Made by a program: the position numbers and the translations under genes. The notes under the pieces are model-generated. The model saw only the letters and a list, made by a program, of their open reading frames with translations, made no database searches and was not told the DNA's origin. Below, one piece after another: positions 1 through 64,000 of a stretch of 64,000 bases of DNA (the first letter of the stretch is position 1; every line of letters starts with the position of its first letter). The stretch comes from Anthoceros angustus (Eukaryota > Plantae > Anthocerotophyta). The stretch spans positions 394,030 to 458,029 of the forward strand of contig VJWM01000182.1 of NCBI GenBank assembly GCA_010909165.1, given 5' to 3'.

Positions 1-3000
1 AAAGACAAAGATAGGTGGTACATCCGTTTTCGAACGCCACCGCCCCCACCGTGTACTATTATGACTTCATGACCCATAAACAGACCACACGTAGGGCTGG
101 AATTTGCTTGCGAAACCATGGGCCAGGCACAAATGCATCACGATTATGGAGATCCGTTGTCCGTGATGACACCAGCTCGGAGGGTAAGTCGTCCGTCGAT
201 CGGGGCAAAGCTACGCCAAGACGATGCACGCATCACACAGCAAAGACTGGGTCATGACAAGAACCTCGCGCCTCGGGACATCACCAATAGAATTTGCGAC
301 CGAGCCACCACCGCTTATAATCCCAACTCATTGGGGCCGGCGGAGCACGCTTGGTGGGTACGACATCGATGCACGCAATGTTCCCCGCACCGCCGCAAGC
401 TAGCGGAGTGGATGGCCGGGCTCTATGTCATGCGCGTTAGCGGATTCCCAACGGGCAGAGCCTAAGCGTAGTGTAGGGGTGACATCCGCAATGGAAAGGG
501 AGGATCCGCACCGACGAGCTAGGTTAGACGAACCGGTAGGAAATAGCAAGTGGACGGAAGGTCATTAATGCCCTTGGATCGGACCCCATACCACAACGAC
601 ACGAGACAAAGTACGCCCCGGCCGCCAAAGTGTGCCATATGGCCTCGCATTGTTCTTTTCCACGTGCATGACATCCTTTGGCGCCATCACAAGGTGACGC
701 CAATATGGGAGCACCCTAAACAGAGAAGACATCCGCCGAGTTCCAAAATTTCCTCACGGATCTCGGTGGCGCACCTTCTCTGCGTACCATATCCGCCACC
801 ACATCATCAAACGCGTTGGTCGGTGGGGATGGAGTTCCGCCCGTCCATCGTATCACCCATGTCTTCCACCGTCCGCTATCACCTTCGTAACCACCTCTGT
901 TGCCAACATAAATCTGCTTTTTTAACTGATGAGAATAGCGGGAATCCAGGGCCAGCCAACAATCCACACACGCACGGGTCCCTTTCACTTGCAATCCAGT
1001 CAGGGTGCCCAAGCCTGGGTAATCGGCAATGACGTTCAAAACCGCTGCTCGCACCCTGAAATGCCTCCTAGGATCGTTCACCGGTATTGAAAAGTCTTCC
1101 ATGTCCACCCCTCTCCACAGCTCTTCCAGTTCTTCTACCAGGGGCGCCATATAAACATCAAAATTTTTGACCATGCCCGGTCCTGGTACAATGAGAGGCA
1201 TGATGACATGGGCGTCCTTTGTGCTAGCCCAGGGAGGCATGTTGTGAACGAATAGCATAACTGGCCATATGGACGTGTTGACAGACCTGTGACCAAAGGG
1301 GTTGAAGCCGTCTGTGCATAATGCCAACCTCAAGTTGCGAGGTTCATCCCCGAACCCTTCAACTGCATCAAATACTCTCCATGTTGGGGTGTCTGCCATC
1401 ATGGACATGTCCCCATTCTCGCTTTGCCTCCCGACGTACCAAGTCATCATTTGTGCTATTTCCGGCATTCTGAACATGCGTTTCAATCGCGTCTTTAGAG
1501 GAAAATGCCAGAGGACCTTGCGGGGAACAGCGTCTCACTCATCAAACCCTTCCTTGTGCCAAGCGCGCAATCAGGGCAATGGACGCTCCCAGACTCACCC
1601 CCGAATAGAATACAATCTTTTCACAAGCATGGATTTTCACGTATCTTGGCCCAAACATGTGCAACATCGACTTTGCCTCGTACATGTCCTTGACTTGTTT
1701 GGAATTGGATATCCACACTTAAGAGCTTTAAAAGTGTCACATGACGCCACTAATGTCATACATGGTTTGCCACAGCGGCAACAACGATGGTGCTTAGCTT
1801 GCTTTCTTTCGATTGACTTCCTCTTCAATGTGGTATAACGGCTGCCGCAGACAAGCACCTATCACGGACTCCATCCCCGCCACTGCAACATCCGTGGCTT
1901 CCAAAGAACTCGCCCACTGTGCACTTGTGCATATCATCACCTCCCGAACCCTCATCCATACTTTCGTCGTCGGAACTACTAGTTTGGTCGGTAAGATGGC
2001 CACCGGTTCCCTCGCCGACCCATCCGAGCCGTATCCGAATCCGTCTAGGGTGGGGAGACACCAAGACGCCGCTTCTTCTATGTCCGCCGTGGCTCGCCGA
2101 CCGCAAAAAAAACCATATTAAAGCTAGAATTGGAGTGCATTTGCTGGCCATTGATGCGAGAGAACTCAACCGCGGTGCTCGGAGTGGCAGAGGGGCACTT
2201 GAAATGTGTTGAATACGAGCTGCGAGCTCTCGACACGGCGGGGACAATACATGTACACCGTGACCGCATTTCGTGGCATCCTCCCTGTGGTCGTGATCCG
2301 TAGTCACGGCAACCACAAAGACAAAGATAGGTGGTACATCCGCATAACGCCACCGCCCCCACCGTGTACTATTATGACTTCATGACCCATAAACACGCAC
2401 ACACGTAGGAGCTGGAATTTGCTTGCGAAACCATGGACTAAGCACAAATGCATCACCGATTATGGAGATCCGTTGTCCGTGATGACACCAGCTCGGAGGG
2501 TAAGTCGTCCACGTGTACGCCGGGCATATCATCACCTCCCGGACCCTCGTCCATACTTTCGTCGTCGGAACTACTAGTTTGGTCGGTAAGATGGCCATCG
2601 CTGGTTCCCCCGTCAGACCCAACTGAGCCCGTATTTGAATCCGTCTAGGGTGGGGAGACACCTGCAAGACTGCCGCTCTCTTCTATGTCCGCTCGTGGCT
2701 CGCCGAACTGCAAAAAAAACCATATTAAGGCTAGGATTGGAGTGCATTTGCTGGCCAGTGATGCGAGAGAACTCACAGCGGGTGCACAGGCGGTGGCGCG
2801 GGCAGTGCACTCTTGAAATGTGTTGAATCGAGCTGCGAGCTCTCGACCTGTGGCGGCGGGGACAATACATGTACACCGCATCTGCATTTCGTGGCATCCT
2901 CCCCAGGGTCGTGATCTGGTAGTCACGGCAACCACAGCACAGCATAGGTGGTACATCCGTTTTGCGAACGCCACCGTCCCCACCGTGTACTATTATGACT

Positions 3001-3590
3001 TCATGACCCATAAACACAGACCACACGTAGGAGCTGGAATTTGCTTGCAGAAACCATGGACGGAAGCACAAATGCATCACCTGATTATGGAGATCCCGTT
3101 GTCCGTGATGACACCAGCTCGGAGGGTAAGTCGTCCGTCGATCGGGGGCAAAGCAGCTACGCCAAGACGATGCACGCATCACACAGCAGCATCTGGGGCT
3201 GTGACAAGAACCTCGCGCCTCGGGACATCACCAATAGAATTTGCGCGACCCAGAAGCCACCACCGCCTTATAATCCCAACTCATTGGGCGACAGGGAGCA
3301 CGCTTGGTGGGTACGACACTGGATGCACGCAATGTTCCCGACCGTCGCTGCAAGCTAGCGGGAGTGGATGGCTGCCGGGCTCTATGTCATGCGCGTTAGC
3401 GGATTCCCAACGGGGCACGGAGCCTAAGCGTAGTGTAGGGGTGACATCTGCAATGGAAAGGGAGGATCTGCGCGCTGACGAGCTAGGTTAGACGAACCGA
3501 GTAGGAAATAGCAAGTGGACGGGAAGGTCATTAATGCCCTTGGGATCGGACCCCATACCACAACGACACGAGACAAAGTACGCCCGGCTG
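1..3590. repeat. Reiterated CACTA-associated blocks: 1-620 ~ 2940-3590, and 1930-2510 ~ 2525-3135
   Basis: The same strings (e.g. cccaccgtgtactattatgacttcatgacccataaac) recur near 45, 2357 and 2978. Copies differ mainly by small indels. Confidence 0.9.
620..1930 (-). mobile_element. CACTA/En-Spm TNP2-type transposase, frameshifted remnant
   Basis: ORF 716-1486 has RNLRLALCTDGFNPFG, SIWPVMLFVHNMPPW and FDVYMAPLVEELEELWRGV. Flanking minus-strand frames give YVKIHACEKDCILF...CPDC (~1560-1645) and DVMHVEKN (~650-675). Confidence 0.88.
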
Positions 3591-3911
3591 GCCGTCAGCG
3601 AAAGTAGTACCACAGTGATCGATCCAACACTCACCACCCATGGCCACATCTATGCGCGGAGAAACTAAAGAAGTGGCAAGCTTAACCTGGTGACAGAGCT
3701 AAGAATCGAGACAAGCGCTTGAAATTGCAGCAACAAAGGTGCCTCATTTCTTCTATGTACATTCATAGCCGTTGCTAGGTTGAGCTATGGCTTCACTGAT
3801 GCTAATTGGTATGTTCAAACTGAGGAGAAAACGGTCGTAATGGGCAGGCGTCCATTCCCAACTTGGCTGACATGACGACTGAGGAGTTCATTGATAAAGC
3901 GCACAAGAAAC

Positions 3912-4807
3912 TAGGCAGAGGAAGAGATGTAAGCATGCCAGCAGGCGATTGAGGAGAAAGTTTTCCCAACCATCAGTGCTGCCGCTAGGGCCTTTAACAT
4001 TCCCAGAAAAAGTGTGCATGAATGGGCCACGAGAATTGTGTAGACTTCGGCTGCGTTTGGCAACCTTCTAATAGCCCACAGCTGTGGACGATACCGTCCG
4101 CCTCGCGCACGTTCCTCGCACAGACTCTACCAGGGGGGGGCACCGGAGCACCAGAGCGCAGGGCTGGAGGAACCACTCCGAGGTTGGCTGTCCGTTTCAT
4201 AATCGATCCGGGGTTCGTATTACCCACTACACCCCAGCGTCCGTATCACTCACCTGGTTACAACCGCGCGATTTACGTTACGTCTCACTAGTACATTACC
4301 GTACAGGCCCGGTATGGTCGAACGTTTAAGGACTCGTTCTCGTCCCAATGTTCTCTTTCTCTCCCTTGTGACTCCCTCGTCGTTCCCTTTTTTTCGTCCT
4401 CGTCCGCACCCAGAGGTGCCTGGTTGAAGTTGCGTGTCCCGATGTGTGTGGGTTGCAGCATCTCCGCGTTTGCGACCGCCAGTCCGACTGATGGTGACCC
4501 TAGCATTTCATATATGGATGAGGAGCAAGCACTCCAAGCAGTGGTGCTATCTCAGTGGATGGGCACGTCACCTAGGGTTTTTCATTACGAAGAGATCGAG
4601 GGAGGCAGCCGTGTTGCAGATATCCTGCCCTTCCCTACCAGGGAGGAGCTTCTTGCTGCCAACTCTAAGAAGAGGAAGTCCTATGCACATTCACAACTTA
4701 TAACAGCAAATGAGTGGATCACAGCGAAGGCAAGGAGGAAAGAGGAAAAGGTCCTCGGTTTGAGGAGAAACAAGAGAGGAAGCAAGGTCGTATCCTGGAA
4801 AGATTGA
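3912..4807 (+). mobile_element. pogo/Tigger-like (Tc1/mariner superfamily) transposase relic
   Basis: 3912-4043 reads *AEEEM*ACQQAIEEKVFPTISAAARAFNIPRKSVHEWA (psq/CENP-B-type HTH with in-frame stops). 4510-4807 reads ADILPFPTREE..KKRKS..SQLITANEWI..KARRKEEK, like pogo-type C-termini. No catalytic domain seen. Confidence 0.5.
4083..4408. mobile_element. Possible solo LTR inside the pogo-like relic
   Basis: Starts TGTGGACGA and ends TCGTCCGCA (8/9 inverted, TG...CA). Flanks acagc/cccag are not a perfect TSD. Confidence 0.3.
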
Positions 4808-7800
4808 GAAAGAATTGGTTGCAGTGGAATGGAGAAACGAAAACCTGTGGCCAATTCCAAGCCGAGAAGAAATTGGCTATCGCAAGATGGAAAGTTGAAG
4901 CGAGGAGGAGAGTTAGATGTTGTTATGGCCAACAGAGCTCCAACAAAATTGCAGGGAGCGAATATCTCTCCTAGAAAACCTGCAACCTTATGCCAAGCCA
5001 TTAACCATATCAAAAGAGGAACAACGCCTTGCAAGACAAGCAAATCTGCAGCACATGAGGCTCTTGAAAGCGGCCAAGAAACTAACAAGCCTTGTAGCAC
5101 TTGATTGAGCTCAAGGTGACGGTGGTCAAGACCTACATGATGTGAGAGGAACATAGGATTTCATTAATCACAGTGGAAAGACTGTTGCGCACCGGAGTGT
5201 GGAGCATTCGTTTCCATGTGAGAGCCCAAACACGAGACTAGCGACGGTCGGTGGCACTCAAGGTGTGGGCAAGTGGAGACAAATATCATTTCTTTGAAAC
5301 CTCGTTTCATAATTATTTGATATATAATTTCAACGTTGAATTCTTACCACTAAACTACAAACAAACAAAGAAATTTAACAGCCATTACTCTTAATGCATA
5401 ATAGTTTTTGGACAGACATTTTATGAGTTTGATAACAAATTCATTTGCAAAGTCCCGCATATATTAATATATTTAGAAATAGCATTAACCGCTACGCCGC
5501 TAGTGTATGTCGGCAAACGGGAGTCTCGTGGCTGCATGTGTATCATGTTCGGAAAGTGACAAGTGAGCGGAAAAGGGGTGTAGACTGTAGAGTTCGGCAT
5601 TTGAAATGATGGGAGGCCAGCTGTAACGGACAGACGGAGGCAGGGTGACGGGGCAGCGCTCGGCGGGGGTGCGACAAAAGCAACAGCAGTGGGAACAGGC
5701 AGGACCCGGGAGTTGGGGGCCGGGAGCTGGAGCCCTCAGCCCTGGCATGTGCGTGCCTTGCCGACGCCAGCCGCGCACCATACATTAAATCTCCGCCTCT
5801 TCTTCCACGCGCTTTCATCAGCCACTCGGCCTCACAGCCGGGCATCGCCCCCGGGACTTCCTCGGCTGCACCGGCGCGCTCTCTGTGGATCCTGCTTGTG
5901 AGCGCTCTCGCCTCCCGCTTTGCTCGCATTCGTTTCTCGTTCTTGGTGGCCGGATCTGACTCCGCGTCTCGGTCGGCCGGATTGGCGTTCCTTTGCCATT
6001 TTATTTGCGACCGTTATACAATTCCGTGCTGCGCGGTGAACGTTTTCTTCAGTCTCTACACTTTGCGCGGTGGATTGGTTGGTGGAAGCTGACCTTCGCG
6101 TTATGCGATCTTGCAGGACAGTAGGAGGCCGTTTTGGAGGAACGAGCAGTTCAAGAATTCGGACTCAGCCAACGTTGTGCAACAATGATGAACTCGTCCT
6201 CTCCTCCTCCACGTATGGTGCCCTATCCTTCCGGCTTGTGATTTGTTGCTCCAATTCGCGTTTCTCCACATGCATTAGCACTCGTGCACCGTCGTTGCTC
6301 TTTGAGAAGCCAGATCTAGTCCACTTTGCTCAGGACATTTCTCCTTGCCATATTATCCGAGGCATGTTAGACTTTGACGGCTGGTCGGCGTTTGCAGTGA
6401 GTGTAATGGCCGCGGAGGACACGACCGCCGATCCTTCTTCATCTCCGTCCGAATTTCATCTTATGGTGGACATGTCTCAGGATGACACGTCGAGCAAGCC
6501 TACGACAAGCTTTTGGTCGTCCTCTATCTCAGCTATTACCAGAGGTGGGCATGCCTTCGGGAATTCTCTTGGGACCTCAACTTTGCAAATGCTGGTGCTG
6601 ATTGGTGTCAGGTTGACTCATCTCCAGTGGCGGAGAACGTTGAGGGGAGATTGGCCGGGTGGTTTGGCATGAATCAGTCCAAATTTCAGTGGGCGGTGGA
6701 CGCATACATGCAAGAACGAGCTGTGGTAGGTTTCTGCAGCAAATTCTCCTTCACTTTTCACTCTCAAGCGGTGTGAGAAGGAGTAAGGAGCCATGTTTCA
6801 GTTGTAACTCTTGATATTCATTGTGAACAGGCTGCTGAAAGAAAGAAGCTGCAGAGCCAAACATCTGGAAATGGTCGAATGTCTGCTGGCCGGGAGCAAG
6901 TGATGCAGGTGAGGTATCCGATCTTACTAAGTCAAGCTTCCAGTCTCTTTCTGTCACTCTACTCTGCATAGAGCTTAATCTTGTCCAAAGCCACCATCAG
7001 GCCACCCCGGCTTGAGGCCTGTACTTGCTCAGTGAGATCTTCTAACTTAGCACGTTCCTTGCTGTCTCAGAGAGGTGGTTTGCCTGTCTGATCTGAGAGG
7101 CTGGCAACGTATTCCAGACCAGGCCGGTTCTGTGATCATTAGGTTCATTATTTGAATAAGGGCTGCAAGAACCAGGCTTCGCCTCTCTCCAAGCGAATTG
7201 GAAGTTTTCGTGGTACTCATTTTGAGTCTTTGGAGCTCCGGCTGTGGATTCAGACATAGTTGAACAAAATGGGAGAGCTTGTACATAGATTAAGCGGAAC
7301 TCATCAGCTGCGAAACTTTGTATACTTCATAGTCAAGGACGGGAAAGTAGACTTTAAGGTCTCATATTATTTTTCAATATTATTTTTGATATTGGTATGA
7401 GATCACACTTCCGAATATCCTTAAACCGTATAGGTGATTAACTATTGCTATTGATAGGGGTTTAGTAAAACTGCAAGACGGGGTTTAGGGTAATTGTAAG
7501 ATCATGCTTACAAACACATCTCGGACTTGTGTGCGATAATGTTGAAAAAGGATGCGACATATTGAAAAAGGATGAGTTGAAAAAAAACGACTATGTTAAA
7601 AAAGGATAGAGTTGACAGAAAAACTAATTTTGATACATTAGCATAATACAAACTCGTGTGGTGGATGGATATCAACTTCCTGGTATGTATGTATGTGGTG
7701 AACAATGTCAACCTCATGAGTGCGAAAAGAATGGGGCCTAGCGATCCCCCCACATCATGAGGTTTCCTAATCAACCACACAATTTTCGTAAGGAACATCT

Positions 7801-8384
7801 ATTCGTTCCATCAATATATTATTTAATATAAAAACCTGATCACAGATAATTATCAACGACACAAATACAGAGTGACATATACTAGTTGTAGCTAAGACAT
7901 GGACTATAAGCCAATCAACATATAACAAGGCTTTCATACGCTACATCCTTTCAAGATAACTACAACTAAAGTCTCTATGAAGTCAAAGATAGCTCCATCA
8001 ATGCACACACAATGAGTTTTGCACGAAGAAGAGGTCTACAAGTTACGAAGTTTAGCTACATGAAATTATTCCACCAGTACCAATGAGCAAACAACCTCTT
8101 TGATTAGCTGCATATCAAAGGTAGACCAACTTCAAATGCCTCCTTGCTCAATAACTAACTTCGATAACAACAAGACTCAATGCCACAAAAAATTTACCAT
8201 CCTAAACCCTATATTTAAATAAAAGCCCCCTGGATCGGATACGAGCGTGTTAGGTTTGTGTGAACCCCAGTACACGTATACTAAATGTAATGTAAGTTTC
8301 CTACGTTTTCTAAACTATAGACATATAAAAAAGGTTCAAACTCATCTACGTGAAGTTAAATTAAGCTCTTCAAAAATGCTAATT

Positions 8385-8830
8385 ATCCTCCCTTCATGAC
8401 TGACACGGTTGCTGGGAGTTCATTTGAACTTCATTGTTAAGCAACCCTCTGGACGGATCGCTACTGGGATAGGGTACCTCCCACCCTTGATTACTCTTAC
8501 AGTGGCCCTCGATAGCCTGCCTCTATTTTAAAGCCCTGTGTAGCTGCCTGATGTATGATCTTTACTGCATCGCCCGCTAAAAAAGGGCTGATGTTGCTGT
8601 TGTTGTAAGGTTCTGAAGCCTTGTGAGGCTGCTGAACAATGTAAGATTTATGATCTTTATTGTCTTGCCAGCAAAAAAAAGGGCTGTTGTTGTGAGGTTC
8701 AAAATTCGGCGGCGCCACCTAAAATATGATCTTTGATGTCTCGCCCGCAAAAAAGGGGTGTTGTTGTAAAATTCTGATCCTTTGGAGTCGTTTAAATTAT
8801 ATGGCATGCAAATACTCAATTACGTTCACC
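8385..8830 (+). repeat. Dispersed non-coding repeat with internal tandem subunits, copy 1
   Basis: Reverse complement of 8390-8485 aligns with 27379-27570. Motif AAAAAGGG(C/G)TGTTGTTGTAAGGTTC recurs three times and again near 27270 (minus) and 42880 (plus). Confidence 0.7.
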
Positions 8831-9430
8831 CAAAGAAAAAATGCTAGCTGAAAAATTTCAAAGAAAGAACTAAGAATCTAAACTTACCCAACAAATCTCT
8901 AATTCGAATATTAGTGACATGCCTGACCAACCCATAACCCTACATCCTAAGCCTCAAGGTGGGTAGCTGTTTGTGAGATGAAGGAGCTGAGAAACAAGCT
9001 TCATATCTATTGCATATTTTAAGAAAATATGTCATATAATCAATTTTGATATAAAATATATTGAAATTTATATTTTAACTTAATATGATTTATTATTGTT
9101 ATTATAATTTAATTAATTATTTTTTATCTATTATTTTCTCATAGTGTGAATTGAATAAAAGCTGTTTAAAAGAAAGTAGAGTATTGCAACATAAAGCCTC
9201 TTCTTCAACTATACAAGCCTATTCACTTAGTTAACAATAATTATTATTACTGATATCACTTATATTTATTTTTTACTCTACTTTTCAATTCAGTCTCACC
9301 GGATCTTATGAAAAATGGTTAATGTGGTGTTTGAAAAGAAAGGAGAAGCAAATGAAATTTGGTATTGAAAAGCTTATAAAAATTCTCACTATTACGGCAT
9401 GTTTGAAGCTAAGTGCTTCGGGTCACAACT

Positions 9431-11174
9431 ATGGATGTTGCAGCAGATGAGCTTCCTCATCTTTATTCTTGGGTTTGTATTTTCTTAATACTTTTCATTA
9501 TATCAAATACAAAATAATGTCGGGTACATAGTTACATGTGTGTATTTATTAGAATAGCTAACATTCTAAATGCATGATATTTGAAAGGGCTTTTTCCTAT
9601 TTAGTGTCAAGGATATTATCTTTTAAAAAAACTGGTGAGCTAAAAAGGAAGTTATAGTATTTAAGTGTATAATGAAGGACTTTGATATGTGCAGATTGAT
9701 AGCATACCGTTGTCACGGCCAAAACGTAACATAGCTCGAGACTTCAGTGATGGAGGTAAAGCCTTGGTCTTTGATTTAATCTAATATGGGCTCTAACTTT
9801 GTCTTTAATCTAGTCTTTAAACTTTGTCTTAAGTTTTTGAAGAGTTTGCAATAGGTTTAAAACATTATGCTAACATGTGAGACAATTTTCATTTACCTAA
9901 AGAAAAACTATGTCTATTGAATGTATGTGGATGCAGTTCTTGCTGCAGAGGTTGTGGCACATTATTGCCCTCGCTTAGTAGATATCCACAATTATAGTGC
10001 GGTGAATGGGTTGGCTCAGAAGATATACAATTGGAGCACATTGAATCGTACTAATGTCTTGACCTAATTTATTTATGATATCAATTTTGGTTTATTATTT
10101 CTTTCAACTATGATATCATCGATATAATAGTCTCGTGTTTAATGGAGCAGTAAAAGTGCTGAAACGGTTGCATATTTCTCTATCCAAAGAGGAGGTAGAA
10201 GGTGTTGCAAATTGTGATCCTGGGGTAATAGAAAGGATTTTAAAGCTTCTAAAATTTAAGGTACTATTTCTGAATTATTTATTTGGATACAAAATATTGC
10301 AAACTTAGAGTCCACCCTCTTATAAGAACATAAACTTTGTATATTCTAGATAGCTAAATACAATCCTAAAGATCATAAGGATGAAGAATTTTGTAATGGT
10401 AACGGCAATGGTCATCATAGCAATGGCAATGGCAATAGTAACGGCACCAACGGGAATGGACATTGTAAGTTTGATTTATCCTTGAATGTACCTACACAAA
10501 AGTATTAAAACTTATTTGTAAATTTTTTACAAATGAGAATACGTAGATACATATCACTTTTATCTATTCTGTAAAATATTGATATTATTATATATATATT
10601 AAAAATTCTAATACTATTAAAATATTCAAATACTTATTTATATTTAATATTTATTTAGTAATTTAATGTAGGTTATTCGCCAAGAAAATGCTCACCTACA
10701 AAGCAGTAAGTACCACATGAGAGCCTTCTCGGTAATATATTAATATATTAATACATTGGAGGAAAAAATAATACCCATATTTCTTGACAATGCAGACGGT
10801 TATCATCCGAGTCTAATTGTTCTCTGGTGAGTCTCTAATTTCTCTCATGTGAACTACCAAACGTGTTTATAGCTCGGTGATTTGGCTTCCTGGTTTTGAC
10901 ATGAAGCCTTTTCGCAGAATGGTCATCGGGCAAGCGGGGATGACATCGGATATGATAAGGACAGTACCGTCCGAGAACTACGAGAAACGATCGAGGTAAT
11001 AACAATTCATTGCATGTTTGAGGGCAAAGTGATTACGGGCACCTGGTTTTTGACATCCTTCTCACACAGCTCTTGGAGGCTAAGGTTATGAAGCTGGAAC
11101 AGCTAGTACGCCTAAAGGAGCACAAGATTCAAGTCCTCAGTGGCAAGTCAAGGAATGGGAATGGGCGTCCCTGA
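9431..11174 (+). CDS. SPEF1: Sperm flagellar protein 1 (SPEF1/CLAMP): CH-like domain plus C-terminal coiled coil; 9 exons, absent from the ORF track
   Basis: Hand-spliced GT-AG exons 9431-9472, 9695-9755, 9937-10047, 10151-10260, 10350-10464, 10672-10705, 10796-10826, 10918-10995, 11070-11174 stay in frame: LYSWIDSIPLSRPKRNIARDFSDGVLAAEVVAHYCPRLVDIHNY...NWSTLN...IERIL...ELRETIELLEAKVMKLEQLVRLKEHKIQ*. Confidence 0.93.
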
Positions 11175-11703
11175 AAACGGAAGAGCCCTGCTTCTGGAGG
11201 CTCCAGATATCGTGTATATGTGCTTCACAACGGCTCACCAATGGAACAACGGATTGCTCCGCAGGAAACGTATCTGATCGTGCACTGTAAAGAGGGACGA
11301 AGAACAGGAGGTAATACGGAGGCCAGACCCCAAGCCTCTACATATTCTTGGAGTAGTTGCTCAGCTATGAGGAAGCTGCCCGGATTTCTTGGTGGCAGAA
11401 GGATAAGGTCCTGTAAGGGACCAACACCCATCTACTTTCTCCGCAGAATCCGACAACATCAAGGAGTAAATAAGCTGCTACAAACGGAGCCCGGAGCTGA
11501 AAGGATATAGGTGCAATGGAGGGCTTTGCAAAGGAGAAATCCAGGCCACGTAAACGTCAACCAACGTCCGCGTGCCCTTCACACTTTCGTACTGCTCATA
11601 GTTTACAACATTGACATCTTACTAACATTGATACGCGACGGCTTAACATTGGCACAAAAAGAACAGAGCCTCTTCATGCGCCGAGTGCAGAGGCAACGCA
11701 CAA

Positions 11704-12145
11704 TCATGCCTTCACGGCTTCCTTCGGAGCCTCTTCCACTGGCTCAGGCAGCTGCGGCCAAAGCTCAGTCGGCTTGCCTGTCTTGGAAACCTTGTCTAGC
11801 ACAACATCCGGGGTGACATTTCCTTTCACAGTGACCTTCTGCTCCTTTAGGTCAATGTCAAATGTTTCCACACCTGCGGTGTAAGCACATGGAATTGCTC
11901 AGCTCGTGCGGGCTGCAATCTGCTGCTTGAGACGGCAGAAGGCCTTACCTTCAAGCTTGGACAGAACTCGCTTCACTGCACCGACGCATCCCTGGCAGGA
12001 CATCCCGACCTTCAACACTACAGTCTGCAGACGCGGAAAGGGGGGTTGAATGTAAGGCCTACAGCCAGCACAAATGCATCTCCACCCTCCACAATTGCAC
12101 AATCCAGCATCAAATGATAGGTCACTTGCAACACACCTCTGCCAT
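11704..12145 (-). CDS. ATX1: Copper chaperone ATX1/CCH (HMA domain), 3 exons
   Basis: MAE (12137-12145) | [26 protein letters not shown] | [38 protein letters not shown]...KA*. MxCxxC and KTGK motifs present. Confidence 0.93.
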
Positions 12146-12629
12146 ATTGGCGACACGTCGCTGACGAATCAGGAAATTGCGCAGGCAAATACGATCACCA
12201 GGCGCGCACGGGATCAGCTCACTCCTCTCCTATCCTCGTGCTATGTAAGCAGCGAGCTTGGAGTTGAGACCAAGGTAGCCACTTTTTGTAAATCGTGTTT
12301 GACCTTTTTGGGTGGAGATATCAGAGAAAACAATGTGCGCCTGTTACGCTTTACAGTTTACTTTACACCACTGGTGACGAGGACCAGGTCGCCATTCCAT
12401 GTATGCAGACAGTTTTAGATCCTCGCATTTTAGGTTGGAACTGCAAGCAAGTAAACATGGGATTTCCACATTCCCACTAAACTGGTGTCCACCGCTGGTT
12501 GGACATAGCTACGTATACAAGATTAAGAATAAAGCCTCTAGAATAGCTGCTCCGCTTGCTTAGGATACAAAGGAGATCGATCATACGGGGTGAAGACTTC
12601 AAAAGCCCCCGCAGAACAAATTAGTGCTA

Positions 12630-15600
12630 CTACTGTTGTAGCAACAGTCGAGCTTTTTCTTCAACATTCTCCACAGTGAAGCCGTACTTTTTGAAGACAT
12701 CCAGATAAGCACCGCTTGCCCCAAATGTCCTCACCCCCAGCACATGTCCCTGAGGTCCTACGTACTCGCGCCAGCCGATGGGTGAGCCCGCCTCAACTGC
12801 CAGCCTTCTGTGCACCTTGGGAGGTAGGATTGATTCCTTGTACTCCTGCCCTTGCTCGTCAAATAGCTCCCACGAAACCAGTGACACTACTCTTACTTTA
12901 GTACCTTCCTTGCGCAGGTTCTCTGCTGCCCCTTCGCAGAGGCACAGTTCGGAGCCAGTACCTATGAGAATAATGTCAGGCGCCTGGCTGTTAGAGTTGT
13001 CGCTGACGATGTACCCACCTTTCTCCACTCCTTCCACTGAAGAGCCTGCCACATTCGCTAGCACCTTCTGCCTGGAGAGGGATATTACTGTGGGGCCATG
13101 GTGGCGTGCTATGGCCACCTTGTACGCCCCTGCTGTCTCGTTACCATCTGCAGGCCGTAGGACAACCATGTTTGGGATAGCTCTCAGTCCCACCAATTGC
13201 TCCACTGGTTGATGAGTTGGTCCATCTTCTCCCAACCCGATGGAGTCATGGGTGAGGATGTACAGCACCTGAGCTTCGCTCAGCGAAGATAACCTGATGG
13301 CATTCTTCATGTAGTCAGAGAAGACGAGGAAAGTGGCTGCAACGGGGATGAGGCCAGAGCTGTGGAGAGCAAGGCCGTTGGAAATCCCTGCCATGGCATG
13401 CTCCCTAACTCCGTAGTGAATGTTCCTGCCCCAAGGGCTTGTCGGTGAGAAGTCATCCATATCTTCGAAGTACACTTTGTTGGAGCTTGCAAGGTCTGCA
13501 CTTCCCCCGATCAATCCCGGAATGACTTTTGCCAAGGCGTTCAAGCATTTGTCCGAATAGCTGCGGGTGGCATCCACTGGTTCATCCCCCGACCAGTGCT
13601 GCAGACAAGAAAGAGAAGTCAGGACTTTTGTGAAGTGTCCAGATCAGCCATGATCCATGAATGCGAGAAGCGAAGATATCTTAAACTCGAGAGCTGAGAG
13701 TTCTTACCGGCAGAACACGTGCCCAATCCGAGGGCAGCTTGCGATCAAGTAGGAGTCGAAATTCTCCTCCTTCCGCCGGATAATGAGTTTCGTATCTTTC
13801 GACTGTTTCCTTCCATATCTCCTCAAGATGTGCACCACGCCGCCCATTTTCCCTGAACCTCCTGTTAAAATTGACACAGAAGGAACCTTAGATGCGCTGT
13901 ACGTTGAGTCCTGAAAATATCTAATCGATCCTGAGTGCACAACAGCTTTGGAAAGAGATCAGAGGCGGGGCTTACTCATAAACCATGGGCAAGACAAAAA
14001 ACGGCTCTCGCTCTGCAGGCCACCGAAGTTTCTGCTTCATCCTCGTCACGTCTTCTTCATCAAATGTACCATGGTGAGCTTTTGCAGTGCCTTCCTTCTT
14101 AGACAATCTGCCAATGCTGGATTTTACCTGCAAGTTGAATAAGCAACGGCACTAAGACCAAGAACACCAACACTGGGGTAGAACAGGTAGCGCTTATTCC
14201 TGAGAGCTGGAGCTTAAGGTCATTCAAAGCCAAGCAGATTCCCCCAACCTGGATAAAAGTGGGCTTGTCTGTCTCCGCTACAGCTTCATCTAAAACTGCT
14301 CGTCGAAAACTTGAAAGATCCTCATAAATATTGTCGATGGTAATGGTGTGCCAACCAAGAGCACGGAATCGACCAGCAACATCTTCGTCGAAGGCAAGAT
14401 TTGTGTCGCCATCAATAGTGTTATGGTTGTCATCGTAGATGACCGTTAACTTGTGCAGCTTCAAATGTCCTGCCAAAGAAGCTGCCTCGTTTGCGATACC
14501 TTCCATGGCACAACCATCTCCCATTATACAATACCTAGATAAGCGCCAGACATCCCAGAACGCTCAGTTTTGACATCTCTAGCAGCAATGATCAGTCGGC
14601 TGAGCAAATGGGACATCTCAAGAAATAAGGACATTCCGTACGTTCGATGGTCTACCAAAGTGGCGTCAGGCTTGTTGAATCGAGCAGCAAGATGCCGCTC
14701 TGCAATGGCCAATCCAACTGCATTTGCCACACCCTGTCCCAAAGGACCTGCTTGGTGCCAAACGTATCACACAGTCTGTGAGTTGGAAGGTCCTTAAAAT
14801 GCGTCACAACAAGGAACACAATGTGCACTATTTGCAACCTCCAGAGACTTAGCCAGTATCCTGCACAGTTACAATACCGACCTGTTGTAACTTCAATTCC
14901 AGGAGTGGTCACGTTTTCCGGGTGTCCAGGGGTTCTTCCATCCAACTTGCATAGCCGCTTAAGGTCCTCCACCTGCATATTTTGGTACATCACATCCGCA
15001 AGACAGAATCTGATCAGTGACAACTGCCTTCACGAATAGATTTACGCTCTGGACAATGAACGTTGAGTGCAAATCTGTATGGAAATGTTGACGAGTGAAA
15101 GCGCGCGCACCTGCAGATCGTAGCCGGCAAGATGAAGGCAAATGTACTGCAGCAGGCAGCCGTGACCCGCGCTGAGCACAAACCTATCTCGATTAAACCA
15201 ACGCGGATTATCGGGATTGTACTTCATCACATCTTTCCACAAGACGTATCCAACCTCTGCGAGGCCCATGGGAAGACCCGGGTGGCCAGACTTTGCATTG
15301 TTCACGGAATCAACGACAAGCATCCGGATGTTGTCAGCACAACGCTTATCAATTTGTGCCTGAAGGACGTCCTCGCTTTCACGTTCCACTTTCTTGGTGT
15401 CCAGACTGGAAGCTAAAGCAATCTCATTCTTCCAGGCCTCCAACGTCTCCCCCTCCTCCAAGTCTCTTCCATTGACAACGTTCTGCGGCCCGGATCCGGA
15501 AGCGCTTCCCTCAACCTTCTTGTTGTAATCAACTTCCGGCAAAGTCACGTTCCCATTCGCCCCGCTGTCAGGCTTCTTCACGGCATCGGACGTGACTGCC

Positions 15601-15863
15601 TCTGATTCTCGATAATCAGCTCGCGCAGCTCCTGCCGGAGATCCCATTCCCTCGCCCCTCGCCCTAGGCCTGCCTCCGCGTAGCAGCCGGATCGCGCCGG
15701 TCGGCCTGAAGCTGGTTGAGAGCTTGCTGAAAGGAGGACGCTGCAGATGCGTTGCAGCTTGGCTTGGATCACAGAGTCTCACAGTCTGAGCACAGTTGTG
15801 GTGCAAAACGCTGGTCGGGGAAATCAGAGGACGTGTAAGACCTGCTCTGGACTCTAGCAGCAT
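12630..15863 (-). CDS. Transketolase, probably plastid-targeted, 7 exons
   Basis: [27 protein letters not shown], ThDP motif GDGCAMEG...DDN, GVREHAM and [18 protein letters not shown]. Exons join in frame at GT-AG sites. Confidence 0.96.
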
Positions 15864-16416
15864 GGTGTTCTCAGCTGACTGAAGATGAATGCCAGACCTG
15901 CCGCTTGCTGCCAGTTTTCAGCTTCTAATCGAGCTCTTAAGAGCCTCTTCGCATACATTCTTGTGAGCTTGCTCTTGATGCACATTGGTGTGTGAAATGC
16001 CTGGCAGAGATGGTGGCAGCCATGCAACGCGTTGCTGGCCAAGTGGCATGAGCTGTCCTCTGCCAAATGTCGCCGGTGAGCGTAAGCGCGCTACCGCCGT
16101 GTCACCCGAGCTTGTGGAAGTTGGAACACGATGCGCATCACCTTCCGACCGTCCTCTCCGACGGAACGGCGGGCACACGGCAACAAACAAAACGGATCGG
16201 GACTAAGAACGGGCGTTACAAATAACGTAGGAAACGCGTATAAATTATTACATATAGTATACTAGTTACAAAACCCTGGTTGCTGCGAGGGTGGGAAGTC
16301 GGAACTATGAGAGGCCTTCGAATCGTGCGAAAGGGTTGTTGGGTTGCAGCAGTGGGTTCCATGGCTGAGCTGTGAAGGGGCTTGGATCTTCCTCACATCA
16401 GAGGGTGAATAGAATC

Positions 16417-18899
16417 ATGCAACTGCGGGAGCTGCTCATCATCCTGCAGCTATACGTCCCAATAGTCATCTGCATGGTCGGCCCCACTCGGGTGTGTTCG
16501 CGAGGAGCACTTTTTCAGCATGGCAGTTGTGTGATGGATCTGGATTTCGTACTTGACAGATGGGACAGCTTGGATCTTGTGGGTGTAATTCGATTGTTTT
16601 GCCTGCTTTCGGAAAATGCAACGCAGGCAGAGATTAATGTGAGGCTCATGGAGAGCTCCTTGAATGACCTGTATCGTACAAGGTGTGTGCTTCTGCCGGA
16701 TTTTTGTGTCTCAGCATGTCAAAGACTGTTAGCTTGGGACGTGTTTTCAGATTCTCTGACTACTCCGCTGGCAGTGATGTGCTCTTGACAGAGATCCAAG
16801 CACTGGTGTCTCGGCATCCTCTTGTTCTGAGTGTAAGAGGTTTCTTTCGCTGATCCGCTGGGAGCTGGATTGAAGCTGCCCATGATCATCACAATGTTCC
16901 CATAGACGTCTGTTTGATTGCAGGTGGAGGACCTTCAGGCTGCAGCAAATGGTTACCGTGCTGAGATAAGAGTTGTGACTGTTGAATTTGGTGGCAGGAA
17001 TGCCAGCTCTGCAGAGAAATTGCGCCTTCTTCTGGTGTGTACTTTTTATCGTGAGCTTTTTGGAAGAATCTGTTCCGTTCATCACAGCGTTGACAAGGGA
17101 TGGTGTTGATGTGGGCGAGCACAGGATTTTGGACAGCATGGGCGGGAACTCGTCACCTCTGAAGTTGCTATGCGACTCATGAGAATCCTTGTGGGTGAAC
17201 ACAACTCCCTCTTTATGGAGAACCCAAGGTTACATCGTATTCTGTCCAACTCGGTCATCAAGGTGGACCAAGATCCATTCCGTTTCTCTGTAATGGATCT
17301 GGAAAGTTCTGTCTTTAGTGAAGCACAACAGCAATGGTGTCATCGTTTACATTCTTCTCCTTTGTGTAGCAGGTTAGCTCTGCATTGCAGATCTCTTTGA
17401 TAATGGATCAGTTACAGGGTTTTCCAGATTGTGGCCATGGAGAATGTCGGTGGTCGGAAGAAAGTTGAAGCAGGAGACTTCTGCGAAAGGAAAAATGGTT
17501 CGTGAATGTGGTAAAGTTCCATTTAGTTGCTTGTTCTGCGTTTTTGTCCAAGAAGATTAAAGAATACTTCGTTTACGAATCACATCCAACTTTTGATACC
17601 AGGCAGGGGTGTTGATACAAACCGAAATTGGGGACTCGACTGGGGCAAGAAAGAGAAGGTACGTGCTCAGCACTGGAGGACAATGCAATAGGAAACTGCT
17701 TCAGTTCCGATGATCCTGAATATTTTGTTGTGGGACGACTGAAGGATTACGATCCAGCAGAGGAGTACCCTGGGACTGCACCCTTTAGTGAGCCAGAAAC
17801 TAGGATCTTGAGAGGGCTTGCTGAGAATTTTAAACCTCACCTTTGGGTTAATGTCCATTCTGGAATGGAGGTAAACAGAGTCTAACCTTGTCCAGATTTG
17901 GTTGCTAAAGGCTTAGCACAAAACAGGTTGTACAAAGTGATGAATATCATTTGGTTCTTCTTTCTACTGCAGGCTTTGTTTATGCCATATGACCACAAGA
18001 ACACAATGCCGGATGATGGCTCAGCAGAACACATGATGCTGCTGCTCCAGGCAATCAATCGATTGCACTGCAACAGCAGCTGCATTGTGGGCTCAGGTGG
18101 CGGGGCAGTAGGGTAAGTCCCTCCATCACCAGGCATGAGGATGGCCCTATCGTTTGCTCCTTTGTTGCGCGTGGAGAGGTTGACTTCGCCATGCATGTCC
18201 TTGTACGATCCCAGCTATTTGGCGCATGGAACTGCGACTGACTTCATGTTTGACGGGTTGAGGGTGCCCCTGGCTTTCACATTCGAGGTGAGCATTTGAT
18301 TTGTCCACTCTTCCAGTTTGTTTAGACAAAGGATGTGTCACAACTCTTCTCTGCCCATGCTGCAGATCTATGGAGACTCTAAAGCATCCAACGAGGAGTG
18401 TTTCCGTATGTTCAACCCAGTTTCAATGAGTCATTTTGAGGTTTGTGGAAGGGGTGGCCCTCTTCGTACTGTTTTGGATTATGCTCCACGTTTGTGCATC
18501 GTGTGACCTCAGCTGTGTTGTACTTCGCAGGAAGTGGTTTCGAACTGGTCGGAGGCTTTCATCACTCTCATCTTGAACTTGCCCACCGCTCTTAGGAGCA
18601 TGCCCGGAAGGGTCTGGGCGCAAGCCAGGCAAAGTGACTGGTCCAACTCGGAGGCCATTAAGTTGGGAACACAAGGGAGAGATGGTAGGCCTTTGCGAAT
18701 TTGGCCTGGAATGGATGCAGGCATTGGTCAGACTTTTCACAGGCGGAACGAAGCTGAACTAGCAATGCACCAGTTTCTCATCCTTCTGGTCATTCTGTGG
18801 GGCCTCGCTTTGGGTGTTGTTGTGTACCTTTTGTGCAAGCATGGCTACAGGTGGCGAAAGTCCCTACAGTGGCGCCCAGTCCGGAGACCTGCAGTCTGA
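16417..18899 (+). CDS. Zinc carboxypeptidase (M14 family) with C-terminal membrane anchor, multi-exon
   Basis: GQHGRE (HxxE), RKNGRGVDTNRNW, PGTAPFSEPET, VNVHSG, ALFMPY, YLAHGTATD, FTFEIYG. Hydrophobic N-terminus and C-terminal FLILLVILWGLALGVVVYLL. First exon(s) less certain. Confidence 0.88.
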
Positions 18900-19744
18900 T
18901 CTCAAGGCCAGTTGTTGTTCTGAGGAGAACCTGCACTAATGACAACTTGAGGATAGCACCAACTCACAGACGGCAGGTGATGCCACCTGGGTTTTGAGCC
19001 TGAGAGCTGCCAGGTGAGAGCTGCCACACCATGCTGAGTGTGAAGGGGTTGGGCTCACATCAACGCACATGCTCCCGTACCTATGGCGACTGTTCTGTCC
19101 GGACCCTCACGGACTCTGGTAGGAAAAGCAACAAATCTGGGTAGAAGAAGAAGAAGAAGAAGAAGTGGATTGTATTATAGTCCACTTGGACGAAATTTTC
19201 CTGTCATGGGACTTGATACTTAACAACTTGTACCATGGTGTGCGGAAGCTACTTGCACCAAGGGCATCCACTGCAAGGGTACTGGCCGGTTAATGACAGG
19301 TGAAATTTCCAGATCTGTGGTTCGGTATATTCCTAGTGAACGCTGTGCGGAAGATAGTTTTCTCTTCATGCTATCTTCTTCTTTTTTCACACTGAACTCG
19401 TGGATTTATTTAGAGTAGGCCCGTAGGGCTTTTACAAGAGGCAGCCTGCTGTCCCAGCAGTGATCCCACCTATGATGCTTGACCCGGGAATTGCAATGGA
19501 TCCAATCAGATTGACAACATTAAATGACTTTTACAATCTTTGATAAAGGCCTTGGCGAAAAAACCAATTCGCACACATGCCACTTGGGGATGCCCACCAA
19601 TTCACATACGCACTGCTTGGACAGCCAGCCCCTTTAAACCAGTTCCGATTCCGTCATCAGTTTTCACAGTAATATCGTTTCCTCAACTCTGAACACCCAG
19701 GAAACCCAAAGAAGATTTGTGTCCGCTGCTCCTTCAACTTCTAC

Positions 19745-19998
19745 GTCTCAACGAGTCCTGGGCAGACTCAACAAATCCTGGGCCGACTCAAGTCTCAACA
19801 AGTCCTGGGCAGATTCAATTTCTCAAGTCTCAACAAATCCTGGGCCGACTCCGGTCTCAACAAGTCCTGGGCAGACTCAATTTCTCAAGTCTCAACAAGT
19901 CCTGGGCGGACTCCGGTCTCAACAAGTCCTGGGCAGACTCAATGTCTCAAGTCCCAACAAGTCCCGGGCGGACTCAGGTCCCGAAGAGTCTTGGGCAG
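19745..19998. repeat. Minisatellite with alternating 35 and 27 bp units (62 bp higher-order repeat)
   Basis: Core GTCTCAACAAGTCCTGGGC(A/C/G)GACTC repeated about 9 times, alternately followed by AATTTCTCAA or CG. Confidence 0.9.
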
Positions 19999-20052
19999 TG
20001 TTCTATTTCAGTGAAATAAAACTTGGACGATAGCCATATCATCGTTACATTA

Positions 20053-20126
20053 TGCACTGGCCGGGAATCGAACCCTTGCCCACTTCCTCACATAAATGTT
20101 CCACCACGAGACTGCACCATCAGTGC
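20053..20126 (-). ncRNA. tRNA-like element or degenerate tRNA (Gly-like acceptor and T arm)
   Basis: 74 nt GCACTGA...GGGTTCGATTCCCGGCCAGTGCA. Acceptor stem 6/7 bp, intact T loop/B box, but only 3 bp of T stem, aberrant D arm and anticodon loop, and no oligo-T terminator. Confidence 0.6.
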
Positions 20127-20231
20127 TATCCTGCGCAGATTGAAGTCGCCAACTATGGTATGACCTCCAACTAGGCATTCGATAACTCGAATCGTGGCAC
20201 TGCGAGCTTGCCGCGTCTCTTAGTAACCAGT

Positions 20232-20367
20232 GGCTGTGCCATTGCACATGCATGCCAACTCAACACAAAGAAGGCATTGGTAAGACAACGGCCAACGTGA
20301 ATCGTCACTCTCTGCTCCCACTGGGATCCCCTTGCAACAAGCCATGCAAGGAGGTTTTTGTGGAGAG
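20232..20367 (-). ncRNA. Candidate H/ACA snoRNA, target not identified
   Basis: Two hairpins with internal loops. The 3' hairpin (GCCGTTG/CAATGGC; ATGCC/GGCAT) is followed by ACA+3 nt with a 14 nt pocket-to-box distance. The hinge is only AGAGAG (non-canonical H box). Confidence 0.4.
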
Positions 20368-20744
20368 AAGTTCAAAACGAAAGGTGATGATTACTAGAAG
20401 CGGAATTTGTGTGCTTCCGCCATCCGTCGTGGTAGTGAAGAGTCACTACCCAAGCAGACACAAGCTAGATACTTTTCGGAGTATCATGATAAGGACAGGA
20501 TTGAGCATCTAGATGGCACTCTCCGGTACTTAACTCTTACTCCAGAGCGGTCGCAAAGCAGCATAACAAAGAAACTGAAACTACCAAGGACACAGAAGCT
20601 GGCAACTTCTGAGAGTACCATGAGGAAAACAATTACTGGGCATCCAGATTTGTGCTCTTCAGTACTTCGACTAGCATTCCATAGGAAGGGCAACGTGCAA
20701 GACCAAAGACCACTAGCATTGCAAGAAGATAAGCGTTACTTTCC

Positions 20745-20874
20745 GACTGTTCTGCACTGTCTGAAGTCAACCCCACTTGGAACGGGTTGACTAATTCTGA
20801 TGCAGTTCTTTCTGTAGGCATACTTAGACCTCAGCTACAACAAGAAGCAAAGTAGCTGTCTGTCACAGGGTGCC
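20745..20874 (-). ncRNA. H/ACA snoRNA, copy A; predicted 18S rRNA pseudouridylation guide
   Basis: Hairpin - ACAGAA (ANANNA) - hairpin - ACA+3 nt, 130 nt. 3' pocket CAGAAUU / UCAGACA pairs around 18S UGUCUGG-UU-AAUUCCG; pocket is 14 nt from ACA. Confidence 0.75.
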
Positions 20875-21000
20875 GTACAAATACAAGACTCAAGTACTTA
20901 CTACAGACTCCGAACCCGTTGGAAAAGCACACGATGCACCATGGGAAAACACTATCAGACCAATACATCTAGACATCCACGTTGGCAAATATTACCTTTG

Positions 21001-21127
21001 CACTGTTTTGCAGTGTCTGAAGTCAACTCCACTAGAAATAGGATAACTAATTCTGCTGCAAGCTGTCTGTCGGCATTCTGTTAAAACAGGGACAATCAAA
21101 AAGTGTGCCTGCAGCTAACAGGGTGCC
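21001..21127 (-). ncRNA. H/ACA snoRNA, copy B (paralogue of copy A)
   Basis: Same pocket and ACA box. Lower stem shows compensatory change (CTGCA/TGCAG vs TTGCAG/CTGCAA). Hinge ACAGAC deviates from ANANNA at the last base. Confidence 0.68.
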
Positions 21128-21418
21128 CTAGGGTGAACCACCCGAGTAGAGGAGGACCGACATTACATGACATCATCCTTCAGTCCACAAGGCCAAACGC
21201 AACACTCTAAAGAAGATCCTTCCCCCTACAATGCGCACTGCAGGCTTGTTTAAAGAGGGTCTCAAACTGTACACAGAGAGTTCATTCCATTACACATGTA
21301 TCGTACAGGCAGCAACTCTAACAATAAACTCCTACCAGCTAAAGAATTTATATAACAAAGCCAGTATAGACAATCACCAGATATCAACTGAGGTTGCTGT
21401 CTAAATCAAATCCTTGTG

Positions 21419-22815
21419 CTATGTACGTAATGAGGTCCTTGGAACTTGAGGAAACCCAAATTCATCCGCAGCCTGTCACACAATCAAGCCCGCTGTTAGG
21501 AACAGTGTTCCATGTCAGTAAGTCCAAATGTACCACACGTTTCAAATACCGAGGTTCTTAGTCTGCAGCATTCCCAAGACCCACGTGGTCCTACAACCCA
21601 CCTGAGGGTTAGCCTGTGGAACAGGATTGTGGCCAGACGGAGCTGCTGGCAGGTTTAAATCGGAATCCGGCTCAGTTTCAGTCTCAGGTTGCAAATAGGA
21701 AGGAACGCTCTCGGGTGTCTCAATACCCATGTCCGCTTCTAACGCATCGAGCTCTGCACAAAAAGATAAGCTATTAGAAAACATGAATCCAAACGACAGA
21801 AATCCATTTCTAACGCCTCTATCCAACAAATGCGAGGCAATCTGGCCAAAAAGCTCACCGCCCATCAGCTCTTCCTCATCTAAATCGTCAGGCACACTGT
21901 AACTGCGACCTAGGGACTCTTGAATCTCTGAGCTGTAATCAACCAAATCCATCATCTCATCTTGCATTTTCTGTCACAAAAAACCACAGGTGAGATCAGG
22001 AAGCACAAAATTCAGCAGACAACCCGTGACAGGTTCCGAGAGAAAGCCAGGGCTCACATCGATATCATCAATTTTCAGCGTCTTCATTGTTCCCTTCAGC
22101 TCCTTGTTAGCAACCTTCATGGCCGCCATCTAGACACAACACACACACACACACGTCATCAGTCCCACCATTTCCATCAGCAATCAAACTGCCACTTTCA
22201 ACATTACCGACCACTCACAGTTTGCTGTGCATCTTTGATGCTTTCAGTAGCAAAGGACACTTGTTCCAGGTTAAAGGTCTGATTGTACAGCTGGTCCCTC
22301 TGCCCCTCGTACCTACAGTTCCACAAACACCCCCTTCAGTACCGCATCATCTCCAGTCGGCTCGGGCACCACTATCCAAAAAACAACCTAGTCAAACTCC
22401 TAAGAACTCCATGCCATATTCAAAACCGCACACGAATCAGAGGCAGAGAGCTACATCTTCTTCTGCTTCAAAAGCCTCATGGCACGTGCTTTGATGGCCT
22501 CTTGAGCAGGCCCAGGCCGCGTTTTCTTCAGTTGCTCCTTGTACCGCACCAGCTCTCCGTCAAGCTTCCTGATCTTCTCATCCACGGTGTCTCCTCTTTT
22601 GTTGATCTGTAGAGCCAGGGCAGCCAGCTGCATCAAGGACTCCGAAACCCTATCCACCAGTGCTCTTCACAAATCCAACCGCGGCAAGCCGTGACACTAT
22701 CTACTGCGTTCCAGGCACTCTGCAGAGCTGACGGCAGGACTATTACCCTCTCGGTCGCCTCCTCCACCGTGGGAGGCGGCACCTTGTCCTTTTTGGCACC
22801 GAACACGCGCCTCAT
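21419..22815 (-). CDS. VPS60: ESCRT-III associated Snf7-family protein VPS60/CHMP5, multi-exon
   Basis: MRRVFGAKKDK..., INKRGDTVDEKIRKLDGEL...AIKARAMRLLKQKKM, MQDEMMDLVDYSSEIQESLGRSYSVPDDLDEEELMGELDALE, C-terminus DEFGFPQVPRTSLRT*. Confidence 0.94.
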
Positions 22816-23489
22816 CGCCGCTCAACAGGCGCCTCTCGGTGTTGCACAACGTGAAGCAGAAGAATTCCGGCCAGTCACAGCACTGCTTGCAATACGATAT
22901 CAATCATGCCGCCCCGAGCTTCCACGTGAAGAGGAAGAAGAACACCAATCCTTTCAAAGTCCGTAAAGGCCGAGTCGTAAGCTCCAGGCTATTATCCTCC
23001 TATCCGAAGGAAGCAGGCCTCCCACGCACGACGCCTGTGCTGCCAGACCCGTCCCCCAACACTCTTTCCGGGGCATAGCATTCAATGAACAACGAACGTA
23101 CTACCATTGGTTCGCAGGGTTTCCTTCAATCAACACTAGGAATGGGAAACAACGTCGTCACCTCGTCGGTATCCCATTTTAGGGTGTCGCACATTAGGTA
23201 CCATACTTATGTAAACCTCGGATCGTTTAACACTGGTCCTTACAGGTTTCCAGGTTTCACCTGCTCTTTACAGGTCTACAGAATACGACATATCGATTCC
23301 ACAGTACATTCTCACCTCGCGGGAACTCCAAAAGGCTGGAAACTGCTCAGGGCCTGATATTTTCGATTCGGTATCTCACAGCTGGGATCTTTCCCGACAG
23401 GTTGACTGACTAGTTCAAAGAGTTGAGAGAAACAGAGAGATGATACAACAGATCGGCGACAACAGGAAGATTCGAAAATTTGGCAACAC

Positions 23490-23590
23490 AAAGGATGATT
23501 AAATTATTGGCAGCAAAAGGATGATTCACTAGTTTAGCGACAAAAAGGATGATTTGATTATTGGCAGAAAAAGATGATTAAATAGTTGGG
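23490..23590. repeat. Short degenerate tandem repeat (~28-29 bp, core AAAGGATGATT x4) downstream of SAHH
   Basis: Seen directly at ~23490, 23516, 23545, 23570. Confidence 0.6.
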
Positions 23591-23757
23591 CAACAGAAGC
23601 TTGACTTAGAAAAGAGAGAATGTCTAGCTGACACGATTCACGCAACATCTCAGATGCGAGAGAGATGTCACCGTTGTCCTTGTTAGGCCTACAATTGACC
23701 TGCAAGTCCTACACAAAAAGCAACCCGAGGACTGATCCTAACACTCTCGCAGACCAT

Positions 23758-25397
<1,640 letters not shown>

Positions 25398-26139
25398 GGC
25401 GTCCGCTGCGTGGAAGAAACCTGAGACGGCGAGGCGGGAGGGAGAGGCCGGGCAGACGAGCGAACTCTACAGAAGCGAGCGACTGATGAAACTCTCCCGC
25501 TCCAGCCTGCCTTTTTAACGCGCCACTCTCTTTCCCGGCTGGCCTCGGCTGGCTTTCCTGCCTGGCTGTGAGGAGAGATGTCGACGTGCTAGGGCTTGGG
25601 AGTGGTTGCCCCAGACCTAAAACATCCAACCACCATTCTTTTACCTTTCCGTGATACATTTGTCGGCAGCAGCTGACGTGACCAGCTTCCCTCCACCACT
25701 GCACTCACTCCGGTCTGCAGTGCCTGCCTATTCTTGAAGTGGGTAATCCTGACTTGAGATTTTAATCCTCCACCTACATAACTAGGTGCTCATTTTTTTA
25801 GTTTTGGGTACATACCTCAACCCATAGTTTTGAATCCTCAAGTACACTAAGCTGGATCTCTTCATCCTTTCCTTTGGAGATGAGTGAGCTACTTTGGAGG
25901 GTGAGTGAGGTACTTTGATGAAATGAGTGAAGATTTTGGGTAGATTTTAGCAACATTTATATAGAAGCTTTATCACTCTCGTGTACCCCTATGAAGCATA
26001 GCTACTTTTTTCTACTTAGTTGTCTCTTGCCGGCAAAGTGTGTTTCCAACTCTTCAAAGAAGGAGGACTGTATTTAAGAGAGGAGAGATGGGGTGAGCCC
26101 ATCTACCAGAAGGACATCACAGGAGACCCTAAGGGTCCT

Positions 26140-26480
26140 AGTATTTAAGAGGGAGCAATTAAGTCTGTATCTAAAGTCGCCTACAGCTCCTACAATGTCA
26201 TAACTAGGAAGGATGAAATTTATTCATTCATACGGAGGTTGTAGAGGAAACATCACTGGCTAGTATGGTTGTCCTCAATATTGCTCGTTAAGGGTTGTAG
26301 TAAGAGGGTTGCTCCTAAGGGTTGTAGTAAGAGAGAGCAACTAAGCTCCGCATCTAAAGTCGCCCATAGCTCTTTCAATGCGATATGTCATAACTAGGAA
26401 GGTTGAAAGGCCTACATTCTATGGATGTTGTAGAGGAAACATCCCCTGCCCACATGACTGTCCTCAAAATTGCTTCTGCA
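26140..26480. repeat. Tandem duplication of a ~185 bp unit
   Basis: gagcaa.taag...atctaaagtcgcc...gtcataactaggaagg...gttgtagaggaaacatc...gtcctcaa occurs twice. Confidence 0.75.
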
Positions 26481-26571
26481 AGTGCCTATCCGAGGGCCAA
26501 GAAGGGCTTTAGCAACGAGTGTTTAGTGTTTAGTGATCTTTGAAGGCGTAGCAAGAAGTAGATTTAACGGA

Positions 26572-26850
26572 ATGATAATGGATGGTGATGCTTGCTCGAT
26601 TACCTCTATACTATGTAGATTTCTAGATTTTAAGGTCATGATAATGGATGATGAAGCTTGATCGATTACCTCTGTGGTATGTAGATTTTAAGATTTTAAT
26701 TTTATGATAATGGATGGTGATGCTTGCTCAATTACCTCTAGAGATGTTATGTAGAACTTGTCATCTTGCTGGATATGAAGTCAAAGGTCCAATAATCGTA
26801 GTGGTATGTAGATTTTTTTATCTTGTTGAATATGAAGTCAGGGTACAATA
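26572..26850. repeat. 66 bp tandem repeat x3 plus a degenerate tail
   Basis: ATAATGGATG(G/A)TGA(T/A)GCTTG.TC.ATTACCTCT at ~26575, 26641 and 26707. Confidence 0.8.
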
Positions 26851-27029
26851 GACAACCTTAGCTCTACTAGATCTGGAACATAGCTCATAACATCATATGT
26901 GGTATTTCATCTCTCTAGTCAATCGACATACTCACACGTTTCCACATTATCTTTCTCTTCTAAATCATAAAATAACCCTTAAGAGTACAAGAGAATGATG
27001 GTTTGTACATTGAGCTTATCTTGATGGCT

Positions 27030-28190
27030 TCAGAACCTTACAGGCCCTAAAATAGAGATTGTAAAACAAGCGGCCCCGTAGGACTTCAAAACAGGCATGT
27101 CATTAAGGGTCCAAAGTGGGGTGGGAGGTACTCCATCCCAACAGTGATTTGACCGGAGGGTTTCTTAACTAAAAACTTTCAATCAACTCCTAACTATTGT
27201 GACCGGAGGGTTTCTTAACTAAAAACTTTCAATGAACTCCTAACTATTGTGTCACGCCTGAGAGCTTCAAAACCTTACAACAATAGCCCTTTTTTGCGGG
27301 CATGACAAAGAGATCATATATTAAGCGGCCTCGAAAGGCTTCATAACCACCAAGGGCCTTGAGTGGTAAGGAGTACTAGTGGGAGGTATCCCATCTCAAT
27401 AGTGATCTCACCAGAAGGGGAGGGTTGCTTAACCACGAAGTTTCAATGAACTCTTGGATATTGTGTCACTCCTAAAGAGAGGCCCTATCCAATAGTGATA
27501 TGACCAAAGGGTTGCCTAATCACGGAGTTTGAATGAACTCTTGGATATTGTGTCACTCCTGAAGGGAGGCCCTATCCAATAGTGATTTGACCGAAGGTTT
27601 GCTTAATCACGAACCTTGGAGACTTTATTGCAGAAAAAGAGATGGGAAAATCCCATCAACCCCGTGACAAGGGTGAAAAACCCACATAAGGGCACCAGGC
27701 CAAGGGGGACTAGCCCCCACTATCGCCGATCTTGAAACTACTTACCACTTCAAGAATGTCGTGGTCAGGGATAAGGAAGGGCCTACCTACCACAGGAGCT
27801 GAAAGATCCCGCCTCTCCGACACTTGTTGATGATCGGTACACTATGTTGGCCAACGCCCTTTGCAGAGCGATTGACAACCGTTGCAGAAAGAAAGCCACA
27901 ATATAAAAAAAGGGGAGGCCAACCCCGTTCCTGTGATCTGGTAGGCCCTGGCCTATGCCTTGATGAACCTTAAGAAATCTTTACCCATGGCCCCATGGGT
28001 CTCGATGGCAAGGGGAACGAAAGTGTGCCTAGCCTGCCAAGGAGAGTACTTAAGGACCTTCGCAATTGCACACCCCTCTGCTGCCCACCCCGGTTGCTTA
28101 ATCACGAAGTTTCAATGAACTCTTAGATATTATGTCATAATCACGGAGTTTCAATGAACACTTGGATGTTGTGTTAGTCCTGAAGGGAGA
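27030..28190 (-). repeat. Dispersed repeat, copy 2: tandem 60-80 bp subunits interrupted by a LINE fragment
   Basis: Repeated ccaatagtgatttgaccgga.gggtt(g/t)cttaa...tttcaatgaactc...ttgtgtca; homologous to 8385-8830. Confidence 0.75.
27614..28093 (-). mobile_element. 5'-truncated non-LTR retrotransposon with restriction-like endonuclease C-terminus (CRE-like) and 15 bp TSD
   Basis: AAEGCAIAKVLKY...HTFVPLAIETHGAMGK. Flanked by TTGCTTAATCACGAA at 27599-27613 and 28094-28108. 3' end AATAAAGTCTCCA without poly(A). Confidence 0.75.
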
Positions 28191-28196
28191 ACGAAA

Positions 28197-28410
28197 TTAC
28201 AAAGGGAGACCAAAGGGTGGAGAGCAAAGAAAAGGGGCCAAGTAATTTTGGATTAGACGAGCTAACTCACAAAGGGAGACCAAAGGGCGGAGAACAAAGA
28301 AAAGGGCCCAAATAACTTTGGAATAGACAAGCCAACTCACAAAGGGAGACCAAAGGGCGGAGAGCAAATAAAAAGGCCAGAGTAACTTTGGAATAGACAA
28401 GCCAAAGGGG
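28197..28410. repeat. 70 bp tandem repeat x3
   Basis: acaaagggagaccaaaggg(c/t)ggag..caaa.aaaa.ggcc.a.taa.tttgga.tagac repeated. Confidence 0.88.
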
Positions 28411-28869
28411 CATGAGTAATCTAGCCTTAGGTTGGATTCGCATGAGCCCAGGGGCCGTGCTCGGTATGTCGGCATGCATTCGTATAGACCGTGAAAGTAG
28501 GAACATAGGACCAGCTAGATTTGCCGGCTCCCTTGAAACTTAAGTTATAAAAATGGATCGATAGCTAAGGTTTGAGGGTGCACTTGAGTTGTTCCTTGTT
28601 GCGTTTGAATAGATCCTGCATTCGATTGCTTGCTTTGTCCAAGTGCTTGAAGAATTGTTGGTACGTTTTAAATTTGATTGTCTTGTTGTGAAATGGATGA
28701 CCTTGAGGGATATTTTGAAATATGTGTGCCTCTCCTCATGGATGTTATTGTGGCAGTCTCGAAGTTTTCTCATGTTCCTTACCAACATTACAATGTCTTG
28801 CACAAAGATCGGTATGTGAAGAAGATCTCGGCGGTACATTGCTTTATGCTGTCTTGCAGGAAATCAATG

Positions 28870-30660
28870 ATGTTTTAGCATTCGTTGCTTCCTTGTCTCG
28901 CATTCCCCCTGACTTAATTAATGGTACTCAATATGAAGCTTATTATTTCAAGTCCATGGGCTTGATTTCTACCTTCTTTATCGCCATCCAATTGCTATCG
29001 AAGACCCACAAAGATTTTCCAAGTTATAAGATTCAGCCCACAATTATTTGAGTACATTTGTTGCTTGGTGAGTCCGTCTTTAAAACCCACAATTGTGCCT
29101 AGCTTGGGGTCCATAGGGGGTAGGGTAATACCCGTTGACAAGCAGATGATGATTGCTCTTCGACGGCTAACTACAGGGGATTCCTATCTTCGCGTAAGAG
29201 AAAGTTTCTCTGAACTTGGCTGGACTACAACTTTCAACGTGTGGAGACGTTGTGTTACACCTATATTGGACCATAGATAATCTTATTTACAATGGCCTAT
29301 TCAAGAGGCTCTCGCTATTGCGAAGGAAGGCTTCTGATTGAAACAAGAAATACCCTACTGTTATGGAGCAATAAATGCTACGCATTTTGAATATGGATGG
29401 TGGTAGAAAGAGCCATTGGGCAATTGAAATGTGTGTGGCATATTTCAGGTAGAAAGGGATGGAGGTTAAAATCGAAGTACTTTGCGGAAATCTAGTACAT
29501 TTCCTACATTCTTCATAGCATCGGAATAGCCAGCAGTGAGCTTACAAATCGAAGACTCTACGAAGGCTATCCACTTCCACGTGCAAAAGAACATAGAGCA
29601 ACTACGTTGCCTAAAGATAATGCATCAAATTCACATAGCCTCCGTGAAACTTCTTATGGAATGAGACATCGCACAATCGAGTAAAAACTGAAAACCTTTC
29701 ACCAATAACCAGCTCTAGTAATGGATGTAGCTTTTTTCATTTCCTTTATGACTCATATTTTTGTTTAGCAGCTTCTAAGATGGACTCACCTAAAAACTTA
29801 ATGTTATCTCAAGGCCTTTTAGAACACTGATGTATCTAATTCCCAACTCCATACTTGCAGAAAACTTTTTGCTCTCCAATGCTAATGATTCGCTATGATT
29901 CAATCTATTGAGTTCCATCACTTTAAAGTGCATTCTGTCCTTCGAATGCTCTCTGACTTCTAATGTCTTCATGAACATCTCATGATCGGATTTCAGTCTT
30001 CATGAACATTTTCAACAGTGGCATCAAGCCAGTGACAAACTTGGAAGCACACTTCCTGTTTTTGTTGCAATTTTGTTTTGCTGGAGACTCTGCAGTCATG
30101 CATATAGAATCAGAGTACCTAAGTTTTCGGGATTTCTCCTTGACTGGAGACTCTATAGTCCCCTCGATGTGTGAATCTGCATTGTTGCCATACTCTTCCC
30201 CGAATAGCACAAAATCTTCATCTAGTGACACAGAGTTGCGAGAAGTTGTGCCCGAGCTTTCCACACTATCAAAGACATGCCTCTCACTTCCGCATGTACC
30301 TTTTGAGTTTGTGGTGCTTCCTCGTGCTTTCACTGCAGACAGGCTATCGAAAATCCATGATACTGAGTGGCAAAGAGATTGGGATCATTACCACATGATT
30401 CATGTCCTCAATGATTTGGCACTGTGGGGCACCGCAATGAATTGAGAGACAACAGGGCCAGGGTCCTCTTTTGATTTCAAGAGGCTTCGCTTCTTTTTAG
30501 GGAGCTTTAACCATCGCTCATAGGAAATAAAAATCAAGTGGGTTTGTTCTATATTCCAAGAATTCGTGAGAAATAAAAATCAAGTGGGTTCATTCTATAT
30601 TCCAAGAATTCGTGTTCCCTGTGGCCACATATATCATGATCTTCTTGTACGTGTCCTATG
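28870..30660. mobile_element. PIF/Harbinger relic: decayed DDE nuclease (+, ~29060-29520) and probable convergent partner ORF (-, ~29790-30660)
   Basis: VDKQMMIALRRLTTGDSY...YLQWP...CYGAINATHF matches HARBI1-type motifs, with stops. The partner ORF is inferred from position only. No TIRs found. Confidence 0.68.
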
Positions 30661-30820
30661 GGATTACTCAGCGGTTGAGTCCTATGGGATTACTCAGCGG
30701 TTGAGTTGTTAGTGCCCTTTGGGGTTACTCTACGATTGAGTTGTTAGTGCCCTATGGGATTACGCCAAATATTAGTGCCCTATGGGATTACGCCAAATAT
30801 TAGTGCTCTTCCGGTTACTC
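30655..30820. repeat. Cluster of 26-28 bp tandem duplications (CCTATGGGATTAC core)
   Basis: Core repeated 4-5 times with two alternative tails. Confidence 0.75.
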
Positions 30821-31062
30821 TATATCTAGCACGGGACTTTTATATATACTTTGAAATATTTACATGAAGTCTCGGCAAAGGCTGCAAGCTGGCTTTTTGC
30901 GATTTTTATTGCTGTGTAGGGCCAGGGTTCCTTCTGCCTTCTTCTTCATATGGCGAACTGAAACTTACGAGGTACCTTTAGACTAGGTAGTCAAAAAGTA
31001 CCGAGTAGTTGTAACTTTTGGACCGTGGTTGCGCTCCACCTGCTCCTTTTAAAGTTGTAGGA

Positions 31063-31071
31063 TTAGGGTTT
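31063..31071. promoter_or_regulatory. Telo-box upstream of the DEAD-box helicase
   Basis: TTAGGGTTT (AAACCCTAA) ~195 bp before the ATG. This motif is typical of plant translation/ribosome-biogenesis gene promoters. Confidence 0.45.
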
Positions 31072-31264
31072 CAGTGCCCCGTCTCTGCTTTCTGCGGGCG
31101 GGCTGGTGGTCGAGCTCCCAGCGCCCCGCAACGGAGTGTGATACCAAAAGTTGTGACCGAGCGCAGAAAGCCCGTCGATTTCTAATCGGAAAGTGGGTGC
31201 TGTGCGGCTGACGTTCTCTGCCATTGTCACCGACTGCGCTGTTTGCACACCGTGTGCATCCAAG

Positions 31265-35082
<3,818 letters not shown>

Positions 35083-36107
35083 AAGCAGGTCACGTGTTCA
35101 GCTGAACGCATGGGCGGGGCTCTTTTCCCTCCCTCCCCCCATGGCCGTGAGCAGCTGGAGCAGTTCATGCCTCCGCAGACGGAACTCGATCTCTCCAGTG
35201 TGCTGGCAAGTACGGCTCTTTCTCTTCACATCCTTTGTCCGGCAGCGGTGGATTAATACTCTACTGAGGTGCTATTTAGGGGGATGACAACCAACGTTTT
35301 CTACCTTTGTCACTGCTGGCTGTGGCAGTCTGCTGTATTTTTTGTTCCTGACGAGGTATCAGATTGGAGTGGGAGAATGTCTCTGATCTGATTTTGTCTA
35401 TTGACAAGACTGACTGAACCTTACACATGGGGGTTGATATGAAAGTTTTGTCTTCCCCCTTGTTTCCTAGGTTTCAAGGGACCCCCCTTCTTATTCATGA
35501 ACTTGTATAAGTCGTGCATAGGCACGCCCAGTTATGGATCAGCTATTTCAACGGATCATCTCTGTCTCGTGCATGGCACCTAATTAATTACTTACGACCT
35601 GTGTGGAGCTTAGTTTTGTTGACGAGTCTTCCAACCGCGCTTCCCTTCCACAGAAAGCTGTTCCAGTCTGGAATAGCGAAGGGTGAGACGGGGCACTACC
35701 AGTCTGCTTCTAACCGCGGGACCGGTTGCGCTTCCGACTGTAGTTGTGGTGTGGCCAGGAACAGGGGCTGGGATGATGCCATGGCTCGATCCGCACGACG
35801 GCTCGGAGACACGGGAAACGCTGAAATTGAGAAAATGCAGTGCCTAACGGCCCGCTGTTTGTACCAGTCTGCTCGCTGACGAGCCTGCGCAGTGTGCACT
35901 TTCTCTGCGTGTATCTGACCCTCGCTTTCCACGCATCAAAATATCTCATCTGCACTGCACTTGCTTTTCGTGAGGTGTTTCGGTCGCAGTCTAATCCTTC
36001 AACCCCATAATGACCGACCCTCTTAATTTGAGGTATGTTTTTGGGCTCTCACTAAAAATACATGGCCCTAGTAAATCAAATATGGCGGGAGCCTTCTTCC
36101 GCTTACT

Positions 36108-36302
36108 GTTCTGCACCTATTGATGTAGAAAGCAAAAAAAATAGCGAACTACTACATGTTCCGTACCTATTCATTTAGAAAGTAAAAAACAATGGACTAC
36201 TACATGTTCCGCACCTATTGATCTAGAAAGCGAAAAACAATGGACTATTACATTTTCCGCACCTATTGATCTAGAAAGCGAAAAACAACGGACAATTACA
36301 AC
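36108..36302. repeat. ~48 bp tandem repeat x4
   Basis: actactacatgttccgcacctattgatctagaaagcgaaaaacaatgg repeated with substitutions. Confidence 0.85.
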
Positions 36303-37550
36303 CGCAAGAATCAGGATCTTGGGAACATCTGCAGGCAACTTCGGGGGCCTCGCCATTTCTCTCGCGCGGCGAGAGCACGGCATACACTTCCCCCCTCTCT
36401 ATACAATGTTTCTGCCTGCCGATGTGGCAGCTCCACCTCTCGTGGCATAGTGTGCCGCAGTGGAGCGGGCAGGCGAGTAGGAGAGTGCCGTGTGGGTAGA
36501 CGGCGGATGCATTTTGGGGTCTACGAAGGTTTGGCGGGGGCGGTGTAGTGATAGGCTATGGACTGGTACAAAATGTTTACTTTCAACTAACACAATTTTG
36601 TGAGGGCTTTACCGATCACAACGCTTCAACTTATCCACGTTGAGTTTTTCATGCTCCGCTGGTTGCGATGACTAGAATGGCATGTCGATGCAACTATGCA
36701 GAATTCGCTTTGTCAGAGGCCACAATCTCCGAAAGCCGTAGAATCGTGGCTCCCGTTGCGAGATGCTGGCAATGCGCATAGCATTGGAAAGCCCGTTGTT
36801 GCATGAGGCAGGCCTGTTTTTTTCAAATTTATTGAGCACGAGGTGTGAACATGAACAATGAAAGAGAAAGCTAGTGAGTCATTCTGGGGTTCAAAACGAC
36901 GAACGTTTTTGGGCTATTTTCAAATAAGAATGTTATAAAACTTATATTAAATTTAAATAAATATGTGCAAAGTTCCCCAGCTCGTGATCGAAACGCTTGC
37001 TCGTTTCTTACCCTCGGAGCATCTCAAGAGGTTCCGTCGTTTAGTTGAGGGGTTAAGTCTCAGCGAGCCCAGCCACAATGAATCGTAAACAACGAGGTGC
37101 GTCTCGCGCAATCATTACAATTTCTTTGTTTCTCAAATAATAAGGAACGTACAACTTCGATTATTACCTATATGGCACGACGTCCACTCCAAAGCTGGAA
37201 CATTCAACATGAGCTATGAATTCCTGCCGCTTGGAGGCCCTTAAAGAATCACCACGATGCTCAAGAATCACCAGGTCCTACAATCGTGTTCTTATGACTC
37301 GTTATGAATGGGTAACTGCAACCAAGCCGTACTTCATTGCAAGACAACCTGATAGTCTTAAAACCTGATAGTTTTAAAGTCATCCAGCAGTAGTGATACG
37401 CGACGAAGTTGAAATCTGCTCATAGCTTCACGGTGCCGCTGCTATACAAGTGAATCACGCACTGCAAGGTTGAGGCTCCCTTTTGAACCACTGAATGTGC
37501 ATCTGGCTTAGTTCGACCGACATAAATGGCATTTCAAGACCACCTGAGAA

Positions 37551-40500
37551 TCATGCAGCTGGAGGAAGTCGTTCATAAGCCTCCAAGGCCTGTGAGGCAA
37601 AGAATCTCACATCCACGTCCCTATCTTCCACAAGCTCCAGCAAACAAGGCTTGAATGTTTGCTCCACAACCTACAAAAACACATACCACTGTCCCGCTTC
37701 AGCAAAAAATGGCATCCTTTTGAGATCAGCAAACACAATTAAAATCCGCAATCGGCCCACCCAAGAGGAACTTCAGATTTCAAGATAAAGTTCATTGTAA
37801 CCCTCATACCGATCGGTCCGTGCTCGACATTAGTGACTCTAGGATTTTCGCTACATTAAATCTGATGTTAGGAACCCTGTGATGCATGCAGCAATCAGGT
37901 GCACAAAATCAGTTAGAAATCAGGAATCCGAGTCCTTGAGAGCACAAGGACAAGAAGCTAGAGCAACACGTACCTGTCTTTGGCTGCATTGATTACTACT
38001 GGCAGCATGGTTTGAGAGAAAATCTCGGACCCCATGACAGGGGCAAGCAGAGATATTGCATATAGCACAGTCATCCGGAAAAGGTAATGGGGATTCTGCA
38101 TCATCTCCAACACCTGCAAGTTTCCAATATTACAATGCATTCACCCACAGTGCAATGATGAAGACCTTCAAATTTTGAACCGAATGAGCAGGCACTAACC
38201 TGTGGAATCATGTTCTGCAAAGCCCAGTCACGACCAAATTCTTCAGCCAGACACTTCAAGTTATTAGCAGCAGCTTCTCGTATTGAGTATACCTGCCTTG
38301 CAACATCAGGCAAGCTTGTCAAGCTTAAATCTTGACAGCAGGTGTGCCACATTTATCATGCTCACAATGAAGGTGTGGAAGTCAGACCTGGTCGCCAAGC
38401 CAATGCATGCAAAGCACACCAAGCTTGTTGTTGAAAAACTCCTCCCCCAACTGGCTGGCTAACAGTGGTATGTACGCGATTATTGCAAGCCGAACACGCC
38501 AATGCTTGTCTTCTGCGAGCTCGACTATTGCAGGAAGAAGAGACTGTGAAAGAAGATCGATACCTATGACCTACAGGGTCATCTTTGGAGTCAGCCATGT
38601 GCAAGCAAATGATATAACCAAGCTCTTACTTTTGAGGAGAAATTGAATAAGAGCCATGCGGAAGGATAACTCAAGTGAATAACCTGATTAACTTGATCAA
38701 GCTTGCTTATAATATTAAGCCTCACATCCGGGAACTCATCTTTCAACAATGCAAGGAATATGGGCAGGAGCTGGTCAATGGTTGCCTCCTAACCAATGAA
38801 CGAAGATCACATCAGCACTCAGGTCAGGCAAGAGTTCTCACAGGACAGTCCTCACAGTATGCACACACTGACTTGACCCGAGCACACCTTTCTGTATGCT
38901 GACATGGAACAGATTAGCTATGCAATACATCTGCGAAGATCAAAGCTCTCACCTTTCCTAAAACTGGAGCTAGGCCCATGATGACAGATGCCAGAGCAGC
39001 TCGCACATGCTGAGAGGCATCTAAAGACAAATCCTGTTCATGCACAGAAAGGCCATCAACCGAAGTGCAGTACACTGAAGGTTTTCCCTCAAATCAATCT
39101 CAGAAGCACAGTGTGGGTATCTCCAATTCCCACTGACCTTTACACACGGAAGAATTTGCTGTATTGCTTGCTGTGGGCTGATGATTTTACAAAACTTCGT
39201 CACCTTCCCAGCAGCTGCAATCCGAACCTCGGCCTCAATGTCCCGCAGCAGTCGAACATAGGCTGGGACCAGTTCCGTGCTTTTTACAAGAGCCAGATGC
39301 AATGAGTCAAGCTTCTCCAAAATTATCATAAGCAGAACCTAACAGTGCAAGTCAAAACACAACAGTGGACTAGTGGTACCCACTTTCTGGTCAGGTTCTA
39401 CCTGGTCAACTGCGGGCCAATTGCTTCACACAATTCGTACAACTGATTAGCTACCATGTACCGCACACGCCACGATTTATTCTAAGTACAGGAAGACACA
39501 TTAAAGCACCTCATCAGCTAAAATCCGCTCAATGGCAACCAGTATATGACTAGCGAACATGACACAACCTTATACACAGACCTGTGCAAAGCCTAGTACA
39601 ACAGGGAGGATATGGACAACACAATCCTGGGGCTCAAGTAATTTGCCCAGAGCTGCACACCCTTCCACCGCCAGGAGCCTGACAGAGTCTTGTTCTGCAC
39701 GCACACAAGTGTGCTGTCAAATACTCAAATCACAGTGAACACCACTGGCAGGCCTCACGTGAGACAGCAGAACCTCATGTTACCACAACATGCTCACCAT
39801 CTACAGTCAGGTCTTTGAAGAAAGTCATTACATCTGACTTTAGATGCACAGGCTCCACAGTTGCAGCAAATTTGCCTAGATTAGTGGCTGCTGCTCTCCT
39901 AACCATAGGAGTATCATCATGGCAGAGCTGATTATAGACAGATCGTAATTCTGCACGGATCAGATCTGGCGCATTTGGATAAGCAATGTGGAATAGCCCA
40001 CTAGCAGAAACCCGCGATGTGAACCATTCCCCAGCACCCAGTCTCTGCACAAAATAAAAGGGGTGCGTTCAGCAAGAGGTAACCCTTTCAGGCACCTGAA
40101 TCAGAATTCCCAAAACAAAACGGGTAAAAATTTCCCAGCTCTGACGTGCGCTTCGCTAACAATTGAGACAAGCAGGTTCCACATGACCACATACTACAGG
40201 TCTCCCACTTGCAAGCAGAGCATAGCAGAGGTAGCAGAGATTAAGATTGACGAGTATGCAGTGCAGATCGCTGGTTTGCAAACCTTGAATATTTAGCTGG
40301 CAGCCAACATGAAAAACGGGAATGGGCGAGCTAGCTACCTTTACAAGAGGTATGAACCAGTCTGCCACATCGCGCTCCTTCATAGCTGAACCAATCTTGC
40401 AGAGGGACTCAACTGCCTTATCTCTGACAATTGTCTCTTCCACATTGCAAAGAGTTTCTAAAGGTGGCAACAGCACATGTGCATGATCCACTCCTCCGAC

Positions 40501-40731
40501 ATAAGGAATGAAAGAACCCAACTCATCTGCCATGGCAAGCAGCACCTCGTCATCATCATCATTGTTCTCGCTCAGAAAGGGAATAAGCTCCTTGCGTGTT
40601 CTCTCCTCTCCGAGTGCACGAGCAATAATATTCAGGCGGTGGATTGAATTCAGCCGTAGCTGAATGTCCTCATTTTTCAACTCGTCGATCAGAATAGCGA
40701 TAGGATACAGTGGTTCATCCACAGTGGCCAT
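37551..40731 (-). CDS. PP2AA: Protein phosphatase 2A 65 kDa scaffold subunit A (HEAT repeats), multi-exon
   Basis: [92 protein letters not shown]; stop at 37551-37553. Confidence 0.96.
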
Positions 40732-42459
40732 TCCTTGCACGATGGTAGGCTCTGAACAAAGGCAAAACCCAGTATAAGGCAGACTTCAAACGAACAGAGT
40801 AGGCTAAATATAACCCCAAAACATCCACCGGGTCATCTCTGCAGCTGGAGAAAATATCAACAAGAACTTGACGACTGCTTAAAAATCAGTAATATAGTCA
40901 GAATCGTTGGCTGTTCCTCATGTGCATGTTGACATAAACGTAACCCGTAGATTGCATGCCAATCAGTGACCAGCCGGGTGAGACATAGCGTGATCTGGAA
41001 CAATGGAAACATTAAACATCACCATCCGCACATCAGTGGGCCCGTTCATTCTCTGATAATCCGCTACAATTTCGGTCCAGAGAAACAGCAGGATAAGCCA
41101 CCAGCTGCAGCTTAAGGTTCCCACGTCTCACGTGCCCTACTTGTTCAGTCAGACGATGACAATCGTCTCCTTTCGGCAGGCTACAGATCCGCGCTCATCA
41201 CTAGACCTAACTCACGAACTGAGCCTCCATATGGACTCGATCCTGAGCAGAACAAATTGCAGCAACTGAAGAGGCTCATTATCTACCAGGGGTCACTGGA
41301 GTCCGTCCTTGTCACAAAACAGAGACGAACACAAGCTTAGCAGACAGGGACATCACAGGCTCCACTGTGGAGAAGCCTGGAGCATACAGGAAAGATCATG
41401 TTGATGAAGTCACCTGGCTCTGAAATCGTCAAAGACTCCATTTCAGGAGCATCCTTCACCAAATTTGCCACGTCATGATATACTTCAAGGCGTTCGTTTG
41501 ATATTCAGAACCGCGTAGCTCCCAAGACAGTAGAGGCCTGTGCTCCGCAAGAGCTGCGAGGGACTCCTGGACAGGGCGGCGGGGTAAGCCAGCACAAAGC
41601 TCTGAGCATCAGCAAGTAGCAATGCAAGAGCAGCAGCAGAAGGCACGAACAAGCTGTAGAGTATGCAAATGCAACCCACTGAGCAGCAACTAACCTACCC
41701 AATAATAGGGGTCTTAGCTACCAGAGGGAGTCGACGTCCACAAAGAGCACCTAATCTGTAAATTATTCTAATGCATCCAACTTACCCTCTCTAATCCGTT
41801 TTGTGTAAACCATTTAACGTAATTTTCAAGCCTTATCCACATGTTTACTCTTTAATTATGAATGGGTAATAAAATTTTATGACTTTATTTTTTTATTATC
41901 TAGGATACTACTTTCCACACTAACATTAAATCAAGGCGTGATACGATCACCCACAAGCTCACCCACATGACCAATCGTATCCCACCCACATCGTATCTAG
42001 ACATAGCACACCATGATTTCGTACGTTTAGGGTTTCAAAAGATTGGACCACTATCTACTATTTTTAAGTACTTCTTTAATCCTTATTTTAATATTAAAAA
42101 CTAGCATATAATGGCCCAATCTTTCGACAGAGAAATAGCCTCATTTTTTTCCTCTTTCATCACTTTTTGTTGTCGTTATGTCAAGTTTAGGATTCTCCTC
42201 TTTAAGTGCCTGGATTGCCGATTGTCGAGGTGGAGGAAGATTCTCTTCCACGTCTAGTGCTACATCGTCTTCCTTTTTTTCCGAAGTGTCAGTCTTCCGA
42301 TCCCTTCCTCCTCCTCGTCCCACTTGTCTTTGAGCTCCTCCTCCTTGAGTCCACCTCCCCGAGATAGTCGTCCCCCTCCTCCCTGGGACAATCGTCTCCT
42401 TCCTCCCCCTCCAACATCTCCCAACACTTTGGAGAGGTAGTTGTAATTGTTATGGAACT

Positions 42460-42794
42460 CCATCATCTTCACCCGCAACCTTTTCAATCTAAGTCTTCAA
42501 TCCCAACTTACAATAGTCATCTATGGCCATAGATGGGCATGAACTTCGCATTCCATGTGGAATTTTTTTCCATCGTCTCGCCTAACATGAGCTCCACCTC
42601 TAGCTAGCTCTCTCCCTACGTCGAGCTCAACATCGGCCGCCATCTCCATAACCTCACCCACCCTTTCAGACATAGTTCGGAGGTGTTCCTTGATAGGGTT
42701 TAGATGAGGAAAGGCGGCCATCTATGGCCATAGATGACTATTGTAAGATGGGATTGAAGACTTAGATTGAAAAGGTTGCGGGTGAAGATGATGG
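42460..42794. repeat. 76 bp inverted repeat with 183 bp spacer
   Basis: 42460-42535 is the reverse complement of 42719-42794 with one mismatch. Confidence 0.9.
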
Positions 42795-42859
42795 CTCTTA
42801 CTCTGGCCCTTGGTGGCCTTCCTTTGATCTCTAGTCCTTCGGAGCTGCTTGGTACATGA

Positions 42860-43010
42860 TCTCTGCTGCCTCGCCCTCAAAAAGGGTTGCTATTGTAAGG
42901 ATTCGAAGCCCTTTAGGGCCGCTTGATATATAATCTCAGATGGAAGGCACTTCGGGGTCCTCTAAATTACATGGAATAGAAATACACCATCAAATTCAAA
43001 AAAAAATTAC
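42860..43010 (+). repeat. Dispersed repeat, copy 3 (fragment)
   Basis: aaaaagggttgctattgtaaggattcgaagcc...taaattacatgg aligns with 8740-8830. Confidence 0.6.
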
Positions 43011-43329
43011 CCTATCAATGTACCACGTCAAGTGAAGCCACGTCACCTATTTCACCCAGGAAATAGGTGACGGAGCACCTGCAGCGGGAGCGTGCTTCAC
43101 GTTTCTCAGTCCTCAATCATTTCCTTTCAAATCTGAAACCCGTTTCAGGGTTACTTCTGATACAATTTAATTTGGTTGAATATTCCCTGTTTATCGCAAC
43201 TAAGAGGGAGTAATGGAATTGTAAATAGTCCTATTAGTTAGGTTAAATATAGATTCGTAGTTTAATGAACAGTTACAACCAACAAACATACTATGCTTTT
43301 ATGCTTGAATTTCTGCTGTCGGCATCTAG

Positions 43330-46300
43330 GCAGGTGAAACCAAGCTCGATAAGTAAGGCATGAAAAGTTTCATTCCAGGCCCTGCTGGATTGTTTCAGGC
43401 CATATAAAGTCTTGAGTAACAAACATACCTTGTCCATATCAACTTGGAAACCCTTAGGTTGCATCATGTATATCTCTTCTTCTAGAGACCCATTAAGGAA
43501 GGCTGTTTTTACATCAAGCTAATGGACGTGAGGCCATAGTGGGCTGCTAGGGATAACAGTATCCTAATAGAGGTCGACTTTACAACTGGGGCAAATGTTT
43601 CATTGTAATCCGGACCAGCTACTTGGCTATATCCTTTAGTAACTAATCTCGCCTTGTAGCGTCCTACACTCCCGTCAGTGTTTAACTTCTTCTTAAATAC
43701 CCATTTGCATGATACTGGCTTACGACCTTCAGGCAAGTCCACTAACTTCCAAGTGCCATTAGCTATGAGGGAATTATACTCAGAGTCTATTGCTTCCTTC
43801 CAGTATTGGGCTTCAGGACCTGTGATAACTTCAAGGTATGTAGCAGGCTCTGAGGTGTTAAAATTGGGTGTAGAAGATGAGGTAGCAGACAGTCCAGCAA
43901 CATAGGGAGGGGCTCAGACCATTCATGACGAGGAGGCCTATGACGTGTAGACCTACGCAATACTGGTGAGTCAGGAGGGTCTGGAGCAGGGACTGAAGGC
44001 TCTACAGGTGGTGGTGCAGGAACTAAAAGCTTACCAGAGACAGGAACAGGAACTATGTCTGGAGTAGGCTCAACAAGGTCAGGTAAACTCAAATCAGCTT
44101 CTTCAGGTTCAGTAAGAGGAGGAGAGAGCAACTCATCTGGCAAGGGTGGTGATGGTATTTGCTGCGATGGCTGTGTACTCCCCCGTGAAGCTGAAGAAGG
44201 TGGATCTTCAAAATCGAAAATGGAGACGTCAGCATCCTGGTCAGAGGAAAAGTCAGCTGAATCATCAACACCATGTATGGAGATGGGAGCCGGCAAAGAA
44301 GCAGGGATCAACAGATTATCATGTCGGCGAAGCAAAGCATTCTCATGAAATATAACACTGCGAGAATATGATAACTGTCGAGTAACAGGGTCAAAAAGCT
44401 TGTATCCTTTAACATCCTCAGCATAGCCTACGAAGATTCGTCGGACAGCCTTGGCATCCAACTTGCAGCGTAATTGAGAAGGGACTAAAGCATATGCTAG
44501 GCTACCAAAAATCTGCAAGTGAGTAATACGGGGCTTCTTGCCTGTCCACCTTTCATAAGGTCTGATGAGTCCAAGCTCCTTGGTGGGCAGTCTGTTTTGT
44601 ACATAATTGGCCGCAACAAGGGCCTCTGCCCAGTATCCCCTTGTGAGTCCAGCAAAAGACAGAGTTGAAAGTGTAGCTTCCTGTAGGGTCCTGTTCTTCC
44701 TCTCCGCAAAAGCATTTTGTGCAGGGGTATAGGGAACGGTAAACTGATGGATAACTCCCTCTGCTGCACAAAACTTAGAAAAGGCATGGTTAGTATATTC
44801 TCCCCCTTTGTCAGTGTTAAGGATCTTTAGTTTGCATCCAGTCTGACGTTGAGCCATGGTGGTAAAGTCTTGGAAACAAGAAAGTGTTTGACTTTTGCTA
44901 TGAAGAACGTAGATGGTGCAATATCTACTCCACTCATCGAGGAAGATGAGGAAATAAAGGGCCCCTCCAAACGATTCAGTAGACATAGGACCACAGAGGT
45001 CACTGTGAGCTGTATGCAAGAGGCTAGGGGCTCTAGAAAGATTCTGATCTCGAAATGGTTGGGAGATGGCTTTGTTGACCTGACAAGAGTCAAAAAAAGC
45101 TTGGTGGTCAAAAGAAAAAGACAGTTGATCTCGAAAAACAGTGTTGTTAACCAAGGAAGTTAGGCGCTGAAAATTCACATGTCCTAGCCGACAGTGCCAT
45201 AGCTGAGTTGGTGAGAAAGAGGGTGAGACACTTACATGGGCAGTGCTACACTGTGGTAAGGTTCTGACATTCAGCAAATACAAATCGTTAAAAGGTGGAC
45301 CAGAGAAAATATCATCCCAACCGGGTATGCGAGAAATTGAACAGCCAGTATGGTCAAAGCAGATTCGACAAGAATGTTCCTCAGCTAGTTTCATAACTGA
45401 CATCAAGTTTTTAGTCATGGCAGGGACGAAAAGCACACCTGTGAGAACCAAGACATCTAAGTTGGGCAGTTCTGTGCTTACCGAACCAGAACCTTTGATA
45501 GCAAGACCACTGTCATCACCTAACAACACAAACTGGCAACTGTCAGAAGCTGGTGTGAAATCGTGAAAGGCTTGTCTGTCATAGCAGATATGACTGGTTG
45601 CACCGGAATCCAAAAACCACATGTCAGCTTGTATGTGAACAGAGGATAAACAAACTGCAAGTATTGATGGGGTTTTGGATGTAGGAGGTTTAGCAGTAGC
45701 AAGATTTGATTCTGGGGCAGACACTTCCCTTTTAGGCTCCCCAGCACGCTTCTTACGATAGTCCTTTTCATAATGCCCGGGAATCTTGCACCAATTACAT
45801 GTGAAAGTCTTCCTCTGAAGATTCGGCTGCCTTGTAATGGAGTGACTTCCTCGGCCCTGTCCTCCTCTACCACGGCCACCTCTGCCACCTCTGCCTCGTC
45901 CAGAAAATAGAACCCTAGTGTTTTGATGAGTTCCTTGCTTGCCCTTGTGGAAACCCTTGGTCCGTTCTTCAGCTAAGAGGGCACCAAGTAGTTCCTCCAG
46001 GGTTAGGACTCGGGGTCCTCCAGCAGCCGCTGCAGAAGACCTTGCAAATTGAGAGCTAATAAAATGGCTGTAGCTCTCAGGCAGAGAGGCTAATAGGGTA
46101 GTCCCAGCTTGAGTCTCGGTGAGAACTGTCCCACAATAAGCTAAGGTGGCACGCGCAGTGCGAAACCGGTTGATATAAGACTCCACAGTCTCGGTCTCCT
46201 TCATCCTCATGCCATAAAACTCTCTATGTGCATACAATTGGGAAGCACTGCTCTTATCTCAGATAAAGTGATCGGGTTGTGCCATGCACCGAGGTGTCGA

Positions 46301-47035
46301 CCAAGAGTGTGGGGCATCATGTTTCTATCCAAAGATGCAATAAGAATAAAGCGAGCTCTCCTGTCCTTTCTCTGCCACGCCAGAATGTCAGCAGCATTCG
46401 TAGCATTTGCAGCTGTTGCATGAGCAGGCTGCACTGGAGGATAACTTCAATCCCATCAACGATTGACATGCATATCTTCATCCCCCTCGCCATCGAGACC
46501 CATGGGGCCATGGGCAAGGCCTTTTCTAGGGTCCTTAAGGCATGTGCCAGGGAGTACCATAGCCGCAAGAGTGGGTTGGCCTCCCTCTTTCCATATCGTG
46601 GTTTTCTACAGGCAACGGGTGTCCATCACCCTGCAGCGGGCGTGGTGTGTAGGATGACGACAAACACGGGGCAGGTAGCATCTTCGACACCGGTGGTAGG
46701 TTGGCCCTTTCCTATCCCCGATTTTAATATCCTTGGTGCGGTAGGCAATTACAAGATTGGCGAGCAGAGTTAGTATGGTATGGTGCCCTCCTAAGGTTGT
46801 TCCCTGTTGTCGTGGGGTAAGGGTTTTCCCTCTGTTTTTTTATAATAGAGTCTCCATTTCCCTTTGAACGTAATTGCGTCCAGAAAGCAATAGCGAAAGC
46901 TTCAACCTCCAATGCGGGGAATAAGTAAAAAGATGGCTACCAGGGTTTGCCGTTGTGGCCAGTCGGGAATGTGTGTTAGGCATTTGGAGCGCTGAAAATC
47001 CAATCCCAGGCTTATCCAGAGTGAAGGGAGCGGTC
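43330..47035 (-). mobile_element. Ty1/copia retrotransposon, truncated: gag-PR-IN-partial RT, no LTRs seen
   Basis: Knuckle CNWCKIPGH, WFLDSGATSHI, LWHCRLGH, HSDLCGP / TDKGGEY / AERKNRTL, then frameshifted RT with CKWVFKKK, YKARLV and LYGLKQS. Ends before YVDD. Confidence 0.95.
46468..46856 (+). mobile_element. Second CRE-like RLE LINE 3' fragment, inserted antisense in copia gag; duplicated at ~49802-50178
   Basis: HIFIPLAIETHGAMGK...FYRQRVSITLQRA and 3' end AATAGAGTCTCCA, homologous to 27614-28093. Splits gag NYVQREMETLL / MSIVDGIE. Confidence 0.72.
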
Positions 47036-47041
47036 GGTGGT

Positions 47042-47818
47042 CGCCTCGAGAGAGACTTGAATCAAGCGCCATCACTAACCCTAGATTGCAGCGAACGCGT
47101 CAAATTGGCGAGGACCTAACATCTCCGCTTCGTGGTTCTCCATTTCCGTGTTTGCACTAGTGCAAGAATTGACATGTTTGTGGTAGAATTGGACGCTAAT
47201 TAGCAGAGAAGGAAGGGCCTCAAGTGGCTTGTATTGAATTGGTGGCGATGGGAAGAAGAAGGAAGGATGCGACGGAACCCGATCCCCGAGCCTGTGCAAG
47301 ACGAAGAAAACGCGAGCGAGCGGGAAAGCAAGACTGCTAAGAAGGCGATGCCGATGATTTGCAAGACCTCTGGGAGGACATGCTAGCGACGGCCGCAGTG
47401 GGCCGCCCGCAGTGAGGGCACTCAAGTCGGAAGCCTGGTTTCAAGGCAAGCACAACAAAACTGGAGGCCATGGAGAGAAGGGGAAAAAGGGTGGGAAGAG
47501 GGTGGCTTATTCCATCCCTGGCCGAGGAGACACATTCGACTTGGAGCCTGATGGATGTAGTGAAGATCGGACAAGGATTGGATGGTTGTTCAGATCCGTG
47601 GGCTATGCACTTCCTCGGGAGTTAGAAATAAGTAGGGTTTCGCTTTTTTAGGATTGAAGGATAAATAAGGCGGAAAAGGAGGAATAAATTGGGGTAGCGC
47701 TGACGAGGCTCGAGTATACTCCGGACTGGAGTGAACAACGGACCTGCACCACTATGGCAAGCTCCGACCACGCCGAGTAACGGATAAGTCCGGAACCCAC
47801 CTGTGGATAAGTACGCCA
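47042..47818. repeat. ~780 bp unclassified repeat, second copy at 62943-63711
   Basis: Colinear from cgcctcgag...gaatcaagcgccatc to ggataagtacgcca, with many small indels. Confidence 0.88.
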
Positions 47819-48244
47819 GGAAAGTAACCTAGGAGCGAGGCGTGAGGATGACGAGGCGGCGCCGTGGACGGCCCCGAGTGGAGGTCGGGCATGCAGAGGT
47901 TGACCGTAAGCTGCAGGCCGCAGGCAGTATTCACGCCCGCGCCGCGCGCGCGCGTAAGGCCGGTAAGGCGAGGGTCGAGTGCGTGCACTCGCGCTACGGA
48001 CAACGAAGAGGCGCCTTCCGCCCAGCACTTTCCACAAGCGCCAAGGAGGGAGGTCATTTCACGCAGCCTCCGCATAATCCTCATACCTTGCGCCCGCAAT
48101 CCGCTCGCGCTTCTTGGGCGCCGCCACTTTAGAGCGCGCACAAGGTTGGAGCAAACGCGGCGGAGGAACATCGCGCGGACCAGCCAGCAAAGAACAAGAG
48201 GAGGAGAAAGCAATGGCACCCAAAAGCCGGGAAGTCTGGGAGCC

Positions 48245-49015
48245 ATGGTGGCGGTCGGAGGGCTGCTGTCACTGGAACAGCCCGCGGCCTCCCGTAGGCT
48301 CTCTCACAAGGCCTCCACCAGCTTCCTAGGCAACGTTGCCGGGCTCCGCGCCGCGCACATCTCCGCGCCCAGGACCTCTCCCCGCGCCCTCCAAGTCCGC
48401 GCTGAGAAGGTATTTGTGGGTTCGTGTTTGTGTTTGTGTCCGCTGCTAAGCCCGCCCCGCCCTGCATTGCATTGCATTCCATTGTGTTGCTTGAGCTGAG
48501 GATGCCTGAACGAGCTGCTTACCGCTGTGCAGTACCAAGTGATCGAGCCCATCAATGGGGACCCGTTCGTGGGATCTCTGGAGACCCCGGTCACCTCGAG
48601 CCCCCTAGTGGCGTGGTATCTGTCCAGCCTGCCGGCGTACCGCACCGCCGTGAACCCGCTGCTGCGAGGGGTGGAGGTGGGGCTCGCCCACGGGTTCTTC
48701 CTGGTGGGCCCTTTCGTGAAGGCGGGGCCTCTGCGGAACACGGAGGTGGCGGGGCTGGCGGGATCCGTCGGCGCGGCCGGCCTGGTGGTCATCCTCACCC
48801 TCGGCCTCACCATCTACGGCATTGCCCAGTTCAAGGATGGCAAGGCCTCCGTTGCTCCCAGCCTGACGCTCACCGGTAGGAAGAAGGTGGCCGACAAGCT
48901 GCAAACCGCCGAGGGCTGGGCAAATTTCTCCGGCGGGTTTTTCTTCGGCGGCCTCTCCGGCGTCGCCTGGGCGTACTTCCTGCTGTTCGTTCTCCAGCTC
49001 CCCTACCCCGTCTAG
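48245..49015 (+). CDS. PSAL: Photosystem I subunit XI (PsaL) with transit peptide, 2 exons (48245-48409, 48533-49015)
   Basis: [38 protein letters not shown]...[25 protein letters not shown]...[16 protein letters not shown]. Confidence 0.97.
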
Positions 49016-49165
49016 GCCTTACACCTCTTGTAAAGCATTTGTTCTTTGTAAACATTTGACAAAATGTCCCTCTTTCCCTTGCAAAACTGCTGCTCTTCTA
49101 CGCGTCTGGCTCTGTTGCTCATCGTTCGCAGACAATATGGGTTATTAATTTCTCACTATCTTCAG

Positions 49166-50356
49166 AAGTCTTCCTCAAGATTCGGTGCCTTGTAATGGAG
49201 TGACTTCCTCGGCCCCTGTCCTCCTCTACCACCACCACCTCGCCACCTCCGCGTCCGTAAATAGAACCCTAGTGTTTTGATGAGTTCCTTGCTTGCCCTT
49301 GGAAACCCTTGGTCCGTTCTTGCCAAGAGGGCACCAAGTAGTTCCTCTGGTTAGGACTGGTCCTCCAGCCGCAGAAGACCTTGCAAATTGAGAGCTAATA
49401 AAATGGCAGTAGCTCTCGCAGAGAGAGGCTAATAGGGTAGTCCCAGCCTTGAGTCTCTTGAGAATCCCCACAATAAGCTAAGGTGGCACGCGCAGTGCGA
49501 AACCGGTTGATATAAGACTCCACAGTCTCGGTCTCCTTCATCCTCATGCCATAAAACTCTCTATGTGCATACAATTGGGAAGCACTGCTCTTATCTGTAT
49601 AAAGCAGACTGAAGTTGTGCCACACAGCAGCCGAGGTGTCAGCACCAAGAGTGTGGGGCATCATGTTTCTATCCAAAGATGCAATAAGAATAAAGCGAGC
49701 TCTCCTGTCCTTTCTCTGCCACGCCAGAATGTCAGATGTAGCATTTGCGTACCGCTAGTGAGCGTCATCGGAGGGATAACTTCAATCCCATCAACGATTG
49801 ACATGCATATCTTCATCCCCCTCGCCATCGAGACCCATGGGGCCATGGGCAAGGCCTTTCTAGGGTCCTTAAGGCATGTGCCGGAGTACCATAGCCGCAA
49901 GAGTGGGTTGGCCTCCCTCTTTCCATATCGTGGTTTTTCTACAGTAACGGTGTCCATCACCCCGCAATGGTGTGTGGATGACGACAAACACGCAAGGTGT
50001 AGCATCTTCGACACCGGTGGTAGGTTGGCCCTTTCCTATCCCCGATTTTAATATCCTTGGTGCGGTAGGCAATTACAAGATTGGCGAGCAGTTAGTATGG
50101 TATGGTGCCCTCCTAAGGTTGTTCCCTGTTGTCGTGGGGTAAGGGTTTTCCCTCTGTTTTTTTATAATAGAGTCTCCATTTCCCTTTGAACGTAATTGCG
50201 TCCAGAAAGCAATAGCGAAAGCTTCAACCTCCAATGCGGGGAATAAGTAAAAAGATGGCTACCAGGGTTTGCCGTTGTGGCCAGTCGGGAATGTGTGTTA
50301 GGCATTTGGAGCGCTGAAAATCCAATCCCAGGCTTATCCAGAGTGAAGGGGAGCGG
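49166..50356 (-). mobile_element. Direct duplicate of the copia gag region 45805-47035, including the nested LINE fragment
   Basis: Colinear sequence differing mostly by 1-3 bp indels. Confidence 0.9.
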
Positions 50357-50470
50357 GCCTATCAACGCCCTCCTGGCCTCCGCTTCTTTGTTGTGTGCGC
50401 CTGCAGCTTCATCTCGCTCTCTTCCAGTGTAGCCAACCCCCCGTGCGTCCTCGAGCAAGCGGAGCCAACT

Positions 50471-51992
50471 TCAGTCCCGCGTCTCGCTCCGCTCCGCCCA
50501 GCACAGCCCTTCCCTTCCTTCATCCACCACACGGAAGATGTGGACACGAATCTCTCGCTTCTGCTTGTCCTGGACTTCAAACACGCACACATCGTGGATA
50601 TCCAAACTGCGATCTAATGCAAAAGTACGCCAGCCTGCGCTCAGGCCTGGACAGTTGCCTCGCTTCTCCACAATGTATCTCACTGCCTGTCGTCTGTTGA
50701 GGCTGTCGATGAGGTGAACGTCCACGTTTACCCTCCCCAAGTGCGGGATGCAAAAGTTCCCGGGGAGACCCTGTGACACAAGCACGGGCAGTCATGTGCT
50801 TCCATCTCACTGTACTGGATCAGATCCTGATTCGTGAAAGCTTGGGAACGATTGCTTACCAGCCAGAACCCACGGTACACATGTGAGTGCTTCAACTCCA
50901 CCAAGACAGACGGATTCTCGCATTTCAGCGCTTTGGCTGCCTCCTTAGCACGACGGCACTCCTTCTTTGTCACTTCTCTCCTGGTGGAAACAAAGAGCTC
51001 AGACCGAGCACGCGGACCATGAGGTGACTTGGGGACTGTCTTCTGCACTTTCCTGCTTCTCCTGGAGACAATCCTCTCCTCTCTGACTCGGCTCCTGCTT
51101 GTCTGCGGACCCTGCACCTTCCTCCGTACCATATTTTCGCTCTCGGATTCGTCGGTCAGGTCGATGACCTCTCGCTTCACCAGCACAGGACGATCAAGGA
51201 CCCTCATCTCCGCTTTGTCGCCGTCCCCGCCTGTGTACCAGTGCCTGGGAGGCTTTGGCGCCAGATACTCCTCGTAATCCTCCCCACATCCTCGAGCCCA
51301 ATGCTTCTCGCTTTGCAAATGCCGGGTGCCTGTGCTGCCAGGCCAGGGAAGCGTTGCACATCGCTTCTTGTTCTTCTTCTTCTGCTTCGCCATCTTCTTC
51401 TTCCTTTTCATCGGGCAAGCATTTCGAGTCTCCTTCTCCAACCTTGCGCAGTCTCCGCAAGCGAGGCTCAGAGGCTGGCACCGCAATGCCACTATCCTTG
51501 TCCCGCTTCAGGCTGCCGTCAGAGTTGAAAATCAGGACGGTCAGCAGCGACCTGGCCACCAGCTGGAACACCAGCAAATCTCCTTCCTTCAGTGCCTGGG
51601 CTCGTGCGAAGGCCTGCCAGCCCTGGACAAGGGCGAATTTTGCCTGCATCTCTGTCACCACAAGCCATTGCTGGCCGTTGGGGATTTGCAGATGCACGTA
51701 CTCGTCCAGAACGTCCCCGGCTTCGTCCGCGAATGCTGAGGGAAGGAGCTGCGCAAAATTCAACATACGCAAACATGAACGAGGAAGGCTGAGCAACCAG
51801 CCGGCCTCTGACTCAAGGACGAGCTAAGCCTCACATGCATGACAAAAGTAGTAGAGCGCCCACCAGAAATTCTTGCTGGAGAGATTCTTCCTTCATCACG
51901 AGAGCGAAAGAGGAGGTGTGGATGAAATCTTCCTTGTGGATCATCTTGCAAATCTCCGTGCATTTGAGGCAAGCGCCGCCATCCTTATCCAT
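50471..51992 (-). CDS. REM-type protein with two B3 domains; apparent frameshift in the linker (~51300-51360)
   Basis: B3-1 LPSAF...GQQWLV...LVQGWQAFARAQALKEGDLLVFQL; B3-2 NPSVLVELKHSHVYRGFWL|GLPGNF...LSAGWRTFALDRSLDIHDVCVFEV. Start codon uncertain. Confidence 0.8.
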
Positions 51993-52563
51993 GCTCTCAG
52001 CTTGTGGAACAGCGATTTCCCACGGTATCACCAGGGAAAGTGAATCTCCAGAGGGGTCTCAGCAGCTGGAAATGCTTCCCTGGGTAATGAGTTTCCCTGA
52101 CGGATCCGGGTCCTGGGCACCTCAACTTGCACCACGACAGGCGTGGGAGGAGAGAAATGGGGAGGGAAGAAAAGGAATCGCTTGCTGTTCCTCTGGCAAC
52201 CTGCGGCAGAGACCACCAGAGTTCAGAACGGAATGGCCTGAGACCTCCGTTGAGCCTCGGCATAAGCCGCATCCCAGCCCAGCCCAGCCCGTGCCCGTAC
52301 ATCTTCAACGGTCAAAACCCCATGCGGCTAAATCTTCTAGAGACCGAGCCGCGCTTATGGTGGAGCGACACCTACATAAACCATGCTTTGGCATTGTCGC
52401 TGAGGTTATCTAATAATCAAAATTAATATAAATGTCTAAGGGAAATCTATATAGAATTTCTTGCCTTGTGCACCTCCCCGATGTAAAACTTGCAAAGGTT
52501 GAGGACCTTCCCTTGTGTGAAAAGATAGTTGGAAAACCATATCTCCATAATGGACCAAGTCAT

Positions 52564-54316
52564 TGTTGAAGGGATAACCCTACACTGGTCAACCTATGGA
52601 CACACTAGGGTTATGTGGTCTAGATAACTAATGATACTTAAAGACATTTTTGTTCATTACACATTAATTAATACTTTTGGTAGTCTGCACGCACAAGGCT
52701 CTTCGCTCTCCCGGCTCTCGCCTCCTGCCACTCCCAAATTCACATGGTATCAAAGCCAAAGGTTCTGATTCTTTATTCTCGCTGCTAATTATGCCTCGGT
52801 GCGGTGGATCTGTCGGTCAAGGGCGTGGCTCGCGTTTCTACATATGCGACGACACACATCAGACCCCATTGGCAAGGGCACCTTGGCGGCCATCTTCAAC
52901 AGCTCGAAGGCATGCTCAACACTGGTATCTTCAAGCTGCTTGAGGACATCCTCGCCGCTGATCGACCACGACAACTTCCGACCACCGCTTCCCACCCAAA
53001 GAAATCGATCAACTGCTCCACTGAATGGCGTCGGTGGCACATCCCCGCCTCCCGGCCGAGCCGCTCCTTCACCCGTGTTCTCTTCTCCTTTGGTGGGCGG
53101 CGCACCGTGAGTATCCACTCCATACTTTCGCCCGCGTGTCGCCATGTTCCAAAGGTGGGTCACGATGATAAGGGCAGTTGTCGCGACAAGAAGTGCTGCG
53201 AGAGCAAGGGTTTCATTGTGGATTTGGTCATTTCGAGCTGAAGCTTGAAGTTGGACGGATGGCACTCGCTTCCTACGTAACGGACGTGGTGCCGAGTGAT
53301 GCCGGTGCTGTTACAAGTTGACACCGTTAGGTTAAGAGGGAGTGTTGAAGGGGTAACCCTACACTGGTCAACATATGGACACACTAGGGTTATGTGGTCT
53401 AGATAACTAATGATACTTAAAGACATTTTTGTTCATTACACATTAATTAATACTTTTGGTAGTCTGCACGCACAAGGCTCTTCGCTCTCCCGGCTCTCGC
53501 CTCCTGCCACTCCCAAATTCACATGGTATCAAAGCCAAAGGTTCTGATTCTTTATTCTCGCTGCTAATTATGCCTCGGTGCGGTGGATCTGTCGGTCAAG
53601 GGCGTGGCTCGCGTTTCTACATATGCGACGACACACATCAGACCCCATTGGCAAGGGCACCTTGCCATCTTCAACCAAGGCATGCTCAACACTGGTATCT
53701 TCAAGCTGCTTGAGGACATCCTCGCCGACCGATCCGACCACGACAACTTCCGACCACCGCTTCCCACCCAAAGAAATCGATCAACTGCTCCACTGAATGG
53801 CGCCCATCGGTACATCCTCGCCCTCACGCTGAGCCGCCTCCCTTCACCCGTGTTCTCTTCTCCTTTGGTGGGCGTGCGCAGCTGTGAGTATCCACTCCAT
53901 ACTTTCGCCCGCTGCGTGTCGCCATGTTCCAAAGGTGGGTCACGATGATAAGGGCAGCTGTCGCGACAAGAAGTGCTGCGAGAGCAAGGGTTTCAGCTGT
54001 GGATTTGGTCATTTCTGGAGCTTTGAAGCTTGACAGTGTTGGACGGGATGGCACTTTCGCTTCCCCACAGAACGGGACGTGGTGCCGAGTGATGCCGGTG
54101 CTGTTACAAGTTGACACCGTTAGGTTAAGAGGGAGTGTTGAAGGGGTAACCCTACACTGGTCAACATATGGACACACTAGGGTTATGTGGTCTAGATAAC
54201 TAATGATACTTAAAGACATTTTTGTTCATTACACATTAATTAATACTTTTGGTAGTCTGCACGCACAAGGCTCTTCGCTCTCCCGGCTCTCGCCTCCTGC
54301 CACTCCCAAATTCACA
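52564..54316 (+). mobile_element. Tandem TRIM (LTR-int-LTR-int-LTR), non-autonomous LTR retrotransposon
   Basis: Three 181 bp TG...CA LTRs (52564-52744, 53343-53523, 54136-54316). PBS TGGTATCAAAGCC after LTR1 and LTR2; purine tract AAGAGGGAG before LTR2 and LTR3; TSD GTCAT at 52559-52563 and 54317-54321. Confidence 0.93.
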
Positions 54317-55299
54317 GTCATCTTTGCAGATAATTCACACAGACAATTTTTGGTTCCTTGTCTACACCCTCTGTTAGTGGAAGTAACATCATAAATTTTG
54401 AAGGGGGGGGAATATGCTCGATGGGGGTTTTTTGTGAATAACCGCTGAAGAGGGTTGGTGATGGGTCTAAAAGCTGTGGGTTTAGCTATTGTGTGGAAAC
54501 TAAAGCGAAAAAAGGGTCCGCCCCGATCATACGAGTTTTCCGTTGGTATATATGACTGCCGAAGGGTGACCCAATTCCCTACACCGTTTGTTTCGGCCAA
54601 AACAATACCCATAATCCACACCCTGTTTGCCGGTCTAGCAATACTGTTATCACACATTCGCGATTCCAATGCCACTATGGAACGGTCATGAAATCTCGCG
54701 GACAGGTTCAATCCATAAAACAAAATTGTGGGGAAGAAAATTTCGTTTGCTCAGCAGGTTTAATGTGTGATCCTTCGCCTATTAGAGAGGTGAGTAGGGA
54801 GGGGCCGCTGGCCGGCGCCTCCCGGCCTCGCCAGAGAGGCACATGCAACATGTTTGGTATCCACTTGGGCACCAGTTCCTGGAGAATGAAGTGGAACCGG
54901 TCAATGTGGTACGGCGTGGCATGTTGCATGAGGGGCGCGCCCGCCACCCGCCCGTAAGGGCACATTCCACATGGTTGCTATCCGCATTGTCGCCACTTCC
55001 TTTGGAATGAAATAGAACAGGGCCCTGCAGGGGGGGGTCATGTTGCATGCCGTGGTGTTGGAGACAAATACCCTAAACCGCGGGACTCACGCAACATATT
55101 CACAGGACATAGTCCGTCAATATTCAGCCTAAAACAAGTGGTATGTGCAACCATTGCTTCTACAATTTCACAAAGTTATGCGAACAACATAAGAGGAATA
55201 GGGGCCACCGCACCCGAGCCATGTACCACGGTTTGGTTGTAAAGGATGGGCGTAATACGAAGTGGGGACCCACATCCATACGACCCCTAATGACAATGG

Positions 55300-56564
55300 T
55301 TGAGGTCATCCTACACTCAACGACTAGTCATCCCGAGTTCACGCCTTCACATCGCTGGCCCAACACAACAATATTGTCATCGCTATCCTCTGCGACACTT
55401 TGGTTGTTGTGAATCCTCACGCTCAATTTGTCCACGATCGCCTTTTGTCCACCGACATACAAATGTTTCGGCATTCAAAATAAAACCGTAATAAAGGATG
55501 ACAGATTATTCACATAGACCTGTATGTTTTTGGGATAAAATACCTTATTACCTTTTTTCCCAAAGTCTCCATCTTGGTTACCTCTTCCTCGTAGTATATA
55601 TTCCTCCACATACCGCCTCAGACGCTGTATGATCCGTCCGATACCGTGGATAAGAAAGTGAGGTTGTGGTGCATCCAACTTCACGTCCGTGACTTTCCCA
55701 ATCCGTAAAGGTTTGTTGTGTATGTGGTGCATGGCATGCGAGAACATTCCCTTTTGATTTCGAATATCGCCATTCAAGCGCCATTTCACGCTGCCTTCCA
55801 ATGTTTTGATATGCCCCATACATATCTCGCTGGGGAAGCTCCTCAACAATGCTTCTTCCAAAGAAAGCTTCATCCGTACATGAAGGCTACTGTCTCTTCC
55901 TCAAAGACGGAGAACCATTTCCAAGGACGGTCCGAACAAGGCCGATGTGGTTTTCCACAATAGAATCTCTCGTCACCTGCAATTCTTCCCACCACTTGTA
56001 CTCTTGGCCGTTACATAAGGTCGCATTCCAAGTAACCCATCCTTCAAATGAGCCACACCGTTGGTGTGTGCCCCGCGTTCCTTTTTATCCTGCACGTAAG
56101 GACATCAGGGCATGGCATGGAGAACGAAAATTTAAGAACTCCAAACTGCCTCCGTTTCCCAAAGCGGAGATGTTGAATCTTGCTCGATGATCGTGACTGT
56201 GCCGTTTGTTGTAATTTTGAACGGCCGGTATGATGATTATTCAACTTCTTCACCGCTGCTGCATACTTCAGCCTCCTGTCCCCTGCCCATATTGGCCATA
56301 CAAATCTGGAACCTCCACCAGAACCTTCACCTCTGGAGAGGGAGTATAGGCCTCCTGCAGAATGTGTGCCAGTATGGTAGCGTGTGCGCTTCTTTGTGTT
56401 TCAGGCTTTTGGAGAAGCAGGAAAACATCTGGTCTATTTGGTCATGAGTGTGACCAACCAACAGGAATCCCACCTTCACTTTTTCGAACGTGCCCATATC
56501 AACGAGCATGTTCAGATACGCAAATAATAGCTGATTCTTGTTCTCCCGACATGTATTGTCAAGT
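55300..56564 (-). mobile_element. Sola-like DDD transposase, C-terminal remnant
   Basis: LDNTCRENKNQLLFAYLNMLVDMGTFEKVKVGFLLVGHTHDQIDQMFSCFSK. Superfamily assignment by motif recall only. Confidence 0.62.
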
Positions 56565-59419
56565 TTGGCCATCATTTCCTTCATCTTGTTCCCTTGTTGC
56601 TCCACTTTTTGGCTGCCATTTCCACGTCCCTTCTCACCGCTTTGGCGTCCTTTTGCGTACACGCTCCTTCCTCTACTGATCTTGCTCCAACTCGTTTTCG
56701 ATTCCTTCTTTTTCCTTCCCATCATCACCTGACGAATCTTCCATTGCCATCGGTCTCTTCTCGTGAACCGTCCGAGGAATCTGTTGAGGAGCTATCTTCC
56801 TCCGTGGAATTGTCATCGAGGACGAGTACTTCTTCTTTTCTTCTTGGATTTCTTCTTGTCTCGCCATGCCCTCTCGTCCTTCTTTGATTTCTTTTTCTCC
56901 TCTGCGTTGGACTCCTTGTAGTTCAGGCGGCATTGATCGCCCGATCCAAGTCTTTCGGCCTTGAGCTTCCCCATCTCGGTGCCAGACCTCGCAAACCAAC
57001 GATTGCCATTAACTATGAGTGAGGATTGACGATCACGGTGTGAAACCTTTCCACATAAGCCTGCGGTGTCTCCATACGCGGATGGGTCGATGAATCGCCC
57101 AAAGGAGCAAAACCTTTTCACTTGGTGTAAACGATCTGGTATTTGGAAAATCCCTGTTGGATTGTGTCTTTGGGTGATTTTTTTGGTTTTTTGCTAAGTT
57201 TGGTGTCAAGAAGAACTAGGTTGTCGAGGAAGGAATATTTATAGTAGAAAGTGTCCTTGGCCTATGAGTTTTGGGGTTGTTTACGGAAATAATAATCGAT
57301 CCTTGGACTATGAACCGATACTCCTTGGCCTTTGGTCTTGGAATATTTAATAAAAGGCCTATATAAGGAAAGTGGGTCTTCATATTTGGCAGGCAATCAA
57401 GTCCATAGGCTAGTTGTCGAACCATAGGGCGTAGTTGAATTGGTGTGGTCATTGACTGGGGTGTGTAGCTATGTTCAAGGCGGTAGGAACCGGAAGGGCG
57501 CTGGAGGAAGAAGTGGTAGCCGGGTTGGCGGTGAGAGTTCGGGAAATATAACCCTAAGGTCCAACTCGGAAGGCACCGGGCGCGGCATGGGGTAGCTCAG
57601 GACAATTCTGACAGGCACGAGCTCTGACGAGGTCATGAAGGGCAGCCCCACAGTGGCGGTGGGAAGCTCATGAGTGGGAGGTAGGAACCTTGGAGTCACC
57701 AAGTTGGGAGTAGGCCACTACTCGTAGTTCGTGGCGGGAAGTGGGGTTCAGGGCGCCGGCAGCTGAAATTTCGATGCCCAACGGCCCAATATAGACCATT
57801 GGAGGGTCCGAGTGGAGAATTGGTAAGGAGCCGACTTGGGTTCATGGAAAGCGGTGGAATTATGAACCCAAGTCTGTAGGAGTGTGCTCCACCAAGGCTA
57901 AGTCACAAGGGAAGGAATCGGGGAAAGGCCTGGTTGGGATGTGGAGATTTTATGGGAGGATTTACGGACCGACGAGGAAGGAGGGCCCATGGATTGGCAG
58001 GAGAGGACGGGCGAGGATCGGAGGAGGGCGGAGATAACGAGGCAAGGAGTAGTGGCATCCTAGGAATAGAACTTTGGATAGGATGCCATCCGACCTTGTG
58101 TTCTAGGTTAGCTACTCCTAGAACACTAAGATGCTAAAAATGACCTTTATTGGTCATTATCTAGGACTTGAAGAGCATGCGATTAGAGCAAATCAAAGAG
58201 CATTAGCAAGGTTAGGCAATCTATCTCGCAGTCCGCCAAGAGGCTGCTGTTGAATCCTACTTGCTATTTCGGTTTCTACTTTCCCACCTATTGAACGTGT
58301 AGGTTGAGCAGGAAGGACACGAATTTGGTGCATCAAATCTATAGTGCTTATTTGTCTTCTTAGCATGCTTGCATGCTACTCCCCTAACAAAAGGGTTAGC
58401 AAGCAGGGCTGGCTTCAACAAAGTTAGCAGTTTGAAATCAAGGTGTCATATCTGCTCCTGCACATCACGTAAGTCTACACTAGGCCGCGATGGCGTCGCT
58501 AAAACGCGTCGATCTACATATCACGATGTGACTCAATTACGTTATTAATTGAGTAACACTTATGGGAGGGAAAACATGGGTTGTTAGAAAACCTCTTTGA
58601 TTTTGGTTTCTTTGTGGAAGGGCAATCACCAAGTGGCGCCTCGATCCGGGAAGAGAGATTCAATGGTATTGAAAGACTCCTTACTTCAAGAATGCGAACA
58701 GGCTGGTTTTGGATTCGAGTAGTCCATTCTCCCAAGTGTCGATGAAGCCGCCTCGCAAGGTGTGTGCCATGGTGTGCTCGGCCCTCTGCACTCTCGATTT
58801 TGTGGAATGGCTCACAGGCGAGGCGCCATTAGTGCCCTTCCAGGTTGGCCATTCATTAGGCCAGATTTTTGTGCTTTTAGAACTCGTTGTTGACATTCTA
58901 ATCTCTATAGTGCTTCCGACAAACTACTGCAGATCGGTGGTTGTCCTAAGATTTCCACCGATTTTGCTAGAAAAGCAAAGTGTGAGATGCGCTTAGGATC
59001 ACTTCGCTAATCCACAAGGAAATGTTCTAGCATCTATATAGGAAAACAGCACAAAACATTTTCTTTATTCTTCCTGTTTCTAGATCAAGAAAACATATTT
59101 CTAAATCAAAAACAACAAGAAAAATATTTCAGATGCATTCTTCATAATGCATTTTTCAATGTGCATTCGTAGGAATGCAACCTGCATCTACATGCTCTGA
59201 TACCATTACGAAATTCAGGCAAATGCAGATCAATTAATCATATTGATAATTACATTGTGTATCAAGAACATACATAAACATGTATACTACTTAGAATATG
59301 AAAAGACAACTTAACTTGACTTATGAATCATCGTGACCTAATCAAACGACGCAACCCTAATGAAAAGGTATGTAGCTATACCCTAACTAAACCCCTGAAC
59401 CCTAATCATCTATCCAACA
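56565..59419 (-). mobile_element. Decayed LTR retrotransposon pieces; probable 5' LTR at 59207-59419 and tRNA-Met PBS at 59194-59205
   Basis: Minus strand TGTTGGA...CGTA followed by A-TGGTATCAGAGC. Downstream are only broken gag-like charged ORFs; may be more than one element. Confidence 0.5.
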
Positions 59420-59433
59420 CAGATATTCCTTTA

Positions 59434-61760
59434 ATTTCACGCTGCTGCCTTCCAATGTTTTGATATGGCCCCAGATACATATCTCGTTGGGGAAGCTCCT
59501 CAACAATGCTTCTTCCAAAGAAGCTTCATCCACATGAAGGCTACTGCCTCTTCCTCCTCAAAGACGGAGAACCATTTCCAAGGACGGTCCGAACAAGGCC
59601 GATGTGGTTTTCACACAAGAATCTCTCTGTCTACCTGCAATTCTTCCCACCACTTGTACTCTTCGGCTGTTACATAAGGTCGCATTCCAAGTAACCCATC
59701 CTTCAAATGAGCCACACCTTCCGTTGGTGTCAGTGCCCCTGCGGTTCCTTTTTTATCCCGTGCACGTAAGGACATCAAAGGCGCTGCTGTTATGGCATCA
59801 GTAGGAACGAAATTTAAGAACTCCAAACCTGCCTCCGATTTCCCAAAGCGGAGATGTTGAATACTGCTTGCTCCTGATGACTGTGACCAGGCCGCGGTCA
59901 GGTTTGTCCTCCCGCGTAATTTTGAACTGGTGCTGGTATGATAGATTATTCAACTTCTTCACCGCCGACACTTCACCTCCTCCGCCCTAGACCATATACA
60001 TATGTCCGGAACTGAACCTCCACCAGAACCTTCACCTCTGGAGAGGGAGTATAGGCCTCCTGCAGAATGTGTGCTGACGGGTAGCGTGCGCTTCTTTGTG
60101 TTTAAGGCTTTTGGAGAAGGAAAACATCCGTCTATTTGGTCATGAGTGTGACCAACCAAGGAATCCCACCTTCACTTTTTCGAACGTGCCCATATCAACG
60201 AGCATGTTCGATATGCAAATAATAGCTGATTCTTGTTCTCCCGACATGTATTGTCAAGTTGCAAGTACAAAACTTTGGGCAGCACACCATCATAGTTGTG
60301 GATGACATCTTGAATGACGCGATAGTCAAATTGGCATCATTCGGAGGTTGGCGAAAAAACGCCTGGCTTTGTGGGTGTAGTTGTGGATCATGCACCACCA
60401 CGTGAACGGAAATGCATTCCTCCCTAGGTTTTTGGCCACCTCAACATGTGCGGTATCTCTTCTTCTCGGTCCATGCCATCGATACATAGTAACATATACT
60501 TATGTGGTTCCAACATAACTCTTGCTCCGGTGTTTTGTCATCTTCGCCGCTAATAGGCGCGGGCGCCCATTTGTTGATATTTCTCGCACATAACATATTC
60601 AACATAGTTTTGAGTCCCTTTAAAGTTGACAACTTACAAGATAAAAACATAGTATGATGTCCAGAATCAACGTTGTAAGCATCACCTCGGATGTATGTCA
60701 TTGACACCCCAACTTCCCTTCCTCCACCCCCACCACCTACCCTATGATCGAAACAAAGGATATAATGGGCGGAACATATTTGTCGAGCATTTCGGCAAGA
60801 AGGCGGTGGGGGCGCACCGGCGCCGCGAGACTGTCATTCCCCGCAAGGTCGACATGGTAATAGCGTGCCTGATGGCGGGCCCAAGCATGTGATAGGCACA
60901 TGCATGGGTTACAACGGGCGCCACCGCCCCCTCATGTGGGAACCATCCACACATAATCCTAAGGACATATGGTGAGACGATGGTGGGCGCCGTCACCGCG
61001 CCCACCGACCCACCGAAGCGGGGCATATTGACATAGTAGACATAACATGCCATTGAGGGTTTGGCCTAGGTCAACCACCCTCGATGCGGAAAACATGGGA
61101 TAAGGAAAAGAATGTACTTACCTTGATCAACCTTTGAGATTGTATTTCGTATAGTTGTTTTCAATCCGCAGAGCGAGCAAGTGGAGAATCTGGACTTTGG
61201 AATCTTTACCTGTGAAGTGCCCTTTCCATAGCTTCAAGAACCAGCGAGTCACATACCGCCTCTTTGTTCACAATGCCGCCTATATTCACCCCAAATTTCT
61301 AGTTTTGTGTATGTGTCGGGTAGGTTGAAGACCTCGATATTTGGAAGTCTCCCATGTTGAGGAAAGCATTGTCCATCCGGCTATTGCACTTAATGCATGG
61401 TGAGATCTGTTTTGGATTCGCCTCATGGCATCCCACGGTGCATTAGATGACTCTACTCTTCAACTCTTCATATCTGCGGCCGAGGCAATACACTCTTCCT
61501 CAAGGCGCAAGCAAAGATCGAAAGGATCCGGCCCAAGATGAGTAATTTTTTGCGTTACTCAGCCTTGTCGCACAACTGTATGAGGATTCCAAAATGTTTC
61601 GCTCGCCTCCCCATCCGTAAATAGCGATACCGTTGTTCACGAAACCTTTCTTTTGTCAACTGTGGAGACACATCCGATTGCAACATGCCTTCCAAATCAA
61701 TGTTGATGCTTTCCACTTCACATTTCCTCATTGGGACTCCCGCACTTTTGGCACAACACT
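59434..61760 (-). mobile_element. Second Sola-like transposase remnant, interrupted at ~60440-61100; 59434-60260 duplicates 55783-56564
   Basis: KVLYLQLDNTCRENKN and VGHTHDQID across frameshifts. Upstream fragment LPDTYTKLEIWGEY. Confidence 0.58.
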
Positions 61761-64000
61761 GTAGCTCGCAGACACCAAAGTCTCACTCACTGGTTTGGGG
61801 TGATAAGATGGCGGTCGCCGATCTTCGGGAGTGCTCTGGAAATCGTCTGCCTCCTCATTCAGTCTATTGCCGCATTCTTCGGTCGTGCGATGGTGAGTGC
61901 CGGACTCCACCGCAGTGAACAAGCTGCCTCTACGCATTCGGAGCCCAGCTTTCTGAGTGGCTTGGTTTCTTGCGGTAGCTGCTTGCTCACACCGTTGTTT
62001 GCATGGGGATCCCTCCAGGGCGGCATACCGGTTGAGATTTCTTGGTGTCCGTGGCAGGCACCTCGGAATGGTAGGGAGGCCGAGCCGCATGTCGGCCGTG
62101 TCCAAGAATCGGCGCCACCGGTATGCCATAGACTTCTACCAGATGATTAAATTCACAAATCCAACCTCCATGAGAAAGTGAAGTACACTTCGCGCCCGTA
62201 GTGCCTATGGGAGGGATGTCTGGCGTAACATGCGCCGCGTGGGCGTTTCAGTCCGCTCTTCTCCTCGTCTGCACCTCGGAAGTTCTCTTTCATATTGGGA
62301 TTGAACCTCACCATCCGCAGTGTATGCCTGCACAATCAAACGGGGGAATGAGGACATGGCTGCTCCTGATAACGCATCCAAGACGACGGCATTCGATTGC
62401 AAAGCACTCTGTGACTGACATCGGCGTCGTCTATGCAGTGAGTGGCACGAAGCATTTTGTTGGGCGTCTTCCGAGGTTGGACGGTGGAGGAGGGAATGAA
62501 AGAAAGAAAGGTTCCTTTCAACATTAGATAGGTTGGAACGACATTCGCCATGGAGGCCGCTTCCGATTACACCATCACCATAAACCATTCTTCATGAAAA
62601 CGTCGTTAAGTTCCTAATGTTTGCAGTGCAGGCAAGTAACGGGAAAGTCATTATGTTTGGTGATTAAAATAAACCCAAACGCAATGGGAGAAAGTGGTAG
62701 ACGTTAAGCTGTATGTACAAGATGGCGGCGTTAATAATGTTCCTACCGGGGTTCGAACCCATCGGCTAGTAGGAGTAACCGGTAAACCCTAAAAGCGCTT
62801 AAGCAGTGGAAACCTGAACGGGGTACGACGAGGCGCTTGAAATAGCAAGGTTTCATGGCCAAACAAAACCGGAGTGGAGCGCAACCAGTGGTCACTCAAA
62901 CGGCGAGCAATTGACAGCTTTGTGCAAGAGGGAGCGGCGCACGCCTCGAGGAGAGACTTGAATCAAGCGCCATCCTAGATTGCAGCCGAACGCGTCAAAT
63001 TGGGCGAGGGAGCACTAACATCTCGGCTTCGGTTCTCCATTTCGTGTTTGCTTTGTGCAAGAATTGACATGTTTGGTAGAATTGCGACGCTAATTAGCAG
63101 AGAAGGGCCCTCAAGTGGCTTGTATTGAATTGCATGATGGCGATGGGAAGAAGAAGGAAGGATCGACGGAACCGGATCCCCGAGCCTGCAGACGTAAGAA
63201 AACGCGAGCGAGCGGAAAGCAAGACTGGCAGAAGGCGATGCCGATGATTTGCAGGAAGACCTCTGCTGGAGGACATGCTAGCGACGGTGCAGGGCCGCTT
63301 CGCAGCGGAGGGCACTAAGTCGGAAGCCTGGTTTGGCGAAGGCAAGCACAACAAAATCGGGAGGCCATGAGAGAAGGGAAAAGGTGGGAAGAGGGTGGCT
63401 ATATTCCATCCCCTGAGGAGACATTTCGACGCCTTGGAGCAGATGGATGTAGTGAAGATCCTGACAAGGATTGATGGTTGTTCAGATCCGTGGGCTATGC
63501 ACTGGAGCAGAAATAAGTAGGGGTTTCGCTTTTTTTTAGGATTGAAGGATAAATAAGGCGGAAAAGGAGGAATAAATTGGGGTAGCGCCGACTCGAGTAT
63601 ACTCCGACTGAGAGTGAACAACGGACCCCTGCATCACTATGGCAAGCTCCGACTACGCCGGAGTAACGGATAAGTCCGAACCCACCTGTGTCAAAACAGG
63701 ATAAGTACGCCACCCGTAAATCTCAACCTATATGCGCCATGGAGGCGGCACATCTCGCGAGGAGAAGTGCGGGGAGGCGAGAATGTGGTCTGAATCAGTC
63801 AGGTGGCATTTGATGCCGAAAGCGTGGCCTATTTTGTGGGGATGAGTGATCGTGGGATACCAGCGAGGGGAGGATATTGGAGTCGAGGGATGAAGAAAAC
63901 GTGTTCACCGGTAGGAGAGCCACTAAATCTTATCATCCAAGCCAATGTGTGAATCTTTGCATGCTACTAAGAAAGTTGGAGTCGGCCCGGAGGAGACGAG

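Follow-up and report, generated by a model that had tools for sequence, protein, structure and literature searches.

Candidate tandem H/ACA snoRNA genes and a degenerate tRNA-derived element downstream of VPS60 in the hornwort Anthoceros angustus

Downstream of a VPS60/CHMP5 gene in the hornwort Anthoceros angustus, a single intergenic region carries two H/ACA-like snoRNA sequences (units A and B), a block of short hairpins, a third H/ACA-like sequence and a tRNA-like element, all of them on the minus strand. Do these sequences form one snoRNA precursor whose 3' end is cut at the tRNA-like element, as the first-pass annotation proposed, or is the element a neighbour with no part in making the snoRNAs? 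The window analysed here is a 64-kb stretch (64,000 nt) of contig VJWM01000182.1, and coordinates refer to positions in this window.

The neighbouring gene is recognised from its sequence: its last exons match plant VPS60/CHMP5 (Snf7 family), and an upstream exon has a Snf7 match in Pfam. Its stop codon, TAG, is at 21419..21421 on the minus strand. Between this codon (21421-21419) and the start of unit A at 21127 there are 291 nt, in agreement with the distance of about 290 nt noted earlier. The intergenic region downstream of VPS60 is convergent. Five local ORFs, including those overlapping the hairpin block, have no match in Pfam, and a coding explanation for the region was rejected on this basis. 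A repeat explanation was rejected as well: BLAST of 19300-21450 against the window returns only the A/B pair and a local minisatellite. This tandem minisatellite (minus strand, 19745..20004; units of 27/35 nt with a period of 62) lies directly downstream of the tRNA-like element and is restricted to its own locus in the 64-kb window.

Unit A (127 nt, 21001..21127, minus strand) is composed of a 5' hairpin (21127-21072), an H-like box ACAGAC (21070-21065), a 3' hairpin (21061-21008) and an ACA box (21006-21004). Unit B (130 nt, 20745..20874, minus strand) has the same order: a 5' hairpin (20874-20817), an H box ACAGAA (20815-20810), a 3' hairpin (20805-20752) and an ACA box (20750-20748). The minimum free energy (MFE) structure of unit B is the canonical hairpin-ACAGAA-hairpin-ACA-NNN, with z -3.4. 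RNAalifold on A and B together arrives independently at the same architecture with 5 compensatory pairs. A covariance model (R1) gives 143.7 bits for unit A and 157.3 bits for unit B; it matches only these two units and no third copy in the 64 kb. In an H/ACA pocket the base of the upper stem is expected 14-16 nt from the H or ACA box, and in both units this distance is 16 nt in the 5' hairpin and 14 nt in the 3' hairpin, with the ACA 1 nt past the 3' hairpin. The two paralogous H/ACA folds that had been proposed are thereby borne out at 21127-21001 and 20874-20745 by the textbook MFE structure of B, the alifold consensus, the pairing and the covariance model.

The boxes are less uniform. The H box is defined as ANANNA in the hinge (PMC2875012). 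ACAGAA of unit B agrees with this definition, while the aligned place in unit A reads ACAGAC, the last base of which is not A. A crude architecture scanner recovers unit B as a full H/ACA snoRNA. The same scanner reports 6-8 full H/ACA matches per strand of the window, compared with about 2.6 expected from shuffles. With such a background the architecture alone is weak evidence. Rfam at the gathering level has no match in the whole 64-kb window, and at E<=10 its matches in 19700-21500 are noise only (trpB, DicF, SNORA15 at E=2 and mir-7094).

Comparison of the two copies adds evidence of another kind. The snoRNA bodies of A and B are 72% identical (80% in the 3' hairpin), whereas the 126-nt A-B spacer (20875..21000, minus strand) is not conserved with the stretch after unit B; the identity there is 53%, for a shuffle mean of 50%. 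Bodies that are kept while spacers are at the level of shuffles indicate, as judged from the sequence, that purifying selection acts on both units. Among 26 base pairs, 94% are kept in both copies, compared with 25-42% when slid, and by the pair count 3 stem pairs have changed on both sides between A and B. Note that the covariation score is reached by 57 of 500 shuffles; the covariation rests on two paralogues, so the shuffle control is weak. The pocket strands, CAGAATT (21055-21049 in A, 20799-20793 in B) and TCAGACA (21020-21014 in A, 20764-20758 in B), all on the minus strand, are identical between the units at 14 of 14 nucleotides.

These 3' pockets pair 7+5 around a U with UGUCUGG-UU-AAUUC of 18S helix 34 in 12 of 12 rDNA contigs, which are protist or algal and not from land plants. 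The helix-34 motif itself is universal; eukaryotic rDNA contigs that contain it number at least 114. An equally good match is obtained with 0.07-0.3% of random or shuffled pockets, and the matching pocket is at the correct distance, 14 nt, from the ACA. The predicted target uridine comes directly after three 2'-O-methylated residues, which form the conserved Um-Gm-Gm cluster in this helix. It is absent from the mapped and predicted 18S pseudouridines of Arabidopsis, human and yeast (PMC8351944, suppl. table 3). The 5' pockets of A and B have no consistent target in 12 or more protist or algal rDNA contigs, a set in which plant-specific sites would be missed.

An orthologous locus was found neither through VPS60 protein matches nor by a metagenome scan. 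The closest VPS60 protein is a transcriptome entry of another hornwort, Nothoceros aenigmaticus, which comes without a contig. The best match with a contig, from a distant AT-rich plant in a JGI metagenome, has no such guide downstream of VPS60, and scanning metagenomes for the conserved 3'-hairpin pattern found nothing.

Beyond unit B the minus strand is structured to a smaller degree. The block at 20341..20640, described earlier as hairpin-dense, does contain several short perfect hairpins, and its excess stability is mild (z -2.0, -2.5 and -2.1 in three 120-nt windows over 20640-20341); no snoRNA boxes or guides are identified in it. The minus strand holds no perfect C box, and no guide of at least 11 nt upstream of any CTGA matches conserved rDNA. 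The third H/ACA candidate (minus strand, 20233..20370) is seen in the fold and by the scanner. It folds into two hairpins with internal loops of 6+6 and 7+6, has an ACA at 20237-20235, and is more stable than all of 200 shuffles (z -2.95). As a stable double hairpin with an ACA it agrees with the first description. It departs from that description in its hinge, AGAGAG/AGAGUG, which holds no canonical ANANNA box, and in its pockets, neither of which has a conserved rRNA target in 12 or more protist or algal rDNA contigs. The scanner sees it as a single ACA hairpin. This candidate may be a decayed or orphan member of the cluster.

The tRNA-like element (minus strand, 20053..20126) is 74 nt long as first reported, with its boundary at 20126 instead of 20127. 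Its derivation from a tRNA is apparent from a perfect B box, GGTTCGATTCC, at 20074-20064, the one exact B box of the window, from an acceptor stem of 6 bp plus an A.C mismatch, and from an anticodon stem of 5 bp. It also retains a canonical T loop, the GG of the D loop, and the A-box-like residues U8, A14, G18 and G19. As a cloverleaf, however, it is of low quality. The T stem has 3 Watson-Crick pairs, the D stem is nearly unpaired and the anticodon loop has 8 nt, so that the paired acceptor, D, anticodon and T stems of tRNA models are not all present. The fold is no better than that of shuffles (z +0.7). ARAGORN at its defaults finds no tRNA in the whole window. It calls the element only at the 90% threshold, where chance alone yields about 0.7 calls for each shuffled window, and Rfam on 20030-20150 matches only the 13-nt T hairpin, with 7 bits. 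The element is single-copy in the 64-kb window. The T arm and the acceptor ends may resemble a nuclear tRNA of Gly/Glu/Asp type, a possible kind of parent for it. The acceptor stem is better kept than the other stems, which is unexpected under purely neutral decay. The first T4 run downstream (minus strand, 20018..20021) comes 32 nt after the element and may be a Pol III stop.

Taken together, the locus is probably an ordinary dicistronic H/ACA pair adjoining a tRNA relic. This reading rests on the folds, the boxes, the covariation, the selective conservation and the guide complementarity; how the units are transcribed and processed, that they modify 18S, and that the relic is inert, we infer. 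An old duplication of a unit of about 253 nt would have given the tandem A/B pair downstream of VPS60. Pol II would make one plant-type dicistronic precursor of the two units, starting at a promoter of their own or reading through from VPS60. Endonuclease cuts would then free them, with exonucleases trimming back as far as the bound dyskerin/Cbf5 complex. Each 3' hairpin would direct pseudouridine formation at the first U that follows GG in UGUCUGG-UU-AAUUC of 18S, and the 5' hairpins look structural, without a target. The tRNA-derived element would be a decayed tRNA gene or retro-copy, presumably inert, which is in the same intergenic region by chance. The snoRNA polycistron envisaged at first is plausible to this extent, as two well-supported H/ACA genes 126 nt apart on one strand have the usual plant layout (PMC2875012).

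A variant of this reading makes VPS60 the host gene. In it, A and B are real snoRNAs without a promoter of their own, processed from a 3' extension or read-through of VPS60. The short distance on the same strand (291 nt from the stop to unit A) would suit such an origin, and by eye no promoter motif of telo-box or site-II type is recognised between VPS60 and unit A. The AT-rich TATATAAAT at about 21353-21345 may be a TATA box just as well as a poly(A) signal, and the snoRNA clusters of plants are as a rule either intronic or units of their own (PMC8351944, PMC2875012). VPS60 as host is unlikely.

The element might also be the head of a Pol III unit of its own, a SINE or a degenerate gene of tRNA or tRNA-snoRNA type, independent of the snoRNAs. 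The perfect B box, the A-box-like residues and the T4 run at 32 nt are what such a unit would have. A C-box-like ACGATGA 7 nt after the element, with a CTGA 38 nt further, loosely recalls tRNA-snoRNA dicistrons. Against this reading, the region upstream of the element is not AT-rich, there is one copy in the 64-kb window, and no target-site duplication and no A or simple-repeat tail is seen by eye. The C/D-like stretch, about 38 nt long, contains a T4 run, is without a terminal stem and shows no rRNA guide match of at least 11 nt. A relic of a tRNA-snoRNA dicistron downstream of the element was rejected, as there is no C/D guide of at least 11 nt and no perfect minus-strand C box. We regard an independent Pol III unit as distinctly unlikely.

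Quite improbable is the reading in which A and B are a duplicated structured sequence or snoRNA pseudogenes, with the 18S match a coincidence. It would account for a target that is not a known pseudouridine site, for the H-like box of unit A, and for the lack of an Rfam family together with the notable scanner background. It does not sit well with bodies that are kept beside spacers decayed to random, with compensatory stem changes and invariant pockets, or with an 18S match whose chance P is about 0.001-0.003 and whose pocket lies 14 nt from the ACA, as it should.

There remains the arrangement with which this analysis began, one Pol II transcript through A, B, the hairpin block and candidate 3, with its 3' end made by PRORP and RNase Z at the element. 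In its favor, all of these sequences are on the same strand of one intergenic region without a Pfam-recognisable ORF. The element keeps the parts most used by RNase P and RNase Z (6-bp acceptor, canonical T loop and D-loop GG), and tRNA-like elements that set RNA ends exist in plant mitochondria (PMC11658184). Against it are the weak cloverleaf (3-pair T stem, near-unpaired D stem, z +0.7), an Rfam match that covers the T hairpin only, and the distance, since 618 nt separate the element from unit B, the last secure snoRNA, and 106 nt separate it from candidate 3, itself weak. No nuclear plant precedent was found in the literature searched, and dicistronic tRNA-mRNA transcripts were undetected in the moss and liverwort tested (PMC8166872). 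Nothing in the sequence links the element to the snoRNAs, and the element is probably not their processing signal. The claim that a tRNA mimic sets the 3' end has no positive support from the sequence: the element is degenerate, 618 nt away, and has possible Pol III features of its own; we hold this model to be very improbable. Its boldest form, in which a precursor with A, B and the hairpin RNAs ends where RNase P and RNase Z cut a decayed tRNA kept as a minimal acceptor/T-arm mimic, is exceedingly improbable. Less boldly, the paired guides may specify a lineage-specific pseudouridine at a universally conserved 18S helix-34 U, one not reported as modified in Arabidopsis, human or yeast.

For the preferred reading, an ordinary snoRNA pair beside a tRNA relic, the value lies in two well-supported H/ACA genes, a small and useful annotation for hornworts, from which no snoRNAs were described in the literature searched. 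It also lies in the guide prediction, which would place a pseudouridine directly behind Um-Gm-Gm in helix 34, part of the decoding region of 18S. A nuclear tRNA mimic that fixes where a plant snoRNA precursor ends would, if true, add a new way of forming RNA 3' ends in plants and be a nuclear plant counterpart of MALAT1/mascRNA and the mitochondrial t-elements.

How does the locus compare with known systems? In MALAT1/mascRNA and MEN-beta of vertebrates, a non-aminoacylated tRNA mimic ends a long nuclear RNA through RNase P and RNase Z (PMC11658184). mascRNA is a well-paired, conserved cloverleaf, whereas the element here has three impaired arms and no excess stability; only the idea is common to both. 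Plant mitochondrial t-elements (Forner et al. 2007) are tRNA-derived and non-aminoacylated and define RNA ends via RNase P and RNase Z (PMC11658184). They are organellar and not nuclear, flank mRNAs or rRNAs and not snoRNAs, and have had their processing and CCA-tailing shown experimentally.

Among arrangements that join a tRNA to another gene, dicistronic tRNA-mRNA transcripts are reported in vascular plants; the tRNA genes in them are intact and expressed and lie, as a rule, less than 200 bp away from the gene (PMC8166872). Here, too, a tRNA-type sequence follows a protein-coding gene of the same orientation, but it is degenerate and about 1.3 kb past the VPS60 stop. The earlier statement that the present arrangement is not recognised from plants is qualified by these transcripts of vascular plants (PMC8166872) and by the mitochondrial t-elements (PMC11658184). 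In the tRNA-Gly-snoR43 dicistrons (Kruszka et al. 2003, as cited in PMC8351944 and PMC8166872), the tRNA is functional and 5', transcription is by Pol III, and RNase Z makes the cut. A spacer of 1-16 bp without poly-T leads to the C/D snoRNA in such tRNA-snoRNA dicistrons (PMC8166872). The likeness is a tRNA-type element and snoRNAs on one strand. Unlike in tRNA-Gly-snoR43, the element here is degenerate and 3', lies 618 nt from the H/ACA pair, and is followed by no credible C/D snoRNA.

For the snoRNAs themselves, the nearest Rfam resemblance is to SNORA15 (RF00398), the 5' hairpin of which matches the 3' hairpin of unit A with 18.9 bits (E=2), far below the gathering threshold of 47 bits. 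Its pocket strands GAAUA and CCAGACA resemble those of A and B. The alignment covers this one hairpin only; in SNORA15 the H box comes next, in unit A the ACA, so that this is resemblance and not membership. The closest layout is that of the plant polycistronic H/ACA clusters of Arabidopsis and rice (Leader et al. 1997, Brown et al. 2003, as reviewed in PMC2875012 and PMC8351944). Units A and B differ from these clusters in having no Rfam family, a target U that is not on the lists, a target for the 3' hairpin only, and an H box in unit A that ends in C. As in these clusters, each unit has two hairpins, a hinge box, an ACA followed by 3 nt up to the predicted 3' end, and a bipartite guide pocket 14-16 nt from the box, and A and B are intergenic tandem paralogues on one strand about 100-150 nt apart, the 126-nt spacing being typical of plant polycistronic snoRNA clusters (PMC2875012).

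Two solid, real paralogous box H/ACA snoRNA genes, unit A (21127-21001) and unit B (20874-20745), lie 3' of VPS60 on the minus strand. The window is plant nuclear DNA, in which a minus-strand S-adenosylhomocysteine hydrolase gene (AdoHcyase match, E 1e-100) precedes the VPS60/CHMP5 gene (Snf7 family by homology; minus strand, stop codon 21421-21419). The closest database protein to this VPS60 is a transcriptome protein from the hornwort Nothoceros aenigmaticus, which makes a hornwort source probable. On the plus strand, a gene with a weak Peptidase_M14 exon terminates near 18900. Given the positions of these two genes, the snoRNA and tRNA-like region is a convergent intergenic interval of roughly 2.1-2.5 kb, and five ORFs in it have no Pfam match. 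Elsewhere on the minus strand are transketolase exons (N-terminal, pyrimidine-binding, and C-terminal domains; 12630-15863), a copia-type LTR retrotransposon polyprotein ORF (gag, integrase, and SH3-like domains; 43787-46237), and a Tnp2/CACTA-type transposase ORF (716-1486).

The minimum free energy (MFE) fold of unit B has the textbook box H/ACA layout (z-score -3.4), where box H is defined as ANANNA, the 3' box as ACANNN, and the pockets flank the target U (PMC2875012). Its 5' hairpin (58 nt) has an internal loop, the hinge carries ACAGAA, and a second hairpin of 54 nt with a 7+7 internal loop leads into A-ACA-GTC. From upper-stem base to box there are 16 nt for the 5' hairpin and 14 nt for the 3' one, in line with the 14-16 nt rule. 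Under the canonical structure, 94% of cells in the A/B alignment are paired, compared with 25-42% with slid partners, and three pairs are altered on both sides. RNAalifold run without constraints recovers this two-hairpin architecture and five compensatory pairs. Two of these fall within the 5' "pocket" (columns 7-13 with 46-52; 20874-20817 and 21127-21072, minus strand), so the 5' hairpin may be a rod-like structural element without guide function. The covariation shuffle control is weak with two sequences (57/500), and the case for the units rests on the combined lines of evidence. The hinge box of unit A is ACAGAC, by which this copy may be impaired.

Conservation between the units is selective. 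A direct repeat of 69 nt (80% identity, copies 256 nt apart) extends into both. Identity is 72% over the snoRNA bodies and 80% over the 3' hairpin plus ACA, but drops to 53% between the 126-nt spacer following A and the sequence that follows B, equivalent to shuffled sequence (mean 50%). The duplication is thus an old one, and selection has preserved both snoRNA copies. The 14 pocket nucleotides of the 3' hairpin (CAGAATT / TCAGACA) are all the same in A and B, and the stems around them differ with compensation. Together with the fold of unit B, the paired cells, and RNAalifold, this pattern bears out the two paralogous H/ACA folds proposed in the first-pass annotation.

A covariance model built from both units (R1) finds only A and B in the 64-kb window, with 157 and 144 bits; the next best hit has 12 bits. 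No known Rfam family matches them. The top match (E=2) aligns the 3' hairpin of unit A (20987-21061, minus strand) to the 5' hairpin of vertebrate SNORA15 with 18.9 bits over one hairpin only. In the SNORA15 consensus the pocket strands (GAAUA / CCAGACA) are similar to those of units A and B, a likeness that may be coincidental or may mark an old guide for the same 18S motif. A metagenome scan for the A/B guide found nothing, and the guide is absent downstream of VPS60 in the distant plant contig with the best contig-bearing match (L001). A literature search found no paper on hornwort snoRNAs.

Under the H/ACA pairing rule, the 3' pocket common to both units can form 7 bp (one G.U) plus 5 bp flanking the first U of UGUCUGG-UU-AAUUC in 18S rRNA. 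This motif is present in at least 114 eukaryotic rDNA contigs, retrieved with a 29-nt pattern derived from it, and the pocket matches the site in all 12 long rDNA contigs examined. On one 6.5-kb rDNA, 12 contiguous pairs in canonical geometry are obtained with 0.07-0.3% of random or composition-matched pockets. The predicted target thus holds at the sequence level. In Arabidopsis, Um1270, Gm1271, and Gm1272 are consecutive, with human Um1326/Gm1328 as counterpart (PMC8351944). We infer that they are the UGG of the motif, and the predicted target would then be the next residue, U1273 (PMC8351944 numbering; that of PMC8053127 is 3 higher). No pseudouridine is entered there for Arabidopsis, human, or yeast in the table of PMC8351944, implying either a new site or an idle guide. 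The units thereby yield one non-trivial prediction: a universally conserved uridine of 18S helix 34, one unmodified in the reference species, would be converted to pseudouridine. Metagenome contig Ga0209406_1003833 carries the motif twice on the same strand, 9190 nt apart, so it holds one full rDNA repeat unit from a protist or alga.

A hairpin-dense block had also been described downstream. It exists, with three 120-nt minus-strand sliding folds between 20640 and 20341 at z -2.0 to -2.5 and values of about 0 elsewhere, but it is modest, and no snoRNA boxes or guides were found in it. A perfect C box (RTGATGA) lies opposite at 20384 on the plus strand, and no D box accompanied by an rRNA guide was detected in its vicinity. 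The proposed third H/ACA gene (20370-20233, minus strand) is doubtful. It forms a stable double hairpin (6+6 and 7+6 internal loops; z -2.95; 0/200 shuffles as stable) with ACA at 20237-20235, at a distance of 14 nt. However, its hinge has no ANANNA, the ACA is sequestered in the MFE fold, and no conserved rRNA target was found for either pocket. With a crude architecture scanner, shuffled sequence yields about four single ACA hairpins of this kind per 1.45 kb, and it is possible rather than probable that this is a real (orphan or decaying) H/ACA RNA. The same scanner flags hairpin-H-hairpin-ACA candidates on the plus strand (2273-2398, 3762-3875, 7524-7707, 9281-9430, 59075-59195) and minus strand (61771-61651, 55030-54919, 46769-46643, 22403-22281). 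Since about 2.6 calls per strand are expected by chance, most are probably noise.

The 74-nt tRNA-like element (20126-20053, minus strand) is a genuine but degenerate tRNA relic. It holds the only exact B box of the window (GGTTCGANTCC). Its acceptor stem (6 bp) has the canonical spacing, its anticodon stem has 5 bp, and U8, A14, and G18-G19 are at their tRNA positions; the joint chance is estimated at roughly 0.002. Its tRNA derivation therefore stands, but as a tRNA or mimic it is poor. ARAGORN misses it with defaults and needs the 90% threshold to call it, a setting that gives about 0.7 calls per shuffled window. Three Watson-Crick pairs and two A.G make up the T stem, the D stem has almost no pairing, and the anticodon loop is 8 nt long. 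The Rfam match is limited to the 13-nt T hairpin (7 bits), and the cloverleaf is not the MFE fold; the sequence itself shows no stability beyond that of shuffles (z +0.7). The element is single-copy within the window. A T4 run lies 32 nt downstream, followed by a local tandem minisatellite (19745-20004) of alternating 27- and 35-nt units (period 62), with nine copies of the 27-mer at 67-100% identity and none elsewhere in the window. A C-box-like ACGATGA is found 7 nt downstream of the element and CTGA 38 nt later; this stretch is too short and has no terminal stem or rRNA guide, so a tRNA-snoRNA dicistron relic is not supported. At relaxed thresholds (85-90%), ARAGORN makes three weak tRNA-like calls in 8271-8941, and two that resemble tRNA-Ser(GGA) near 35000-35570 (34986-35574); shuffled sequence is also called at these thresholds.

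The gap between unit B and the tRNA-like element is 618 nt, and that between the weak third candidate and the element is 106 nt, the element being downstream of both. The region had been tentatively interpreted as a snoRNA polycistron or VPS60 read-through with its 3' end cut at a tRNA mimic, as in MALAT1/mascRNA. A snoRNA cluster is likely, as the A/B pair matches polycistronic H/ACA clusters of plants (PMC2875012, PMC8351944), but a 3' end set by a tRNA mimic is unsupported and highly improbable. The proposed arrangement differs from plant tRNA-snoRNA dicistrons, Pol III units that have a functional tRNA on the 5' side, at 1-16 bp from a C/D snoRNA (PMC8166872, PMC8351944). Dicistronic tRNA-mRNA transcripts are present in vascular plants, and none were found in the tested moss and liverwort (PMC8166872). 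As such, tRNA-type end-setting is already known in plants from mitochondrial t-elements, with RNase P/Z cleavage and CCA tailing (PMC11658184).
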